Origin: a virus
Taxonomy: Duplodnaviria > Caudoviricetes
Reading direction: 5' to 3' (one strand)
IMG/VR virus record: IMGVR_UViG_3300020079_000007
Coordinates: 1 to 64,000 of that record
DNA: 64,000 nucleotides
Part shown: piece after piece, positions 1 to 64,000 of the stretch
Position numbering within the stretch: position 1 is the first letter of the stretch
How the letters are laid out: each line of letters starts with the position of its first letter
Notes under the pieces: generated by a model
Told to the model about the DNA's origin: nothing
Database searches by the model: none
What the model saw: the letters and a program-made list of their open reading frames with translations, nothing else
Program-made: the position numbers and the translations under genes

Positions 1-108
1 ACTTCCTTTTTTCGTTACTACATAATTAGTATCTTTTCTTTAGAAAGATTATATTAGAGCCATTCATTTGCCACACTAAAGATGTGGCAATTTTCTGGCT
101 CAATTTCT
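1..108 (-). mobile_element. Left end of a second copy of the TnpB IS element at 49028-50540 (rest lies outside the window)
   Basis: 1-108 is the exact reverse complement of 49028-49135; contains hairpin GCCACATCTTTAGTGTGGC; flanked by TTTAT (109-113 on -). Confidence 0.9.
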
Positions 109-122
109 ATAAAAGTCCGCCC

Positions 123-524
123 TCAGTCATTCTTGTCATCTACTCTAAAAACTGCTTTATCGCCTAAAGATATTTTTAATTTTGGGTCAACTAAACCATC
201 GTAAGTTGGAAAAGTTGAAACATCAACATTAAAGTCTTCATCAATAATTTTAACTTTATCATCGTCGTCTATTTCATACTTTACTAAAAAAGCATCAGAT
301 GCAAAGTCACCATCATATAATGTCATCATAAGGACGTGTTGTACTAGAAGCTTGTCCATTATAAATGTTACAACCCAATTTTGGTCTCTTCCAATATTGA
401 TTGTCCAATCATCTTTGAAAATGCGTACTTGATGAGGTCTTATATCAAAGCCGTAAAGCTTTATCACTGGGAGAATATAATTTACAAAAATACCGTCTTC
501 ATAGCTTTTCGGTGGCGCATTCAT
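123..524 (-). CDS. Hypothetical protein, member of tandem paralog array
   Basis: 133-aa ORF; shares an ILPVIKLYGF-type helix and a Trp strand pattern with its neighbours. Confidence 0.75.
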   Translation of the reverse strand: MNAPPKSYEDGIFVNYILPVIKLYGFDIRPHQVRIFKDDWTINIGRDQNWVVTFIMDKLLVQHVLMMTLYDGDFASDAFLVKYEIDDDDKVKIIDEDFNVDVSTFPTYDGLVDPKLKISLGDKAVFRVDDKND

Positions 525-951
525 TTTTCTTAAATTCCTTCATTCTTATAACTTCACAAGTATTGAACAAAATGTCTTCTGATATACGAAGTTCAAAACA
601 ATCACTTAATTTGTGATTATCATATAATACTGCAGCAACATCGTAAGTATGCATACGAACAGCCTCAGGACGTAAAGCTTTTACTTTGAATACCCACTTA
701 AGGTTTTTATCAACAGTCATAGTAAACTTACCCTCTACTGCTGAATAATTTTCCCAAGCTGAGCCTTCCCAAGTCATCGAGTCGAGTTGTATCGTAAGAC
801 CAAACTTTGTAAGTGCTGGAGCGATATGATTGCTGAAAGCCTTAATCTTAATTTGTTGTCGTAAGCGTTCCCTTTTCGCATCTGCAAAAGCTTGTTCCTT
901 TCGTTTCTTTGCTTGTTCTTCCCAAGCTTTATACAATTCTTCTGATGTCAT
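499..951 (-). CDS. Hypothetical protein, tandem paralog array
   Basis: 150-aa ORF overlapping neighbours; IAPALTKFGL. Confidence 0.75.
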   Translation of the reverse strand: MTSEELYKAWEEQAKKRKEQAFADAKRERLRQQIKIKAFSNHIAPALTKFGLTIQLDSMTWEGSAWENYSAVEGKFTMTVDKNLKWVFKVKALRPEAVRMHTYDVAAVLYDNHKLSDCFELRISEDILFNTCEVIRMKEFKKNECATEKL

Positions 952-1355
952 AGCCTACCCATTTTTCTTAAATAACTTTCTTGTATTTTATGTACTTCTG
1001 ATGGTATCTCTCTTTCAAAAGATATGTCATTACCATCAAATGTAAATTCATACTTAAAGGATTCAATAGGCTTCCAACGGCCATCGGGAAGTTTTTCTTT
1101 CAAAACACCTCTGAATATTATTAAAGCCTTATCGCTTGGAAGAAAATAGTTCTCTCTTAAACTTTTTCTAAAATGAAACGACCATTTATGATCTGCATCA
1201 ATTACAAGACAACAAAATTTTTCTTCGCTTTCAGGCGCACTAAACAAAGGGACATCGTGTAAAGGAATATTCCAAGATGTAGCCATAGGAAAGCCAACAT
1301 ACATTATTGTTTTCATTGCAAATGTTTGCCAATCTTCATCAGTCATATTCATCAT
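948..1355 (-). CDS. Hypothetical protein, tandem paralog array
   Basis: 135-aa ORF with 4-nt start/stop overlaps. Confidence 0.75.
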   Translation of the reverse strand: MMNMTDEDWQTFAMKTIMYVGFPMATSWNIPLHDVPLFSAPESEEKFCCLVIDADHKWSFHFRKSLRENYFLPSDKALIIFRGVLKEKLPDGRWKPIESFKYEFTFDGNDISFEREIPSEVHKIQESYLRKMGRL

Positions 1356-1660
1356 TTTTGTTCAATCCTATCAACGCCGCCTTCTTTATCAACGTATATT
1401 GTATAATAAGTTTTATCAATACATTTTCTATTTTGTTTCAATTTTAAATCAATATTAACTTCTATAACTTCATCGCCTGCGTATACAGTTGATATATCAC
1501 AAAGCCAATATGTATTAGGCTGCTCAGTCAATAAGTGTCCTCGCACTAAGTAATTGAATGGGTCCCACTGAAAGCTCTTATTATCAATTTTACATTCGCC
1601 CCACTCAATTGTTTCCATTGCTTGAAGCATATAGGACCAAGCATCTTTTCTATTCCACAT
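1352..1660 (-). CDS. Hypothetical protein, tandem paralog array
   Basis: 102-aa ORF, translationally coupled. Confidence 0.7.
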   Translation of the reverse strand: MWNRKDAWSYMLQAMETIEWGECKIDNKSFQWDPFNYLVRGHLLTEQPNTYWLCDISTVYAGDEVIEVNIDLKLKQNRKCIDKTYYTIYVDKEGGVDRIEQK

Positions 1661-2012
1661 TATTACCTGCCGTTATATAAACTTTGTTTGCAGGAACCTC
1701 TTTCACACTTGCAAATCGCAGGTCCCTTGTGTTTATAATATATGAAGCTTTATCAAGAATCTTGAATTTTTCGCCGTGTTGCTCTGTAAGAATACAACGC
1801 ATCAAAACTTTAGGAAGGCAATCTGTTTGCACATAACAAAGCCAAGAAATATTTGAAGTGTCTGTGCGTAATTTTAAAACAATGTCCGCGCCGTAACCAT
1901 CACTTTTGCTCATTGATATGATTTCAGGCTCTGTGTCTCCATAGCCAAGTTCATCAAGAACAGGAACAATTACATCATTAAGTATTGGATTTCTTGACTC
2001 AATCTTTGTCAT
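1650..2012 (-). CDS. Hypothetical protein, tandem paralog array
   Basis: 120-aa ORF; IVPVLDELGY. Confidence 0.75.
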   Translation of the reverse strand: MTKIESRNPILNDVIVPVLDELGYGDTEPEIISMSKSDGYGADIVLKLRTDTSNISWLCYVQTDCLPKVLMRCILTEQHGEKFKILDKASYIINTRDLRFASVKEVPANKVYITAGNNVE

Positions 2013-2368
2013 TTTATTACCGACCTTACAATGTTCTTTGTGGTAGCTGCTTCAATTTCATATAAGCTTTTAAGCTCATAAGTATTTATATCATAAAAGC
2101 CTACAAACCCAAGTTCATCTTTGTTCTCATTACTTACTAATCTGCCCCAAAAATAAAATCTTTGCAGGTCACGATTAGGTCCTTGAGGCTCTCCATAATT
2201 TGCCAATTCAAATTGCCATTCAGCTTCGTGGCCTTCGTATTTAAGAAGCCCATATTCATTTTTACCTTGAACCCATACAAGCTCATAAAGGGCATCTTTA
2301 GTGCCGAAACCAAGAGAAGAAAGAATGTCAATTCCTAACTTTTTTACCCAATGCATTAACATATACAA
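2009..2368 (-). CDS. Hypothetical protein, tandem paralog array
   Basis: 119-aa ORF; IDILSSLGF. Confidence 0.7.
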   Translation of the reverse strand: MYMLMHWVKKLGIDILSSLGFGTKDALYELVWVQGKNEYGLLKYEGHEAEWQFELANYGEPQGPNRDLQRFYFWGRLVSNENKDELGFVGFYDINTYELKSLYEIEAATTKNIVRSVIK

Positions 2369-2398
2369 AAACTGTCTCCCACCGAAGCAGGAGACAGA
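2367..2398 (-). terminator. Intrinsic terminator after the CCA enzyme gene
   Basis: CTGTCTCC...GGAGACAG stem followed by a U-tract on -. Confidence 0.6.
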
Positions 2399-2401
2399 GG
2401 A

Positions 2402-3892
2402 TTAACAACCTTTTACGATTTTGTAAATTGCCTCAGCGTCAGTCATATCCTTATCAATCTGCATCTTTAATGCAACATCTAAGATATGCTTAAACTTTGG
2501 ACTTGGCTTCATACCTTTGCCAATCAGGAAGTCTCCTGTGATAATTGGCTTTGGCATTGGCTTACCGATAACTGACTGAATGATAGGCTTCTCTAAAGAC
2601 TTTTCAATACCAACCCAAGCATCGCTAACTGTCTTAACACAAGCTGACCCATCAGCTTTTGCTAACATAATCAGTTTATCAAAAATAGGGTTTGAAGTAA
2701 TTTCCCAAACTGCTTTCTTTGACTTCATATCGCCTAACTGATGAGCTCGCATATGTAAACGAACCAGCTCACGAACTGTTTCGCTGTCGTCGTTTGTCAT
2801 ACCGATACTTTTGCAAATATCGTATGCAATAGGAGCACCATCAACATCGTGACTTGATACCTTAGGGATTGACTCTGTAAACTCTTTACTTCCAATTTTG
2901 AAAGTATTTGTTTTCATTCCTAAAGTTGAATGTGCTTTACCAATGTCGTGTAAGAGAGCAGCCATCATCATAACAAAACGAGTATGCTCATCAAAGTCTT
3001 TTGATAACTCTGCCATTCTTTTCATAACGATTAAGGTATGGTCCCAAGCAGTTCCGTGGGCCTTAGGTGTTAAGTGTGTAAAATCTACAATCTCATCGCC
3101 CTTAAACTCTTTACCGTTGTCGTCAACCCAGATTGAACCTTCAGAGTGCCACATCCAAGACTGAGCAACATTTCGCAGATCAACCATAACTGAAGTTAAT
3201 CCTAATGAAGTTAAAACTCTTGATGCTAAAACAAACTCCCAAGTATCTGGGAATAAGAACTTACCTGCAAAAGTTTTCTCCAGTTCTTTCAGCTGTCTTT
3301 CAGCAGATACTTCAGTAAAAGAAAAATTCCAATCGAGAACTTCTCTTTTTGTGTAAGCTGACTTAAAACCTTTTGAAGCAAGGAAACGAACAAAACGGAA
3401 GATTCTTAATGGGTCTTCATTGATGCGGTCCTGAGCATTTCCAACAAAACGTAATGTTCTGTTTTTGATGTCCTGAGCGCCGCCAACCATATCAAAAATA
3501 AAACCGTCAATATCTTCGTAAAGGGCATTCACGGTAAAATCTCTGCGTTCAGCATCTTCCTTGATGTCACGAGTAAACTCAATTTTTGGATGTCGTCCTT
3601 TTGTAATGTCCTTGCGGAGAGTTGCAATTTCAACTTCTTCAAACTTTCCGTCAATTTCAATCAGCAGCATCGTAACACCGAACGGCTCACTGTTATTTGA
3701 AACATTTGAAAACTTATTGAAGATTTTGTGCAGTTCTTCAGGAGTGGCAGTTGTGCAAATATCATAATCGTGAGGCTCAACGCCCATCAAAAAGTCACGA
3801 ACACAACCGCCTACAAAGTAAGCTTTGAACCCAGCTTCATTGATAGGATTGAGAACCTTTGCTTTATACTGATCTTTAATTGTCATAGTCAA
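2402..3892 (-). CDS. cca: Class II tRNA nucleotidyltransferase (CCA-adding enzyme) with HD domain
   Basis: VGGCVRD...DYD, RRDFTVNAL, EDPLRIFR motifs; HD domain (DHT...LLHDIGK...D). Confidence 0.92.
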   Translation of the reverse strand: MTMTIKDQYKAKVLNPINEAGFKAYFVGGCVRDFLMGVEPHDYDICTTATPEELHKIFNKFSNVSNNSEPFGVTMLLIEIDGKFEEVEIATLRKDITKGRHPKIEFTRDIKEDAERRDFTVNALYEDIDGFIFDMVGGAQDIKNRTLRFVGNAQDRINEDPLRIFRFVRFLASKGFKSAYTKREVLDWNFSFTEVSAERQLKELEKTFAGKFLFPDTWEFVLASRVLTSLGLTSVMVDLRNVAQSWMWHSEGSIWVDDNGKEFKGDEIVDFTHLTPKAHGTAWDHTLIVMKRMAELSKDFDEHTRFVMMMAALLHDIGKAHSTLGMKTNTFKIGSKEFTESIPKVSSHDVDGAPIAYDICKSIGMTNDDSETVRELVRLHMRAHQLGDMKSKKAVWEITSNPIFDKLIMLAKADGSACVKTVSDAWVGIEKSLEKPIIQSVIGKPMPKPIITGDFLIGKGMKPSPKFKHILDVALKMQIDKDMTDAEAIYKIVKGC

Positions 3893-3900
3893 TCCTCCTT

Positions 3901-3937
3901 ACAATAATAATATAAAGAGGTATGGAAGAAAGTTTAA
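3901..3937 (-). promoter_or_regulatory. Class I (early-type) promoter TAAACT-N16-TATATT
   Basis: Same bipartite motif with exactly 16-nt spacing at 3909-3936, 4238-4265, 16104-16131, 30713-30740, 35317-35344 (TATACT variant), 45820-45847, 60943-60970. Confidence 0.8.
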
Positions 3938-4224
3938 TTTTTGTTGAAAAAGCGGCCGAAGCCTGTTGAAAAGTCCACTTTTTTATTTTTGTCAGCTTCC
4001 TCTTTAGTATCAAATACCAAGTTTTTAGCTACTTTATCATTACACTTCTTTATAGATGTTGAAGGGCGGTATGATGACTTTGTATTTTTAGACTTTTCAT
4101 TGAATGACTCTACTAAAAAAGTCTCTGACAATTCTCCACCAATTTTTGGATTTTCTAAAAAATAAGATCCTAATTGAGAAAAAGCTTTAATATAATTTTG
4201 TATTTTTAACAAGTGTTCTATCAT
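3934..4224 (-). CDS. Hypothetical protein
   Basis: 96-aa ORF preceded by a class I promoter. Confidence 0.6.
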   Translation of the reverse strand: MIEHLLKIQNYIKAFSQLGSYFLENPKIGGELSETFLVESFNEKSKNTKSSYRPSTSIKKCNDKVAKNLVFDTKEEADKNKKVDFSTGFGRFFNKN

Positions 4225-4262
4225 AAATTTTACCTATAATATAAAGAAGGATAAACAAAAGT

Positions 4263-5267
4263 TTAATAAATTTTCTTATTATTGTACCAAACTTGGTGTC
4301 GGCCGTTATTTTTTGCTTTATAAAGATTTTTGTCTGCCAAGTTTACAAGGTCATTTGACTTCTCTGAATAAGCCGCGCCAATTGAAACACTCAACTTTTC
4401 GCCCTGTCTTAAGCAGAAAGTAAGTTCAAGATCTTCCCAAATCATATCAAGTCTTTCAAGAAAGTCATTTTCTTCGCTGCGGCAAAGTATCAAAAACTCT
4501 TCTCCGCCGAAACGATACACGCGGAAGTCATCTGTTACATATCTTAATAATGACTTACTCAACTGTTGCAAAGCTCTATCGCCTGCTTTATGGCCATAAG
4601 TATCATTAACTTTTTTGAACCAGTCAATGTCAATCATAGCAGCATACTTATAAAGTTTTGTGTCAAGGTCTTGCTGCATTTTGTATCTGTTGTAAACTGT
4701 TGTAAGTTGGTCGTGTTCAGCTTCTTTACTCAATTTTCTGTTTGTTTCTCTAAAAGCACTAAGAGTAAGAGAAACAACGACTGCTGAGAATAAATATGTT
4801 GATACGGTTGCGACAAAGCAGTTTGCCCAATGGTCAGCCCACCAATCAACATATAAGTGGAGATGATGTTTTAGTATTATCGCAGCTGTGTACTCTAATA
4901 AAGTCACTGTGCCCCAAGTAACGGAACTTTTCCAATTACTTATTGATAATAAACCTATCGCAGTTCCCATCATAGGGAGATAAAACATAAAAATGTTACT
5001 TTGATTTGTCAAAAAAGTAATTGGAAAATTTATCGCTGCGGTTACAATAACGATAGCGTTTATAAATTTTGTATAGGCTTTTCTCTTAAAGAAAAAACAC
5101 GCAAAGACTATAATGCTGAAGAGGCTGAATGAAGTAGCAATAATGTTGATTATATAAAGTGGGCCTTCTTCAAAGTAGTTGATTCGAGAAATTAGTCCTA
5201 TAGTATTAGCCAAGATACCTGCCCCACAAGTAGAAAATGCGAGGTACTTGTTCAACTTCTCTGTCAT
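4263..5267 (-). CDS. Membrane-anchored diguanylate cyclase (GGDEF domain)
   Basis: About 6 hydrophobic segments, then DQLTTVYNR, MIDIDWFKKVNDTYGHKAGD, YRFGGEEF, SVSIG, ADKNLYKAKNNGR. Confidence 0.92.
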   Translation of the reverse strand: MTEKLNKYLAFSTCGAGILANTIGLISRINYFEEGPLYIINIIATSFSLFSIIVFACFFFKRKAYTKFINAIVIVTAAINFPITFLTNQSNIFMFYLPMMGTAIGLLSISNWKSSVTWGTVTLLEYTAAIILKHHLHLYVDWWADHWANCFVATVSTYLFSAVVVSLTLSAFRETNRKLSKEAEHDQLTTVYNRYKMQQDLDTKLYKYAAMIDIDWFKKVNDTYGHKAGDRALQQLSKSLLRYVTDDFRVYRFGGEEFLILCRSEENDFLERLDMIWEDLELTFCLRQGEKLSVSIGAAYSEKSNDLVNLADKNLYKAKNNGRHQVWYNNKKIY

Positions 5268-5273
5268 TTTTAT

Positions 5274-7001
5274 TTAGTTACAAAATCCTATCCTTGAACT
5301 GCCTTCGTTTCCTAGTTTCTCTTTCTTACAGAAATCAAGTAATTCATCTACACTAGGCATCTTACCGTAGAGTAGGTAATCGATTTCTGACTTGCGATAA
5401 ATGTTATCAATCTGTCCGCCTGATAAATCATAGCGTTCTGCCAATTTTGTAGCATCATTGTCGTCAAGCCAGTTCAAACGGTCTTTCCAAATTTTTACCT
5501 TAACAGATGTGTTCGGATTTTCGAACTTTAATTTGAAAAGGAGTCTTCGGTCAAACGCAGAGTCAATGTCTGTGGCGCGGTTAGTCGTTGCAATAAAGAT
5601 ACCGTCAAACTTTTCAAGTTCTTCAAGAAGCAAGTTTTGAATTGCGTTCTCCATTTTTGTTACCGCTGCATTTGAACCGTCTACTGATGTTCTTTTTGAG
5701 ATAATTGCATCAGCTTCGTTGAAAAGAAGTATAGGCTTAATCTTTGCTTTTGAGGCATAATAAGATTTGAAGATAGCCTTGATGTTCTTTTCGCTTTCAC
5801 CCACCCAACAACTTTTTATTTGTTCAATGTTTAAATGATACACATCGCGTCCTGTCTTTCTTGCAAGCTGCATAACTGTTTCAGTCTTACCTGTCCCAGG
5901 TGCTCCATATAAAAGTACTGTAAGGCCTTTAGGCAATCCCTTTTCATCAAGACGCTTTCTCAATTCAAGGTAATTTTCTTCCTTCATAATACTTTCAAGA
6001 CGTTCAATGTCTTTTTCATTAGACTCATTATAATATAAGTTTTTTGACTTAATGTCTTTAAACTCAATTTTCTGTAATTCTTTTCCGTTGCTTTCCTGAA
6101 GTAACAAATCTTCATAACCTTTGAATGCTTCAAGAACTCTAGGTCCCCATACAACTTCAATGTTGTCGGCAATGTCAGTCTTATCCAATTCAAAATATTC
6201 TCTCTTAATAAGAACTGACTTTTCTGTTTTTATTTCATTAAGTTCATAAATAATGTCGTTTGTTGAAACATCATAATCAGAAAGCACGCCTTTTATTGAT
6301 GCTGTCTTTTCAGTCCAAAGCTGACGAGCAAGCATACAAAAGTAGAGGAAAATTTTCCAATCACCGCAAGGGTCAACTACGATAACGTCGTTACAACCAA
6401 CATCTTCACATTCACTGCCTCTTCCTTTAGGACCCATATCAACTAAGTCACTTACAAGTTTTTTAACCCAAGGGTCTTTCATATAAGGTGCAACGTAGTG
6501 AGACATACTGTACTTTGAACGCAGCATTCTTTTAGGAAGATTGTAAAGTGATGAAACAAAATCAACTGCATTGTAAATTTTGTCTGAATAAGTTGGCTTG
6601 TAATCTTCAATTGGCTTGTTATAAGTTATCAAGTCAATAAGCTCTTCGTCTACTGTAAAAGCAGTCCATCTGTCAACTTTTTGGAACTTAGGGTCAAACT
6701 TAATTTTGTCTCTTAAGCAGAAGAGACCTCTTTTGAGCAAGTTTTCGATTGTAGGAATATAAGAAAGAGTCTCTGTCATTGAAACATCGACATCGCGGTT
6801 AATATCTTCAAGTGTAAAATAAGAACAACTTTCTTCAATCTTTCTGTAAGTAAAATAAGCAAAAAGAACTGCTTCTTCCTTATCAACGTGGAAGTAGTCC
6901 ATAAGTTGAGTAATATCTTTTGAGTCAGGAATTTCGATTTTATTCTTACGATAAACAGTCATACAAACTTTGTTTATCGCAGAGAAAGTTGTTGTGCCCA
7001 T
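5274..7001 (-). CDS. AAA+ ATPase
   Basis: Walker A GAPGTGKT, Walker B LLFNEAD, ATTN, AFDRR arginine finger. Confidence 0.9.
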   Translation of the reverse strand: MGTTTFSAINKVCMTVYRKNKIEIPDSKDITQLMDYFHVDKEEAVLFAYFTYRKIEESCSYFTLEDINRDVDVSMTETLSYIPTIENLLKRGLFCLRDKIKFDPKFQKVDRWTAFTVDEELIDLITYNKPIEDYKPTYSDKIYNAVDFVSSLYNLPKRMLRSKYSMSHYVAPYMKDPWVKKLVSDLVDMGPKGRGSECEDVGCNDVIVVDPCGDWKIFLYFCMLARQLWTEKTASIKGVLSDYDVSTNDIIYELNEIKTEKSVLIKREYFELDKTDIADNIEVVWGPRVLEAFKGYEDLLLQESNGKELQKIEFKDIKSKNLYYNESNEKDIERLESIMKEENYLELRKRLDEKGLPKGLTVLLYGAPGTGKTETVMQLARKTGRDVYHLNIEQIKSCWVGESEKNIKAIFKSYYASKAKIKPILLFNEADAIISKRTSVDGSNAAVTKMENAIQNLLLEELEKFDGIFIATTNRATDIDSAFDRRLLFKLKFENPNTSVKVKIWKDRLNWLDDNDATKLAERYDLSGGQIDNIYRKSEIDYLLYGKMPSVDELLDFCKKEKLGNEGSSRIGFCN

Positions 7002-7151
7002 ATTTATTTTCCCTTTTTGTTAGTTAGATATTCCAAGAGTAAGCTTAAAATTGTTACAGTGATAACAACAGCTGAACTTACAACTTTGTAATTCCAGCCG
7101 AAGTAATTACATAACATTCCAAGTGGTGAGTCCATTAAATTTCCTTTTCAA

Positions 7152-7691
7152 CTACAAGATCGTGGGACTTAAGAATGTTAAGCACGCCTTCAAGGCAGTA
7201 TGCTTTCTTCTTAAAATTGCCCAATCTCCGTAAGTGCAATCATTGATGTTTTTATTTTTATTACCTAATACATAAGGAATTAAAATCCCAACTGCAACCT
7301 GTCTTGTAGGTTGTGAGTACCTTTCCAACTCTTTACAAAAACTTGCAACGCCTTTTTTAGGATTTTCCCAAAGCCACTCAATTCTACGACTGAGAAACTC
7401 ATAAACGCTTTCAGTCCCATCAGCCTTTTTATATTTAATTGTATCGCGGCCTGTCTCGCAAGCATACAAATCAAGGTTGTACTTTTTTGCAAGTCGGTTC
7501 ATTTTCAAAAACCAAAAGTGAACTTTAAGCAAAGTAAACTTAGGATAATATACCCGCCGCATTTCTTTCTTTTGATTGAAAATTAAAAGCTTCTTATCGG
7601 CTCTTGTCAACTTTCTCATACTTAAAGTCCATCTGTTTCTGAGGCGCTCTTCCGCAGCATTTTGTTTCAGTGCAGAAACCAACCGTTTCAC
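7152..7691 (-). CDS. Hypothetical protein (true start probably downstream, near 7620)
   Basis: Long ORF whose 5' end overlaps thyX. Confidence 0.55.
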   Translation of the reverse strand: MKRLVSALKQNAAEERLRNRWTLSMRKLTRADKKLLIFNQKKEMRRVYYPKFTLLKVHFWFLKMNRLAKKYNLDLYACETGRDTIKYKKADGTESVYEFLSRRIEWLWENPKKGVASFCKELERYSQPTRQVAVGILIPYVLGNKNKNINDCTYGDWAILRRKHTALKACLTFLSPTIL

Positions 7692-8301
7692 ACTTCGGTC
7701 TGAAAAGATGCGCTGAAATAACTGCCCACTCTTCAGAGTAGTTTTCCAAAGCGTATTTGATTTCCAATGAAAGAGCTCTTATTTCCCAATACGCTCTTGA
7801 ACACAAACGCATATTCATAAAGTGAACAAGTGTTCGAAGATTAACTTTCCAAACCATTTTTGTTTTATATGCAAGTGGCAAAAGATTTGTCAAGTCTTCA
7901 TTTGGAATATCATATTCTTTCAAAATTTTCATTGCGCTTCTGATTGTTTCAACAGTTGAGTTCCAAACAGCCAAAGCATTTTGATTTTTATCAATTGAAG
8001 GCGGTGTAACAACATCAACACCTTTCTTCTCGTAATCAATATAACGGGTAGAAGCCTGCAATCTTGTAGGAGCTCCACCTATATGTGTATAAAGCTCACG
8101 AATACATTTTGCTGAATAACCATCAAGAACAAGATAAACATCAGGAAACTCTTCAGTTCTTTCGTGTCCTGAGACGATACAATCAATTGCTCGAGCAATG
8201 TTCTTTTCTTTGTCTTTGATGTTTGCGCCCCAGCAAATGCCTGCAAATTCTCCAATCATTTGGAGCGGAGTTTTTGTTGTGCACTCTTTAACTTCAACCA
8301 T
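7594..8301 (-). CDS. thyX: Flavin-dependent thymidylate synthase
   Basis: SGHERTEEF, ELYTH...RLQASTRY, LLPLA, NLRTLVHFMNMRLCSRAYWEIR. Confidence 0.9.
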   Translation of the reverse strand: MVEVKECTTKTPLQMIGEFAGICWGANIKDKEKNIARAIDCIVSGHERTEEFPDVYLVLDGYSAKCIRELYTHIGGAPTRLQASTRYIDYEKKGVDVVTPPSIDKNQNALAVWNSTVETIRSAMKILKEYDIPNEDLTNLLPLAYKTKMVWKVNLRTLVHFMNMRLCSRAYWEIRALSLEIKYALENYSEEWAVISAHLFRPKCETVGFCTETKCCGRAPQKQMDFKYEKVDKSR

Positions 8302-8594
8302 TACTCAACAACCTCATAAGTCTGCTCGAAGATGTCCGGCTTGCAAGGATAATACTCGCCTTTAACACCACGGATAATAAAGTCGTTAGGAAGAGCAGTG
8401 TGATTGCCTTCAAGTGTTTCAATAGTCAAGTTACCTTTTACAGTTTTTCCTGAAAGGTCCAAAAGGTTGCTGCACTTTTTGGCATCTTCACCAAAGAATG
8501 CTTTTACTTCGTCAAAGTTTGTTCCTGTCCACTGAATTGCTGCAATCGTTACAGGCTTCTTTCTAAAAATATGTGTTTCTTTTGAAAAGTCCAT
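8301..8594 (-). CDS. Conserved phage protein (RKKPV...TLEG...YPCKPDIF family)
   Basis: Recognisable widespread phage motif set; function unknown. Confidence 0.75.
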   Translation of the reverse strand: MDFSKETHIFRKKPVTIAAIQWTGTNFDEVKAFFGEDAKKCSNLLDLSGKTVKGNLTIETLEGNHTALPNDFIIRGVKGEYYPCKPDIFEQTYEVVE

Positions 8595-8610
8595 AAATCC
8601 TCTTTATTTT

Positions 8611-8618
8611 ATATTAAC
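8611..8618 (-). promoter_or_regulatory. Class II promoter motif GTTAATAT
   Basis: Found just upstream of starts at 8611, 15002, 25935, 27525, 30111, 32119, 34318 (tmRNA), 39426, 44357, 47455 (-) and 60995, 61313 (+). Confidence 0.65.
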
Positions 8619-8641
8619 AAAAAGGCGGGCCGAAACCCGCC
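8619..8641 (-). terminator. Intrinsic terminator
   Basis: GGCGGG/CCCGCC stem then a U-tract on -. Confidence 0.75.
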
Positions 8642-8666
8642 AAAACTTTATTAACTGTTTATTTTG

Positions 8667-9275
8667 TTATTCACTTTTTGTGTTCTTTGTTGCTTTTGTT
8701 GCAGCATCGAGAGCAGCGCCAACTTCTTTGCCTGCAAGTTTACCTGCGAGCATTGATGATACTACACTACCAAGGTCGATACCAAGTGAGTCTTTCAAGC
8801 CGCTTGCAACCTGTGTGATTGTCTTTGTGATGTTGCCTGTAAGCATTTCGCCACTTGCGCCATCTTTTCCGCCACCGTAGATTGTAACGTTTCCAACTTT
8901 GCTCCAAGGTTCTGCTGCAGCTCTTGCCATCTCAGGCAACTGTGTAAAGAGAACTTTCAAAGTATCAAGTTCCATCTGCATCTTAGCAGCGTCACCATAC
9001 TGCTTCATAGCTTCAGCCTTTTCCTTCAAACCTTCAGCCTCAGCAAGGGCCTTCTGTTTGATACCGTCTGCTTCAGCAAGCAACTTTGCTTTTACTGCGG
9101 CAGCTTCAGCTTCAGACTTTGCAACTTCCTTCAAGCGAGCAGCTTCGAGTTCGGCTTTACGAACTTCAAGAGCGTTGTTCTTTTCAGCAATTGCTGTATC
9201 TGCTGCAACCTTTGCGTCGTTTGCTTCCTTGTGAACACGAGCTTCAAACTTCTCTTCCCTTTCAGCTTTTGTCAT
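8667..9275 (-). CDS. Flotillin C-terminal-like coiled-coil protein lacking the SPFH domain
   Basis: AEAEA/AEADG repeats, KAEAMKQYGDAA, LPEMARAAAEPWSKV...GIDL typical of the bacterial flotillin C-terminus; strong SD AGGAGG. Confidence 0.75.
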   Translation of the reverse strand: MTKAEREEKFEARVHKEANDAKVAADTAIAEKNNALEVRKAELEAARLKEVAKSEAEAAAVKAKLLAEADGIKQKALAEAEGLKEKAEAMKQYGDAAKMQMELDTLKVLFTQLPEMARAAAEPWSKVGNVTIYGGGKDGASGEMLTGNITKTITQVASGLKDSLGIDLGSVVSSMLAGKLAGKEVGAALDAATKATKNTKSE

Positions 9276-9311
9276 AATACCCTCCTTTAATTGAGCTTAC
9301 AAATATGATGT

Positions 9312-9343
9312 AAAAAAGGACAAATCCTTGCGAATTTGTCCTT
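9312..9343 (-). terminator. Intrinsic terminator
   Basis: AAAGGACAAAT...ATTTGTCCTTT stem with a U-tract on -. Confidence 0.7.
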
Positions 9344-9364
9344 TCGGTTATTTAAGGTTGATTA

Positions 9365-11437
9365 TTACATCAATCCCATTTTTCTCATATTTTCGAGTTC
9401 GATTGCATTGATTTCATCAATGTTTTCAGTCATTTTTTCCATACCTGCGTCTTCGAGGTTTTGCTGTCTTTCACGATAAGTACCTACACCTTCGTCCCAA
9501 GAAGCAGCTTCAGCCTGTCCTGCAGACTCATCAATTCTTGGCAAATACTTCAAGAAAGCATCAAATGCTTCGTGGTATGTTTTTGCGCCACGGATCTGAC
9601 GTTCAAATGGCTTAACAGCTTCGCCGTACTGTGATACAAGGTCGTTCCAGTAGTTTTCAACTGCAAGGCCTTTGCTTTCACGGATGTTGAGGTATTTTGA
9701 AACAGAGTCGATATGTGCAGGCTCAAAGTTCAACTTTGGCTTGTTCATCTGTTTGTATTCCTCAAACTTCTGCTTTTCAGCAGCAAGTGTTGCTTCGTTT
9801 TCTTTGATAGTTGTCTGCAAACGGATAACTTGCTGACGATATGTGTTCTTGCTTTCAAGGAGTTCTTTGTTTTCTTTATCCTTTTTTGCAATTGACTCGT
9901 TAGCAATCTTGAGGTTGCTCATAACGTGGTTGAGACGAGTTCTCAATACGCCGTTTTCAGATTCCATTTTCTTGTTGCCTTTTGTAAGAGCAGCAACTTT
10001 CATTTCAGCTTCAGCAAGGCTTGATGTTGCTTCTTCAAGTTTAGCTTTCAAATCAGCAACAGTCTTTTCTTCTGCAATCTTTTCATTTTTAGCTGTTTCT
10101 TCAGTCTTTGCAATGTGGTTTTCTTTGAGGGCAAGTTTAGACTCAAGAATTGCGTTCTGCTTTGCAAGTTCGCGGTTACGAATTGTCAAGCCTTCGCAAA
10201 GTTCCTTGTAATCTGCAACCTGTTCGTTAAGAAGAACACCAATCTGAAGATTCTTTTTTGTGTTCTCAACCATTTCGTTGAGGTCACCGAATTCTTTCTT
10301 TGCATTTGCTGCTGACTCAACAAGTGTTGTGAGTTCAGCGTGAGTCTTTTCGAGTTTTTCCTGAACTTTGTTGATAAGTTCTTCATCGTTAGACTCTTTT
10401 ACAAGTTTGAGAAGCTCATTTACTTCTGTAAGTTTTTCCATTGGATTAGCTGAGTTATCAGTTTCATTCAACATTGCCTCAACCTGCTTCTCAATTACTT
10501 TTCTTTCAAGTTTTGAGAGTGTAGCAGGTCCTACATTAGCTGTCTTGCCTTCTTCGAGTTTAGTCTCAGGAGTAGCAATCTTGCCTTCGTCCATATTTAC
10601 TGCATCTACTTTCATATGTTTTTCCTTTCCTTCTATAATTTTTGACTTAGGTGATGTCTCAAGAGACTCCCTAGTTTGCTTTGTATATTCAACATTCCCA
10701 GGGTTGTATGATTGCTCTGAAGAAATGTCACCGAAAACTGACTGTGACGGATTTGTTACAATATCAGCCACTCTTTCAATGATATATGTATCTGGGTCGA
10801 CAGTTTTACCATCAGAAAGTGTTTCACCGAATCCTGATGAACTGAAGCCTACACGTCCACCTGCTTCAATAATTTCCTGTGCAAGACGTCCGTATTCACC
10901 AACGAAAGTACCGATAGCCCAAATCAATTTGTTGGCAGTATCAATAATCATATCAAGCCAAACGATGGCTGATGTTTTGAACTGTCCTGGGTCAGCGTCG
11001 TCCATTGGGTGATCTGCAAGACCACAACCACCTTGCCAAGTATCTCTTTGATTATTGATAACGTTACGCCACAACTGTTCAGTATAAATACGACCGTTGC
11101 CATTTACATTACCAAATCTTGATACTGGGAATTTCCAAAGCTTTCTTTCTGAAGAAATACCTTCCTCGCGGAGTTTCTTGATAACATTATCGAAAACTGC
11201 TCTTTCCTGAAGATTAGTTGTACCTTCACGAAGTTTGATAGCAGCTTTCAAAGCACCTGTAGTTTCAGACTCTGTAAAGTGCTTACCTACATTTGCCTTA
11301 TATGCTCTCGATTCTTTTAACTCTGCTGGGATTTCGTTTTCATTAAGAAGCTTGTAATCATTGTTTGATAAACGTAAAGCACTTTCACGAATGTGATAAA
11401 GCTTGTGGCCGTTTACCTCAATAAATCTTTCACTCAT
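9365..11437 (-). CDS. Prohead protease (T4 gp21-like) fused to a long coiled-coil scaffold-like domain
   Basis: NGNGRIY, GLADHP, VGFSSSGFG, DIVTNPS motifs; C-terminal heptad region with many [ILVF]-x-E-[SGAN] sites. Confidence 0.82.
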   Translation of the reverse strand: MSERFIEVNGHKLYHIRESALRLSNNDYKLLNENEIPAELKESRAYKANVGKHFTESETTGALKAAIKLREGTTNLQERAVFDNVIKKLREEGISSERKLWKFPVSRFGNVNGNGRIYTEQLWRNVINNQRDTWQGGCGLADHPMDDADPGQFKTSAIVWLDMIIDTANKLIWAIGTFVGEYGRLAQEIIEAGGRVGFSSSGFGETLSDGKTVDPDTYIIERVADIVTNPSQSVFGDISSEQSYNPGNVEYTKQTRESLETSPKSKIIEGKEKHMKVDAVNMDEGKIATPETKLEEGKTANVGPATLSKLERKVIEKQVEAMLNETDNSANPMEKLTEVNELLKLVKESNDEELINKVQEKLEKTHAELTTLVESAANAKKEFGDLNEMVENTKKNLQIGVLLNEQVADYKELCEGLTIRNRELAKQNAILESKLALKENHIAKTEETAKNEKIAEEKTVADLKAKLEEATSSLAEAEMKVAALTKGNKKMESENGVLRTRLNHVMSNLKIANESIAKKDKENKELLESKNTYRQQVIRLQTTIKENEATLAAEKQKFEEYKQMNKPKLNFEPAHIDSVSKYLNIRESKGLAVENYWNDLVSQYGEAVKPFERQIRGAKTYHEAFDAFLKYLPRIDESAGQAEAASWDEGVGTYRERQQNLEDAGMEKMTENIDEINAIELENMRKMGLM

Positions 11438-11567
11438 TTTATTCTCCCATATAATGAAGCATATATTGCTCCCACGAAGTTAACTATAATTAGTTAGTAT
11501 TTATTTATATTGAACGCTGCCCCAGGCTAAAGACCTGGGACATTCCATAGTTGCTTACGAGCCGAAA

Positions 11568-12764
11568 CTAAGGCTCGATGGCAACGTGGACTTCCTGCTT
11601 CGCAGAACTTCGTGGTTCTTCACAGGCATTTGTACTTTCGGCTCGTTCCCTGCCTACTACGCCCAGACTAGTAACACCCTTATTCAAGATGTTCAGGGCT
11701 GCATTTATATCTCTGTCGTGTTCAGAAGCGCAGACAGGACATTTCCACTTTTCAACCCCTAAGACTACATTTGGGTTTACATACCCACAAGTATGACAAG
11801 TCTTAGAAGTATTCTTTGCTGAAACTTTCACTAAAGTAGTTTTGTAGGCTATCATACTTCTTAGCATACCAAAACCTTGGTCACCAACTGCTCTTCCGTG
11901 ATGCATTTGTGCCATAGACTGCAAGTTGATGTCTTCAACAACGACATACTGATACTTTTGTGCCAAGTCGTAAGACAACTTATGCAACCAGTCTTGTCTT
12001 TGCCAAGAAACCTTTTCGTGAAGTTTAGCAACTTTATATTTTGCTTTGTAATAGTTTTGAGACTGTTCTTGTTTTCCTTTCACAAACTTCTTGCTCAAAA
12101 GTTTCTGATAGTGAGCTAACTGCTTTTCCTTTTCTCTTAGAAAACGAGGACACTTGACTTTCGTGCCATCGCTTAGAGTAAGGAAAACGTCATCCCTACA
12201 GTTCCAGTCTATTCCTATTGCTTTGCCGTTATTATTCTTGGGTTCATCTTTCTTTTCAACACAAATAGATACAAACCATTTGCCAGTAGCAGTTCTGCTT
12301 ATAGTTACGTTCTTTAGCTTTCCTTCACAGAACTGACAATAGTATGCACCTTTTAGAAGTCCAAGTTTTCTTGTTATGAAGAGCTTTCCGTTTACAAACT
12401 TTGGCTTTGCCATAGCAGTGTAGCCAATAGACTCTTTCATATTCTTCTTTGACTTGAACTTTGGTGGCTTTACGAACTTTCCTTTTCTTGTACCATTGCA
12501 AGACGCAAAGAAGTTTCTGAACGCTTGTGTTAGGTCGTTCCAAACGTCTGCCATAGCAGTACTGTCTATTTCTTTACACCATTCAAGTGCTTCTGGCTTA
12601 TACATTGAAAATGTTTCTTTGTATGAAGTAAGCTTGTAAGAATGGTCTGCGTTCTTATTTGCAAGTGAGATGTTCCAATAGAGTCTTTTCAAACCGAGTT
12701 CTTTACATAGAAATGTTTCTTGTCCCTTTGTAGGGAAGATACGATATTTATACGCTTTTAGCAT
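11568..12764 (-). CDS. tnpB: RNA-guided endonuclease TnpB
   Basis: MLKAYKYRIFP start; RuvC motifs GIDWN, VVEDI, DRDINAA; CxxC...CxxC zinc finger. Confidence 0.93.
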   Translation of the reverse strand: MLKAYKYRIFPTKGQETFLCKELGLKRLYWNISLANKNADHSYKLTSYKETFSMYKPEALEWCKEIDSTAMADVWNDLTQAFRNFFASCNGTRKGKFVKPPKFKSKKNMKESIGYTAMAKPKFVNGKLFITRKLGLLKGAYYCQFCEGKLKNVTISRTATGKWFVSICVEKKDEPKNNNGKAIGIDWNCRDDVFLTLSDGTKVKCPRFLREKEKQLAHYQKLLSKKFVKGKQEQSQNYYKAKYKVAKLHEKVSWQRQDWLHKLSYDLAQKYQYVVVEDINLQSMAQMHHGRAVGDQGFGMLRSMIAYKTTLVKVSAKNTSKTCHTCGYVNPNVVLGVEKWKCPVCASEHDRDINAALNILNKGVTSLGVVGRERAESTNACEEPRSSAKQEVHVAIEP

Positions 12765-13186
12765 CCGTTCCTCCCTTGGTCTTCTAAGTATTTTGCTACT
12801 GTATCTGCGGAAACATTTCCTACTGAACCACAATAGTATCCACGTGTGAAGAGATGATGACTTCTATGGTAAAACTTCTTGAGCCAAGGACCATAGTTAT
12901 CCCAAGCCCAGATATTTGCTTCTTGTTTCAGAACTCTTACTATTTGGTCTGGTGACAATGTAGGAATACTCCTTACAAGAATGTGTATATGGTCTGGCTT
13001 AGAATAGTCCAAGTCTATTGTATCTATTGAAAAGTCATAGTTTGAAGAAATGTCAAGAAACTTTTGTTTCAAAGCGTCACCAAAGTCGTGGAAAGAAAAT
13101 ATCTTCCTTCTATACTTTGCCACGAATATCAAGTGGTACATTATGAGATGCTTTGAATGTGCTGAACTTTCAAGTTTTCTTGCCAT
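12758..13186 (-). CDS. tnpA: IS200-family HUH/Y1 transposase
   Basis: YHLIFVAKYRR, DHIHILV (HUH), YLEDQ catalytic Tyr. Confidence 0.93.
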   Translation of the reverse strand: MARKLESSAHSKHLIMYHLIFVAKYRRKIFSFHDFGDALKQKFLDISSNYDFSIDTIDLDYSKPDHIHILVRSIPTLSPDQIVRVLKQEANIWAWDNYGPWLKKFYHRSHHLFTRGYYCGSVGNVSADTVAKYLEDQGRNGC

Positions 13187-13361
13187 ATCTATTTAGTATT
13201 ATATTATCTCAAAAGTTTATACATTTCAAGTTTTCTTTGTATTTTGTATAAACTTTTATATATTTAGTAGCATTGGGCGTAAAGCAAAAGTACGACTTTG
13301 TGTTGCTACATGCCCCACACTAAAGATGTGGGACTTTTACGCAACACGCTATAAATTTAGT

Positions 13362-14993
13362 TTAGTCAAAGCCTTTTATCCTTTGTAAGAATTGCTTAGG
13401 GAGCCACTTTTGATATTTTGTAACCCAGTATCTGAATGAAGAGTCAAGTATGAAAGTTGCAGAATGGTCTTCAGCAGAACGGGTTGAACGCCCACAAGCT
13501 TGAACCAAGTTCTTCAACATTTGACAAGTGTACCAATCAGAATTGATTTCAGACTTCTTTTTTGTTCTTGGGTCACCAAGTGAAGAGAACGGCATTTTTA
13601 CAACAATTTGGAATCTTGACAAGTCATCTTTTAAGTCAACACCCGTTGTCATTGAAGGTGAAAGAAGAACAGTGTTTTGTGATCTTTCGTGTATCTTCAA
13701 TAGGTTTTGATTTGTTACATCTTCACTTGCTTTTATCAAGAAGCGGTCGTGATTTTGTTTATGTATGAGAATGCTGTTCCATATTCTATCAGCAACTTTA
13801 TAATTGCCCGTATGAATAATGCCTTTATCATTTGGCTTCCTTTGCATAATAAAGTCGATTGCCTGACAAGCTTTAGGAAGAGATTCTTCAATATTCTGAT
13901 AACTCATACTTCCGCAAGGCATAAAATAAATAGGTGACTTACTTGGGTCAAAAGAGGACTCAACTTTTACAACAAGACACTGCTCTGGGTCGATACCCAA
14001 TTCTTTTATAAAGCCATCAGTGTCAAGAATTGTTGCAGACATAAAGATAAACTTATCAGCCCAGTTGTTACAGAACTTATGAAACAAAGAGTCAACATTT
14101 AATGGAGTAAATGTCAAATGTCCTTCAGAGTCACAAGCAATGATCCAATCATCTTTTTTCTGATAATTGAATACTTCCATCTTTTTGTAAAGTTTATCAA
14201 TATCGTAATAAAGCTTATGTGTTTTCGATAAGATGTCAAGAGTATCTTCATCAAGGTCCTCAGGACTTTCTTCACCCATCTCCTCTTTCATCATATCAAA
14301 CAATTCATTTCTTTTATTTACAACTGCATCATAGGTAACAGCAAATCTTGCTTTATTACTTTCTGTCCAACCATCTTCAGTAAAACGTTGAATGTGCATT
14401 TCTCTATCAGGATGATTGTCAAACAAGCCATACATTCTATCAAGATGCTCTGGGTCAATTGTAAAAGAAGCAAAATTGATAAGCTGATCTTCAATAAGAT
14501 GGCATTCATCAAAAACCATCAACTTTCTTGGCTTCCATAAACTGCTGCAATCGAAGGCGCGGAATATATATGCATAAGATGTAAGTACAATTGGAGACTC
14601 AAGGGCCTTTCTTCGAAGAGAATAATACTTACAAGTGAACATACACTTAGGTGGCTCTGCGCTTGCTTTTCTTAATGTACAAGGACCATTTTCACAGTTA
14701 AGACGGCCATTTCTATCACAAGGGTAATTTGCTTTGCCTTTGATAGAAACCATATTTCTTTCGTGAGCAAAGTCATCAACATACTGCTGCTGAAGTTGTT
14801 TTGTTTCTGTAATAATAAAAGAATTCTCACACCAATTGGCTGCTGTTTTTGCAATGCCTGACTTACCTGTACCAACGTCACACTGCAAAATAAAATACTT
14901 CTTCTTATCCCAGTTTTTTACAATTTCAGACAACACTCTTTCCTGCTCAGGACGAATATTATCATACGGGAAATATTTTTTGTAGTCTATCAT
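13362..14993 (-). CDS. DinG/XPD-like SF2 helicase
   Basis: RPEQ Q-motif, GTGKS, Cys cluster, VFDECH, MSAT, GVD, QACGRSTR. Confidence 0.88.
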   Translation of the reverse strand: MIDYKKYFPYDNIRPEQERVLSEIVKNWDKKKYFILQCDVGTGKSGIAKTAANWCENSFIITETKQLQQQYVDDFAHERNMVSIKGKANYPCDRNGRLNCENGPCTLRKASAEPPKCMFTCKYYSLRRKALESPIVLTSYAYIFRAFDCSSLWKPRKLMVFDECHLIEDQLINFASFTIDPEHLDRMYGLFDNHPDREMHIQRFTEDGWTESNKARFAVTYDAVVNKRNELFDMMKEEMGEESPEDLDEDTLDILSKTHKLYYDIDKLYKKMEVFNYQKKDDWIIACDSEGHLTFTPLNVDSLFHKFCNNWADKFIFMSATILDTDGFIKELGIDPEQCLVVKVESSFDPSKSPIYFMPCGSMSYQNIEESLPKACQAIDFIMQRKPNDKGIIHTGNYKVADRIWNSILIHKQNHDRFLIKASEDVTNQNLLKIHERSQNTVLLSPSMTTGVDLKDDLSRFQIVVKMPFSSLGDPRTKKKSEINSDWYTCQMLKNLVQACGRSTRSAEDHSATFILDSSFRYWVTKYQKWLPKQFLQRIKGFD

Positions 14994-15091
14994 ATTTTAG
15001 AATATTAACAATAAAAGAACAGTGCAAATGACTTTAACGGGAAACACTATCTTTATTAGTTTGAATAATTTATAGTTGTCTATGTGTATCA

Positions 15092-15835
15092 TTAAAGACT
15101 CCTTAAGTCATTGATAATTGTCTTGGCATCTTTAGGTGAAATGATTTTGAAGTAATCTTGATACTTAGACCAATTCTTATCTCTTATAAAGAAATCAGCT
15201 TGAATGTCAGAATAAAAATAAATGTTATGAATAGGACAACCGTAAAAAGTTGAAGAATAGATTTTTGGCGGCAAAATTCTTTCAACGAAAATGTCAGTCA
15301 AAAGCATACTTCCTTCAAAAGCTTTTTTGCCAATCATCTCTAAAGGATTTTGTATTTTGATGAATCTTAAGCTTGAAGTTTGAAAAGCTTCATCTTCAAT
15401 ATGTTCAACTTCATTTAAGTTGATTGTTTTTAGATTAAGACACCCTGCGAAACAGCTGTTTGGAATGTTTTTGATATTGCTTGGGATGTCGATTGTTTCA
15501 AGGCCTGAATATGCAAATGAACTTTCTGATAAGTTTGCAACATTTGAAAAATTGAAGTTCTTTAATCGTGAACAAAAAGAAAAAGCTTCCTTCGCAATAA
15601 TTTCAGGAAACCCGTCAAAACGTATTAAATTTTTACAATTCGCAAAAGCTCTTTCACCAATAATTTTTGTTTGTTCACCACATATCACACAGGATAAGCC
15701 GACTGAACCTTCAAAACTTCTGGGCATAATATTTCCATCATAACCCATCATTTCGGCTACATAGAAAATATCATCAATTTTGCGACACTTTTTAATGTCT
15801 TTTTCTTTTTCAATTTTTATTGTTTTTGTATTCAT
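15092..15835 (-). CDS. BspA-type (TpLRR) leucine-rich repeat protein
   Basis: Repeats IGERAFANCKNL, IAKEAFSFCSRL, IPNSCFAGCLNL, IGKKAFEG. Confidence 0.85.
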   Translation of the reverse strand: MNTKTIKIEKEKDIKKCRKIDDIFYVAEMMGYDGNIMPRSFEGSVGLSCVICGEQTKIIGERAFANCKNLIRFDGFPEIIAKEAFSFCSRLKNFNFSNVANLSESSFAYSGLETIDIPSNIKNIPNSCFAGCLNLKTINLNEVEHIEDEAFQTSSLRFIKIQNPLEMIGKKAFEGSMLLTDIFVERILPPKIYSSTFYGCPIHNIYFYSDIQADFFIRDKNWSKYQDYFKIISPKDAKTIINDLRSL

Positions 15836-16056
15836 TTTTTAGATAATGTTTCCAAGTCATTGGCCCAGCCTTGATTGTAAAGCAACTCGTTGAGTTTTCT
15901 GCAATCATCTTCACAAGCGTAAGCCTTGAGCTTGATAATACCTCCGTTCCCAAGTTTTTCAATTTTAACTTCGGAAACGAATTCTTCTGTTAGGATGCCT
16001 TCAACTGTCTTGCAAGCATCGGCTACATTTGTTCTTTTGAACCAAGCTGCACTCAT
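15832..16056 (-). CDS. Hypothetical protein
   Basis: 74 aa; SD GGAGG; class I promoter upstream. Confidence 0.7.
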   Translation of the reverse strand: MSAAWFKRTNVADACKTVEGILTEEFVSEVKIEKLGNGGIIKLKAYACEDDCRKLNELLYNQGWANDLETLSKK

Positions 16057-16128
16057 TTGAATTACCTCCGTTTCATCAGATTTCCTCCCAGTTATCCAAT
16101 AATAATATAAAAAGAAGTTCTGAGAAGT

Positions 16129-16371
16129 TTAATTTATATTAACACTTTCAAGCACAAATTCAAGATCTTCTTTTTTCTTTCCTGAATTATAAACAAGTTC
16201 AAAAATGTCTTTAATGTTTGTAAATGTTTCCTGAAGAACAGGCAACTTTTCAGATGCTTCTTTTGTCAAATAAATAGGATACTTTGCAACTTCTAAACCA
16301 TCGTCATCAACAATGATTATAAAAAGCATTCTTTCTTCGTCGCCTTTAACGTCCTTAAAAACTAATTTCAT
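16129..16371 (-). CDS. Hypothetical protein
   Basis: 80-aa ORF coupled to the upstream ORF. Confidence 0.65.
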   Translation of the reverse strand: MKLVFKDVKGDEERMLFIIIVDDDGLEVAKYPIYLTKEASEKLPVLQETFTNIKDIFELVYNSGKKKEDLEFVLESVNIN

Positions 16372-16718
16372 AAGTTTTCAAACTCCTTACGATGATGTGT
16401 TTCAATAACGCAAGTAATAATTTTATGTGTATCAGCGTCACATACAATCGTAATCAATTTATCTTCAACTCTTAATGTAAAGTATTCTGAATGCCGCCCT
16501 TTGTTGTCATACTTTGTATGAGGCTCTGTTGTTTTCAAAACACTTAAGATATAAGCACGCGAATCTTCATTCAATGGTACACCAACTCTTTCAGCATATA
16601 CTTGATAAAAGTATTTTGTAAAAGAGTAATCCTTAGTATTTTCCACTTTCAATTTTCTCCCTGTTTTCAAAGAAGATTGAAAGTTGCTTTGGGTCCTGAG
16701 CAATTTGAGTACCCGCAA
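16368..16718 (-). CDS. Hypothetical protein (possible small alpha/beta RNase-like fold; start uncertain)
   Basis: FTKYFYQVYAERV...ITIVCD...KIITC layout. Confidence 0.5.
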   Translation of the reverse strand: MRVLKLLRTQSNFQSSLKTGRKLKVENTKDYSFTKYFYQVYAERVGVPLNEDSRAYILSVLKTTEPHTKYDNKGRHSEYFTLRVEDKLITIVCDADTHKIITCVIETHHRKEFENL

Positions 16719-17070
16719 TTAAACCCATATCATAAATGGCTTTTATGATATTCTTGAAATCTTCTTTGGCAACATCCTGATAACTCAAAATTAGTTTTCC
16801 GTCTCTCGTAATATTATCTATCACGCCTAAAAAGTATTCAAACAATAAATCATAATTCTTTTCAACATAGAAGTCTGAAATGTTTTGATTTAAATTTTCA
16901 ATGGCTTCAGTCTTGTTCGCGCTCTTCTTTGCATTTGATTGAATTATAGAAACTACACCATCAGAGAAAGCTCTCTGAAGTAAGTTGACAACTTTTGATG
17001 CTACATACTCATCTTTAATTACTTTCTTTACCTCATCTTTGTAATAAGGTAACTTTGAATTGATTGTCAT
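16633..17070 (-). CDS. Hypothetical protein
   Basis: 145 aa; SD GGAGG; ACTAAAT motif upstream. Confidence 0.7.
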   Translation of the reverse strand: MTINSKLPYYKDEVKKVIKDEYVASKVVNLLQRAFSDGVVSIIQSNAKKSANKTEAIENLNQNISDFYVEKNYDLLFEYFLGVIDNITRDGKLILSYQDVAKEDFKNIIKAIYDMGLIAGTQIAQDPKQLSIFFENREKIESGKY

Positions 17071-17098
17071 AAAACCTCCGACATTTATATTATTTAGT

Positions 17099-20000
17099 TT
17101 AAGCTCCTAAACCACTCATAATTTGAGCAAAGTCACCGTTGTTTGGTATAATATCTGTTTGGTCTTCAATGATAGGCCACATAGCATAAGCCGAAGCTCC
17201 AACCAAAGCAACTGGGTTGTCTTTTGTTGATACACCTTCCATACCAATACTTCCGTCTGTTATCATTTCAAGTGAGAGTTGAGAACGGTAACCAATTGCT
17301 CTCGGTAAAGCACTCTGAACAGGGACAATCCAGTAATCAGCAGATTGCTTTGCTCCACAAAGAAGTGCTTGTGGATCTTTTTCACCACTTGCAGTCAAAT
17401 CTTTAAGAGCAGAAGTATTAACGCCACCGTAGTAATTGAAAAGGATTTGATTATCTTCAGCCATCTTACTCCAATCAATGTTCCACTTTGCATCATCATA
17501 ACCGTATGTGATGTATGGACCGTTTGGATTTTGAAGTTTCTTTGCAGCATTATCTTCATCACGGTGCTTTTCGACTGAATACAATTTATAAACGCCATCT
17601 TCAGGTTTAACTGCATATTTAATCTTACCATTTCTGATTGCCCAACCGTTTTCGTTCCAAGTTTCATCAGCAGCAAGTTTGTCACCATTTGCTTTATTCT
17701 TGAAAGTGCCGTCTCTTTTCTTTACAAAAGATATTGGCTGAACAGGAACTACTCTTTCGTCAGTGCGTTTGAGTGTACCGTCTTTAAGCTTTTCTTGACA
17801 AGCCAAGTATCTTTCATAAGAAACATATTGAACTTTAACATAAACAGTTTTAATTCTATCAGGCTCAAGTTCTGCATTTGAACCTGCAGCTTGTTTCTTA
17901 AGAACATCTGCTTTCATAGCAAGTGTATTTTGTATTTCATAGAAAGAAACATCAATCTTTGAAGACTTACCTTGGAATGCAGTCATATCAATAGAACCTG
18001 CAGATGCAACAGCTGAACCTACAACTTGAGGCAACATCTTTTCAAGGTGACGGCACATCCACAAAGTACCGTCTTGCTTGTTACATCTCTTGTTTATAAA
18101 GTATCTTCTTGCTTCATACAAAACATTGAGGTAAGCAAGTAAGAATCTTTCAGGCTCTTCATTTGCTTTCAAATCAATAAACTCATTTACTGATTTCCAA
18201 GCAGTGTTCATACTGTTATAAGAATATGAACCCATATCCATATAAAGATAAGGCTTAAGTAAACGCTTTACTTTAAGAATTGTTTCTTTTCTTTGGTCAA
18301 GTACCAATCCTAAGTCATCGTGTAATCTTTGATTTTCTGAAGGACTGTTACAGAACCATTCACGGGCAATTTTTATCCAAGGATTGTAGCCATAGATGTC
18401 TTCACACCAAGATGCTTTGATACAACCTGCAGGAAGACTTCCATCATCACTAAGAGAACTTTGAGAACCTGTCTTTTCGTTGATAATTATATCGCCATTA
18501 GGGTCTGCAATATAATTCTTTTTTGGGTCAGCAAGATAATATGTTCTTGGTGATATAAGCCCAGGTGACTTCGCAGTGCCTTCAATCATTTTACGAATAA
18601 AGTCAAATGAAACAATGTACTGACCGTGTTCATCTTTACCACAAATAAAGTCTTTAGCAAAATTGAGATAACCTTTTTGTGTTGCGAGAATGTTGTATAA
18701 GAATCTTGGAGCAATATCAAAAGAAGTAAAGTAATACTTCAATGCAGACCAAGCATTCTTCAAGTAAACAGTATCTACGATGTCGTGATTTTCTGTACAC
18801 TCAACGCCATTCTTTGTCAATGTTACTAAACGTTTAACTGTTGTGTAAGTTCTGATGTCACTTGCTTTAATCTTAAATGAACCTGCTGCTGACTGAACAG
18901 TACATCCACGAGATTCAATATGTGTAAGAGCATCAGCAAAACTTTTACCTTCAACATCAATTCCATATTGAAGAACCTTAAAGTTTACTCTTAAAGGACC
19001 GTTTGCATCACCACGATAGAATGTGTTTCTCAATCCCATATTGAGGATCATTGCGTGCCACCAATTAGGAGGTGTTATTTCTCTATAAATGGCAAAACCG
19101 TTTCCTTCAGGACGATAAGTGTTTCCGTTGATTGTAACTTCGCCTTTATTTATCCATCCTGAAATCTGCCACATTGGGAATCTTATATTTTTGAAAGCAA
19201 CATCCATCCAAGAGCTGCCATTCATATCAGCAGCTTTTTGTTTAGAGCAACATTTATTTGAATAAATTTCCGCGCCATCATCTGCTTCGAAGTCAAGACC
19301 TGGGATGTCACCGATAATACCGACGCCTGAAATACCATTATAAGATGCAATCATACGGTCTGAACCTACAATACCATCTCTTACAATAGTTGTATCAAAT
19401 AACGGAATTTCTCTTCCCGATATTCCTGTTATAAGGTCATAAGGAGTCTTTCTTGTTTCACTACAGTTTGTGCCTGTGTAGCCTGCACCCATTACAGAAA
19501 GAATTGAGTTATTTGCTGTTTCAGGTGTTACTTTTCCATCAATAGGAGGTGATGATACACCGATAGACTCTTCACCGTTATTTACAGAACCATAATTTGT
19601 AAATGTCGGCTTTGAAAGTCCTGCCCAGAATCTATCAGTTGAATACAACTTAACAGACATATATGTTTTCCAACCGCAGTGTCTTTCCCACCAATACTTT
19701 CGTTTGTTTGAAGAATATGTTCTTGAGTGCAAACAGAAGTAATAAACAGGCTTTTGATTATGATATATTTCAGCACGGAATAAACAGTCAGGACGGCCCT
19801 GCTCATCTCTTGTTAAGAAGAACGCTTTATTGTGCGCGCCGACCATACCGCCCCACCAGTCAACAATACTTGTCATAATATTGTGTTCAGCATTAGTTTG
19901 GTAAACATTCAACACTTGCCAAGTAGCTTCATTAAGAATGCTCCATTGAGAATAATTGCCGCCTTGAGGTCCGTCTACAAATAATTCATAATCCTCATTA

Positions 20001-23000
20001 GGTTGCGTTGCAAATAAGTATGCATAGTCTCTTGAGTAACCAAATAATGTTCTGTAAGAATTATACCAAGCGTTCTTAAATACGCTGCTTGAGTTGTTAG
20101 GCAAGTAAGACTCATAGTGTCTTGTTTGAACAATTCTCCAAGGTGCGTTAGGCTCTGAATGAAGTACATATCTTTTGAATGTTGTAAACTTCCATTCATA
20201 GTGCCAAGCTCTTTGACAAGGTGCATAATAAGAAACCTTTAAACGCCAACCCCACCAACTGCCTGTCCATTCCCAGTGATAGTACCAAGAGTAATTATAA
20301 TATCTGCTCCAATAGTAATTGTACCAACCGTGATTCCAACAGCCGTACCACCACCAATTTGATGTCAAGCCGAGTTCTTTATGGAACCATTGCCACCAAC
20401 CATAGCCTTCATAATGATATGGCTCGCCGTTTGAGTAATGTGATGGACGAACCCATCTCCAATCCCACCAACCCCAGTACCAATAATTCCAACCCCAGTG
20501 CCATTCAAGCTGTGCATAGAATTCAACATCGCTGTAAACTTTTACACGAAGGTATGCAGGAACTTCACCTGTGCTATGATGTCCTTTTTTAAGTCTTGCA
20601 AGACCTGCTGACCAAGATTGCTCATAAGCCTGTCTTTCACCATTTGCAACAGCTGAAACATTTGAACACCACTTTTCGTTTCCTTTGTAATAATAGTTAT
20701 CTTGACGATTTGGAAGTGATGGCCAAGTAATGTCGCCATCTGCATCGTGATTGAAGTTGTCAGGACATTTATCAATACGAGGAACGTTTCTTAAGAAAAT
20801 GTTGTTTTCCTGATAGTAAGATTGATATGATTTTGGTGAACGGTAATAAGAGTGAGGACCACCATAAAGTGTTGGGTTGTATTGAGGAACACCAACGCCA
20901 TTTGAGTTATCTACAAGTTTTTTATCAGTACCTAATAAGTATGCGTGTTCAGCGCCTTCGTCAAGAGCATCATTTGAACTTGCTGCCTTTGTTGCTCCAA
21001 GAGAGTCCTGAATTGTCCCGTAAGTATTCTTTTGGTCAACACTTCCGTCTCCATTTGCACCTGCTTTTGAAAGTGCAGAGTTCTTTGAAGAGTCCCTTTT
21101 ATTGAACATATTTAAGAATGTCAATGCACCTTTGAAAACTGAGCCTGGGCAGTACTTGTTACCACCTGAACCTTCTTCTGGGTCGTTGAAAGAATAACCT
21201 GTGTTCTGACCATTACCTGAAGCATCGTTACCGCCGACTATCATATCATAGCCGTCATAAGGCTCACCGTTTCCGCCGACTTGATAATTTATTAACTGAA
21301 CATCTTCGATTAAGTCTCTTTTATGATAAAGTCCAATACTTGTTTGTAAGAAAAGAATATCAATATCTGAGAAACCATCGTCTTCTGATGTGTATAATGC
21401 TTTCCAAATTTTACCACCATAGTTCCATTCTTTATAACCTGAAAGAGCAGCGCCTTCAAAGTCTTGGAACATCAATCTGTTCTGAACAGAGTCACCTCTT
21501 ATTCTTCCGTGATTGTCTTTTCCTTCCAAGTAATTACGCAAACCTGCTTTTGCAATTCTGTAATAATTAGGTACATAAGCAGTTGCACCATCAGGAGCAG
21601 TAATCTTATCAAGCCATCCTGACAAAGCAGTTGGGTCAGGATATAATGTATGCCATTGTGAATAAGGATATGCATTGATTATCCAAGACTTATGATTGTC
21701 TCCATATATTTTTGAGATGGCACAGTTGATAACACCCCAAGAGGCAGCTCTATCATCAGGCTGTCCGCTTGTTTCCCAACCATAATGATTTGGGTTATCT
21801 TTGTCCAAACGGTGAGTCAACATTATGATGTTAGGTAAAGTACTTTCAGTGTTTGTTACCAAACCTTCCTGAAGATACATTGAGATGTCCCACTCTGTAA
21901 GATATGTTGAAACGATACCCGACATACCTTCAAGAACCCACTGCAACATATTGATGTTATCGTTAATTGCCTTAAACCCAGGTGCACGATATGTAAAAGA
22001 AGAACGAGCAGCAAGTCCGTTGCTCATATCATAAGTATCATAATATTTATTTTCTTCGTTTTTAATTGCAAGTCGAGTGTCTTCAGCTTCAGTTACAGTT
22101 ACCTCTTTTCCATCTTTACGCAATTCTTCATTTTTTGCGTTAAGTTCTTCTTGTCTTTTGTTCTTTGCTTGCTCGAGGTAATCTTTCATTGTCATTGTAC
22201 TTACAGAAGATGTCTCACCTTGAGACTTTTTGTAATACAATTTACCATCAGTGCCTCTGTACTTAATACGCTGTCCTGATGCGTCAAGAAGATAGCCATT
22301 GTTATCAACTTCAAGGCCTGTCTCTTTATCATACTTTTTTGTACTTATACCTTTCCAAGAAGTTGGTTTTATATTTAATGGCGCGTAAGGAGGGAACCAA
22401 ATAACAGAATAATACTCTGACTTATCTTTAAGAGATGTGCCTTCCCATTCCTTATAATTAACTTTTGAATTGAAAAGTGCACGAGTTCTCAAACGGCCAA
22501 ATTCATCAGTCTGATTATTTACAGTCCCAGGCTTTGCTTTACCTGTAACTTCACCAAGACGATACTTTGCATCAGTTTCTCCTACAGGAGATATATACAT
22601 ATCATAAAAGTTTTGAATAACTTGTAAAGCTGCTTGAGTGTTTATTTGATTGTTGAGCTTTTCACCTGCATCATCGCCAAGAGATCTTAATGTCCAACCT
22701 TTGAGGTCAAGGTAAGAAGCAAGTTCTGCACTGTCTTCACCTGCTTTTTGCAAATTCAAAAATTCAGATAAAGTCCATTCGTTCTTACCGTTTGCAACCG
22801 CACCTGTGCCATTTGTATCAGTAATAGGAACATTTACATAATTTCCATACTGATCTTTTACTGTACTGAAGCGTGGATTTTTTCCCGCCGCATCATACAT
22901 CTTTTTGAAAAAGTTTTCGTTTACTACAGCCTTTTGTTCGATTGCACCTGTGAGAGATGTCCAATCTGTTGTGGTACCGTCAAAAAAAGTATCTAATCTC

Positions 23001-23005
23001 ATCAA
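17099..23005 (-). CDS. Very large putative virion protein with a Trp/Tyr-rich segment
   Basis: 1968-aa ORF, G/N/T-rich, preceded by a class III motif; no catalytic motif recognised. Confidence 0.7.
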   Translation of the reverse strand: MMRLDTFFDGTTTDWTSLTGAIEQKAVVNENFFKKMYDAAGKNPRFSTVKDQYGNYVNVPITDTNGTGAVANGKNEWTLSEFLNLQKAGEDSAELASYLDLKGWTLRSLGDDAGEKLNNQINTQAALQVIQNFYDMYISPVGETDAKYRLGEVTGKAKPGTVNNQTDEFGRLRTRALFNSKVNYKEWEGTSLKDKSEYYSVIWFPPYAPLNIKPTSWKGISTKKYDKETGLEVDNNGYLLDASGQRIKYRGTDGKLYYKKSQGETSSVSTMTMKDYLEQAKNKRQEELNAKNEELRKDGKEVTVTEAEDTRLAIKNEENKYYDTYDMSNGLAARSSFTYRAPGFKAINDNINMLQWVLEGMSGIVSTYLTEWDISMYLQEGLVTNTESTLPNIIMLTHRLDKDNPNHYGWETSGQPDDRAASWGVINCAISKIYGDNHKSWIINAYPYSQWHTLYPDPTALSGWLDKITAPDGATAYVPNYYRIAKAGLRNYLEGKDNHGRIRGDSVQNRLMFQDFEGAALSGYKEWNYGGKIWKALYTSEDDGFSDIDILFLQTSIGLYHKRDLIEDVQLINYQVGGNGEPYDGYDMIVGGNDASGNGQNTGYSFNDPEEGSGGNKYCPGSVFKGALTFLNMFNKRDSSKNSALSKAGANGDGSVDQKNTYGTIQDSLGATKAASSNDALDEGAEHAYLLGTDKKLVDNSNGVGVPQYNPTLYGGPHSYYRSPKSYQSYYQENNIFLRNVPRIDKCPDNFNHDADGDITWPSLPNRQDNYYYKGNEKWCSNVSAVANGERQAYEQSWSAGLARLKKGHHSTGEVPAYLRVKVYSDVEFYAQLEWHWGWNYWYWGWWDWRWVRPSHYSNGEPYHYEGYGWWQWFHKELGLTSNWWWYGCWNHGWYNYYWSRYYNYSWYYHWEWTGSWWGWRLKVSYYAPCQRAWHYEWKFTTFKRYVLHSEPNAPWRIVQTRHYESYLPNNSSSVFKNAWYNSYRTLFGYSRDYAYLFATQPNEDYELFVDGPQGGNYSQWSILNEATWQVLNVYQTNAEHNIMTSIVDWWGGMVGAHNKAFFLTRDEQGRPDCLFRAEIYHNQKPVYYFCLHSRTYSSNKRKYWWERHCGWKTYMSVKLYSTDRFWAGLSKPTFTNYGSVNNGEESIGVSSPPIDGKVTPETANNSILSVMGAGYTGTNCSETRKTPYDLITGISGREIPLFDTTIVRDGIVGSDRMIASYNGISGVGIIGDIPGLDFEADDGAEIYSNKCCSKQKAADMNGSSWMDVAFKNIRFPMWQISGWINKGEVTINGNTYRPEGNGFAIYREITPPNWWHAMILNMGLRNTFYRGDANGPLRVNFKVLQYGIDVEGKSFADALTHIESRGCTVQSAAGSFKIKASDIRTYTTVKRLVTLTKNGVECTENHDIVDTVYLKNAWSALKYYFTSFDIAPRFLYNILATQKGYLNFAKDFICGKDEHGQYIVSFDFIRKMIEGTAKSPGLISPRTYYLADPKKNYIADPNGDIIINEKTGSQSSLSDDGSLPAGCIKASWCEDIYGYNPWIKIAREWFCNSPSENQRLHDDLGLVLDQRKETILKVKRLLKPYLYMDMGSYSYNSMNTAWKSVNEFIDLKANEEPERFLLAYLNVLYEARRYFINKRCNKQDGTLWMCRHLEKMLPQVVGSAVASAGSIDMTAFQGKSSKIDVSFYEIQNTLAMKADVLKKQAAGSNAELEPDRIKTVYVKVQYVSYERYLACQEKLKDGTLKRTDERVVPVQPISFVKKRDGTFKNKANGDKLAADETWNENGWAIRNGKIKYAVKPEDGVYKLYSVEKHRDEDNAAKKLQNPNGPYITYGYDDAKWNIDWSKMAEDNQILFNYYGGVNTSALKDLTASGEKDPQALLCGAKQSADYWIVPVQSALPRAIGYRSQLSLEMITDGSIGMEGVSTKDNPVALVGASAYAMWPIIEDQTDIIPNNGDFAQIMSGLGA

Positions 23006-23016
23006 TGACCTCTATA

Positions 23017-23023
23017 ATTTAGT
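23017..23023 (-). promoter_or_regulatory. Class III (late-type) promoter motif ACTAA[A/T]T
   Basis: Present shortly upstream of starts at 11488, 13191, 17092, 23017, 24533, 33905, 36741, 38530, 52543, 52652, 53749, 58400 (-) and 36729, 39432, 40546, 50543 (+). Confidence 0.7.
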
Positions 23024-23030
23024 CTTATAT

Positions 23031-24527
23031 TTATTTTACACTGAAAGGACCTAAGAATGAAGCAAGGTCGTTAAGTTTTTGTTGAACACCTGTCTTATCT
23101 TCAGTATCAACTTCTTTAACTGCATTCTTTGTATTATCAACAACCTTTTTTGTGCTGTTAAGAACATTATTGATTTTACTCTTAATACCCTGTGGGAGAG
23201 CTTTTGACATAAGATTTTGAAGTCCCGCGCCAGTAACGCCTTCACCACCAAATAATTTTTGATTGAGTGCTTCTTTACCCTGATTCCAAGAATCCTCTTC
23301 TGCCCAAGACTTAACTTCATTTTTCCAGTTTTCAGCGCCTTGCTCAAACTCATCTTTATCAAATGCATCAGCAAGTTCTTTACCTAAAGCTTGTCCTTGA
23401 TTTGCAAAACTAATAACTGCTGACTTTGTTGAACTGATTGAACTTGAAATACCTGAAAGAACTTCATTTATTTGGTCAAGTACTGACTGTATTTGTTCTG
23501 TTTTACAATCAAGTTCCAACATATTCCAAAGCATTTGTAAAATTTCACCGATTGCTGAAATAAGTAAAGCTGCAATCTTTTCTGCTACCATTTGAATAAC
23601 TTGTCCTGCAGCAGGAGGGTTAATCCAACACTGAGCAGCGAAAGTAATCATCTTTACAATAGGAACAACAATTGTGAGAATTAAAAGAAGAACTTTCTTA
23701 AGAACATTTACAACTTTTAATATCGCAAGAATTGCAGATAATATAGGCAACTCTTTAGTGATACATTCGATAACTTCTTTTTCTCTTTCGGCAGCTGCAG
23801 CATCTCTGTTAGCGTTTGTTTCACCAACGGAATCATCTGCTGCCTCAGCGGCGCTTTTCTTTTTTGCTTCTCCGCCGCCACCTGCTCCGTCATTTTCATT
23901 ATCACTGTCATCGTCATCACCGTTTCCATCAGAATTAAGTGATGCATTGATACCTTTTTTCAAGTCATCAAGAAGATTACTTTGGTCGTCAAACTCTTCA
24001 TCGCCATCTTCATCGAAGTCATCACACCCAGGGTTATATAATTGTGTTAAGTCACCACCACCTCCTGGGAATGGCCCAGGCCCAGGCTGAGGAGGAGAGA
24101 CTGCAAGAACATTTATAAGAATACCTTCAAGTTCACCTATCAAAAAGTCAACCTGAGTATCAAGTCCACCACCTGGGAGCAATAAGTGAGAGTCAGTTGG
24201 GTCACCGCCCAAACTCAACTTCATCGCAAGTTCATTTGCGTTTACTTCAGGGTTTGGGTCAGGCCCTAAACCTGCGCCTGAGGACTCAGTTTTGAAATCA
24301 TCGTTATCAATCTTTTCAGGAACTTTATATTTTGGCAGAGATGTTGCCATCGCGTGAAGCTCACGAAGACGATTTGCAATCTTTTCCATAATTGCATCTT
24401 CTTCAAACTCCAGCTCTTCGAGATTAGTTTTTGAAATTTCTCTTTTTGGGTTTAAGTCAGAATCACCGAACTCATAGTCGGAACCCAAGTAACGGTCATA
24501 TACTTTTTTAAGAAATTCTTCTGCCAT
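23031..24527 (-). CDS. Putative virion protein (acidic/Pro-Gly linker and amphipathic helical region)
   Basis: 498-aa ORF with class III motif; adjacent to the large virion gene. Confidence 0.6.
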   Translation of the reverse strand: MAEEFLKKVYDRYLGSDYEFGDSDLNPKREISKTNLEELEFEEDAIMEKIANRLRELHAMATSLPKYKVPEKIDNDDFKTESSGAGLGPDPNPEVNANELAMKLSLGGDPTDSHLLLPGGGLDTQVDFLIGELEGILINVLAVSPPQPGPGPFPGGGGDLTQLYNPGCDDFDEDGDEEFDDQSNLLDDLKKGINASLNSDGNGDDDDSDNENDGAGGGGEAKKKSAAEAADDSVGETNANRDAAAAEREKEVIECITKELPILSAILAILKVVNVLKKVLLLILTIVVPIVKMITFAAQCWINPPAAGQVIQMVAEKIAALLISAIGEILQMLWNMLELDCKTEQIQSVLDQINEVLSGISSSISSTKSAVISFANQGQALGKELADAFDKDEFEQGAENWKNEVKSWAEEDSWNQGKEALNQKLFGGEGVTGAGLQNLMSKALPQGIKSKINNVLNSTKKVVDNTKNAVKEVDTEDKTGVQQKLNDLASFLGPFSVK

Positions 24528-24544
24528 AATAAAATTAGTCTTAA

Positions 24545-25243
24545 CTAAACGGCAGGAAGAAATTCATCTGTCAAATGAATAATAAGATCTTTTGCAGGAA
24601 CTTTTGGCCATACATTTGACATATCAAAGCCAATGCAACTTAACTTTTGCTTTGGGCACAATTCTTTAATGTAAGTCAATTCAAGGCCTTCATCTTTTAA
24701 GATTTTGTTTACTTTTTGATTTATAGGATTGTCGACTGCTCTCTGATATGATGTACCGTAATAATACTCAAATACTTCGTGAAGAACTGTTCTCCAACAA
24801 TTTTCAAAAAAGTAGTCCCAATTCATATCAAGAAAAGCATACTCATCGCATTTTAACTTTGTTTTTTCTAACAACTCTATAACGTATTCTCTTTCCTGAT
24901 TATCAAGACACTCAGGAGAATTTGGGTCCCATACATCTAATACAAATCCTAAAGGACTATTTTCTGCGATTGAACCAATTGCCTCGTGGAACACTAAAGG
25001 TATAACTTTGTACCCACTTTTTGCCATTCTTTTAACATCTTCATCAAACATTACAACCTGTGAGTTTTCGTCAAGGCCATTAAAATAAAGATTGAGCATC
25101 CAATCGTAAATAAGGTCAAGTTTATCTGGATTTTGTGTTAGGTAACAGCAGAACTCTGCAGTGTTTTCAATTCTTTTTTCAATTTTGTTTTCAGGAACAA
25201 AGTACTTTTTATACAAGTCCTTAATATAAGTTGTTGACATCAA
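24545..25243 (-). CDS. Hypothetical protein
   Basis: 232-aa ORF. Confidence 0.7.
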   Translation of the reverse strand: MMSTTYIKDLYKKYFVPENKIEKRIENTAEFCCYLTQNPDKLDLIYDWMLNLYFNGLDENSQVVMFDEDVKRMAKSGYKVIPLVFHEAIGSIAENSPLGFVLDVWDPNSPECLDNQEREYVIELLEKTKLKCDEYAFLDMNWDYFFENCWRTVLHEVFEYYYGTSYQRAVDNPINQKVNKILKDEGLELTYIKELCPKQKLSCIGFDMSNVWPKVPAKDLIIHLTDEFLPAV

Positions 25244-25511
25244 TTACCTCAAATCGATAGACGTTAGTATCGAAGATAGAGTTAATTACTAAATATCTTC
25301 TCAATTGTTTTATTATATTAACATCAGCGATTTTTATTGCTTGAAGTTTTGATTGTGACCAAGAGCATAAGCCTCTTTTTGAAGAGTCGTATCCCGCAAA
25401 ATAAAATCTTGTTTTTGTTTTCTTTTCTACAATTGCAAAATACATCTTATTTACCGTCATCACCAAAACACATTTCAACATAGTGTTTATGTGCTTTCCA
25501 ACCTTCCGCAA
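25221..25511 (-). CDS. Hypothetical protein (start probably near 25445)
   Basis: ORF in an operon-like run. Confidence 0.5.
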   Translation of the reverse strand: MRKVGKHINTMLKCVLVMTVNKMYFAIVEKKTKTRFYFAGYDSSKRGLCSWSQSKLQAIKIADVNIIKQLRRYLVINSIFDTNVYRFEVIDVNNLY

Positions 25512-25629
25512 AGATAAATCTTACAAGAGCTGCATTTACGACATTATATAATTCTTTATTTTTTAAAGAAAATTCGTCATAAGCAACCTCTACAGGTTTA
25601 TCATTTTGGTAGTCTTCTTTTTCAAGCAT
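25447..25629 (-). CDS. Hypothetical protein
   Basis: 60-aa ORF. Confidence 0.55.
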   Translation of the reverse strand: MLEKEDYQNDKPVEVAYDEFSLKNKELYNVVNAALVRFIFAEGWKAHKHYVEMCFGDDGK

Positions 25630-25649
25630 TGAGGTGTCCTTCTAAAAAA

Positions 25650-25916
25650 TTAGTAGGAAAACACCTTCTTATTTTCAACGGTTTTGTTAAGCCACTCTTC
25701 AAGAAAATCGATTTCAGTAACAAGAAATGTTGTAATTGCAACAGGAGAACATTTTTCTGTAAATGAAACAATAAGACGGTCAGCGTCAAAAGAGTCTTCA
25801 CTTATTTCAATCCAACAATCTTCGTCGTCATCGCGGTCATAAGACCAACTTTTAATTTCATTTTCAATGTCTGGGTTATAATGAAAGCCTTCTATTTTAA
25901 GTTTTGTCAAATCCAT
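25650..25916 (-). CDS. Hypothetical acidic protein
   Basis: 88 aa; SD GGAGG; class II motif upstream. Confidence 0.7.
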   Translation of the reverse strand: MDLTKLKIEGFHYNPDIENEIKSWSYDRDDDEDCWIEISEDSFDADRLIVSFTEKCSPVAITTFLVTEIDFLEEWLNKTVENKKVFSY

Positions 25917-25942
25917 AGTGAACCTCCATTTACAATATTAAC

Positions 25943-25966
25943 AAAAATGGCGGACCGAAGCCCGCC
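25943..25966 (-). terminator. Intrinsic terminator
   Basis: GGCGG...CCGCC stem with a U-tract on -. Confidence 0.6.
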
Positions 25967-25971
25967 TTATT

Positions 25972-27246
25972 TCATTTCATAAACTTGTTGAACCCACTTG
26001 GGATTGATTTCTTCGGCTTTGTTTTTGCTTCAGAACAGAAGTCTTGGTCAACATTCTGTGTTTCTGCAATGTTAAGTTTTCCTTCAAGGAACTTCTTAAC
26101 TTCATTACAGTAATACTGTGCTGTACATACAGGAACATTCTGACCAATCATACCCATCTTCTGTTTAGGTACTTCTGGGAAGTCATCAGGCAAAGCCATC
26201 AATCTCATACATTCACGGATTGAGTAGCCACGCTCTTCAACTGGGTGCCAAATACGACCCATAGAACGACCATACAAAGAAGGGAGCTTGTGTGTACCAA
26301 AGTAAAGTGGGGCGCCCGACATCCAACCTTTGCCCTGAGCTTTCTTTGAGATGAAGTAATCAATGTCATCTTTATCTTTTTGTCTGTCAAAGAACTGCTT
26401 TGCATAAGCAAGTTCACCACATTCATCAGCACAGAAGTCAGCAGCAGCATTGTGCTTTGCCCACTCTTCACGGTATTTGTCGCCCCACTTGTGCTTAAGA
26501 TACTTTATCCAACCATCATCGCCTGAGCGAACCTGACAAGCGCCTTGCTGTTTTGGCAAGTCACCAATAATGTCCATAATTGCAGGGATAGGAGCAGGTC
26601 CGTCATACTCAAGATAAGGAGCGTTGCTGTCCTTTACGCAAATCATAAATGTACGAGTTCTGTTCTGTGGGAGGCCGTGATGCAAAGTATTTACTTTTAC
26701 AAGGTTGACACCATAACCTGCTTCATTTGCCATTTTTGTAAGCTTTTCTTTAATGCCTGCTCCAAGAGGTGTTGCAAGTTTGTAAGCATTTTCAAAAATG
26801 TAAACTTTAGGCTTCAAGTATTTCAAAACATTTGAAAGCATACCCAACATATTGTTGTTCTGAACAGCATCAGAACCACGACCCATTTTTGAGTTGCTGC
26901 CTGACTGAGTATTTGCTGAAGAAAGTCCTGCACAGATAGGAACACCTACAACAACATCAAGATCCTTAAATTTAGGCATATCCCAATTCCAAACAACTTT
27001 CTCATTACCCTCTTCATCAACCTGAGGTTTGAAATCCTCAGCAAGAGAATAAGCTCCGCCGTTCAAATAAAAATGTTTAAGATTGTTGCCTTTTACCTCA
27101 TTCATATAATTGAGATATAATTCGGAATTCGCAACACCATCATAGTCAAGAACTGCAGTAGGTGGGCAGCCAAAAGCATTTTCTGCACCGATGGCGCAAC
27201 CACCGATAAGAGGCTGATAAGCAAGCCATCTAATATTTTTTGACAT
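25972..27246 (-). CDS. C5 DNA cytosine methyltransferase-like protein with atypical motif I
   Basis: Motif IV GVPICAGLS, VI IFENA, VIII LPQNRTR, IX RECMRLM, X IGQNVP; motif I reads YQPLIGG. Confidence 0.82.
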   Translation of the reverse strand: MSKNIRWLAYQPLIGGCAIGAENAFGCPPTAVLDYDGVANSELYLNYMNEVKGNNLKHFYLNGGAYSLAEDFKPQVDEEGNEKVVWNWDMPKFKDLDVVVGVPICAGLSSANTQSGSNSKMGRGSDAVQNNNMLGMLSNVLKYLKPKVYIFENAYKLATPLGAGIKEKLTKMANEAGYGVNLVKVNTLHHGLPQNRTRTFMICVKDSNAPYLEYDGPAPIPAIMDIIGDLPKQQGACQVRSGDDGWIKYLKHKWGDKYREEWAKHNAAADFCADECGELAYAKQFFDRQKDKDDIDYFISKKAQGKGWMSGAPLYFGTHKLPSLYGRSMGRIWHPVEERGYSIRECMRLMALPDDFPEVPKQKMGMIGQNVPVCTAQYYCNEVKKFLEGKLNIAETQNVDQDFCSEAKTKPKKSIPSGFNKFMK

Positions 27247-27293
27247 TAAATTAAATCCTCCAATAATCTAGTTTAAAAACACGAAAATGAACC

Positions 27294-27518
27294 CTAAGGC
27301 TCATCTGGGTGTATGATATAATAATCAGTTTCAGTGAATAATTCTCCGCACTCTTTAGGAAGTTCTTTGTCATTTATTGTGTAGCCAAAGCAACAAGTAG
27401 GAATTCTTTGTCCTTTTTGATTAGGCGGAGCAACTCTATACTTACAACGGCGGCAACCTTTAGGCTTATTGTCTTTTGTTGTCGCTGTGGTCTTTTTAGT
27501 TGTCTTTTTTGTCGGCAT
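27294..27518 (-). CDS. Small Cys-rich hypothetical protein
   Basis: 74 aa with CRRC..CC..C; class II motif 6 nt upstream. Confidence 0.6.
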   Translation of the reverse strand: MPTKKTTKKTTATTKDNKPKGCRRCKYRVAPPNQKGQRIPTCCFGYTINDKELPKECGELFTETDYYIIHPDEP

Positions 27519-27807
27519 AAATTGATATTAACATTTTATCTTCAACAGACGCGCAAACATTTTCCCAAGCATCTTCTGCTTCTTTTACAGTTTCATAAAC
27601 AGGTGTTGTCAAATTGCAACGCTTGCATCTGATGAAGTACTTTGTTTTATGATACAATTCATCTTCAATTGCGTTTGCGCCTGCAGTTGCATAGTTTCTT
27701 TCAATTGAACAGTTTGGACAATAAAAGCCACAGTTATTTGCTTTCGCTAACTGCTGCAGTATCTTTAGGTGCTTCTTCAATCTTTTCAAAAAATTCATTA
27801 AGATCAT
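27496..27807 (-). CDS. Zinc-ribbon protein resembling the Lar restriction-alleviation family (start uncertain)
   Basis: CPNC...IRCKRC...T...EAEDAW pattern. Confidence 0.5.
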   Translation of the reverse strand: MILMNFLKRLKKHLKILQQLAKANNCGFYCPNCSIERNYATAGANAIEDELYHKTKYFIRCKRCNLTTPVYETVKEAEDAWENVCASVEDKMLISIYADKKDN

Positions 27808-28333
27808 CTCCTATCTTTTCAAGTACTGTGTCAGAAAGAGGTACTTGTTCTTTATTCTTAATTGCGTCGCGGCTTGCCTGTAAAACTTTTATAAGGTAAT
27901 AACTTCTCTTAGGGCGAAAAAGGTCAATCACTGTTTGATTGTAAGTGTGATTTTTCAAATACTTTTCAACTTCTTTTAAGTTTTCATTATAATGCTTACA
28001 TTTTTCAAAAAGAGCGTCAATCTCAAGATCTTCTGCTTTAATTATTGCAGTAAGAAAGAACTGTGATCTTATATCGAGATTTTTATATTCGTCTTTGAAA
28101 AAACCAACCAAAGACTTAAACTCTTTTTGCATTCTTTCGCAGGCCATTGTTGTGTTTACAACAAAATACTTTTCGTAAGAAACAGTTTCACGCAATTCCT
28201 TATCAGAAAGTTTTGAAAGGTCAATCTTTTTCCTAACTATTCTAAATCTTGGGATAGGCCCACCTAAGCATATCCAATAAAAAACCATTGTAAAGAATGC
28301 AAATGCCAAAGCTGTGCTTAAAGGATCCATCAT
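27734..28333 (-). CDS. Hypothetical protein with N-terminal TM segment
   Basis: 199 aa; SD AGGAG. Confidence 0.7.
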   Translation of the reverse strand: MMDPLSTALAFAFFTMVFYWICLGGPIPRFRIVRKKIDLSKLSDKELRETVSYEKYFVVNTTMACERMQKEFKSLVGFFKDEYKNLDIRSQFFLTAIIKAEDLEIDALFEKCKHYNENLKEVEKYLKNHTYNQTVIDLFRPKRSYYLIKVLQASRDAIKNKEQVPLSDTVLEKIGDDLNEFFEKIEEAPKDTAAVSESK

Positions 28334-28342
28334 ATAAAGCTC

Positions 28343-28642
28343 CTAATATAAAGGTTCTTCTTTTTGGTCAATTTCAATTTGTTTAGCCAAGTCATCAAAG
28401 AATTTTATATCTTTGTACTTGTCATATATTTCCATACACTGTTCGATTGTAATTCTTACAAACCCAGGAAGCCAAGGAGAGCCGTCTCCTTTTTCACCTT
28501 TGCCGAAATGAATATTCCAACCGCCTGTACCGTCAGGTGATATTTCAACAACCCACTGCATTTTGCTTTTAAGGATTGAATTACCGTTCACCCACCAATT
28601 ATCATCAATTTTCATTAAGCTTATCCTCAAACTTTTGAGCAA
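28343..28642 (-). CDS. Hypothetical protein
   Basis: ORF in run; likely start near 28615. Confidence 0.6.
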   Translation of the reverse strand: MLKSLRISLMKIDDNWWVNGNSILKSKMQWVVEISPDGTGGWNIHFGKGEKGDGSPWLPGFVRITIEQCMEIYDKYKDIKFFDDLAKQIEIDQKEEPLY

Positions 28643-28874
28643 AAATTTTGATAGGTGTTACTACTGCAAGAACAGCTGTTATAATTGCAGACAATACACA
28701 TACTAAAGGAGCCATTCCGATATAAGGAAACCCAGCCCAAAAAGTGTATTTATATTTTTCTTCATCCCAAAAGAATTCTTTCATTACTTTTTTGATTGGG
28801 CTGAATTCTCCATAAGGCTCCATAAAAAGTCCGCAATCAATCCAAGTGAAAAATATAAATAAAAAATATGACAC
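28605..28874 (-). CDS. Hypothetical membrane protein
   Basis: Hydrophobic segments; start uncertain. Confidence 0.5.
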   Translation of the reverse strand: MSYFLFIFFTWIDCGLFMEPYGEFSPIKKVMKEFFWDEEKYKYTFWAGFPYIGMAPLVCVLSAIITAVLAVVTPIKIFAQKFEDKLNEN

Positions 28875-28905
28875 AGGTCATAAAAATAAACAAAAAACAA
28901 AAAAC

Positions 28906-30102
28906 TTAGCAATCATCTTTGTGTTCCTTATAATACTTTCTATCTGCAAGGTAAACAGCAATTCTTCTTGTAAAGTAATACCATTTAACTCTTAATCTTT
29001 CTAAAGTCTGACGCCACTTTGGAAGTGGATTGTAGCCTGAGCGGCAAATGATTGTGTATAAGTCATCACATACAGGGCATATTACTGCGTTCTTTGGATT
29101 TGTTCGATGCCAACCTAAAGTAACAACTTTTTCAAACACAGGCTCTGCTTCATTTTTGTTTACTGCTTCCAAACAGGCATTGTTCATATCATCTGCATTT
29201 GTTACAACATCACCAAACTTGATATGTCGCCAAGCGCCGCCTTTGATGTTTCCATTATTATACAAGTCGATTGAGTGAAGTCTTATTTCCCACAACTCAT
29301 CGAAAGTTTCTTTGAGTTCATACTTCTTTGCAGTCTCTTCGTATTCTTTTTCTGAGTAAAATTGTAATCTTTCATATTCTTCACCTGCAACAGGTTCATA
29401 AAGTCTTCCTGCACCGCCGAAAGAAGCATATTTGAAAATGCCATCTTTCTTATCACACTTAAAGCCTACAGGTCTTACATAACCAATGTCAGGATTTCCA
29501 ACCCAAGAAGTAAACTTAAATGTATTGCCGCCAACTCTTACGCCATCAACAGCACAAGCTTTACAGTAGCAGTCATACATTTTCATCATTGGGTCCCAGT
29601 AAAACTTTGATACAAGATGATGTCTTTTTATGTATTTGAATTGTTTTCTTGCTTCTTCAGGAGATGGAAATGTTTCCCATTTAACAACGATATGTTCGTG
29701 TGGGCCGTCGGCTTCAACAGTAACTTCTTCGCGATTAACTGAATTGCCTTTATCAGTTGAATAATGACACTTATTATGAGCGTAAGGAGTAAAATACACA
29801 GGGTCCCAATCTTTTGTTTTTGGGATGCTGATTTCGATTGATTGTCTTTGATTTTTCTCAAGATAAGATACTAAACTTGCAATAACAATACCGCAGTTTT
29901 CGTCTTCTCTTACAGTGCTATACCAAAACCAAACATTGATGTGAACTGTATTTTTACCTACTCTTAATATTTGAGAAACAGTTTTGATTTCCCTTTTGCC
30001 GATTACGCATCTGCTTTCAAGAAAACGACACTTATCAATATAAGAGTTGTTAACCAAGTCTATTGATAAGTGTTCACTGTTTAATGTTGTTAGAGTTTTC
30101 AT
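28906..30102 (-). CDS. Hypothetical protein
   Basis: 398 aa; class II motif 8 nt upstream. Confidence 0.75.
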   Translation of the reverse strand: MKTLTTLNSEHLSIDLVNNSYIDKCRFLESRCVIGKREIKTVSQILRVGKNTVHINVWFWYSTVREDENCGIVIASLVSYLEKNQRQSIEISIPKTKDWDPVYFTPYAHNKCHYSTDKGNSVNREEVTVEADGPHEHIVVKWETFPSPEEARKQFKYIKRHHLVSKFYWDPMMKMYDCYCKACAVDGVRVGGNTFKFTSWVGNPDIGYVRPVGFKCDKKDGIFKYASFGGAGRLYEPVAGEEYERLQFYSEKEYEETAKKYELKETFDELWEIRLHSIDLYNNGNIKGGAWRHIKFGDVVTNADDMNNACLEAVNKNEAEPVFEKVVTLGWHRTNPKNAVICPVCDDLYTIICRSGYNPLPKWRQTLERLRVKWYYFTRRIAVYLADRKYYKEHKDDC

Positions 30103-30113
30103 ACTGATTTATA

Positions 30114-30431
30114 TTAACCTTCTTCCCAAGTTCGATCTTCCTCAGCAGAGTCTCGTCCGTAATCGTAACCGAGGTCAAGAACTTCGTCGTAAATTGTGTA
30201 GGCAATATCAACTCTTTTTGTAGGGTCTTTAATTGCTTCCTCAATAAGATTGATTATCCAATCACGGAATTTAACTTCGCAGGCTGTCTGCAACAGTCCC
30301 CAACGAATATCGTGCTCAGGAGCTTTTGGTAAGTTTGGATTTTTTGCCATTTTAGTCCACCTTGATAAAATCTTTACAAGCCTGATATGAACCTTGATAC
30401 AGGACGTGAGTTTCACCCATATAAGTTTCAT
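30114..30431 (-). CDS. Hypothetical protein (start probably MAKNPN near 30350)
   Basis: ORF in run. Confidence 0.55.
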   Translation of the reverse strand: MKLIWVKLTSCIKVHIRLVKILSRWTKMAKNPNLPKAPEHDIRWGLLQTACEVKFRDWIINLIEEAIKDPTKRVDIAYTIYDEVLDLGYDYGRDSAEEDRTWEEG

Positions 30432-30621
30432 ATTCGTTTTTGTTCAAAAGGCGGATGCCAACGTTGGTTTTGACAAGGAAATATGTTTCGCCTACCTGAA
30501 GGTCGTAAAGATCCCAGTCATCATCAGCAAACTTTGCTGCTTTTTCTTCAGTAAGGTCACGCCAAAAACCGCCGTCACCGTGGTCTTCAAAATACTGTAA
30601 ATTATTCTTATTTGATTTCAA
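30352..30621 (-). CDS. Hypothetical protein
   Basis: 89-aa ORF downstream of a class I promoter. Confidence 0.6.
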   Translation of the reverse strand: MKSNKNNLQYFEDHGDGGFWRDLTEEKAAKFADDDWDLYDLQVGETYFLVKTNVGIRLLNKNEYETYMGETHVLYQGSYQACKDFIKVD

Positions 30622-30737
30622 AAGGTCAAGACGAACCTGAAGTTTATCAAGAATCTTATCAATATTAGGTGTATTAGCTATAATGTTCTCCTTATATTCA
30701 GTTTACAAATATAATATAAAGAAAACAGTTGAAAAGT

Positions 30738-31109
30738 TTAATTTTTTATGATTTGAAATTCGACTTTAAGTTCGATAACATCAGCATTGCGCCAAAGTGG
30801 GTCAACCATTCTTCTCTTTCGATCTTCGAGAGTCTTTCTTGCAAGTGTTTCAGTTCTGTAAAGTTTTACAGTAGTAAAGCTGCCGAAGCGAGGCTTTTCC
30901 GCGCCGCCCCAGAAAAACATTTTCTTTCTGTTATCTGAAGAAATAATTGCAAAAGTCTGTTCCTTCATACAATCAGTCATTTCATTTACTTTGTCTGCAT
31001 AATTAGCACCTGCAGTGAAATCCTCGACTGTTTGCTTTCTTAACCAATCAGGCTCAGTTTTGCCTTTTTCCTTTGCATATCTGTTTGCTGCTTCAGTGTA
31101 ATCTCTCAT
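30738..31109 (-). CDS. Hypothetical phage protein
   Basis: 123 aa, coupled. Confidence 0.7.
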   Translation of the reverse strand: MRDYTEAANRYAKEKGKTEPDWLRKQTVEDFTAGANYADKVNEMTDCMKEQTFAIISSDNRKKMFFWGGAEKPRFGSFTTVKLYRTETLARKTLEDRKRRMVDPLWRNADVIELKVEFQIIKN

Positions 31110-31576
31110 TATCTGTTCCCATACTTTTTCTTGAGTCTTTCGTACTCTTCGCGTTCTTTCTTTTCAAGTTCGATAAGACGCTTCTTTTCAAATTCTTCTT
31201 GTTCTTTTGCTTTAACTTCACTGTATTTTGTTTGAAGAACACCAATAATATTCTGTAAAAATTCTGGGATGCCAAATAAGCTTTCTCGCTCTATTTCACA
31301 TTTCTTTCTCTCAAAATAAGAAAGCATTGCTGCAAGTGTGTTACTGTCTTGTATTGGAATTCTTACTTCATCTTTATCAACAAGATTTTCGCCATCAACA
31401 ACAAAAGTAAAGAACTCGGGTCGTTCTTTCATAGCGTAAATCAGCTTTTCGGTAAGGTCGTCTATTGTTTTATCAACATCGTTTCCAAAAAGAGCTCTAA
31501 AACCCTTTCTGTTAGCTTTTTCATAACCTTTGAAAAAGTTTTTAAGAAAAATGTTTTGGTCAATTCTATCCAACAT
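31109..31576 (-). CDS. Hypothetical phage protein
   Basis: 155 aa; C-terminal EREEYERLKKKYG. Confidence 0.7.
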   Translation of the reverse strand: MLDRIDQNIFLKNFFKGYEKANRKGFRALFGNDVDKTIDDLTEKLIYAMKERPEFFTFVVDGENLVDKDEVRIPIQDSNTLAAMLSYFERKKCEIERESLFGIPEFLQNIIGVLQTKYSEVKAKEQEEFEKKRLIELEKKEREEYERLKKKYGNR

Positions 31577-31767
31577 TATGATAACCCCATAGGAAGCATA
31601 TCTATTACTGATGTGATTGCTGTATAACCATTACGTCTTGCTTCCTGAGCAATCTTATCAATATTATCTTCATACTGTAAACCCAATGTTGTAAAAAGTG
31701 TAGCAACAAGGGTTCCTTCTTTATCGTAAATACGAAGTCTTATGTGGTGCCAATTTAATGCGCCCAT
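31576..31767 (-). CDS. Hypothetical protein
   Basis: 63 aa; SD GGAGG; coupled. Confidence 0.6.
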   Translation of the reverse strand: MGALNWHHIRLRIYDKEGTLVATLFTTLGLQYEDNIDKIAQEARRNGYTAITSVIDMLPMGLS

Positions 31768-32112
31768 TTACGCCTCCACTTTTTTCACAGGCTTATCAAG
31801 ATACTTCCACTCATTAACAGGCCAACTTTGGTCAGACTCTCCATCAATTGCATTTTTGATAAACCAACCGCTTGAGCTTTTGTAATAACCTATAAAAGTT
31901 TTTTCACAAATGGGCTTATCACCGAAAGTTGATGTTAGAGTACCGTGACATAAAACCAATTCGCCTTCACGAGGAAGGTCATTCTCTTCTACATAATGCC
32001 ATTCGTGATTGCTCCCATCTTTAAGACCTTCGTTATAACCTTCGTTATAAACAGCCTTTAAGATAAACTCAACTTTTTTGGCATCTCTTCTTAACACATC
32101 TGCTAACTTCAT
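31768..32112 (-). CDS. DUF551-like phage protein
   Basis: EWHYVEENDLP...VLC...V..W pattern. Confidence 0.55.
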   Translation of the reverse strand: MKLADVLRRDAKKVEFILKAVYNEGYNEGLKDGSNHEWHYVEENDLPREGELVLCHGTLTSTFGDKPICEKTFIGYYKSSSGWFIKNAIDGESDQSWPVNEWKYLDKPVKKVEA

Positions 32113-32121
32113 AATTTTATA

Positions 32122-32595
32122 TTAACTGTCAAAGCCTGTTTCAACTTTTACGAGGTCTTTAGGTGTTTCCTTTTTAAGTTTTTCAAGCTTTTCTTTGTAC
32201 ATTTCAATCTTTCTTTCACAGTCCTCAATGTCTGCTTTATTTTGAAATGAAAGCGGCTTGAAAGATTCCCAGAGCGCACAATTTGATTTATAGCTTTTAG
32301 GGTACTTTTTGTAAAAAACATCTTCTGCTTCTTTCTGAGTTTTTGCGAGGATTCTTTCTGTTTCTGTTGATCTTGTTACATCGCTTCGCTTATTGTAACG
32401 CCCTTGAACTTCTTCGTGTACATACTGAAAATAATATGCATTTAAGAAAAAGTCCTTTTTTGTCAATTCTTCAGCAGCAGCTTTTATAACAGACTTTTCT
32501 TCATCTCTTAATTCAGTATAAGGATGATATGTGTGGTCAAGATGATCTGAATTGTGGCGGGCAACAAAAATCATAATACTCTTCACCTGATACAA
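32122..32595 (-). CDS. Hypothetical protein
   Basis: 157-aa ORF. Confidence 0.65.
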
Positions 32596-32866
32596 ACTTT
32601 TTAGCTCTTCCTTTATAATCTCCTGTGCTTATTATTGCAGCAATCCAACTTATCTGATAAGTCTCTAAATCTTTATTTGTCAAAACACATACACCATCAG
32701 AAGAGTTGACATAAAAAATAAGATATGCATAATTACCAAGCATAAGAGAACGGATTACGATTTCGTTAAGAGGGAGCTCTTCTAAATCAGGTATCTCTAA
32801 AACAAAATCGAAGTAGTGATACTGTTCTTGATGAAATTGATTTTTACCGTTTAAGAATTGAGCCAT
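32537..32866 (-). CDS. Hypothetical protein directly downstream of the terminator/antiterminator
   Basis: 109-aa ORF. Confidence 0.65.
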
Positions 32867-32880
32867 ATAAAAGCCACCAT

Positions 32881-32914
32881 AAAAAGATAGAGGGTTGACA
32901 TAACATCAACCCTC
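32881..32914 (-). terminator. Intrinsic terminator closing the tmRNA/ncRNA transcript
   Basis: Perfect 9-bp stem GAGGGTTGA/TCAACCCTC followed by TATCTTTTT on -. Confidence 0.8.
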
Positions 32915-33300
32915 GGGGATTAGCGCACCGCGCTCTGTTCCTCCACCACTTGCTTTTTAGGAAAGCAAGAAAACCGAGGGTGTCCCGATTTCTCGAAACA
33001 ACTTATCCACCACCAATTTTTGAGAAAAATTGGAAAACAACAGTCAAGGAGTAACCATCAACTCTTAACTGTAGTGGGAGAGTGTAGCCACTCAACCCCA
33101 CCGCCAGCAGTTTTCTGTCAAAACTGCAAACTCTCAAAGGGATCCTGAACCTTTAAGAAGTTTCACTTTCACTTTCAGTTGTCCGAACTCAACTAAAGCA
33201 GGGAGGGAAACCGAAAGCAATCCCTATGGGGATAATCTCCACCACCAAGTTTCATTGATGTTTTCAGAAGGAAGCTTCAAAAAACTTGGAAACAAATACC
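32915..33300 (-). ncRNA. Putative novel structured RNA: four GUUU-hairpin-UGGY-GG units (strand not certain)
   Basis: No ORF, continuous hairpins, four covarying units with RCCA (+) at 32945, 33009, 33103, 33241. Confidence 0.65.
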
Positions 33301-33900
33301 TTAAACTTTACATCGTCCTTTGGAAAAACCATCGGGACAAGTTGCGGATTTTACATTTTTGACTCCGTTAGTCCACCAATGTGTTCCAAACTGACTGTTT
33401 GCAGAACCTTTATGTGATTCTGACATTTTCTTTTTTGACTCTTCAGAAAACTTAAAACCAGTTGTTCCTTTATTGCTATGGTGATTTTTATTGCAATAGT
33501 ACCAACCTTTGTTTCTACCTTCTTTATAAGCCTTTTTCATTGCATCACTCAAATGCTTTTTATATGAGTCAGAACGATAATCAATAAATTTTGAAAGATC
33601 TCCGCCATCACCGCCACTCGCAAGATTGTACTCTGCTTTGCCAATAAGCTTTTGACAGGCTATCATACATCTTTCAAAATGATTTATCTGTTCTTTGGTA
33701 AAAAATCCTGAAATAACAATTGTCTTTTCAAAATTTTCCAAACCATATTTTCTTTGAGCCGCATTTATAAGTCTTCCCGAACCATAATAAATGTCTGTCT
33801 CAAAAGTTCTCCCCTTTCTTAGGGTGTGTTGGCCAATGTAAGTTTTTCCATTAACCAAATTTTTAATCTCATAAATATATCTAATTACTTGTGTTTCCAT
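33301..33900 (-). CDS. GIY-YIG homing endonuclease (Seg-like) with NUMOD3-type repeats
   Basis: YIYEIKN...TYIGQH, YYGSG, E..., YNLASGG, SEESKKKMSESHKG. Confidence 0.9.
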   Translation of the reverse strand: METQVIRYIYEIKNLVNGKTYIGQHTLRKGRTFETDIYYGSGRLINAAQRKYGLENFEKTIVISGFFTKEQINHFERCMIACQKLIGKAEYNLASGGDGGDLSKFIDYRSDSYKKHLSDAMKKAYKEGRNKGWYYCNKNHHSNKGTTGFKFSEESKKKMSESHKGSANSQFGTHWWTNGVKNVKSATCPDGFSKGRCKV

Positions 33901-33925
33901 AAGTAATTAGTATACTTTGGATCTT

Positions 33926-34306
33926 TGGAGCTGGGGAGAATCGAACTCCCGTCCTATGTAACTGACCGCTAACACTTCTTTACAGGCTTAAACTCCATTA
34001 TTTTAGGCTTAAGGAACGGAGCAAAAACTATAGTTCGGTTGTTGATACAATCTCAGAAGCCACCAATAAACCGCTTCTTTTGAAGGTTGCTCTTTTGTGA
34101 TACAACTCCATTTGGAAAGCAATAGCCGTCTGGGTTGCAACTAAGGGAGTTTATCCCCTTAGGTTAGGCAGCGATTCTTGCGAATACGCTGTTGCTCTTG
34201 CGAGCGAAAACTGAACGTTTTGTTGCAGTTATTTTTGTTCGTATTAAGGTCGACACCTTTACCTGATGTTAGAAACCACTTTACAAGTCGAAACCTGTGC
34301 AGCCCC
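33926..34306 (-). ncRNA. ssrA: tmRNA (no encoded 3' CCA)
   Basis: 5' GGGGCUGCACAGGUUUCGAC; 3' GGACGGGAGUUCGAUUCUCCCCAGCUCCA; G3.U70 pair; AUAACU-GCA resume context; tag ORF 34226-34164 ending AA-stop. Confidence 0.95.
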
Positions 34307-34332
34307 TTATATTTAATATATTAACAAGAACT

Positions 34333-34734
34333 TTAGATTAAGTCCAAAATTCTTCTTAATCTTTCTATGTTCAAGTTTGAAAATTGCTTAATCGTATCAA
34401 CATTTTCAATTCCTGTTGAAGCAAGCTTATCAATGTTTTTCAAATCCTCAATCAAGAATCTGATTGCATCTGATACCAAAGCTTTCATATTTGAAGCAAC
34501 AGTCAAATTTCCGTCTTCGATGTATGGAGCCAACTTTGCGTAAGAGTTGTTTACAAACTTTACGAAGTCAGCTGACTGATGATTGTCGTAAACAGCCTCA
34601 CTAAACTTTTGGAGAATTGTTCTGCTCTCTAAGTCAGAACCTTCTGTAAGTTTTATATAGTAGTTGAGGTTTAGTCTTTCACTAAACATAAGAACTTGTA
34701 AAACATAATTCTTCAAAAGTTTTGTATGATCCAT
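34333..34734 (-). CDS. Hypothetical protein
   Basis: 133-aa ORF. Confidence 0.7.
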   Translation of the reverse strand: MDHTKLLKNYVLQVLMFSERLNLNYYIKLTEGSDLESRTILQKFSEAVYDNHQSADFVKFVNNSYAKLAPYIEDGNLTVASNMKALVSDAIRFLIEDLKNIDKLASTGIENVDTIKQFSNLNIERLRRILDLI

Positions 34735-34750
34735 TTATGCCACCTGATAA

Positions 34751-34909
34751 TTAGCGGATTATGTTTGCAAAAATAGTTGCGTTCCTTCGCTGAACAATTT
34801 TACCATCTTTGCGGCCAATAAATACGCCTGCTGTCTTGTTGTAAGAAAGCTGCCATCCATTGAACTCAGCATCAAAGCCGCGGCGAACTGTTTCCAAAAG
34901 TTCCATCAT
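34751..34909 (-). CDS. Small hypothetical protein (52 aa, not in the ORF track)
   Basis: SD GGAGG; MMELLETVRRGFDAEF...IIR*. Confidence 0.6.
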   Translation of the reverse strand: MMELLETVRRGFDAEFNGWQLSYNKTAGVFIGRKDGKIVQRRNATIFANIIR

Positions 34910-34930
34910 AATTAAAAACCTCCTGCGCTT

Positions 34931-35210
34931 TTACGCAACATAAGTTGTATATTCGTTAGTTCCGCTGTCTCTTTCAAGAACAGTTTGAACCATTTTAAGA
35001 CCTAAGTCATTTCCAACAAAATCCTGCAAGTCAGCAACTTTTCTTATTGAGCCATCAGGAAGTTGTCTTTCTTCAGTAGAAGCTGAAAGTCCGCCCACGC
35101 CAACCATTGCAAGAGCGTCCCACATTGAACTGTATTTTTTTAGGAGTCATATTCCCGTTACCATAATCAGCAACAAGGTCCGCAATCAACTCTTTTTTAG
35201 CAAGTTCCAT
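34931..35210 (-). pseudogene. ORF interrupted by a frameshift in an A7 run
   Basis: MELAKKE...MTPKK (from 35210, SD GGAG) joins the MWDAL... frame if the A7 run at 35135-35141 were A6. Confidence 0.55.
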
Positions 35211-35340
35211 TGTCAACTCCAATGAAGGTTTCCCGCTCCTTGGGTCCACCTACAAACCCCGTAAACCATCGGTAAGAACCGACTCAATGCAGGCTGTCAA
35301 CCAACCTGACAATAATAATATAAAGAAGGATAATAAAAAG

Positions 35341-35398
35341 TATAAATTTCTCTTATACTTTTTTTTATTTATCCCCTCCATTATAGTTCAAAAATTCG
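35341..35398 (-). repeat. Dispersed ~58-bp intergenic repeat, copy 1
   Basis: CGAATTTTTGAACTATAATGGAGGG...TAAGAG(T)AAATTTATA also at 48969-49028 on +. Confidence 0.8.
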
Positions 35399-35400
35399 CC

Positions 35401-36006
35401 TTAGTCGTCGTGTTTTTCGCCTTCTCTCCAAGGATTGTATGGGTACATAGCGCCGCATTTTCTACAAATGTTGTATTCTGCGCCGTGCATAATGTTCATA
35501 GGCAATTTTGCATAGCCAAAAACTTTACCGCCGCAGTTAGGACAAGGACCGTTATAGCCGTTAGGAAGTGGGTTGCTTCCCCAAGTTCCTATAACGCCGT
35601 TACTGCCTGAGCCTTCATCTCCATTGCAATATTTTTCAACATCAGCAGCAGATGCCCAAAGATTGCAGTCTTCAACAGTGTAAGAGCCGAGGTCATAATA
35701 GTTATATTTCATCTGACCTACTGTTTGGTCAAGAATGATGACTTCATTATCTTTATTGTCTTCAAACCAATCTTCAAATGAGTCATAGCCTTCTTCTGTA
35801 AGGTCAGTTGATATTTCATCTTTAAGGTCTTCGACTTTACCCATAGCGATAACTTTTGCCTCGGAGTCTTCTCCGAAGCCACCTGTGCCGTGGGCGTAAA
35901 CATCACAACCTGCATCAAGAAGTGACTTCAAATCTTTTTCATTAGTTACTTCTGACATCCCGATTGTTGACTCACGGTATATGTTTTCAAATAACTTGTT
36001 CTCCAT
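35401..36006 (-). CDS. Acidic hypothetical protein with C-terminal zinc ribbon
   Basis: MENKLFENIYRES start with SD AGGAG; CPNC...CRKC. Confidence 0.7.
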   Translation of the reverse strand: MENKLFENIYRESTIGMSEVTNEKDLKSLLDAGCDVYAHGTGGFGEDSEAKVIAMGKVEDLKDEISTDLTEEGYDSFEDWFEDNKDNEVIILDQTVGQMKYNYYDLGSYTVEDCNLWASAADVEKYCNGDEGSGSNGVIGTWGSNPLPNGYNGPCPNCGGKVFGYAKLPMNIMHGAEYNICRKCGAMYPYNPWREGEKHDD

Positions 36007-36017
36007 TGTGTATCTCC

Positions 36018-36719
36018 TTAAAATTTTCCAAACGGCAAATGAACTTTTACGCAATCACCTTCGATTATCATATTATGTTCAATGTCTTTATATTTATAAC
36101 CGTAATCTTTTGGGACAGTGCGACAAAAGTTTTTACGGAATTCTTCTGTATCTTCAATTGGGTGCTCGAAAATAATTGTTATGTCTTCATCACCGTTAGG
36201 TAAACAATCAATCATTTTATTATCATTAAAACGATTGTATATTCTTTCCCAGTTTTTGTAAAGATTGCGCATAAACTTACTAACGTCTTGTTCAGTTCTG
36301 TCTGTTGCCTGTCTGTAATCGGCGTGCATCATTTCATTCTGACCGTGCCAACTGATTGCAACGACTTTACCGTATGGGAAAATTTCACATTTAAGATATA
36401 TGTACTTTTTTCGATCTTTAACTGGGACGCAAACAGAAAACAAATACAATTCACCGCCTTCTTTGTTTCTGTTAGGTAAAACACATATTAAGTTTTTTGG
36501 CTCAAGAAACATATCAATAATCTTACAAGAAGTTTCTTTTGTCAAATGTTCATTGTGCATAAAATCACGGTTCTTATCTCTGTCTGCAATTTCAAATCTA
36601 TGAGCTTTGATAGCTTGTTTGATTTTTGCAACAGCAGATGCAGCTTCTTCAGGAGTATGATGTCTTATTGCATTTGCTTTTGTTTCAAGCAGTATTTCAA
36701 GAAAAACTTTATCGTTCAT
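36018..36719 (-). CDS. MqsR-like ribonuclease-domain protein
   Basis: RDKN...LYLF...IYLK...VAISWH resembles the MqsR/RelE-fold YxK...ISFH motif; extra C-terminal domain. Confidence 0.55.
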   Translation of the reverse strand: MNDKVFLEILLETKANAIRHHTPEEAASAVAKIKQAIKAHRFEIADRDKNRDFMHNEHLTKETSCKIIDMFLEPKNLICVLPNRNKEGGELYLFSVCVPVKDRKKYIYLKCEIFPYGKVVAISWHGQNEMMHADYRQATDRTEQDVSKFMRNLYKNWERIYNRFNDNKMIDCLPNGDEDITIIFEHPIEDTEEFRKNFCRTVPKDYGYKYKDIEHNMIIEGDCVKVHLPFGKF

Positions 36720-36753
36720 AGTCTTTAAACTAAATTATATATTTAGTTGGAGG

Positions 36754-37242
36754 TTGTATATGAAGACAGAAGCGGAGTATTGTTCTGTTATAATTCATTC
36801 ACTTAATGAAGCAGGCATAGGATATAAGATCCCAGACGCGTCCGGTCAATTTGCTGCAACAATCAAAAGATGCTTTGATATTATCGGAAGAATTGGTGAA
36901 TGCCCAGTTTACTTGGAAGCAAAGTTTAATAAAAAGATGGCAGCTTGCTCAATGAAAAGGGTTGAGGAACACCAAGCATCTTACCTTGATGAGTTTGCAA
37001 AAATCCCAAATGCAATGTGTTTCCTTGCTTGGGGCATTCAGGTTGCAAGAGGCGACTGCCGTTCTTATGTTTTTGATTGGAGGGCAGTGTCAGAGTTGTA
37101 TAAAAAAGGATATTCATTTCACATCAAAGAATTGGAAAAGTTACCTTATAATGAAATACATAAAAGCACATTTCAATTTGTTAATATCATTACAAAAGAA
37201 GATATTATAAAAGCTTGTGGGGATATTTATGATAAAAGCTAA
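36754..37242 (+). CDS. PD-(D/E)xK nuclease, RecU/Holliday-junction resolvase-like
   Basis: E...KIPD...FDII...LEAK...HQ pattern. Confidence 0.7.
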   Translation: MYMKTEAEYCSVIIHSLNEAGIGYKIPDASGQFAATIKRCFDIIGRIGECPVYLEAKFNKKMAACSMKRVEEHQASYLDEFAKIPNAMCFLAWGIQVARGDCRSYVFDWRAVSELYKKGYSFHIKELEKLPYNEIHKSTFQFVNIITKEDIIKACGDIYDKS

Positions 37243-37417
37243 ATACGTTTGTCCTGAATGTAAAAAAGAAGTGATTGTAAAATTTAAGGCAGGAGAAACT
37301 CCTGCCTGTCCAAAATGCTGTAATAAAGATATGATTCGCCAATACGGCACAATCAAACTAGGTGATACAGTTGATGAACAAATGATTCACCTAGCTCAAT
37401 CAATGTTGTATTCTTAA
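37229..37417 (+). CDS. FmdB-like zinc-ribbon protein
   Basis: YVCPEC...CPKC. Confidence 0.7.
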   Translation: MIKAKYVCPECKKEVIVKFKAGETPACPKCCNKDMIRQYGTIKLGDTVDEQMIHLAQSMLYS

Positions 37418-38508
37418 AGTCCCTGTCTTTCAGGTGCAATATCATCCCAAATTTTTTCTGCCTGATCTTCAAAGCCGTATTCAAATAACTCACTTGCAAG
37501 GTCATCAAGTTCTTCGTAAGATGCATCACCACGATTGAAAATATTGCTATGTAAATCGAGGAAGTCTTCACCGCCATCCAAGTTTCTAAGGTCTGTAGCA
37601 ATATCATAAATCAAACCTTTAGAGTCATAATGTGCACTTTCTTTAAGGAAACTTTCTACAAGTTTGTTGTCTTCAACCTTTTTTGACTCATTAAGAGGTC
37701 CAAGAATTGCATCTGGGTCAATCTTCAAGTAACGAGCCATCTCTGATTGTGTAATACCGTGATCTTTCAAAATATCACCAATATCAAGTGCAGAGTACAA
37801 AGTTGCTTTTGTTACCCCAAGTTCATCTGCAATTTGTGGAACTGTCTTTTCTCCAGTCAATACTTTTGCAATAACAGTTTTTCTTGGTGTTGAGATTTTC
37901 TTTGAAAGAGGCTCATTCATTCTTGGGTCACGACAGAAATCTTTCCAGTCTTCAAGGAAGTCTGCGTCGTGTTCGTCTTCAGCGCCGCCAACCATTGAGT
38001 CCCAAGCGTTTCCTGTTCCTGCGCCTTTGCTTTCTGTTTCAGATGTCATACCGTCAGGATTTATTGCACCTTTTGTTGGGTCGTCATCTTCTTTGTTGTT
38101 GTATGAAATTGCTTCAGCTTTCAAGTAGCGTCCCAAGTAATACTGGAAGTTTCCAATTTTCATATCCTGATATTCATCTGGATTGAAAGCTTTAATTGCT
38201 TTTTCAAACGCAATATAAACCAAAGACAAGAAGTCGCCAAATTCGCCGTTGGCAATTCTCATTTTGATAACTTTCTTTGAAGCTTCTTTTCCAATGAAGT
38301 TTGTCCAGAAAGTATAGAAAATCATTTTCTTACATTTGTTCAAAAGGAAAATTTCAGCATCATCGTCGCCTTCTTTTGCGTCAAAGATTGCTCCAAGTAT
38401 GTCATCCTCATATTCGCGAGCTTTATCGGTCATAGCGAAAAGTTCATCAAATTGAGAATTCAAAGCTCCGTAGTTATCTTCCTTTGCTTCTTTTATCTGT
38501 TCAGCCAT
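37414..38508 (-). CDS. Phage sigma70-family sigma factor
   Basis: Region 2-like AKEGDDDAE...DFLSLVYIAFEKAIKAFNP...FQYY; region 4 HTH TVPQIADELGVTKATLY. Confidence 0.75.
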   Translation of the reverse strand: MAEQIKEAKEDNYGALNSQFDELFAMTDKAREYEDDILGAIFDAKEGDDDAEIFLLNKCKKMIFYTFWTNFIGKEASKKVIKMRIANGEFGDFLSLVYIAFEKAIKAFNPDEYQDMKIGNFQYYLGRYLKAEAISYNNKEDDDPTKGAINPDGMTSETESKGAGTGNAWDSMVGGAEDEHDADFLEDWKDFCRDPRMNEPLSKKISTPRKTVIAKVLTGEKTVPQIADELGVTKATLYSALDIGDILKDHGITQSEMARYLKIDPDAILGPLNESKKVEDNKLVESFLKESAHYDSKGLIYDIATDLRNLDGGEDFLDLHSNIFNRGDASYEELDDLASELFEYGFEDQAEKIWDDIAPERQGL

Positions 38509-38541
38509 TATAGTCTCCACTAATAAAATAATTAGTGGAAC

Positions 38542-38949
38542 TTATATTATCTTTCGTGGGTTATTATAAACAATTATTTTATGTGGCTTGTTTTTTGATT
38601 GACACAATATAATGTCGTGTTTTGTGCCTCTACTTTGGCCGTCCCATAAAATAAGACAGTAATCACATTTGTCTACCATCTCAATGTTACGCTTAAAGCC
38701 TGCCCACGCACCATATTTACCCCATTCAGCAGGAAAATCCCAAGTAAGAACTTTATGTTTATCTGCCCAATCTTTTGCAATCTTATCAACACCACGAGCA
38801 AGGCCTTGAATAATTACAAAATCTCTATCACCTGTCCCATATTTTGCTTCTTGGTCTTTATAAATAAACTTAAGATACTCTTCTATTTGATGCTCAATCC
38901 AAGGCACATCAGTAATTGTCCTTGAACCGCAAACCATTACTCCAACCAT
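38542..38949 (-). CDS. SLOG-family (DUF2493/YspA-like) protein
   Basis: VCGSR, GLARGVD, AGFKRN, WDGQSRGT. Confidence 0.85.
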   Translation of the reverse strand: MVGVMVCGSRTITDVPWIEHQIEEYLKFIYKDQEAKYGTGDRDFVIIQGLARGVDKIAKDWADKHKVLTWDFPAEWGKYGAWAGFKRNIEMVDKCDYCLILWDGQSRGTKHDIILCQSKNKPHKIIVYNNPRKII

Positions 38950-38957
38950 TGTTCACC

Positions 38958-39383
38958 TTACTTTTTCATATGTTCAAGGATATGGTCAGTAGGCTGCAAT
39001 TCACAAGCTTTAACAACTAAACCATCAGCAGGACAGCCTGCTCTTTCAACTCTTACTTTTGAACTGTCTGCAAAAACGTAATCTTTATTATCAACATCAT
39101 CGTGAACTCTGATTGCTTTCATTCCAATTGAACCTACGAATGTTCCGAAACCTGTCATCGAGTGCAAGTCAGATGTATCTGAACCGTCACGATATACTGA
39201 GTAAAGAACTGGGTCAGGTTTTGCTTTTTGCCCTTCAGGTGAGTCAAATGTTGAGTCAGGACACTCATTAAGAAATGTATCAATTGAAGCAAGTCGCGCT
39301 TGAAGAGAAGCAAAGTCACAAGTTAACAAAAAGTAACCTCTTTGTCCGCCTTCACGACAATTTTCTTTTTTCTTTATAAACAT
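38958..39383 (-). CDS. Stand-alone family A DNA polymerase motif-A fragment with Hint-like tail
   Basis: GYFLLTCDFASLQARLAS and DLHSMTG match PolA motif A and DxH; own class II motif and SD AGGGAG. Confidence 0.7.
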   Translation of the reverse strand: MFIKKKENCREGGQRGYFLLTCDFASLQARLASIDTFLNECPDSTFDSPEGQKAKPDPVLYSVYRDGSDTSDLHSMTGFGTFVGSIGMKAIRVHDDVDNKDYVFADSSKVRVERAGCPADGLVVKACELQPTDHILEHMKK

Positions 39384-39442
39384 ATATTCTCCCTAGCACC
39401 GAAATGTGCCATAATCTTATATTTTATATTAACTAAATTTTT

Positions 39443-39622
39443 ATGTTAAAAATCATAACAGCAAATAACGAATATTACTTATATGACGACTACGACTTTT
39501 ATGGTCCTTACCATTCAATCGCTGACGCAACTTTTGCAAGGCATACTCTTTCAAGACAGCACAAAATTTCATTGGAAGAATCTGCTCAACTTTTAGGATA
39601 TAAGTTTATCACTAACTTGTAA
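39443..39622 (+). CDS. Small hypothetical protein (59 aa, not in the ORF track)
   Basis: MLKIITANNEYY...; ACTAAAT 4 nt upstream. Confidence 0.55.
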   Translation: MLKIITANNEYYLYDDYDFYGPYHSIADATFARHTLSRQHKISLEESAQLLGYKFITNL

Positions 39623-39626
39623 AGTA

Positions 39627-39974
39627 TCAGAATAACGCATTCCAGTCATCATCAATCTCTACGTCATAACGATACAATAACTTTACATCTTTATAAATAT
39701 ATTCTTTTCGGGGTGCGGTTATTATAAGACAATCGTCAAACTCTTCAATCGTAAATGAGTTATAATCTTTTGAAAAGTTCCAAGGGTTATCATCATATTT
39801 ACTTTGTATAGCAATGTAATCATCGCCGCATTTGAGAGTTGAGTAACCCTTAATATAATTTTCAGGCTTTACAAATGTTGCAACCCATTTACCTAAAATG
39901 TTTTCTTCAAAAGCAAGATGGACTTCTCTGAGTTCATTCATAAATCTGCCTCTCATAGCTTCTTTCAAACTCAT
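39627..39974 (-). CDS. Hypothetical protein
   Basis: 115-aa ORF. Confidence 0.65.
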   Translation of the reverse strand: MSLKEAMRGRFMNELREVHLAFEENILGKWVATFVKPENYIKGYSTLKCGDDYIAIQSKYDDNPWNFSKDYNSFTIEEFDDCLIITAPRKEYIYKDVKLLYRYDVEIDDDWNALF

Positions 39975-40498
39975 ATTGTAAACGGCTCATTTCTCCAATC
40001 CCTTGGAGATATTTTCTTTTCAAGCTTGTCCATTCTCTCAAGAAGTTTTGCAATAATTTCAAGCATAAACCAATCGGGATTCATATTACCATTAGGATGC
40101 GCATTATTTGCATCATCAATAATCTGTTGTGCTTCGTTCAATTTTTCTTGATGATACGCTTCTTCCGCAGCTTTCCTTTCTGCTTCTCGCAATTCTTCAA
40201 TTTTTGGCTCAACGTATTGTTTCCAATTTTTACCGTCAACATCAGGACTTACTCGAGGTCTTCCCATATAGTCGTAATTACTTAAAGCTTCTTTTGCAAA
40301 TTCAAGAGCATCTTCTTCAGTAAAATTGTCATTAAGTTTTCGAAGATAACAATGGCGGCAAAGTCCTTTGAAGCGGTCATTCATTTCCCAAACAAAAGTA
40401 TGTCCTTCTGCTTTATAAAGGTCACCGCATTCTTTACATTTGATTGTTTTTTCTTTTTTCTTCAAAAAGACCAAAGAGATGCTTGTCAACTCCATCAA
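39971..40498 (-). CDS. Hypothetical protein with CxxC...CxxC
   Basis: 175-aa ORF. Confidence 0.65.
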   Translation of the reverse strand: MMELTSISLVFLKKKEKTIKCKECGDLYKAEGHTFVWEMNDRFKGLCRHCYLRKLNDNFTEEDALEFAKEALSNYDYMGRPRVSPDVDGKNWKQYVEPKIEELREAERKAAEEAYHQEKLNEAQQIIDDANNAHPNGNMNPDWFMLEIIAKLLERMDKLEKKISPRDWRNEPFTI

Positions 40499-40576
40499 TA
40501 TTTAATTTATAAGCCATTACTGTTCCTCTTTTTCTTCAAAGTCCTACTAAATAAAAAATCAAGGAATAGTAGGATT

Positions 40577-41284
40577 ATGAATTATCGCAAATTATATATT
40601 AACATTATAACTTATGCAAAATCACAAAACAGATATAAGGGTGATGGCAATTATTATGAGAGTCATCATATTTTGCCAAAATCTTTATTCCCTCTTTGGA
40701 AAAATCGAAAGTCAAATAAAGTTCTATTAACAGCTCGTGAACATTTCTTTTGTCATCAGTTACTAACAAAAATATACCCTTGCAACGAAATGTTTTTTGC
40801 GTGTCACGCTTTTGTTTCAAGACCAAATGCAGATTATAGAATAACTTCAAGAGAATATGAAAGATTAAAAATTGAATTCGTAAAAAGAATGCGTCCCATA
40901 TCTATAGCGTGCAATACGGGTAGAAAGCATACGCCTGAAGCTATAGAAAAAATAAAAGCTGCAAGACTTAGACAAACACTCTTGGGAAGAACAAATAAAG
41001 GATGTAAGTGGTCAGATGAAGCAAAAGCAAATATGAGCAAAATAGCAAAAGCTCGTATGACTCCAGAGCTTAAAGAAATTATCAAAAACAAAACAAGACT
41101 AACTTGCGCTAAAAGAATTCGTAATATAGAAACTGGAAAAGTGTTTGACTGTATAACAGACGTTAAATTATGGCTTGGTAAAAACGTTCAAGTATCAAAT
41201 ATAGTTGGCAGCATAAAAGGAAGAAAACATTACGCATATAAAAACCCAGATACAGGAGAGCCCCTGCACTGGGAGTATTGTTAA
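40577..41284 (+). CDS. HNH homing endonuclease with NUMOD-type DNA-binding repeats
   Basis: MNYRKLY...ESHHILPK...NKVLLTAREHFFCHQLL; HTPEAIEKIK. Confidence 0.88.
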   Translation: MNYRKLYINIITYAKSQNRYKGDGNYYESHHILPKSLFPLWKNRKSNKVLLTAREHFFCHQLLTKIYPCNEMFFACHAFVSRPNADYRITSREYERLKIEFVKRMRPISIACNTGRKHTPEAIEKIKAARLRQTLLGRTNKGCKWSDEAKANMSKIAKARMTPELKEIIKNKTRLTCAKRIRNIETGKVFDCITDVKLWLGKNVQVSNIVGSIKGRKHYAYKNPDTGEPLHWEYC

Positions 41285-42747
41285 GATTCAGAAGATTCTT
41301 CATCTGAAGACCTATCATAAGGCCGACGTGGCTCGCCGTTATCGTTTAAAACTGGGGTCATTTTCATAATGTCTGGGTCAAATAAATACATTCCCAGTGC
41401 ACCTATGCGCCCCTGATTTTGTTTAAGCATATGCATTTCACAGTAGTCTGGAAGGTCTTCCCAAAGTTCTTTGTCTTCGATATAAAGTTCAGCATAATAC
41501 TTTGGTCTGAACAAACCTACAGCCCAACGAACACGCTCAAGAAAGGCACCCGCATTTTTAATTTGATTTCTTACAGGACGGAATCTGTTCAAGTCATCAA
41601 GATCATCAATATGTTGTGCTTCACCTTCACCTTTACGATTCATCTGAAGAACAGCAATGTAGTGGAAGCCAAGTTCCTTTGCCATTGCATTAAGGACGTT
41701 GATTGCAACTTCAATACCCTGTGCAAAGTTCATACCCTTTTCATCAGTAATCATAAACTCTTTAATCATTGAAAGCAAGTCGAATACAACAACCATATAT
41801 TCTTGGCCAATGTCCTGCTGAAATTTTTTAATATCCTGCTTAACCTGTGTTAAAGATATGGAAGCACATTCACTGAAACGGAAGTTTGGATTTTGTTTCA
41901 ATACTGCGAACTGATTTTTGATTTCTTTCTTAACCATCTCAAACATTTCTTTGTCAGGAGGATTGACGATTGTGTCCATATCAATCCCTGTGTTCAAAGC
42001 AATGTCACGGTCAAAAGTATCCATAAGTCCCATTTCCAAAGAGTAATACATTAAAGGAACTCTTGATACCATCATTCTGTTAATCAAGTTCAAACACCAA
42101 GCAGACTTACCCATACCTGTTGCTGCGGCAATCAAACCACCACACCCAGGAGCAGGTCCATACTTTACATACTTATCAAGGATTGGGTCGCCGAACAAAT
42201 ACTGCTTACCGTTCTTACGATCTTCGAAGTTTTCTATATATGTTTTTTCAACATCTTCGAGAGTCATAATACGCTGCTTTCTTGTAATCGGCATCAAATC
42301 ACTTTCGCTTTCATACAAAAGTTTTTTGATTTTTTCGTTTACTTCATCACTGCGAATTGGGTTTTCTGAAACAAGTTTTCTTACTTCATCAAGACGCTTA
42401 AGAGCATTTACAGACATCTTTGTGTCCTGTAACATTTCAACTGCGTCTTTAATAACAACATCTTTATTTGAATTGATACCCGCTATAGCTTTGATAACAT
42501 CAAAAGTAACATTGATGTTTCTTGCTGATGCATCCTGAAATAATGCCTGAGGAGTAAGTGGGATATTATTGTTTGTGAGTTTTTCGATTGAGTCAAAAAT
42601 GTCTTTGTAAGTCTCGTGGACGAACAAGTCTTTTTCAACGCCTGTTACTTGAAAGTTATCTTTATTTACATAAAGGGCGTTAAGCAATCTCATTTCCGCA
42701 ACATTTACGGAAGTCTGCTCATCTAAGTTTTCAACTTTTGAATTCAT
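41281..42747 (-). CDS. DnaB-like replicative helicase
   Basis: AATGMGKS, YSLEM, VVFDLL, LQMNR, KQNQG. Confidence 0.88.
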   Translation of the reverse strand: MNSKVENLDEQTSVNVAEMRLLNALYVNKDNFQVTGVEKDLFVHETYKDIFDSIEKLTNNNIPLTPQALFQDASARNINVTFDVIKAIAGINSNKDVVIKDAVEMLQDTKMSVNALKRLDEVRKLVSENPIRSDEVNEKIKKLLYESESDLMPITRKQRIMTLEDVEKTYIENFEDRKNGKQYLFGDPILDKYVKYGPAPGCGGLIAAATGMGKSAWCLNLINRMMVSRVPLMYYSLEMGLMDTFDRDIALNTGIDMDTIVNPPDKEMFEMVKKEIKNQFAVLKQNPNFRFSECASISLTQVKQDIKKFQQDIGQEYMVVVFDLLSMIKEFMITDEKGMNFAQGIEVAINVLNAMAKELGFHYIAVLQMNRKGEGEAQHIDDLDDLNRFRPVRNQIKNAGAFLERVRWAVGLFRPKYYAELYIEDKELWEDLPDYCEMHMLKQNQGRIGALGMYLFDPDIMKMTPVLNDNGEPRRPYDRSSDEESSES

Positions 42748-42767
42748 ATATTTAAATTAACCTCAAA

Positions 42768-43523
42768 TTAGAATAAGCTGCCCGTAAACTCGACAGTTGT
42801 AGATTGCAAATAATTATCCAAGAACTGAAGATAACAATTATGTAACTTAACTTCTCTTTCAACAAAGTCTTGAATTGAATGAGAAAGCCCGTTTGACTCA
42901 ATGTCTTCAATCTTTACATTACTTACAAATAAAATGCCTTTATTCAACTGACCTATTCTTTTACGAATCCAAGAGTCAAGAAAGGACAACATAAAACCAC
43001 TTTTATAAAGTTTCATTTTTTCTTTATCAAATGACTCATCAACAATTATAAGATCAGTATTCTCAAGCTTTTCAATTTTTGCAATTGCTTTTTCTTTTCT
43101 TTCTTCATTGAAGTCTTCAGCATCCATAAGTGTATGTATCAAATCATTCATCAATACATATCTTACTGAAAAGCCTTTTGACAATAAAGACTTACCTACC
43201 CAAGATGCAAGTGTTGACTTTTGTGTACCGTTTGGTCCATACATATAAACCATCAACTTTCTTACTTCAGGATTAAGTTCAAATTGCTTTACATAATTTA
43301 CTAAACGGTCTTTATCCGCTGCGGACTTTGTACCCACATAAGAACGAGGTGAATAGTTGAAGTGGCGCATATCAAATCCGTTATGTTTGTACTGTCTCTC
43401 TAACTGACTTTCTGCAACCCACTTCTTGTGGCAATCACACTCCGTAGCGACCTGAAAGAAACCTGTCGGGTCAGTTTTGTATATGTACCCGTCTTTGCAT
43501 TTACCACAAGATTTAAATTCCAT
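42768..43523 (-). CDS. DnaC/IstB-like helicase loader
   Basis: N-terminal CxxC...CxC, Walker A variant GPNGTQKS, LIIVDE; adjacent to the helicase. Confidence 0.75.
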   Translation of the reverse strand: MEFKSCGKCKDGYIYKTDPTGFFQVATECDCHKKWVAESQLERQYKHNGFDMRHFNYSPRSYVGTKSAADKDRLVNYVKQFELNPEVRKLMVYMYGPNGTQKSTLASWVGKSLLSKGFSVRYVLMNDLIHTLMDAEDFNEERKEKAIAKIEKLENTDLIIVDESFDKEKMKLYKSGFMLSFLDSWIRKRIGQLNKGILFVSNVKIEDIESNGLSHSIQDFVEREVKLHNCYLQFLDNYLQSTTVEFTGSLF

Positions 43524-43525
43524 AC

Positions 43526-44350
43526 TTAATTATTCCACCAATTGTTTCTTTTTGCTTCAGAGAAAGCTGTTCTCTCTTCAAAAAGTTTTTTAAGATCATC
43601 ATAATGACGGTCATAAATGTGCATTGAATCTGATGTCCAAATAATTGTACCGACTTCAAGGTCAGGATATGTTTCCTTCAAGTCTTCATACATATTTTGA
43701 TATACAAAACAATTCCAAGAAAGGTCAGAACAAATGAAACCATAACGAACATCGTTACTTCTCATATTGTGAACCATAAACAACCTGTTATCACGAATAA
43801 AGAAATGCGAATACATTGTGCAAATCATATCGTGCATCCCTTCTCTTTTGTAATCTTTATAAATTGAAGGACGGTTGTAAACAATAATTGCATTACGAGT
43901 AGTCTTGTCTTTCTTCAAAACATTCAAACACTCATCATACTGACTTCCATTTTCTTCACTGAAAACACACCAACCATAATTTGAATTAACTTCTTTCTTA
44001 TCATCTTTTGTGCAGCAAGACTGCCAAGTTGGGTTGCTTTCAATCCCTTCGTGTCCTATGATTGATAAGTCCATAGACTTGTACCAATCAAGTTCCGACT
44101 TTACATAATTCTTCGGTGTCTGAAACATTTTGTCGATATAAACATAAGGTGAATATGGGTCAAGCTGAATAGTCTTTGCAAGAAGTTCGGCATAAGAAGA
44201 CTGTCCTTCAACCTGTGAAGCATTTGCACCTGTCTTTACGACATCATCGTTCATAACTTTTCCGTATAAAGGCCAAAGAAGTTCATCTCTAATAACTTCG
44301 TCATTATGACGATTAAGTTCAATAGGCTCTTCTACTTTAAATTTTCTCAT
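43526..44350 (-). CDS. T4 gp42-like dCMP hydroxymethylase (thymidylate synthase fold)
   Basis: VNSNYGW, RPS, DMICT, MRSND..YGF..SD..W, SMHIYDRH; Asp at the pyrimidine-specificity position. Confidence 0.85.
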   Translation of the reverse strand: MRKFKVEEPIELNRHNDEVIRDELLWPLYGKVMNDDVVKTGANASQVEGQSSYAELLAKTIQLDPYSPYVYIDKMFQTPKNYVKSELDWYKSMDLSIIGHEGIESNPTWQSCCTKDDKKEVNSNYGWCVFSEENGSQYDECLNVLKKDKTTRNAIIVYNRPSIYKDYKREGMHDMICTMYSHFFIRDNRLFMVHNMRSNDVRYGFICSDLSWNCFVYQNMYEDLKETYPDLEVGTIIWTSDSMHIYDRHYDDLKKLFEERTAFSEAKRNNWWNN

Positions 44351-44366
44351 ATTGTTATATTAACAT

Positions 44367-44403
44367 AAAAAGGGAGCGGCGTTCGTTTTAAATTGCCGCT
44401 CCC
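44367..44403 (-). terminator. Intrinsic terminator
   Basis: GGGAGCGGC/GCCGCTCCC stem then a U-tract on -. Confidence 0.75.
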
Positions 44404-44435
44404 GATAAGGAGTATGATAAATTTAATTGATTTGC

Positions 44436-45152
44436 TTAGTAGTAGTTTACAAGCTCGCCTTTCAAATATCTGACGTGACGACCTTGAATTGTTCTTGGCT
44501 CGCAAGTCATATAAGCTTCAGTAAAGGTAAACTTACCGACATTTTCTTTGCCGTGATCTTTTGCAAGTTGAGTAAAATACTGTGCAAACTTGTCGTTTAC
44601 AACATAGTTATTACCAACTTCAAAGTCTTTGTCACCGTTCTTGTTGTAATAAGCAGCGACTTTATCTTTTCCTTTGAAAAGGAATGAGTCCTGTCCGAAA
44701 CATTCAACATCAGTTGGGTCACCTACAAACTCGCCTGCTTCATTTTGCTGAACAGGGTCGAACTGAATAAGCTGCAAACCGAAGTTGAACAATTCATCTT
44801 CAGACTTTATATCTTTATCTCTTCCGACTGGGAAGATTATCAAAGAGTCTTCGTAAACCTGTTTAGGTGCATCAGAGTCAGCGCCTTCAATATATCCGCC
44901 TTTTACTGGGATAAAGCTGAACCCGTTATTTTTTACAATGTCTTTGAGCTTTGCAAATCTTGCTCGATTTTCTTCCTCAGAGCATTCGTTTCTGCTTGAT
45001 GAAACAATTACATAAGGAAACTTTTCAAGGTTGTTGAAGACACGGTTAAGAGAACGGCGAGATGCTTCCTTGAAAGAAGTATAGCCATCAAGACGACCGC
45101 TGTAAATTGGCTCTCTTCGAACATCTTCAAACTCTTCAAGTATCTTTTCCAT
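44436..45152 (-). CDS. Conserved T4-like phage protein (SLxR...ENxxR...GxYxE...FGQDS family)
   Basis: Motif pattern recognised; function unknown. Confidence 0.65.
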   Translation of the reverse strand: MEKILEEFEDVRREPIYSGRLDGYTSFKEASRRSLNRVFNNLEKFPYVIVSSSRNECSEEENRARFAKLKDIVKNNGFSFIPVKGGYIEGADSDAPKQVYEDSLIIFPVGRDKDIKSEDELFNFGLQLIQFDPVQQNEAGEFVGDPTDVECFGQDSFLFKGKDKVAAYYNKNGDKDFEVGNNYVVNDKFAQYFTQLAKDHGKENVGKFTFTEAYMTCEPRTIQGRHVRYLKGELVNYY

Positions 45153-45168
45153 ATTTGACTCCTTTTAG

Positions 45169-45486
45169 TTAGTCAATATCACCCCATAATTCAGGATGCT
45201 GCTTCATCATCTTTTTTGCGTTAGGACCCAAACTCCAAAGTCGGGTTTTTTCACTGTACTTCAAAACTCCGATACGTCTAAGATGGGCAAGCTGACAATT
45301 GTTCACACCGTTTACACGACGTACTTGAATCGATCTTTCTTTGGCTCTACTCCAAGCACTTGCCTTTATGTAAGGCTGAACACCCATCTCTTCATTTATC
45401 TGGGCTCGGTTTTGTGGGCCGAGTACATAAATCATATTAACAATTCTGAAAGTAAGCGATGTGCTTTTAATTCTTGGACAAATCAT
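45169..45486 (-). CDS. Hypothetical, possible winged-helix protein
   Basis: 105 aa; SD GGAG. Confidence 0.6.
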   Translation of the reverse strand: MICPRIKSTSLTFRIVNMIYVLGPQNRAQINEEMGVQPYIKASAWSRAKERSIQVRRVNGVNNCQLAHLRRIGVLKYSEKTRLWSLGPNAKKMMKQHPELWGDID

Positions 45487-45497
45487 ATCTTAACTCC

Positions 45498-45788
45498 TTA
45501 TTCTACAATACCGTCTGTCTTGCTGAACTTATTGAATACTCTTGCAACTTTTGTAAGAGCAGCATCAACATTACCGTTGTCAACTCTTACCTGAAGGATT
45601 GCACCCGTGTTTACAAAGCAAACATCAATCGCATCAAACTTTTCCCACTTTTCTTCTGGGATATAATTTCCTTTTTCATCGTAGTTCAAAAACTCAAACT
45701 CGATGTGAATATTAGGAAATCTTGGGTCAACATAAGTATAACCTTCTTTGCGATTTTCAAGATATTTCTTAAGCATTCTTCCTGTCAT
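45498..45788 (-). CDS. Hypothetical protein
   Basis: 96 aa; SD AGGAG; class I promoter. Confidence 0.7.
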   Translation of the reverse strand: MTGRMLKKYLENRKEGYTYVDPRFPNIHIEFEFLNYDEKGNYIPEEKWEKFDAIDVCFVNTGAILQVRVDNGNVDAALTKVARVFNKFSKTDGIVE

Positions 45789-45829
45789 AATCTGCTCCTT
45801 GTTTTCGATTTACAATAATAATATAAAGC

Positions 45830-45857
45830 AAAAAGGACGGAAGTTTAATTCCGTCCT
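45830..45857 (-). terminator. Intrinsic terminator overlapping the -35 box of a class I promoter
   Basis: AGGACGGAA/TTCCGTCCT stem plus a U-tract on -. Confidence 0.7.
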
Positions 45858-45886
45858 AAATATTTTTAAATTATTTTGTAATCAAA

Positions 45887-47386
45887 TTACGCAAAATGCT
45901 TTCCGCAGCAAGGGCAAACCTTGAATGAGTTTGGTGAAAGTTGTCCACAACCACCGTCGGATGAAGGACAATCAAGCAATGCAGGAGCATTCTCTGTCCA
46001 TTCAACGTGGTCGAGTGAACCGTCAGCCTTAAGTACTACGTCTTTGATGTAAGATTTTTCTTCATCAGTAAGTTCAGCGTATCCCTTAAGAACTGCAATC
46101 TTTTCAGCGCTCAAACCTGTTTCTGCTGCAGCAACTCTTCTTACAGGAGCAGCTTCCTGTGCAGGAGCACTTTCCTGAACTGTTTCCATCTTATCGAAAG
46201 AAGGAACATCAGCAGGATTGTCTACTGGGATGTCAGTAGCTTCAACTTCAACCTTTGCAGATTCTGCAACAGTTGACTCTGCAGCCTTTTCATCTTTCTT
46301 AGGATGTTCAGCCTTCCACTTTGCTGACTCTTCAGCAACAAGACTCTCCAACTGCTTTGCATAGTCTGTATCGAAAGCAAGGTCAATCTTCTGAATTGAT
46401 TTGAACAAATGCTTCTTAATTGTGAAGTAAGAAGTTGGCTGGAAGTTCTTGTCAAGGTCATAACGCTGATATGACAACTCTTCATCAGTCAAATCATTTT
46501 CAAAAGAAATGTATTTATACTCTGATGCATCAATACCCATTGACTTATCGAAGCCGGCTTTAACTGCTTCAGGTGTTGCAGAAACTGTACCATTGAAGAG
46601 GTTGTTTACTGTATCAGTACCGTCACCTGTTCTTGTGATAACAACATCGAAGTGTTCCCAACCTACCTTAAAGTTCTTACGAAGCTGTGTAAGTGGACCG
46701 AAGAATCCGTATGCAGGTACACCCTTTTCAGCATACTCTGTTGGCTTTCCGTCTTTTGTCACACCTTCCTTTACGCTCTTTGAAAGAAGCTTTGTGTGTT
46801 TGTTTGTTTTACACCAATCGTCGCGGCGGTCAATACAGTTGATAAGCAACATCTCAGGAGCTTTCCAACCACGAGCACACTTATAAGGCCATTCACCATC
46901 TGCAGAAGTATAACCACCCTTCTTAATCATTTCATAGATTTCAGGCTGATCTTCTGCGTGGATTTCAACGCCCTTCTTCTTTCCTGTCTTAGGGTCCTTA
47001 ATCCATTCTTTCTCAAGAACCTTATCAACGATACGCCAAATCAAATGGTCTGTCTCTGGGTCATCGCCACGAAGTGGGAGATAAAGATAGAAAGGTTTAC
47101 CATCATCACCTTTGATTTTTGAGATGTGCATAAACTTCATATCTGTTGGATTTTTGCGGTGGGCGAGAGGATCTTCCTCAACGAAGTTTCCTACGAAACG
47201 AACGATTGTAGGATGCTCTTTTGACAAGCCGACATACTTGATGTCGTCGTAATCGTTGCTGTAATTTTCAGCAGCTTCTTTTGCAGCTTTCTTATCAGCG
47301 GCTTTCTTTTCTTCGCTGCTAAGCCATTCATTGAATGCGTCATCGTCTTCTGATGATGCTCTTGAGTACATTACTTCATCACTCAT
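45887..47386 (-). CDS. Putative ssDNA-binding protein (gp32-like) with C-terminal zinc ribbon
   Basis: IVRF, INCIDR, FDVVITRTG, YDL pattern; acidic/Ala linker; replication context. Confidence 0.55.
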   Translation of the reverse strand: MSDEVMYSRASSEDDDAFNEWLSSEEKKAADKKAAKEAAENYSNDYDDIKYVGLSKEHPTIVRFVGNFVEEDPLAHRKNPTDMKFMHISKIKGDDGKPFYLYLPLRGDDPETDHLIWRIVDKVLEKEWIKDPKTGKKKGVEIHAEDQPEIYEMIKKGGYTSADGEWPYKCARGWKAPEMLLINCIDRRDDWCKTNKHTKLLSKSVKEGVTKDGKPTEYAEKGVPAYGFFGPLTQLRKNFKVGWEHFDVVITRTGDGTDTVNNLFNGTVSATPEAVKAGFDKSMGIDASEYKYISFENDLTDEELSYQRYDLDKNFQPTSYFTIKKHLFKSIQKIDLAFDTDYAKQLESLVAEESAKWKAEHPKKDEKAAESTVAESAKVEVEATDIPVDNPADVPSFDKMETVQESAPAQEAAPVRRVAAAETGLSAEKIAVLKGYAELTDEEKSYIKDVVLKADGSLDHVEWTENAPALLDCPSSDGGCGQLSPNSFKVCPCCGKHFA

Positions 47387-47492
47387 TTGTTTCTCCTATA
47401 GCTCTTTGAGCTCTTAATTTATTTTAAACCTCATTGAGGTTATTTACTTAAATAATATTAACACTTTGTGCTGTTGCATAATTAGTGGCATA

Positions 47493-48167
47493 TTAAATTT
47501 TGTAAACCTCAATACCGAAATCCTGCAAGTTCTTTGCACCGTCTGGCATTCGGTCATAAGCTTCGGCGTAAAAAACTTTCTTTATATCTGATTGTGCAAT
47601 CATCTTTGCGCACCCTGGGCAAGGACAAGTTGAACAATAAAGTTCCAAATTTTCATAACTGTCGATTGATGTGTTGCGGCCAAGTTCAAGTACAGCATTC
47701 ATCTCGGCGTGAACTTCATAAGCTTCAGAGAACTGATGATGTCTTGTACTGTAATCTTTTGTAAGACGATCTTTTACTGTAAATACTTCATCACAATTCT
47801 TGAAACCTTTAGGCGTACCGTTTACACCTGTTGAAATTATACGATTATTCTTTACAATAAGACAACATACCTTGAGGCGAGTACAATGTGACATAGCTTT
47901 CAAAGACTGTGTTGTATCAATAAAAGCTTTCTTAATTCGCCAATCGAAAGAAGCCTGCTGAATACCTGACTCATTAAGATGAACACAAGTAATTGCTGCT
48001 TCTGGGTAATCTTTTGCAATATTGATTAAGAAGGGGTTTTGAAAGTCGACTGGAAAGTCTGACTTTACCTGATAAGTGAAGGCAACTGGGTTTTCTTTTA
48101 TTGACTGATCTTTCAATAATTCCTCAGTACCATCTGCATAAGTGACATAGAGATTTTTCTCCACCAT
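47493..48167 (-). CDS. dCMP deaminase
   Basis: SHCTRLKV, GVNG, HAEMNA, PCPGC zinc motifs. Confidence 0.92.
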   Translation of the reverse strand: MVEKNLYVTYADGTEELLKDQSIKENPVAFTYQVKSDFPVDFQNPFLINIAKDYPEAAITCVHLNESGIQQASFDWRIKKAFIDTTQSLKAMSHCTRLKVCCLIVKNNRIISTGVNGTPKGFKNCDEVFTVKDRLTKDYSTRHHQFSEAYEVHAEMNAVLELGRNTSIDSYENLELYCSTCPCPGCAKMIAQSDIKKVFYAEAYDRMPDGAKNLQDFGIEVYKI

Positions 48168-48177
48168 TAAATGTCTC

Positions 48178-48390
48178 CTATTTTATATCTTTAAGTTTTG
48201 TTGTTTTTATATTAACAAGTCCTGCAAGTCCAGCAAGTGACTTTCTTGTCCATATTTTACCTTTTTTATCCTGTGCGGCATAAAAAGTTGAACCCATAAC
48301 TGTAAACTTGAACAAAGTTGGATAATCTTCATTTCCGTCAATCTGTTTGAAATTTGTCCACGCTTTTGAAATTTCTTCTGGCTTAAGCAT
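48178..48390 (-). CDS. Hypothetical protein
   Basis: 70 aa, coupled. Confidence 0.6.
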   Translation of the reverse strand: MLKPEEISKAWTNFKQIDGNEDYPTLFKFTVMGSTFYAAQDKKGKIWTRKSLAGLAGLVNIKTTKLKDIK

Positions 48391-48937
48391 TTACAAGTGC
48401 CTCTTGAATACCCTGTGAACCGATGATACGACCTACAATGTTATCATAACCTTCTTTTGTCCCGTCATAAGTATCATATTCATATTTGTTTGCATCAAGA
48501 AATTCTTTTACTTCAGTATCAATACCTTTTGCTTCGTCCTCTGTTTGAAAACGGCCATTTGCATTGTAAGGCTTTATTCTCTTTAAGAAAATGTTACAAT
48601 TTGCATCACCATACTTGTTGAACTCTTCTTTGATTGCTTCTTTCAATTTTGGAGATGTTTCTGGCGCATACAAGGCACCAAGCAAAATTGGTGAGTCGGT
48701 AATAATTACATCAACTTTACCAAAGCAACGACTGATTTTGAAAGCCTGTTTGCCTGTTACATAAAACTGATTTTTGAATACTTCAGAATTGTCTTCCCAA
48801 ACTTTGTCTTTTGCAAACTCTGAAACATATTCACAGTCAATTCCTGCAAGCTTCAACTGTGAAAATATATAAGCTGCTCCTGTTGACTTTCCCATCCCTG
48901 GGCCACCAAAAAGATTTATAATGATTGTGTTTTTCAT
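48383..48937 (-). CDS. P-loop nucleotide kinase-like protein (NadR/AAA_28-type)
   Basis: GGPGMGKST, EFAKD, ITDSP, GRFQ. Confidence 0.75.
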   Translation of the reverse strand: MKNTIIINLFGGPGMGKSTGAAYIFSQLKLAGIDCEYVSEFAKDKVWEDNSEVFKNQFYVTGKQAFKISRCFGKVDVIITDSPILLGALYAPETSPKLKEAIKEEFNKYGDANCNIFLKRIKPYNANGRFQTEDEAKGIDTEVKEFLDANKYEYDTYDGTKEGYDNIVGRIIGSQGIQEALVNA

Positions 48938-48968
48938 ATAATTAAATTAACACAATTTTATCTCAAAA

Positions 48969-49028
48969 CGAATTTTTGAACTATAATGGAGGGAATAAAA
49001 AAAGAGAAAAAATAAGAGTAAATTTATA
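48969..49028 (+). repeat. Dispersed ~58-bp intergenic repeat, copy 2 (IS inserted at its end)
   Basis: Matches the reverse complement of 35341-35398. Confidence 0.8.
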
Positions 49029-50540
49029 GAAATTGAGCCAGAAAATTGCCACATCTTTAGTGTGGCAAATGAATGGCTCTAATATAATCTTTCTAAAGAA
49101 AAGATACTAATTATGTAGTAACGAAAAAAGGAAGTACTAGCAATACTTCCCTTCTTCTAAACAAACACAATTAATAAGGAATTGCGAATGTCTGATAAAT
49201 TAGTCGTATTTCACGAAGTACAACATAAAGTTCTCAAAATAAGAATCTATCCAAATCAAGACCAGACTATTCTCATCAATAAGACATTCGGTAGTTGTCG
49301 TAAACTCTATAATGAACATTTGCAAGAAAGAAACGAATTTTACATAGACAACATTCTACCAATTCCTAAAGAAGAAAGAAAAGCTAAATCAAAAGAAATC
49401 TACAAAAACTTCAAGCCTAAAACAGAAAAAGAATGGAAAATCATATATCCTTATATGAAAGAAGTTTCTTCTTGTGCATTGCAGCAAGCAAGAATGGATT
49501 GTGACCAAGCTTTTGTAAACTTTTTCAAATCAAATAATGGCTCAAGAAAAGGAAAATCTGGATTTCCAAAGTTCAAATCAAAACATAATAACAAACAATC
49601 TTACCGTGAAGTAATGGTCTCAGACAATAACTTCTACTTTGAAGAACGAAAAGTGAAATTGCCAAAAGTTGGATTAGTTTCATTCAAAGACAGAAAATTT
49701 CCTACTTGGTGGAACAGAAAGACAAAACTATGCTCAATGACTATCGAAAAAAACTGCTCAAATCAATACTTTGTAGCAGTCTTGTTTGAAGTACAAAAAG
49801 CAGTTCACAAAATAGATAACAGAAAAGACTCGATTGGTATGGACTTTAGTCCTGCGGAAATGTACATAAATTCAGATGGGAAATCTGGAAAAGATTTTGG
49901 ATATGTAGCACAAAAACAAGCACATCATAAACAATTACGAAAACTTTCAAGACGATTAGCTAAAAAGCAAAAAGGCTCAAATAATCGAAACAAGGCGAGA
50001 ATCAAGCTTGCAAGATTAGAAGAGCATATTGTCAATAGCAGAAAAGATTGGATTGAAAAAGAGTCATTACGATTAGTTCGTTCTTATGAAAAAGTTGTTG
50101 TTGAAGATTTGAACTTGAAAGGAATAAGCAAATTCCTAAGAAACGCCAAGAATATGAATGACACTTCTTGGGGAATGTTTGTTTCAAGACTCCAAGCAAA
50201 AGGTGAAGACAATAACTGCAAAGTCATAAAAGCTGACAGGTATTTTCCTTCTAGCAAATTGTGTTCAAAATGTGGTTGGAAATATGAAAATCTTACTTTG
50301 GACATAAGAAAATGGACTTGTTGTAATTGTGGAACACATCACATTCGTGATGTAAATGCCGCAATCAATTTGAAAAACTATGTACCGATGGAAGGTCGGG
50401 AACTTACGCCTGTGGAGAGTGATAAGGTCAAAAGCTTAGCGTTGCTTGCTTTGCAAGTTGGCTCACTCAATGAAGCAGGAAGCACTACAGGCGACTCGGT
50501 GCAAGAATGTGCTAAGGCTTTAGCTTAGCACAGGCTTCAA
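49028..50540 (+). mobile_element. Non-autonomous IS200/IS605 (IS1341-type) element, tnpB only
   Basis: 5' flank TTTAT (49023-49027); left-end hairpin CCACATCTTTAGTGTGG; right-end hairpin GTGCTAAG-GCTTTAG-CTTAGCAC; ends TTCAA at 50540. Confidence 0.9.
49188..50528 (+). CDS. tnpB: RNA-guided endonuclease TnpB
   Basis: KIRIYP, FPKFKSK, GMDFS, VVEDL, RDVNAA, CSKC...CCNC. Confidence 0.92.
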   Translation: MSDKLVVFHEVQHKVLKIRIYPNQDQTILINKTFGSCRKLYNEHLQERNEFYIDNILPIPKEERKAKSKEIYKNFKPKTEKEWKIIYPYMKEVSSCALQQARMDCDQAFVNFFKSNNGSRKGKSGFPKFKSKHNNKQSYREVMVSDNNFYFEERKVKLPKVGLVSFKDRKFPTWWNRKTKLCSMTIEKNCSNQYFVAVLFEVQKAVHKIDNRKDSIGMDFSPAEMYINSDGKSGKDFGYVAQKQAHHKQLRKLSRRLAKKQKGSNNRNKARIKLARLEEHIVNSRKDWIEKESLRLVRSYEKVVVEDLNLKGISKFLRNAKNMNDTSWGMFVSRLQAKGEDNNCKVIKADRYFPSSKLCSKCGWKYENLTLDIRKWTCCNCGTHHIRDVNAAINLKNYVPMEGRELTPVESDKVKSLALLALQVGSLNEAGSTTGDSVQECAKALA

Positions 50541-50553
50541 TTACTAAATTTAT

Positions 50554-51015
50554 ATGAAAATATTTTTGAAAAACTTTATTATTTTTTGTGTAGGATTTAC
50601 TCTTTATCAATGTATTGAAGGCATTTGGAAAACAATTGGCCCAGGGATGGGAGGAGTTGAATGCTTTTTGATGGGAGTACTTGGTGGCCTTTCATTATTA
50701 TTGGTCGGTGGTCTTAATAAGAAGTTGACTTGGGAAATGCCTTTTTGGTTGCAATCAATTATTGGTGGTCTTATAATTGTTTCACTTGAGTTTGTGACTG
50801 GGTTGATTGTAAATAAATGGGCTTGTCCTGCACTCGGAAGACCTATCGTTTGGGACTATTCAAATATCCCAGGGAATATCTTAGGTCAAATATGTCCTCA
50901 ATTTTTTGCAGCTTGGGTTGTTCTTGCAGCTGTTTGCATCTTAGTTGACGACTACCTAAGATATAGAGTCTACGATGAAGAAAAGCCTCATTATGTTTGG
51001 TGGTGGAAAAAATAA
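50554..51015 (+). CDS. Multi-pass membrane protein (putative ABC-permease-like family)
   Basis: EFVTG, WDYS..PGN..GQIC; four hydrophobic segments. Confidence 0.7.
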   Translation: MKIFLKNFIIFCVGFTLYQCIEGIWKTIGPGMGGVECFLMGVLGGLSLLLVGGLNKKLTWEMPFWLQSIIGGLIIVSLEFVTGLIVNKWACPALGRPIVWDYSNIPGNILGQICPQFFAAWVVLAAVCILVDDYLRYRVYDEEKPHYVWWWKK

Positions 51016-51921
51016 TTATTTTGGTAAAATCAATCTTGAATCCCAACCAAATCGAAATCCTTTTTCTGATGAGCTTGCGTGTTTCTTGATATATTCCATT
51101 AGGAACTGATGGCATCTTGTGTTGCCTTCAGCTTCCTTTCGCCACTGTTCTGCTTTTTCAAACATATCTTTTTCAAGTTCAACTCCGATGTAATTGCGGT
51201 CACAAAGATATGCTGCAATCCCTGAAGAACCTGAACCCATAAAAGGGTCAAGAACTTTTTGTCCTTTAAGAGACGAAACCATAATCAATTCAGTAAACAA
51301 TAAGACAGGCTTTTGGCAGCTGTGTATTTGTTTTTCACCGACATTATTGTATGCAGGCGGCGTAAAGAATGAAACATTACCAAGTCCTGTCCATCTTACT
51401 CTCATTCCTGTCGATTGGTCGAGCGCCCAACCTCTTGGCTTACCGTCCTTTACATAAGGAACGATAACTTCCCGCAAATATTCAACTGCATTCCAAGTAT
51501 ATTTTGTTGGGTCTTTTGTCAAATGCATAATCTCTTCGCGTTGTGACTTAAGTTTATGTGTTGCACCTCTTCCTTTAGGTCGACAATAAACCATCGCATT
51601 TTCCCAATGATTGAATAAGCCGCTGCGGTTAACACATTTTATAACTGTTTCAATTTTTGTTATGCCATAAAACATCCACATTGAACCCGTAGGCTTTAAC
51701 ACTCTTTTGCATTCCGCCAGGAATTTGTCAAGGAAACCCTCGTATTCTTCATCAGACATTTTATCCCAGTCAGAGTTTTGCATATGATTTGAACCATCAA
51801 AAGAAATCCCATAAGGGCTATCGGTACATACTAAGTCAATGCTTTCATCAGGGATTGTTTTCATATACTTAAAGCAATCATCATTTATATATTTTATTTC
51901 TTGCATCTTCTGTTCTCCCAC
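51016..51921 (-). CDS. Beta-class N6-adenine/N4-cytosine DNA methyltransferase
   Basis: CTDSPY motif IV, HSCQKP, VLDPFMGSG motif I. Confidence 0.88.
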   Translation of the reverse strand: MGEQKMQEIKYINDDCFKYMKTIPDESIDLVCTDSPYGISFDGSNHMQNSDWDKMSDEEYEGFLDKFLAECKRVLKPTGSMWMFYGITKIETVIKCVNRSGLFNHWENAMVYCRPKGRGATHKLKSQREEIMHLTKDPTKYTWNAVEYLREVIVPYVKDGKPRGWALDQSTGMRVRWTGLGNVSFFTPPAYNNVGEKQIHSCQKPVLLFTELIMVSSLKGQKVLDPFMGSGSSGIAAYLCDRNYIGVELEKDMFEKAEQWRKEAEGNTRCHQFLMEYIKKHASSSEKGFRFGWDSRLILPK

Positions 51922-52538
51922 ATTTTTAAAGCTCTTTGATGTCTCTTTTCTGCAGCGATGCCCTCTCTTTTTTCAAGTAACTTTTTATAGTAATTATTAT
52001 CCTTATCAGGATCATAAAAAGACCAAAATTGTTTATTACACATTCTTTCTTCGTGTCTGCAAGATTCACTAATGTGATTATGTTGTATCCCTATTTTATC
52101 TTCAGCATCTCTTAAAGAAGGATATATTTTCATTGTATTAAGACATATTACTTTTTTACCTTGAAGTTCTTTATTTAATCTTTTGAAATCATTTTTTCTT
52201 TTTGCATAATCTCTTGAACTTAGCACAAATGGGTCTTGGTACCTTTTTGTATTTGACATACGATTAAATGCAGCCAACATTTTATAATAAACTCTTCTAT
52301 CATTACCCTTCGTTTCATATATACGACATAATAACAAATGACAAAAGAAATGCTCTCGTGCAGTTAATAAAACAAGATTTGGATGTGATTGATTGTTTTT
52401 ACAAAGATTTCGTTTACCTGTACCACCTAAACAAGTTGGCACTATATGATGAGCTTCATAATAAATATCATCTGTTTTGCTTCGATTTTCTGACTTTGCT
52501 TTTGCAATTATCTTATTATATATGTTTTCATAATTCAT
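51894..52538 (-). CDS. HNH homing endonuclease
   Basis: YEAHHIVP...NLVLLTAREHFFCHLLL; NUMOD1-like KKVICLNT...YPSLRDA. Confidence 0.88.
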   Translation of the reverse strand: MNYENIYNKIIAKAKSENRSKTDDIYYEAHHIVPTCLGGTGKRNLCKNNQSHPNLVLLTAREHFFCHLLLCRIYETKGNDRRVYYKMLAAFNRMSNTKRYQDPFVLSSRDYAKRKNDFKRLNKELQGKKVICLNTMKIYPSLRDAEDKIGIQHNHISESCRHEERMCNKQFWSFYDPDKDNNYYKKLLEKREGIAAEKRHQRALKMWENRRCKK

Positions 52539-52644
52539 ATATAATTAGTATAGTACCACTTAAAAGAGGATCTGTGCAAATTAAATCAATTGAGGCATCC
52601 TCAAGGGATGCCATTATTTTAAAACAATCGTCGTTTATATACAT
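52528..52644 (-). pseudogene. Orphaned original N-terminus of the methyltransferase
   Basis: MYINDDCFKIMASLEDASIDLICTDP then unrelated sequence; homologous to YINDDCFKYMKTIPDESIDLVCTDSPY. Confidence 0.85.
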
Positions 52645-52663
52645 CCTAATAATTTAGTTTAAA

Positions 52664-53743
52664 CTACTTTTGGGCAGCTGCATTCCTAGAGTCATCAAGT
52701 GACTTTTTGAAATCAGCCCAGTCCTGAAGAAGCTGACCGATTACTTTATTACCCTTAAACTTTTCAAGAGCTTTCAAAGAATTCTCGAATTTTGTCTGAG
52801 CGTCACTTGTATTATTTACGACATTATTGATTTCTTTTTGAGCATTTGCATCAATTGGCTGTCCCTGTCCTTGTGCAGCCGGCTGCTGTGTATTCTGATT
52901 TGCAGTTTGTGCTGTATTTTGTTCAGCAGAATTTGCAGTATTGTCTGCATTATTTGTAGTTGTACCGCCATTTTCTGCAGACTGTTCAGTGTTCTGTTGA
53001 GGTTGCGTTGTTTGCTGTTCAGGCTGAGCATTCTGTTGAATTGCTTGCTTTTTTGCGTTCAATGCAGCATTTAAGTTCTGAATAACTTTTAATGACTTCT
53101 TGTCATTCTTACCTAAAACCTGCTGAACACTTTGGTCATTGATTGCATTTGATACTGCCTCAATGTCTTTATCTGTAAACTGTTTCTGACCTGTTAAGAA
53201 AGGACGAACAAGTTGCTGAACACCTGCCAAAGCTTTCTTCGCTTTGTTGTAAAATGTCTTATTATTATTGTTTGTAGCTTCATTTAATGCATTAAGGTGT
53301 TTTATGATTAAAGAATCAGCAAGTTTTTCTTCATCAGGTACTTCTCTTGCACCGCCTTTTTCTGCAGGAAGTGATGATGGTTGTTCCTGACCTTGCTGAG
53401 GCTTTTGCTCACTTTGCTGTGGCTGCTGTTTTTGTAAAGCTTGCAACCCTTTATCACAAATGCCAATTGCCTTTGTAACGGCATCATTAATTGTCTTTGC
53501 AAGTGTGATGTCATCCATTGCATTTGTTTGTACATTTGTTTGTGCAGTCTGAGCATTTGTTTGAGCAGTTTGCTGTGCATCTTTTGCGGCAGCTGCATTT
53601 CTTTTTGCGTTGCCTGCTGCAGTACCGAAAGCATTTGCAATTGTTCTACCAACTGTTTTCAAAGCCTGTCCAACACCACCTGCTTCTTCTATTTTATTTG
53701 AGACTTCAAGAGCCTCCAAAAATTGTTCTGTATTCTGTTCCAT
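52664..53743 (-). CDS. Gln/Asn/Ala-rich protein, putative internal head protein
   Basis: Low complexity, class III motif, FLEA/LNEA sites. Confidence 0.6.
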   Translation of the reverse strand: MEQNTEQFLEALEVSNKIEEAGGVGQALKTVGRTIANAFGTAAGNAKRNAAAAKDAQQTAQTNAQTAQTNVQTNAMDDITLAKTINDAVTKAIGICDKGLQALQKQQPQQSEQKPQQGQEQPSSLPAEKGGAREVPDEEKLADSLIIKHLNALNEATNNNNKTFYNKAKKALAGVQQLVRPFLTGQKQFTDKDIEAVSNAINDQSVQQVLGKNDKKSLKVIQNLNAALNAKKQAIQQNAQPEQQTTQPQQNTEQSAENGGTTTNNADNTANSAEQNTAQTANQNTQQPAAQGQGQPIDANAQKEINNVVNNTSDAQTKFENSLKALEKFKGNKVIGQLLQDWADFKKSLDDSRNAAAQK

Positions 53744-53762
53744 AATATAATTAGTCTCCTTC

Positions 53763-55829
53763 TTATATATTCTCTTTGATAGTGATGTCTCTAAACTTAA
53801 TATGTTGGTCGTATCTTACACCGATACGAATATATAAAATGCCTTCGATAGGCTTAGGACCGAAGGTACAATATATTTTGCCTTCTTTTGAGTCTTGAAC
53901 TGCAAGACAACCTTGCATCCATTTATCATTGACACCAATACCATCATAAGGCTCTTTTGCATCAAGCCAATCTGTTGAACCTAAAACTTTAATATACATT
54001 GAGTCAACATTGAAAGCTTTTGTGTCTTTGTCTTGAGTTATATTTTCGGCATCTTCAAAGTTGATGAAAATGCCGTTTGCGATTTTCATATCATATTTCA
54101 AAGTTACATAACGCTTGCCACTCTTAGGACATTCACTGTAATCGAGTCCTGTCTTTATCCAAGATACATCAGAAAACACACCTGAAGTAATATATCCAGT
54201 GCCGTTGATTGAGAAGTCTTTTTCAGGCCACTGATACTTACCTGCGAGCATTTGCAATTCGTTATAGTTTCTCAAGTCTGTTTGAGGGTCCCATTCACCG
54301 CAGCTGTTTACAATCATTTGATTTTGAACTTCACCTGAGTAAACACGACGACTTTCATCAGAGATTGTATCAACACGGAAGTTGTAGTCAGCGTGGTGTT
54401 CGCCGTTTACTTCACCAAATATGTTATAAGTCTCAGCATCAATTCTTGTAACTTCTTGGTAAATGCCTTCAGGAATTACCAAGTCCTCTTTGATTTCAAG
54501 AGGAGGATTGTAAGCTGCATAAGTAAGTTCTGGGAATCTTTCATATTCAAGGCCAAATGCTTTCGTCTTTGAAATATGAGTTCCTTTTGTAAACTTCTTT
54601 AATGTTCTGTAATCAAGATGAGATGCTGTAATTATATCTCCCGCTCTAGGTGTTAAGATACCTGAAACATATCTATATCCAAAAGTAGCAGGACTTGTTG
54701 ATAACACAATTCTTTCATTTAATAAAGTATCTTTATCCTGCTGCAACTCTTCACATACAACCAATTCATTTGAGAAGAAGATTGTTGAATTGTAAGTATA
54801 TGACATTTTGAATATCATAGGGTAAATATGAGAAGATATAATACCTGACATTCCTTTTAATGTTGATGTAAAATGACACTTAATCTTTTTGAAAAATCCT
54901 CTTGCTGACAAAGAGTCAGGATAAGCTTCACCAGAATAATCAATTACCAAGCCTTGTGCAACTGGGTTATTTAAGTCTAATTCAATTCTTCCTACTTCTT
55001 GCCAAACACCATTAACACTTACAAGTAATCTTACAGTACCAAACCCAGGGTTATAAAATTCTGGGACATCAATTGTAAACTCATAATCGTCAAGGATAAC
55101 GTGGTCGTAGTGTTCATTTGTCTTTATATCTGTTGCATCAAATTCTTTTTCACAAATAAAAGTTAAATCCTTGCCATCAAAAGTTGCAGGCTCAGGAGGT
55201 ATCATTTTATTTATATCAACACCAATCTTACTAAGCTCTTGGTCAACATACTGCTTTGTTGCAACTTGTTGGTCTTTTTCAGGAGTATAGTCTGGGAGCA
55301 TTTCCTGACGGCCATCTGTTGTAATCATATGTTCAGGAAGCTTGCGTCCACAATAACGATAACCTGAAATATAGAATGGCATATCATATTCAGGCATACC
55401 ATCAGTAAATGAAAGGTAACCTACACCTATATCAACTGTCCACTTTTTAAGGCCAAAAGGAATTACATCACCATTTGCATCTTCGATTGTTAAATGCCAT
55501 TCTTCATTCTGAATAACATCAATAAGTTTTTCTGAAAAGAAAACGGCGCGGTCATTTACTTTATCAACTTTGATATGATTAAACTTTTCAACAACTGGGA
55601 CTGAACTTCCGCCGATTGCTGCATAATACAAATCGCCGCGCCAAATAAGTCCTTCAGGGGATGCAGGAATATATTCAGAGTCAAGCCATATTGATTTTGC
55701 ATCAACTTTAGGTGATACTGTTTCAGGCTCCTCATACCAAGCAAGATTGTTATCTGTGTTTGATTTATTTTTTATAACATTCTTATATGAGGCTTCTGCA
55801 ATATGTTTTGTATATTTATCTACGCTCAT
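53763..55829 (-). CDS. Putative tail/baseplate structural protein
   Basis: VATKQYVD motif; C-terminal domain paralogous to that of 55816-58395. Confidence 0.65.
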   Translation of the reverse strand: MSVDKYTKHIAEASYKNVIKNKSNTDNNLAWYEEPETVSPKVDAKSIWLDSEYIPASPEGLIWRGDLYYAAIGGSSVPVVEKFNHIKVDKVNDRAVFFSEKLIDVIQNEEWHLTIEDANGDVIPFGLKKWTVDIGVGYLSFTDGMPEYDMPFYISGYRYCGRKLPEHMITTDGRQEMLPDYTPEKDQQVATKQYVDQELSKIGVDINKMIPPEPATFDGKDLTFICEKEFDATDIKTNEHYDHVILDDYEFTIDVPEFYNPGFGTVRLLVSVNGVWQEVGRIELDLNNPVAQGLVIDYSGEAYPDSLSARGFFKKIKCHFTSTLKGMSGIISSHIYPMIFKMSYTYNSTIFFSNELVVCEELQQDKDTLLNERIVLSTSPATFGYRYVSGILTPRAGDIITASHLDYRTLKKFTKGTHISKTKAFGLEYERFPELTYAAYNPPLEIKEDLVIPEGIYQEVTRIDAETYNIFGEVNGEHHADYNFRVDTISDESRRVYSGEVQNQMIVNSCGEWDPQTDLRNYNELQMLAGKYQWPEKDFSINGTGYITSGVFSDVSWIKTGLDYSECPKSGKRYVTLKYDMKIANGIFINFEDAENITQDKDTKAFNVDSMYIKVLGSTDWLDAKEPYDGIGVNDKWMQGCLAVQDSKEGKIYCTFGPKPIEGILYIRIGVRYDQHIKFRDITIKENI

Positions 55830-58395
55830 TGATTGACTCCTCTATCGATTTGATAAGAGCTCTTAAATTAACAGGCTTGCTTATCAATAATTTTATGTAT
55901 AAATATCCTTCATCAACAATTGGGTCTTTACCAAAAGTAACCCATCTTCTTTCTTGTGTACTTCTGAACAAATCAAGACCATTGAAAATTTCTCTGTTGG
56001 ACCAATGTCCAAAACCTGCATAAGGGATATTACAATTTACCCAACGAGAAAGAACATTTGAAGGCGCAACTGATGCATAAATTTCAATACCTTTTAATGT
56101 TCCGTTTTTATTTACTGGGTAAGACTTTTCTTCGTCATCAACAATGTCCATAAAGAAGTTGTTCATTCTAGGACAAGGGAATCTTAATGTTATTGTTTGT
56201 GTTGCAGGCTTATCACTGTAATCAGGCCCAATGCCAAATTGTGTATAATCAGTTTTACCAATAATTGCATTATGATCCTTTACCTGTGCCTCATCAAAAG
56301 GAAGCTCATCAGTAGGCACATATTTTTGAACTGCTTCAATAACGCCATCCTCAGGCGCATAAGGAGAAAGACCTACATAACGATATTCTTCTTCATCAGA
56401 GTAATCTATATTGATAAAGTCAGTTTCTTGTTCGATTGTTATACTTCTTGTAAGGCTTTTTACTTCTGCAACAAGTTTAATCTTTCCAAAGAAGTCGTCC
56501 ATTGAGATTTCTTTTGTATCATAAATAAGTTGGCCATTGCTTAATTCATAAGCTTCACAAGGGATACTGTAACCTGCATCAACTATGATTGGGTCGACAG
56601 GAGCATACTTATTTTTGAAGTTCTTTACAATAAGTCTGAAAGCAATATCAATATCACCCTTAGATGCTTTTACGCCTGACACATAATTGTTATATGTAGG
56701 CTGCTTTACAATTTCAATTCTTCCTGAAGGCTCAAAATCATTATACACATTTACATAAACGGTATTTGATTTCCAGAAAATGTCTGGGTTATTTGCGTCT
56801 CTTTGAATAAAGTAAATCTTGTGAGTGCCTTCTGCAGCATCAGTTTCATAATCAAAAGAAAAACCTTTATAATAACCGTGAAATGATTTAAACTTAGGGT
56901 ATGCTTCTCCAAAGTATGTTACATTGAAGTTGCCTCTTTTACCTTCTCCAAAAGATGTGTTCTCATCATCATAACAATTTAATGTTTCTACAAGGTTGTC
57001 ATCAATGTAAGCTTCAACACGGCAGCCGTTATAAAATACGATACCATCAGTTCCTACAAGTATTTTATTTGAAGCATAAGATTTCTTTAATGATGTAACA
57101 TCAAGAACCTCGATTTCTTCAGCTTTATTTTTAATATCAATTAAGTCAAGGCATTCAGGCTCTGTAGGCTCGATTGTCCCAACTCTGTCGTCTATGTTAT
57201 CAATTGCATCTTTATAATCTTTTAAGAGTTGGTTAAATGCAATCAATACTTCGCCAACAGTCAATGACGACATCATAACCGCGCCGCTGTTGAAGTCTTG
57301 ATTATCATTTGACTTATGAAGTCTTTGATTAGTTGCCCAAACATCAGCAATCTCTGGGTTAAGATCAGTGATGTCAGCCATCTTATGCTGATGCTTTTGA
57401 ACATTTGTTGCGATTGCTTCAAGTTGTCCGTTCTTATTGATAATAATTGTTTCTTCATCAATAAGATTGCTTAAGTTCTGAACTAAAGTTTGATAAAGAG
57501 ATACATTGTTGATAATGTTCTTTACAAATTCTTCAAGGTCTTTTATCTGTGAAGCAGTGTGTTGGTGATTTGCACAATCGCCGCCTTCGCCATTTAAGTA
57601 ATCTGAAAGTATGTCTGGGTTAACACACAAACGACCTTCTCTATCGAATCCCAATGAGTTTTCATCAATGTCAACAGAAATAACTGAGCCACCTTTTGTA
57701 ACCTCAACTTTAATGCCATCGCCTGGGATAGGCTTTATTTTTATAATTGACTCTTCAACTGTGTTAAGTCTGTTTTTTAATTGTGTAATCTCTGATGTGA
57801 TTGCAGACAAATCAACATTGATTGTTCCACTACCTGAGCTGCTTCCGCCTTCTTCACCTTCAGGAAATCCTACTGCACAAAGTTGTCCAAATTCATTGAT
57901 GCTGATTGTTTCTTCATCAAGTTTTAAGTTTGCAGATATTTTTCCTGTAGCTTGGTCAAACTTGAATTGAATTGGGTTGAGTGTATTATTTGTAAAGATT
58001 GTGCTGAGTTGTTTAGCAATCAGCTTGTTAAGATTGTCGTCAGTTATTGCTTCGAGTTTTTTGTAAACTTCTTGAGGCAAATCTTCATACTCAATGTCGC
58101 CTCCTGCAACTATATTTCCTGCATTATCAAGTCGAACTTTTGTGTACCAACCTGCATCTGGGACATTTGTATGTTTATCAGGATTGAAGCAAACTATACC
58201 GTCAGTGATACGCCAATAAGAGCGTTCTGAAAGAGTACCTCTTGACTCACAAATATAAACAAGCCAATGATCTTTTGTATATGTGGCACCGTTAAGCGCT
58301 CCGCTCTCTGTTATATAATATGCGGCAAAATCTAAATCTGTAACTGAAGGTAAGACACCTAAAGCAGGCGACCAAACACCATAGAAAGTATTCAT
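55816..58395 (-). CDS. Putative tail fibre protein
   Basis: HQHTASQIKDL/HQHKMADITDL repeats, D..TI.IN..GQL shaft repeats, class III motif. Confidence 0.7.
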   Translation of the reverse strand: MNTFYGVWSPALGVLPSVTDLDFAAYYITESGALNGATYTKDHWLVYICESRGTLSERSYWRITDGIVCFNPDKHTNVPDAGWYTKVRLDNAGNIVAGGDIEYEDLPQEVYKKLEAITDDNLNKLIAKQLSTIFTNNTLNPIQFKFDQATGKISANLKLDEETISINEFGQLCAVGFPEGEEGGSSSGSGTINVDLSAITSEITQLKNRLNTVEESIIKIKPIPGDGIKVEVTKGGSVISVDIDENSLGFDREGRLCVNPDILSDYLNGEGGDCANHQHTASQIKDLEEFVKNIINNVSLYQTLVQNLSNLIDEETIIINKNGQLEAIATNVQKHQHKMADITDLNPEIADVWATNQRLHKSNDNQDFNSGAVMMSSLTVGEVLIAFNQLLKDYKDAIDNIDDRVGTIEPTEPECLDLIDIKNKAEEIEVLDVTSLKKSYASNKILVGTDGIVFYNGCRVEAYIDDNLVETLNCYDDENTSFGEGKRGNFNVTYFGEAYPKFKSFHGYYKGFSFDYETDAAEGTHKIYFIQRDANNPDIFWKSNTVYVNVYNDFEPSGRIEIVKQPTYNNYVSGVKASKGDIDIAFRLIVKNFKNKYAPVDPIIVDAGYSIPCEAYELSNGQLIYDTKEISMDDFFGKIKLVAEVKSLTRSITIEQETDFINIDYSDEEEYRYVGLSPYAPEDGVIEAVQKYVPTDELPFDEAQVKDHNAIIGKTDYTQFGIGPDYSDKPATQTITLRFPCPRMNNFFMDIVDDEEKSYPVNKNGTLKGIEIYASVAPSNVLSRWVNCNIPYAGFGHWSNREIFNGLDLFRSTQERRWVTFGKDPIVDEGYLYIKLLISKPVNLRALIKSIEESINERR

Positions 58396-58420
58396 ATAAA
58401 ATTAGTCGCCTGCTTTAAGT

Positions 58421-58918
58421 TTATTTGATTTTGAAATTTCTTGAAACGTAACGAACTGTTACCTGTGGATTGTGATAAGCCTTAAGTTCCTTAACCATAT
58501 TTGTAAATCTTTCAAACTGACTGTCGATTACTTCAGCAGGGACATTGCTGCGGTCAAGGCCATTTTCAATATCGTCAGCAACGCGGTCTGCACAAAGCTG
58601 TTTATCGAAAGCGTCTTCCATAACAAAAGCTACAATGTCATTATGTGGAAAGCGTCTTGTAAGTTCTTTGATTGAATCTATATGCAAGTTTGTGTTTGAA
58701 AGAAATACATTAAAGCCGCCTGCAAGTTCAGCAACCATACGATTATCAGCAATCTTAAAAACTTTGTCGTTCTGTGACTGGTCTGAAACATTACCAAGCT
58801 CTTTTCTTATATTATCAAGATTGATTTCTGTAGCCTGAACGCCTTTTAAAAAGAAATCAGCAAACTTTGATTTTCCTGAACCTGAGATGCCCACTGTCAA
58901 ATAAATTATAGGTCCCAC
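58421..58918 (-). CDS. Polynucleotide-kinase-like P-loop kinase (AAA_33)
   Basis: VGISGSGKS, NLDNIRKEL, NTN, R...R.VP.EVI..Q. Confidence 0.78.
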   Translation of the reverse strand: MGPIIYLTVGISGSGKSKFADFFLKGVQATEINLDNIRKELGNVSDQSQNDKVFKIADNRMVAELAGGFNVFLSNTNLHIDSIKELTRRFPHNDIVAFVMEDAFDKQLCADRVADDIENGLDRSNVPAEVIDSQFERFTNMVKELKAYHNPQVTVRYVSRNFKIK

Positions 58919-59202
58919 TTTAAATCCTCCAATAATTTAGCAGCATATTTCAAAAATGCAAAAGGAAACTCTTTTTCATCAAAAAGAGCCCAGCCCTTAA
59001 TGTAATCTTCCAAAACAATGTTTCCCTTTTCATCTTTTTTGTAAAGAAGATTACCCAGAAAGTCAACAGTTGCAAAAGTTCTATCGGGATATGCTTTTAT
59101 AACATAAATTTGGTCAAAGTCGGTAAGATCATAATTTACAACATTACCTCTGTGCCAATCGACTTCTGTGTAAAATCTTATTTTATTCTTCTTTTCTTCC
59201 AT
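58906..59202 (-). CDS. Hypothetical protein
   Basis: Start MEEKKN chosen to minimise overlap. Confidence 0.6.
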   Translation of the reverse strand: MEEKKNKIRFYTEVDWHRGNVVNYDLTDFDQIYVIKAYPDRTFATVDFLGNLLYKKDEKGNIVLEDYIKGWALFDEKEFPFAFLKYAAKLLEDLKWDL

Positions 59203-59515
59203 AACCCGCCTGTGCCATTTTCTGTTTGTCAAAAACTGATTTACCATACCAAGACTCTTCTTTCCAAGTAATAAGATTGAAGTTCTTATGGTAATCATCC
59301 CAAACAAACACAAGGTAATTCCATTCATCTTGTGCAACATTGATTGAACCATCTGTGTTAAAATATGCAACCAAAGGATTTTTCAATAATGCTTTGATGT
59401 CAACATTGCCGTGGTCGCGTAAGCGTTCTGCGGCGTGTTTTGAGATATGAAAATTGTCAGCAATCTCCTGTCTTTCGGCAGGAGTCAGCTCTTCACCTCT
59501 GTACTTAATCTGCAT
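59183..59515 (-). CDS. Hypothetical protein (SKHAAERLR motif, possible RNase-like fold)
   Basis: MQIKY start, coupled. Confidence 0.6.
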   Translation of the reverse strand: MQIKYRGEELTPAERQEIADNFHISKHAAERLRDHGNVDIKALLKNPLVAYFNTDGSINVAQDEWNYLVFVWDDYHKNFNLITWKEESWYGKSVFDKQKMAQAGYGRKEE

Positions 59516-59894
59516 CAACTTCCTTCCAAGCTTTGTAAATCTTGGGTCCCTGACGAGCAAACCAATCAACCATTTCCTCGTTTGTTGCCCAAGCATCAGC
59601 GGGATTTGAACTTTCGTCAAGCCCACTTTCCATCAAAAAAGCGTGGACAATTTCGTGCCTAACAACACGGCGCATATCAGTGTACTGATCTTTCAAAGAA
59701 AAGTCCAAGTTGCCAATTGTGGCCACTTTAGGGTTTTCAACAACAATCTCACGAGCAGGAGCGTTGGCATAACCTTTTGCTTCTTCGAAAGCAGGATCTT
59801 CATTTCGGTAAATGATTTTCCATTCACTTCCTAGAATGTTCAACTTTCTGACGATTTCGCCGTTTTCCATTTCAGCTGTTTTCTTCTTAGGCAT
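59505..59894 (-). CDS. Zincin-like HExxH phage protein
   Basis: RHEIVHAFLMESG...NEEMVDW. Confidence 0.75.
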   Translation of the reverse strand: MPKKKTAEMENGEIVRKLNILGSEWKIIYRNEDPAFEEAKGYANAPAREIVVENPKVATIGNLDFSLKDQYTDMRRVVRHEIVHAFLMESGLDESSNPADAWATNEEMVDWFARQGPKIYKAWKEVDAD

Positions 59895-59896
59895 TC

Positions 59897-60100
59897 TTAG
59901 TCCACCTTCTTTCCAGTTATTAACTTTCTGGCTTCTGTAGCAATCGTTTTAGCTTCGATTGAAGAAAAATTTTCTTCAGGAACGAATTGTTTCAAAACTG
60001 ATTTCAAAGCAGCACGAAGCTTTTCGTTTTCTTCGTGCTGCTTCATCCAATGTTTCTTATAATAATTGATAACGTTTTCGTTATTAACCTTTTTAGACAT
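59897..60100 (-). CDS. Hypothetical protein
   Basis: MSKKV start with SD AGGAG. Confidence 0.6.
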   Translation of the reverse strand: MSKKVNNENVINYYKKHWMKQHEENEKLRAALKSVLKQFVPEENFSSIEAKTIATEARKLITGKKVD

Positions 60101-60279
60101 ATTCAACGTCTCCTCTTTCGATTGCTTCACGGATGTAATCTTCAGTTTTTGCAGCTTCATCAAAGTCTTCTGGGAGACCATAATAAGCGCCTTTTTCAGG
60201 AACATATACAAGCCCAAAAGCTTCAAGACCTACTTTCTCTTCTGCAAAAACATACATACCTTTCAACATAATCTTCCTC

Positions 60280-60555
60280 CTATTTTACTGTTATTCTATC
60301 CCACTTTGCAATGGACCCAGGGACCTTTGCCCATTCTTTACAAAAAGTCTTAAACTCTGTTGTTTCATCAGTTGTGAATTCATCAACAACCCGACTTTTC
60401 CAAAGAAGACTTCCATCGGGGCTGTAAACCACATACTGAACTTTGTCATTTTGGTGTTCAGCTCTTAAGACTGCCAAGGAAATTCCTTTTATAACAGCAT
60501 CAACAATTGCAATCACACCAATCACTGCAAGAATATATACAAGAGCCATTACCAA
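60280..60555 (-). CDS. Hypothetical protein with N-terminal TM segment
   Basis: 91 aa. Confidence 0.65.
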   Translation of the reverse strand: MVMALVYILAVIGVIAIVDAVIKGISLAVLRAEHQNDKVQYVVYSPDGSLLWKSRVVDEFTTDETTEFKTFCKEWAKVPGSIAKWDRITVK

Positions 60556-60911
60556 ACCTCTTCTTCAACGTTGTCGTGGAACTCAGCACCGAGTTCAACA
60601 TAAGCCTGCATTACTTTCTGAACCTTTTCGTAAGGTCCTGCAGGGATGAACCAATCCTGTCCGTAGTCGATATAAAGGCCGACTTCCTTAGGATCTTCAG
60701 GATTGCGGGCTTCGTGAATTCCGTTTCTAAGGAGTGTATCAACATACCACCCAGGAGTCATCTGAACCCAAGTTGTTCCGTTTTTACGGGTCTGTCTTTC
60801 AAGAAGATGGGCTGTAGGCGCGCAAGGTTTATTCTGCCAATCTGTTTCAAAGATTGCAACTCCCCATTTTTCATCCACAAACTTAACTGCCTTAGCCTTC
60901 TTTATATCCAT
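60549..60911 (-). CDS. Hypothetical early protein
   Basis: SD AGGAGG; class I promoter. Confidence 0.75.
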   Translation of the reverse strand: MDIKKAKAVKFVDEKWGVAIFETDWQNKPCAPTAHLLERQTRKNGTTWVQMTPGWYVDTLLRNGIHEARNPEDPKEVGLYIDYGQDWFIPAGPYEKVQKVMQAYVELGAEFHDNVEEEVW

Positions 60912-61020
60912 AAGTCCCTCCTTTTATCGAACTGACAATAATAATATAAAGAAGTCGGTTAAGAAGTTTAATTTTTCACTAAATTTTCATTAAAGTTAAT
61001 ATATTTTTAGAGGTTATTTT

Positions 61021-61317
61021 ATGGGTAGAAAAGCCAAGTTGATACGAGTAAACTTTACTCCTGCTGAAAACGTCGCTGCATTTATTGTAGCTTTTGTTGA
61101 TAATGAAAAAGAAGGATTTAAGAAAATTGTCAAAGAAGCTTATTCTAATTGGTCAACTGACAATAACATCAACTGGGAAGAAAAACAGCTTAAGGTTGTA
61201 ACTGAGCTTTCTTCTTATTCATTTGTTGCAAATGTCGATCTTGATGAGAAGTATTCTGACTGGGAAGACTTTTATATCCTTCATTTCCAAAAAACATCTG
61301 ATTATAGGGTCCGTTAA
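61021..61317 (+). CDS. Hypothetical protein
   Basis: 98 aa; SD GAGG; class II motif. Confidence 0.7.
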   Translation: MGRKAKLIRVNFTPAENVAAFIVAFVDNEKEGFKKIVKEAYSNWSTDNNINWEEKQLKVVTELSSYSFVANVDLDEKYSDWEDFYILHFQKTSDYRVR

Positions 61318-61326
61318 TATTTATTT

Positions 61327-63420
61327 ATGCTAATACTTAAGTCTCTTCATCTTGAACATTTTATGTGTATCACTGAGGCCGATTTAAATTTTGATGCAAA
61401 CTGCATTATTATTGAAGGTGATAACGGTCAGGGAAAATCGGCAGTTATGGAAGCGATTGCAATTTGTCTTTCAGAAAGAAAACGCTCCGACTCTGTAAAA
61501 GAGTTTATTCAAAAGCCACACGACCACGCAAAAATTATTCTTGATTTAATTTATAACGACGAACAAATACTCTTTGATGTAAATCTTAATCATAAAGGCG
61601 GAACACCTCTTGAAAGAGATGTGTTATATAAAGATAAGCATTATATTAACTCTGAAGTAACTGATCTTATTAAAGAACTCGACTTTACATTTTATTCAGA
61701 CATTATTATGCAAATGCAAGGACAAGATGATATTGCAACAATGACACCTGTTATGCGTCTTAACTTATTGCAGCGTCTTTTCCAATTTGATTTTACTGAA
61801 GAGATTGGGCCTATTCAAGAAAAGCTTGAAGAGTTTGTAAAAAACAAAACTTTGGATATTGATAAGATTGACTTCTTGGAGAAAGCAAATAAACAAAAAG
61901 ACTCAACTTTGAAAACATTGAAAGAAAAAGACTTTTCTTTTTCAAAAGAAGATTACGATAATTATAAAAATGAACTTGATGATAAAAAAGCTCAGGTTGA
62001 AAAGTTGAGCAATGACTTGGATAAAACATTTGAAATCTTACAAAAGAAAACAGACATCCAAGGAATGATTGACACAATTGAAAATCAGCAAGCAGACATT
62101 GCACAAAAACTTCTTGACAATAAGAAAGCTGCTGAAGCATTAAAGAAGGCCGACTATCCAACACAGATTTCTTCTTTAGGAACTGGCGAAACAGATGCTA
62201 TGATGAAGAAAGCTGCTGCCGAAGATATTATTAAAGCCAAGAAAAACGCAATCGCTCAATTGGAAACTTCAATCTCAAGTATCAATGTTCAGATAGGCGA
62301 ACTTAATGCTGCAAAAAAGAATTGTGACCATAAGCTTGAATTGGCAAAGAAAGGCATTTGTCCTGAGTGTGGAAAGCCTACTGATGATATTGATGATGTA
62401 AAGATTATCAAAGAAAAAGAAGAATACGATGATAAGATTGGCGATGAAATTGAAAAGAAAGACAATCTTATTATTGAAATGAATAAGTATAAAGATGAGG
62501 TTGCAGCCCAGCGTAAGGAAATATCTGTTCTTGAAGCAAACATCTCAAGATTTGATACTGAAGCAAAAATGTTGGAGCAGCAAGAAGCTGCTGAAAAAGC
62601 AAAACTTATTCCTGAAGAAAAGATTAAAGAGTTTGAGGATAAGCTTAAAGAACTTGATGAAAAGGCAAAACCATTATATGATTTAATACACGACTATGAT
62701 GACCAATTGAGTGACAGAAACAAAAAGACACTTGAGAAGTCGAAGTTGAAAACTGAAATCGCCGACCTTGAGAAAAAGATTAAAGACTCTGATGAAATTG
62801 CAGACCATAACAAAGTCGTTGAGCTTCAGAGAATGTCAATCAAAAATGAGATACTTGAAAATGAAAAGAACATTGAAGTTTTCAGAAACTTGATTTCAGA
62901 TATTGATTTGAATGTTCAAACTTACAATGAAGTATTAAGAGTTCTTGATAAAGAATTGCCTAATTACCTTGTAGTTAAGACTTGTGCAAAGCTTGAAGCT
63001 GAAATGAATAACTTCGTAAACATTGTATTCCCAAACTTCCGTTTGAGATTGTTGCAATCAAGACGAGGTGTTGAGTTCTTTTACACAACTGACCCAAATG
63101 TTGATATGACTGATATAAAGAAACTTATCAATTCAAAAATGGCTTCAGGTTATGAAAAGTCAGTTCTTGGTCTTGCTTTTAAGGTTGCATTGTGTAAAGC
63201 TTACAATCTTTCATTTATTGCTCTTGATGAAATTGATGCTGCTGCATCTGAAGGTAATTCCGTTCTTACAATGGAATCTTTGATAAGTTCAAACATCTTC
63301 AATCAGATTTTCTTTATTACACATAAAGAAGCAACTCGTGACATCATCAAGTCATTAAGTAGTTCAGTTATATGTTATCATACTGAAAAAGGTGTATTCA
63401 CAAATGAAGACGCAGATTAA
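61327..63420 (+). CDS. SbcC/Rad50-like (T4 gp46-like) recombination ATPase
   Basis: GDNGQGKS, coiled coils with CPEC zinc hook, signature ASGYEK, LDEID, ITH. Confidence 0.92.
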   Translation: MLILKSLHLEHFMCITEADLNFDANCIIIEGDNGQGKSAVMEAIAICLSERKRSDSVKEFIQKPHDHAKIILDLIYNDEQILFDVNLNHKGGTPLERDVLYKDKHYINSEVTDLIKELDFTFYSDIIMQMQGQDDIATMTPVMRLNLLQRLFQFDFTEEIGPIQEKLEEFVKNKTLDIDKIDFLEKANKQKDSTLKTLKEKDFSFSKEDYDNYKNELDDKKAQVEKLSNDLDKTFEILQKKTDIQGMIDTIENQQADIAQKLLDNKKAAEALKKADYPTQISSLGTGETDAMMKKAAAEDIIKAKKNAIAQLETSISSINVQIGELNAAKKNCDHKLELAKKGICPECGKPTDDIDDVKIIKEKEEYDDKIGDEIEKKDNLIIEMNKYKDEVAAQRKEISVLEANISRFDTEAKMLEQQEAAEKAKLIPEEKIKEFEDKLKELDEKAKPLYDLIHDYDDQLSDRNKKTLEKSKLKTEIADLEKKIKDSDEIADHNKVVELQRMSIKNEILENEKNIEVFRNLISDIDLNVQTYNEVLRVLDKELPNYLVVKTCAKLEAEMNNFVNIVFPNFRLRLLQSRRGVEFFYTTDPNVDMTDIKKLINSKMASGYEKSVLGLAFKVALCKAYNLSFIALDEIDAAASEGNSVLTMESLISSNIFNQIFFITHKEATRDIIKSLSSSVICYHTEKGVFTNEDAD

Positions 63421-63784
63421 ATTGTGGTTTAAATTTAACAAGTACTCTTTTATCGAACTAGGCTGGTCTCTTGGGTCATTAGTTTGTGATATACTTATCG
63501 CCCATCATTGGTGGAGTAATTTGTTTACTCCACTTCATATTGTGTGGTGGGTTATCGCTGTGCCTTGGACATTGTTTGGACTTTATCGAGCTTTTGAGTC
63601 TTTCAGATCTTACAAGTATCGTATTGATGATTACTTAAAAGTAACTGAAATGTTCCAAAGATATGGCGTTAAGAAGAGCGTATTATACAACTTACAGCAA
63701 ATACCTTGCTCCGCAACTGTTGCAGAGCAACTTATAAAAGATTGGGATGTAAAGGACGTTAAACTTTACACAGATGATTTATAA
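63392..63784 (+). CDS. Hypothetical membrane protein
   Basis: Two hydrophobic segments. Confidence 0.65.
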   Translation: MYSQMKTQIKLWFKFNKYSFIELGWSLGSLVCDILIAHHWWSNLFTPLHIVWWVIAVPWTLFGLYRAFESFRSYKYRIDDYLKVTEMFQRYGVKKSVLYNLQQIPCSATVAEQLIKDWDVKDVKLYTDDL

Positions 63785-64000
63785 TCCTGAGAATGCTTTT
63801 GTCATATCGTTCCAAGCATTACCTACATCAGTGCCTGCATTGTTTACGCTCTTAACATAAGCTTCACCACGATCTTTTGCCCACTTTTCTGCTCTTTTCA
63901 TTGGCGTTTGTTTTCCCATAGCATAATCAATTGCAGCATCAATAAACATACCCATTTGTGATGTTACCCAAGTGCCTGCATCATCATAAGTATCAAGTTT
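63779..64000 (-). CDS. 3' end of a CDS truncated by the window edge
   Basis: Open frame KLDTYDDAG...KAFSGL* whose stop overlaps the convergent gene end at TTATAA. Confidence 0.6.
   Translation of the reverse strand, partial: KLDTYDDAGTWVTSQMGMFIDAAIDYAMGKQTPMKRAEKWAKDRGEAYVKSVNNAGTDVGNAWNDMTKAFSGL

Follow-up and report, generated by a model that had tools for sequence, protein, structure and literature searches.

The element at positions 32879 to 32982 (minus strand) of the phage DNA studied here is probably the end of a stable, divergent wcaG-like RNA located behind a phage tmRNA gene. On this explanation, which we consider the best one, the stretch comprises the terminal module, a small GC hairpin, and the intrinsic terminator of a structured RNA of about 410 nt. 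Transcription of the unit would start at the tmRNA gene, of which the structured RNA would form the 3' trailer. The features concerned are as follows; "the window" denotes the whole stretch of DNA that was analyzed (i.e., 64,000 nucleotides, positions 1 to 64,000 of the 188-kb record IMGVR_UViG_3300020079_000007).

34325, 32126, 30118, 27532, 44364, and 15009 (minus strand): sites of GTTAATAT, among others (motif scan)
60995 and 61313 (plus strand): sites of GTTAATAT (motif scan)
33926-34306 (minus strand): phage tmRNA gene (Rfam RF00023, 88.2 bits; ARAGORN)
33301-33900 (minus strand): GIY-YIG/NUMOD3 homing endonuclease gene (Pfam SegE_GIY-YIG and NUMOD3; PHROG 314 at 1.8e-22)
33101-33289 (minus strand): modules 1 and 2 together (sequence, fold, RNA contigs)
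33289-33245 and 33244-33237 (minus strand): module 1, a hairpin and UGGUGGAG (sequence, RNA contigs)
33127-33107 and 33106-33101 (minus strand): module 2, a hairpin and UGGCGG (sequence, RNA contigs)
32934-33041 (minus strand): modules 3 and 4 (match to the wcaG RNA motif, RF01761)
33033-33013 and 33012-33006 (minus strand): module 3, a hairpin and UGGUGGA (wcaG match)
33000-32981 (minus strand): middle hairpin, GNRA capped (wcaG match, variants in RNA contigs)
32981-32974 (minus strand): 5' strand of the alternative helix, ACCCUCGG (sequence, duplex scan, folding)
32969-32949 and 32948-32942 (minus strand): module 4, a hairpin and UGGUGGA (wcaG match)
32922-32934 (minus strand): small hairpin, AGCGC-GGU-GCGCU (sequence, folding)
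32916-32909 (minus strand): 3' strand of the alternative helix, CCGAGGGU (overlaps the 5' arm of the terminator)
32879-32914 (minus strand): intrinsic terminator with a 10-bp stem, a 5-nt loop, and the tract UAUCUUUUUAU (terminator scan)
32914-32905 and 32899-32890 (minus strand): terminator stem arms, GAGGGUUGAU and GUCAACCCUC, with the loop GUUAU between them
32537-32866 (minus strand): first downstream ORF, 109 aa (no known family; homologues at 58% and 85% identity)

A gap of about 430 nt without an ORF holds four modules of the form UUU(U)C, hairpin, UGGYGG, and the 441-nt stretch folds better than its shuffles (z = -5.3). Against the covariance model of the wcaG RNA motif (RF01761; Rfam gathering cutoff, 42 bits), the segment formed by modules 3 and 4 scored 41.5 bits (E = 8e-6; 1.8e-7 per genome), i.e., just under the cutoff, while the orthologous RNA of a related genome (L003) scored 42.3 bits, i.e., just over it. 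The architecture of wcaG is present in this segment, with two hairpins (33033-33013 and 32969-32949) that are each followed by UGGUGG and with a variable hairpin between them. Modules 1 and 2, taken as a pair, gave no match to the wcaG model. The conserved wcaG core UGGUGCGGAUGG ... CCGCC is absent from the window, which reads UGGUGGAUAAGU ... GGGACACCC. Also absent is the wcaG pseudoknot, in which the 4 nt before UUUC pair with the first 4 loop nucleotides of the last hairpin; the window permits only GG:CC. The position of the linker that forms this pseudoknot in canonical wcaG RNAs is occupied by ACCCUCGG.

The tmRNA gene, the endonuclease gene, and the ORFs all lie on the minus strand, and small ORFs of no known family run on after the RNA gap. 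The homing endonuclease gene is an insertion between the tmRNA gene and the RNA array and is no part of the RNA. The ribosome-binding site of the first downstream ORF (UGGUGG, 32879-32874) begins directly 3' of the U tract; it forms a fifth copy of the single-stranded word of the modules and reads UGGCGG in another related genome (L419). The motif GTTAATAT occurs in 17 copies on the main coding strand versus 4 on the opposite strand. It usually lies 5 to 8 nt upstream of ATG and once lies 11 nt before tmRNA nucleotide 1, and it resembles a phage-specific promoter element of genes with a very short leader or none. For ACTAATT, the window contained 15 copies versus 17 expected, i.e., no excess over chance. 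Neither ORF 32866-32537 nor the next ORF is preceded by GTTAATAT, the next copy of which is at 32126; therefore, these two ORFs probably depend on read-through of the terminator. The original prediction had placed read-through into 32866-32537 and onward under a T-box-like control. The need of the ORFs for read-through is probable, given their lack of the motif, while the membership of the control element in the T-box family was not borne out (see below).

Related genomic copies of the locus are L003 (the same as L265 and L442; IMG/VR and a metagenome), L419 (reached via an 85%-identical protein, P0001), and L589 (a 306-kb contig). Loose DNA pattern scans yielded mostly glycine-rich coding repeats and were filtered by hairpin geometry, after which the only true relatives were L003/L265/L442, L419, and L589, with helix arms identical in all of them. 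The same RNA lies behind the tmRNA in L003, L419, and L589. L003 and L419 lack the endonuclease gene, and their arrays begin about 10 nt past the tmRNA; the gene is present in the window and in L589 (at about 2800-3395, reverse strand), i.e., it represents a presence/absence polymorphism, and in L589 module 1 was lost through its insertion. A comparison of the window with L003 gives an identity of 97% in modules 3 and 4 with the terminator, 61% in the tmRNA, and 73% in the downstream ORF.

Within the stretch of interest, every difference among the genomic copies falls in a loop or linker. One loop changes from GAAA to GCAA (both GNRA tetraloops), the loop of the small hairpin changes from GGU to GAU on a fixed stem, a linker changes from CAGAGC to CAAAGC, and the terminator loop reads three ways (i.e., GUUAU, GUAU, and GAAA) on an unchanged stem. 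The arms of the alternative helix are invariant in four genomic variants and four RNA contigs, and among the genomic copies those of the terminator do not vary either, which shows strong constraint. Because the arms are identical in all genomic variants, they offer no covariation to read, and the constraint does not distinguish between the two structures. Conservation is as strict in the single-stranded UGGUGGA segments as in the helices, suggesting a binding partner. In the RNA contigs, the GNRA hairpin 33000-32981 shows a double change from U32998-A32983 to C-G as well as the changes of C32995 to U and of U32996 to C, both of which keep their pairs; these compensatory or compatible changes support the hairpin. 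The ACCCUCGG strand is invariant though this neighboring hairpin tolerates changes.

The RNA evidence consists of assembled contigs, not raw reads, from four gut metatranscriptome runs of three studies. These contigs cover the tmRNA and 32889-33304 at 85 to 99% identity, and one of them passes directly from the 3' end of the tmRNA to module 1, i.e., it represents the endonuclease-free form. Their downstream stops at 32941, 32914, 32907, and 32889 are contig ends, not mapped RNA ends. A 615-nt contig (run X21) joins 32889, which is 1 nt past the terminator stem, head-to-tail to 34306 (tmRNA nucleotide 1); true RNA ends brought together by ligation or by template switching could account for this junction, as could a circular RNA or a tandem arrangement in a relative. 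Taken together, the contigs give a weak hint of an RNA that starts at the tmRNA and ends at the terminator. ORF 32866-32537 and the endonuclease gene have no RNA-contig cover, and such missing cover does not equal absence.

The phage comes from animal guts, not from the sea, and is not a cyanophage: its DNA was found in animal feces, bovine-gut, and bird metagenomes, and parts of it were found in sheep-gut and other gut metatranscriptomes. Searches of the phage collection gave no match by blastn in distant mode with 2 kb of sequence and none by tblastn with an 859-aa protein of the window, and the phage appears from them to have no close described relative. The sister contig L589 (i.e., G002:C130) was binned in a 2.1-Mb "Candidatus Fimenecus" (Clostridia) metagenome-assembled genome (MAG), a weak hint that the host is possibly a member of the Clostridia. 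The 188-kb record is estimated to be about 65% complete, which the 306-kb length of this sister fits, suggesting a jumbo phage.

The strands ACCCUCGG and CCGAGGGU form 8 Watson-Crick pairs without a mismatch (predicted duplex energy, -14.4 kcal/mol), and the 8-pair helix that had been predicted at 32981-32974 and 32916-32909 is real, with exactly these coordinates on the minus strand. The terminator is the top terminator-like site within 31500-35500 in an independent terminator scan (stem, 32914-32890). Its GC-rich stem has 10 pairs by RNAfold and 11 by the terminator scan, U occupies 7 of the 9 bases directly 3' of the stem, and the hairpin energy is -14.7 kcal/mol, compared with a median of -14.0 for canonical wcaG-linked terminators. 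Since bases 32914-32909 are common to the two helices, the alternative helix and the terminator are mutually exclusive, as was originally proposed. When the alternative helix was forced, RNAfold returned a three-way junction that holds the hairpin 32969-32949, the unpaired 7-nt segment UGGUGGA (32948-32942), and the AGCGC/GCGCU hairpin (32934-32922), thereby reproducing the arrangement described before. For the full-length RNA, the terminator state is 7.4 kcal/mol better than the alternative state (-57.8 versus -50.4 kcal/mol), and the pair probability of the alternative helix in equilibrium folding is about 0. For nascent RNAs with a 3' end anywhere in 32909-32895, the minimum-energy fold includes the alternative helix. 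Folding agrees in this respect with the predicted terminator/antiterminator geometry, in which the upstream helix forms before the terminator and is the weaker of the two.

The helices and their energetics, the wcaG-like match, the tmRNA linkage, and the contig stops come directly from the sequence and the tools applied to it, and from them the following course of events may be proposed. A stable noncoding RNA of about 410 nt, a divergent relative of wcaG, would be transcribed as the trailer of the tmRNA gene. The 8-bp helix ACCCUCGG:CCGAGGGU is predicted to form first during transcription, and the terminator hairpin, which is somewhat more stable, would then displace it from a free UGAU/GUCA toehold, so that the default outcome would be termination at the Rho-independent terminator. 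A minority of polymerases would read through and supply the two downstream ORFs that lack the promoter motif. Since these ORFs lack the motif, read-through matters and could be regulated, and we infer that the alternative helix tunes it.

A rather unlikely competing explanation is that the alternative helix is fortuitous or an inconsequential intermediate, with a plain terminator and with the ORFs served by an unrecognized promoter or a constitutive leak. The upstream 129 nt and the 5' arm of the terminator form at best a duplex of -15.6 kcal/mol, and this complementarity was reached by only 1.9% of 1000 dinucleotide shuffles (z = -2.7). The 8-bp complementarity is thus moderately unlikely to be due to chance, i.e., it is beyond the usual level but not overwhelmingly so. 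That about 2% of the shuffles equal it, that the helix is unpopulated at equilibrium, and that comparative support is lacking all favor a fortuitous origin; however, ACCCUCGG lies at the exact position that is engaged as a pseudoknot strand in canonical wcaG and is invariant while the adjoining GNRA hairpin accepts changes. A low-chance complementarity with full invariance of the arms would also be the expected look of a real switch.

We regard as unlikely a ligand-controlled attenuator, in which a protein, a small molecule, or an RNA would bind the UGGUGGA/UGGUGGAGG segments, release their weak pairings with CCUC and AUCCCC, and thereby stabilize the 8-bp helix and permit read-through at 32866 and onward. 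Both UGGUGGA segments pair weakly with C-rich stretches (i.e., CCUC of ACCCUCGG and AUCCCC) when the terminator is folded and are unpaired in the alternative-state fold. Because part of ACCCUCGG is among the strands that they occupy, any factor binding them would favor the 8-bp helix. The antiterminator is weaker than the terminator, like those of known ligand-stabilized switches, and the downstream ORFs lack a promoter motif of their own. Weinberg et al. described wcaG in 2010, in marine metagenomes and T4-like cyanophages, as a probable riboswitch candidate, and they noted the duplicated UGGYG and proposed a dimeric protein as a possible binder (PMC2864571). These points speak for a ligand; the absence of covariation in the helix arms and the behavior of the canonical wcaG family speak against it.

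The canonical set comprised 106 nonredundant wcaG loci from IMG/VR. The linker-to-loop pseudoknot, which is already marked in the original alignment, is present in 99 of them, with six covarying pair sets. An intrinsic terminator with a perfect stem follows 92 of the 106 RNAs (median, 44 nt past UUUC). In 61 of these 92, the hairpin carries a -35-like TTGACA/TTGCAT, located in the terminator loop or 3' arm (e.g., the cyanophage-type loci L205, L214, L103, L160, and L171), and the U tract leads into a TATAAT-like -10 box. The start of the motif often coincides with the stop codon of the ORF before it. Because the promoter sits in or after the terminator, the canonical motif ends the upstream unit and is not the leader of the next gene, which counts against the ligand-controlled attenuator. 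The motif was no more complementary to its own terminator than to those of mismatched pairs (z = -0.02; 87 canonical loci), and its pairing with the terminator was barely better than that of shuffles (mean z = -0.41). Thus, the conservation in homologues that had been proposed as a check on the alternative pairing does not extend across canonical wcaG, and about 90 canonical loci gave no sign of a coevolving antiterminator. In 64 of the 87 loci, the best partner of the terminator 5' arm was the C-rich strand CUCCCGCCUG, which is homologous in position to ACCCUCGG. A preference of G-rich terminator arms for the CUCCCGCC strand of the motif was apparent against all background hairpins (P = 6e-4) and was gone when other terminator-promoter modules of these contigs served as the comparison (P = 0.58; n = 10); G-rich 5' arms are common to such modules that are not next to wcaG, and the preference was discarded.

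The original prediction likened the element to a T-box. The layout of the element is a closing helix, a UGGN single strand, a small GC hairpin, and a 3' strand in common with the terminator. The resemblance in logic stands, i.e., the weaker antiterminator, the UGGN strand, the GC hairpin, and, as in T-boxes, a terminator that excludes the antiterminator and is the more stable of the two. Membership in the family was rejected on the grounds of model, sequence, and fold. The T-box model (RF00230) had no match in 32400-34500 (E <= 10) or anywhere else in the 188-kb record (G000), while the same model detected four T-boxes at 110 to 137 bits in the Clostridia MAG (G002) that holds L589. The conserved T-box sequence AGGGUGGNACCGCG, which makes up the 5' side of a bulged antiterminator hairpin in T-boxes, is absent, the window reading AAGUGGUGGAGGAACAGAGCGCGG; neither Stem I, a specifier loop, and the 14-nt T-box sequence nor Stem II/III is present at the locus, and the forced fold is a three-way junction. 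The earlier remark that no Stem I or specifier loop is recognizable holds here too.

It is very doubtful that the element acts as a Stem-I-less T-box-like sensor, in which the uncharged end of tRNA-Ala or tmRNA (CUCCACCA-3') would pair with UGGUGGAG in the junction and stabilize the antiterminator. With CCA added, the 3' end of the tmRNA has 8 nt of complementarity to the word UGGUGGAG (modules 1 and 4) and 7 nt to module 3 (predicted duplexes, about -13.5 to -14.5 kcal/mol). The tmRNA gene lies directly upstream, the layout is topologically comparable to a T-box antiterminator, and the sister contig was binned with a T-box-using Clostridia MAG. Against these points, the RF00230 model has no match, and there is neither a Stem I nor a specifier to hold a tRNA. 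The tmRNA acceptor of L003 is GGUCCA versus GCUCCA in the window, and its modules still read UGGUGGAG; therefore, the eighth pair does not covary. No tRNA genes were found in the phage record, and the canonical wcaG modules UGGUGCGG and GUGGCGAG fit the Ala/tmRNA acceptor end at CCA alone. Adjacency of wcaG to tRNA genes is not enriched either, a tRNA gene lying within 300 nt in 15 of the 106 loci, compared with a rough baseline of about 14% derived from the tRNA gene density around these loci.

A GGAGG at 32944-32940 (minus strand) is followed, after 11 nt, by a two-codon mini-ORF (GUG-CGC-UAA; 32928-32920) in the small hairpin. The sole change in the loop of this hairpin among the relatives turns GUG into AUG (AUG in three relatives), i.e., the start codon is kept. 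Transcription-translation coupling is weak in Bacillota. Ribosome-mediated attenuation, in which GGAGG and the mini-ORF would place a ribosome over CCGAGGG and block the terminator hairpin, is highly improbable: the kept start codon and a stop codon 3 nt ahead of the shared helix strand and terminator arm (from 32916) fit it, but the 11-nt spacing is long, the start codon is buried in a GC hairpin, one substitution is thin evidence, and the weak coupling in Bacillota is unfavorable.

The wcaG RNAs are an orphan class found so far only in marine metagenomes and cyanophages. Four points are new here: a divergent wcaG relative occurs in animal-gut phages; it is physically linked with a tmRNA gene; RNA contigs of several gut metatranscriptomes hold the wcaG-like RNA together with the tmRNA; and the canonical motif lies at the end of a transcription unit, before the terminator that carries the next promoter, rather than in the leader of that promoter. 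The question accordingly shifts from which metabolite is sensed for the downstream gene to what binds a terminator-proximal UGGYG-repeat RNA. With its clean antiterminator-like helix and two probably read-through-dependent ORFs, the version in the window makes a convenient test construct. If the sensing of tRNA or tmRNA proved true, the trailer RNA of the tmRNA would tell the phage how far its own tmRNA is charged or available, which by extension would suggest that the orphan wcaG family is an "anti-CCA" RNA.

The likeness of the preferred wcaG-like RNA to known systems is partial in each case. With the T-box riboswitch (RF00230), the element shares a terminator that competes with a less stable upstream helix and a UGGN single strand that adjoins a small GC hairpin within this helix; T-boxes are used in Clostridia, the possible host class. 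However, the T-box has a 7-nt bulge between helices A1 and A2 where the window has a three-way junction, and it sits ahead of an aminoacyl-tRNA synthetase or amino-acid gene, whereas the element lies behind a tmRNA. Leaky internal intrinsic terminators between a stable RNA and a downstream mRNA have in common with the window a GC stem and U tract directly after a structured RNA and a next ORF 14 nt farther on with no promoter motif of its own; the window terminator differs in its perfect 8-bp upstream competitor, which plain terminators do not need. Structured phage RNAs linked to tRNA genes, such as manA RNA, resemble the RNA in being sizeable, conserved, without an assigned function, and beside tRNA-type genes. 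GOLLD and ROOL are also structured phage RNAs linked to tRNA genes. In Rfam-model searches, the region had no sequence or model match to families of the manA, GOLLD, or ROOL type. The motif of wcaG is sometimes found among tRNA genes, as in Synechococcus phage S-CREM1 (L124; OP535465, 9745-10643), where wcaG and manA RNA lie within a tRNA gene array and a TTGACA-17-TATAAT promoter lies between wcaG and tRNA-Met; the RNA of the window lies beside a tmRNA. With the wcaG RNA motif (RF01761; PMC2864571), it shares two hairpins, each with UUUC before and UGGYG after it, a variable hairpin between them, an intrinsic terminator close 3' (92 of 106 canonical loci), and a phage-borne location. It differs in lacking the conserved GCGGAUGG...CCGCC core and the 4-bp linker-to-loop pseudoknot (99 of 106 canonical loci; at most GG:CC in the window), in having four modules rather than two or three, in a terminator without the embedded promoter of canonical wcaG loci, and in its position behind a tmRNA in an animal-gut phage, while the known members are marine or cyanophage RNAs. 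The RNA of the window is thus set apart from known wcaG RNAs by a habitat and a genomic partner that are both new and by its modified core.

Follow-up and report, generated by a model that had tools for sequence, protein, structure and literature searches.

The window analysed here, a stretch of 64,000 nt, belongs to a virus record of 188.7 kb that is estimated to be 65% complete. The genome contains one tmRNA and no tRNA genes, and it carries a gene for a CCA-adding enzyme (2402-3892). Downstream of the tmRNA, between positions 33293 and 32937 of the minus strand, lie four units (m1 to m4), each composed of GUUU(U), a perfect stem of 8-9 bp and UGGYG. The features of the locus are as follows, in the order in which they occur on the minus strand.

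33926..34306, minus strand: phage tmRNA with tag ATKRSVFARKSNSVFARIAA (ARAGORN; Rfam RF00023, 88.2 bits)
33301..33900, minus strand: GIY-YIG/NUMOD3 homing endonuclease gene, at the tmRNA/trailer junction (Pfam PF19835 and PF07460; phrog_314)
33236..33293, minus strand: unit m1, GUUU-CCAAGUUU-29-nt loop-AAACUUGG-UGGUGGAG, stem of 8-9 bp
33132..33235, minus strand: central structured domain of 104 nt between m1 and m2, near-invariant in 5/5 aligned relatives
33095..33131, minus strand: unit m2, GUUU-GCAGUUUU-GACAG-AAAACUGC-UGGCGGUG
33039..33094, minus strand: two spacer hairpins between m2 and m3 (from the fold), the first missing or replaced in relatives L217 and L219
33001..33038, minus strand: unit m3, GUUUU-CCAAUUUUU-CUC-AAAAAUUGG-UGGUGGAU, first hairpin of the Rfam wcaG match
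32975..33000, minus strand: spacer between m3 and m4 with UCGGGA...ACCCUCG (from the sequence)
32937..32974, minus strand: unit m4, GUUUU-CUUGCUUU-CCUAA-AAAGCAAG-UGGUGGAG, second hairpin of the Rfam wcaG match
32917..32936, minus strand: linker with a small hairpin, AGCGC-GGU-GCGCU, at 32934-32922 (from the fold)
32881..32916, minus strand: intrinsic terminator GAGGGUUGA-UGUUAUG-UCAACCCUC (32914-32890) followed by UAUCUUUUU, overlapping CCGAGGGU at 32916-32909 (terminator scan)
32537..32866, minus strand: downstream gene of 109 amino acids (ORF), whose synteny with the array is kept in relatives

The tmRNA and the GIY-YIG reading frame, both on the minus strand, are as an earlier note on this DNA had described them. 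The tmRNA ends in ...CAGCUCCA, with the CCA not encoded. Comparison of the neighbouring small ORFs, including the 109-amino-acid gene, with Pfam and PHROGs returned no informative family. We used the 109-amino-acid ORF to find relatives of the locus, whose records come from what we take to be rumen-type metagenomes; the phage that carries the array is likely a rumen jumbo phage and not a cyanophage. The endonuclease gene is absent from all of the relatives examined (L003, L215, L216, L217 and L219). In L215 and L216, which have a tag peptide identical to that of the window and protein identity of 86-90%, the array lies 13-16 nt past the tmRNA, and in L003 and L217 it begins 6 nt past it. Because these relatives without the endonuclease gene have the array directly past the tmRNA, we regard the array as a tmRNA 3' trailer. 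The endonuclease gene is thus an insertion, a few nucleotides at most from the tmRNA 3' end, that only this genome carries among those compared.

The earlier note had seen no terminator ahead of position 32914 and had proposed that the tmRNA, the inserted gene and the array are transcribed together. Our results bear this out: on the minus strand from the tmRNA to the next gene, the only convincing terminator-like site is that at 32914-32890 with its U-run, and the gap of 6-16 nt between tmRNA and array in L003, L215, L216 and L217 points to a single transcription unit. The scan also picked out a site at 32992-32970, where the spacer hairpin simply continues into the GUUUU with which m4 starts.

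The four hairpin-UGG units were confirmed both in the sequence and by a script that searched the 188,745-bp genome on both strands, in which a stem of at least 8 bp combined with UGGYG and a GUUU flank occurred at these four sites only; the same rule gave 3 chance matches in approximately 2.1 Mb of control viral strand. The four stems are all different and all perfectly paired. The 439-nt region folds with a predicted energy of -151.5 kcal/mol (z = -4.9), and 0/100 shuffled sequences folded equally well. Two short ORFs occur within the array (33003-33137 on the minus strand and 33020-33148 on the plus strand). Both fall in a portion of the array that L217 and L219 have lost or exchanged for other sequence, and the region was therefore read as non-coding.

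A permissive Rfam scan matched m3 and m4 together (32934-33041) to the wcaG family, RF01761, with 41.5 bits and an E-value of 2e-6 to 2e-7, against a gathering score of 42. The two hairpins of the wcaG model, with flanks UUU...UGGUG and GUUU...UGGCG, align exactly onto m3 and m4. The orthologous pair in L003 scores 42.3 bits, above the cut-off, and other loci of the family score 52-94 bits against the same model. By BLAST, the m4 region matches the wcaG loci of cyanophages S-CAM1, Syn1, S-RIM44 and S-SM2, whereas a megablast of the locus against GenBank phages gave no match. The spacer at 32975..33000 is homologous to an element, ...UGGUCGGGA...CCCUCGG, that precedes the first unit of cyanophage arrays.

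We also built a single-unit covariance model (R1) from 27 units of other phages, with none from the window. Searched against both strands of the 64-kb window with filters off, its top four matches were m4 (39.6 bits, E = 1e-9), m3 (35.4 bits, 2e-8), m2 (24.2 bits, 6.5e-5) and m1 (13.0 bits in local mode; 29.4 bits in global mode in a search of the whole genome), and the next match scored 12.4 bits. That next match (63480-63518, plus strand) and another at genome positions 183125-183150 (15.1 bits) were taken as chance. All four units thus carry the 5' GUUU and 3' UGGYG flanks of wcaG and are recovered by a model built without them, and the stem covariation expected of the family is present as a compensatory U-A to C-G change in m3 of L219. 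The R1 ranking and the Rfam match together lead us to read the array as a four-unit member of the catalogued wcaG family, which, judged on sequence and model scores, it appears to be, and not as a new family. The earlier note had not recognised it as a described family, and had itself named an Rfam match as grounds for giving up that view.

The wcaG motif was described in 2010 from marine cyanophages as an element that probably regulates in cis and may be a riboswitch (Weinberg et al. 2010, PMC2864571), and the duplicated UGGYG is already named in the supplement to that paper (PMC2864571). The array resembles the motif in that both are phage-borne and consist of hairpins with 5' GUUU and 3' UGGYG with a variable hairpin between them, in their covarying A/U-rich stems, and in that some wcaG members are likewise followed by a terminator; wcaG matches of 77-94 bits also contain the stem sequences CUUGCUU and CCAAUUUUU. 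It differs in having four units and a 104-nt central domain where the motif has two units, in flanks that are all but one of the UGGUGGA type, and in a 5' flank-loop pseudoknot that is weak or absent. The setting differs as well: wcaG has been described from marine cyanophage DNA, in the presumed 5' UTR of protein-coding (polysaccharide or high-light) genes, whereas the array lies in a tmRNA trailer of a phage that, unlike the wcaG carriers, is not a T4-like cyanophage. The array is therefore a new architecture and context of a known family, and a functional-looking RNA.

Conservation of the trailer was examined in an alignment (A3) of its sequence with those of five relatives. The central domain and the segment from m3 to the terminator are 94-98% identical to those of L217 and L219, in which the adjacent ORF DNA is 62-73% identical. 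Between L219 and the window, 117/123 positions are identical in the central domain and m2 stem (A3 columns 78-200) and 154/163 from m3 to the terminator; the ORF DNA is 62% identical and the neighbouring protein 44%. In L217 the central domain (98%) and the m3-to-terminator segment (96%) are better conserved than the tmRNA, which is only 65% identical. On these comparisons the trailer is under strong purifying selection, and within this lineage its conservation equals or exceeds that of the tmRNA. The units are not equally constant. The UGG, which had been expected to be conserved in homologues, is kept in those of m1, m3 and m4 but not of m2, the least conserved unit, which has lost it in L217 and L219. 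Unit m1 is absent from L219; the window's m1 also follows the tmRNA in L169, L175, L215 and L216.

To place the array within the wider family we used pattern scans of viral contigs, which gave 13 and 73 unit-bearing loci with 1 to 4 units each. A scan of bacterial genome contigs gave only 3 loci, one of which is a phage-like tmRNA/tRNA cluster in a Mycobacterium assembly. Across the family there are 27 distinct stem sequences, all complementary, and the 3' flanks fall into discrete classes: UGGUGCGGA; UGGCGAGCC/UGGCGUGCA; UGGUGGA(N); and UGGUGGGUC. In family alignments A1 and A2 the stems are 96-100% paired, with 6/7 pairs changed on both sides and 0/500 shuffles as high, in a sample that is partly circular since the search patterns demanded pairing. 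The compensatory change in L219 and the R1 ranking provide independent support for stem pairing, and the claim that the stems covary is upheld. A DNA-level reading, in which the units would be palindromic protein sites or UP-like elements upstream of tRNA/tmRNA promoters, was considered on account of the units found just ahead of such promoters in some loci (see below). We rejected it as a general explanation, since the two arms of the stems covary and the majority of units are located within transcripts.

A further pairing, for which the searches had not selected, joins the 3-4 nt just upstream of the UUU to the first nucleotides of the loop, in the variants CUGG:CCAG, CCAG:CUGG, CUAG:CUAG, CGAG:CUCG, GAG:CUC and AGG:CCU. 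At least 3 Watson-Crick pairs are possible in 34/87 units, against 9.6 +/- 2.6 after loops were shuffled among units. This flank-loop pairing makes the canonical units H-type pseudoknots, a fold in which the invariant UUU would cross the groove of the helix. In canonical units the top of the helix always consists of U-A pairs and the loop ends in AAA. Among the units of the window the pseudoknot reaches at most a 2-bp GG:CC version, in m4.

The genomic surroundings of the units point to tRNA-type genes. A tRNA or tmRNA lies within 1 kb of 40/73 unit loci, an unbiased set, compared with 9/115 control loci that have chance 14-mer matches (odds ratio 14, p approximately 1e-12), which upholds the linkage to ssrA and tRNA genes that the earlier note had raised. 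At 24/73 unit loci the distance is within 100 nt, and at 59/59 loci the nearest tRNA or tmRNA is on the strand of the unit. Together with the model matches and the terminator, this strand agreement identifies the minus strand as the sense strand of the array, as had been proposed. In cyanophages the array typically stops 31-37 nt short of a tRNA-Gly or tRNA-Leu gene. ARAGORN found a tmRNA at 6/73 unit loci and 1/115 controls, and two more (L169 and L175) were found by eye, with units approximately 75 nt past the tmRNA. The unannotated tmRNA of Mycobacterium phage MrMagoo is followed after 4 nt by a unit; in L137 and L134 the unit lies 135-150 nt past the tmRNA, in L147 it is within the tmRNA, past the tag ORF, and in L198 and L204 units are found 16-52 nt upstream of permuted tmRNAs. 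Some units in L198, L145 and L185 are just upstream of TTGACA-17-TATAAT promoters. One subgroup of units lies in the 3' UTR that follows a gene for a small protein, and no tRNA occurs in the DNA examined there; the 101-aa ORF ahead of these units gave nothing informative against Pfam and PHROGs. GOLLD (in L006) and ROOL (in L125) occur in clusters that also contain wcaG-type units.

In the searchable literature wcaG is tied only to exopolysaccharide and high-light genes, and tRNA/tmRNA linkage is not mentioned. In the portion of the 2010 alignment that was examined, one flank runs into tRNA-Gly-like sequence (Weinberg et al. 2010, PMC2864571), so that the linkage would seem to have been already present in those data. 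We found no earlier description of a four-unit array outside the cyanophages, of the tmRNA-trailer location, of the conservation of the trailer or of the family-wide linkage to tRNA and tmRNA genes.

From these observations we conclude, with a probability of roughly 0.9, that the locus encodes a minus-strand noncoding RNA of approximately 410 nt, made of four wcaG-type units and a central domain, that constitutes the 3' trailer of a CCA-less tmRNA, ends at the terminator and is split from the tmRNA by the GIY-YIG gene in this genome only. The trailer would be co-transcribed with the tmRNA and freed by the cut that prepares the tmRNA 3' end for CCA addition, which the phage's own CCA-adding enzyme would carry out. 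Each unit would form an A/U-rich helix presenting a single-stranded UGGYG at its end, and in canonical units this helix would lie within an H-type pseudoknot with the UUU strand across its groove. As to function, we lean towards the general idea that the array is an RNA with several docking sites for a single partner drawn from the tRNA world. That partner may, tentatively, be the free RCCA-3' end of a tRNA or tmRNA, which by analogy would be paired as in the T-box and RNase P and stacked on the helix, or, just as tentatively, a protein that acts on such ends or takes part in the processing of tRNA operons.

The complementarity on which the first of these partners depends is easily stated. UGGYG complements C72-R73-CCA, and the units adjacent to tmRNAs all read UGGUGG(A/G), the complement of the universal UCCACCA-3'. 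Contiguous pairing over 8-9 nt with 157 distinct phage tRNA 3' ends was found only for UGGUGGA (class B; tRNA-Ala/tmRNA), class D/UGGUGGGUC and UGGUCGGGA (tRNA-Pro), at a chance of approximately 0.23 per flank class of an 8-nt match for a composition-matched random flank, and overall the complementarity beyond UGGYG to these 157 ends was not above chance. No covariation was seen between flank position 8 and tmRNA position 69 (C in the window; G in both L003 and L175). Units just upstream of tRNA-Gly (U73) or tRNA-Leu (A73) always read UGGC, which mismatches that discriminator base, and the best antisense duplex between array and tmRNA was no better than in shuffled controls. Given that these extension tests failed, the complementarity is suggestive only over the 5-7 invariant nucleotides, and a contact of 4-5 bp alone is weak for binding in trans.

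The earlier note had proposed that the array is a sponge or shield for CCA ends, and for this proposal the evidence is divided: the linkage to tRNA and tmRNA genes and the UGGUGG(A/G) beside tmRNAs favour it, whereas the lack of significant complementarity beyond UGGYG and the loss of the UGG in m2 do not. In its fuller form, in which the units would dock the free RCCA-3' ends of uncharged tRNA and tmRNA much as a T-box does, and the arrays would act as a general sensor or sponge of such ends, we consider it rather unlikely, though worth stating; such arrays could set terminator read-through, or could shield or sequester acceptor ends during infection. The UGG(Y) at the helix end could pair with its target as the UGGN bulge of the T-box discriminator does with the NCCA of tRNA, and as GGU of RNase P L15 does with RCCA, and the array shares with the T-box a terminator/antiterminator around its last unit and genomic linkage to tRNA-type genes. 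It lacks Stem I, the specifier and the T-box sequence, and its units, unlike the T-box, are repeated and often occur where there is nothing to regulate. A search with the T-box model RF00230 gave no match at E-values up to 10 in 32850-33350 or 32500-34500.

The candidate switch at the end of the array involves ACCCUCGG (32981-32974), a possible antiterminator strand that is the perfect complement of CCGAGGGU (32916-32909), which in turn overlaps the 5' arm of the terminator. The G at 32974 belongs both to ACCCUCGG and, as its first base, to the GUUUU of m4. In a fold of the RNA up to the terminator 3' arm, the minimum-energy structure has the ACCCUCGG:CCGAGGGU helix around m4, with UGGUGGAGG in the junction; the full-length RNA favours the terminator (-57.3 vs -48.3 kcal/mol for the alternative). 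The antiterminator strands are invariant among the relatives and therefore give no covariation evidence either way, and among the cyanophage arrays of the wider family, inspected by eye, the antiterminator is inconsistent. On the docking model, the last unit would lie within this alternative, and its occupancy could set read-through into the downstream gene.

The same switch could serve a small-molecule riboswitch, in which a unit or pair of units acts as the aptamer and the ligand shifts the terminator/antiterminator balance, controlling the 109-amino-acid gene. We consider this improbable here. The canonical units fold into a compact H-type pseudoknot whose first loop is rich in U and whose third is rich in A, a fold that resembles the aptamers of SAM-II and preQ1-II. 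In addition to the terminator and competing antiterminator after the last unit, some cyanophage arrays likewise end in a terminator, and the authors who described wcaG judged cis-regulation probable and a riboswitch possible (Weinberg et al. 2010, PMC2864571). At most loci, however, what follows the array is a tRNA, or what flanks it a tmRNA, and not a protein gene; L147 has its unit inside the tmRNA; and the units of the window have little or no pseudoknot. The variation in unit number from 1 to 4 and the discrete flank classes suggest several different partners, and there is no known ligand.

An equally improbable reading is that the units are only processing or stability signals, GUUU and hairpin acting as an RNase E-type entry site or exonuclease block that would part or protect segments of tRNA/tmRNA operon transcripts, with no partner in trans. 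A single-stranded A/U-rich segment beside a stem is the classical context of RNase E, and units are indeed found at junctions: where a tmRNA meets its trailer, where an mRNA meets a tmRNA, in the leaders of tRNAs, and in the stretch from a stop codon to a terminator. This reading leaves unexplained, however, the invariant UGGYG and discrete 9-nt flank classes, the restricted stem sequences, which persist even in GC-rich mycobacteriophages, the almost complete conservation of sequence over a 400-nt trailer, and tandem arrays of up to four units. Finally, the suggestion that the plus strand encodes a tandem series of short acceptor-like helices, each with RCCA at its end, which would serve as mini-tRNA decoys or AlaRS substrates, takes note of the ...UCCACCA and CACCGCCA that follow short helices on that strand, and of one helix in which an A.C mismatch of the minus strand becomes a G.U pair, but it is very hard to credit, given that the family model matches and the terminator are all on the minus strand, that 59/59 loci share the strand of the nearest tRNA or tmRNA, that ARAGORN and the Rfam tRNA model found no tRNA-like match on either strand of the region, and that in the relatives the array abuts the tmRNA and thereby leaves no space for a plus-strand promoter.

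Returning to the reading of the array as a docking RNA made from a tmRNA trailer, there are partial precedents among other small RNAs. The 3'ETS-leuZ of E. coli is reportedly a sponge RNA derived from a tRNA trailer that binds RyhB and RybB through Hfq, as Lalaouna et al. are said to have described in 2015. Like the RNA proposed here, it would be a functional sponge made from the 3' external spacer of a tRNA-type transcript; the trailer of the array is much longer and is modular. GOLLD and ROOL are similar to the array in being phage-borne structured RNAs of undefined function found among tRNA genes, but they are single folds of 400-600 nt with no UGGYG repeat, unrelated to the array in sequence and size.

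The wcaG motif has been an orphan riboswitch candidate since 2010, and cyanophage papers still annotate it as a regulator of exopolysaccharide or high-light genes. The evidence assembled here points instead to its repeat unit as a modular element of phage tRNA/tmRNA operons, one that is found well beyond the cyanophages, in a mycobacteriophage and in rumen-type jumbo phages. Given the linkage to tRNA and tmRNA genes, a partner is best sought in the acceptor-end world, among RCCA ends or among the enzymes and factors that act on these ends. The linkage also opens the function of wcaG to testing, with MrMagoo and M. smegmatis as a tractable system. If binding of RCCA is true, the units would constitute a viral tRNA-end sensor, acting in trans or in cis, and an orphan riboswitch candidate of 2010 would gain an RNA ligand.

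The two edges of the GIY-YIG homing endonuclease cassette (33895-33930 and 33300-33310 in the window) consist of the tmRNA 3' end (...CUCCA) on one side and UUAAGGUAUUUG on the other. Because UUAAGGUAUUUG lies immediately 3' of the tmRNA in L215 and L216, two close relatives of the window phage that have no endonuclease gene, the insertion site of the cassette is placed at the junction between the tmRNA and its trailer, the four-unit array.

Within the trailer, the interval between the first two units (m1 and m2) holds a domain that matched no Rfam family. It is near-invariant across five relatives, and the neighbouring protein there is 44-90% identical. The CCA of the window tmRNA (33926-34306, minus strand) is not encoded; the phage carries a CCA-adding enzyme gene, and ARAGORN called no tRNA genes across the available 188.7 kb of its genome.

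Window 33132-33235, minus strand: 104-nt m1-m2 domain, containing GAAAGUGAAAGUGAAAC
Window 2402-3892, minus strand: CCA-adding enzyme gene (phrog_2244)

In other phages, wcaG-type units were found within or beside tmRNAs, or in tRNA clusters shared with large structured RNAs. The L147 unit, GUUU-CCAAUUUUU-AGA-AAAAAUUGG-UGGUGGGCG, sits inside a phage tmRNA and 3' of the tag reading frame, a stretch that is the usual place of pseudoknots. In Mycobacterium phage MrMagoo, a previously unannotated tmRNA and a GOLLD RNA both fall within the annotated tRNA cluster, and the unit begins 4 nt past the tmRNA. A cluster of 21 tRNAs (L125) combines a ROOL RNA with a single unit.

L147 7082-7464, minus strand: tmRNA enclosing a unit (7268-7292)
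MrMagoo (L006, NC_053515.1) 1654-1997 and 2597-3014: tmRNA (Rfam, 101.5 bits) and GOLLD RNA (182 bits)
L125 1-486, minus strand: ROOL RNA (215 bits), running off the locus end

At some loci the hairpin past the unit includes TTGACA, with TATAAT approximately 17 nt further on; the end of the element may therefore overlap a putative sigma-70-type promoter of the next tmRNA or tRNA.

L198 1760-1833 (minus strand), L145 3880-3960, and L185: post-unit hairpin with TTGACA

A subgroup (L149, L157, L161, L165, L173, L182, L186, L190, L192-L194 and L203) has one unit per locus, whose start coincides with the stop codon (UAG-UUU) of P0001, a conserved gene that encodes approximately 101 aa and belongs to no known family. 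The unit is followed by another hairpin, by CCCU.AA and by a strong terminator. No tRNA was nearby within the DNA examined.

In cyanophage arrays, CCUGGUGGAGUCAA and CCUGGUCGGGA are additional UGGU sites that lack the GUUU hairpin; CCUGGUCGGGA is complementary over 9 nt to a tRNA-Pro 3' end. These arrays end in a GGGG-UUGAC-CCCC hairpin and then ACC-like tails directly ahead of a tRNA. The abiF and manA RNA motifs lie approximately 1 kb or less from wcaG arrays in cyanophage tRNA regions, and these regions look like non-coding RNA islands.

L144 10513-10760, L136 1399-1700 and L004 1940-2130: arrays with additional UGGU sites
L144 11169-11205, L145 409-445 and L185 7732-7942: abiF and manA motifs
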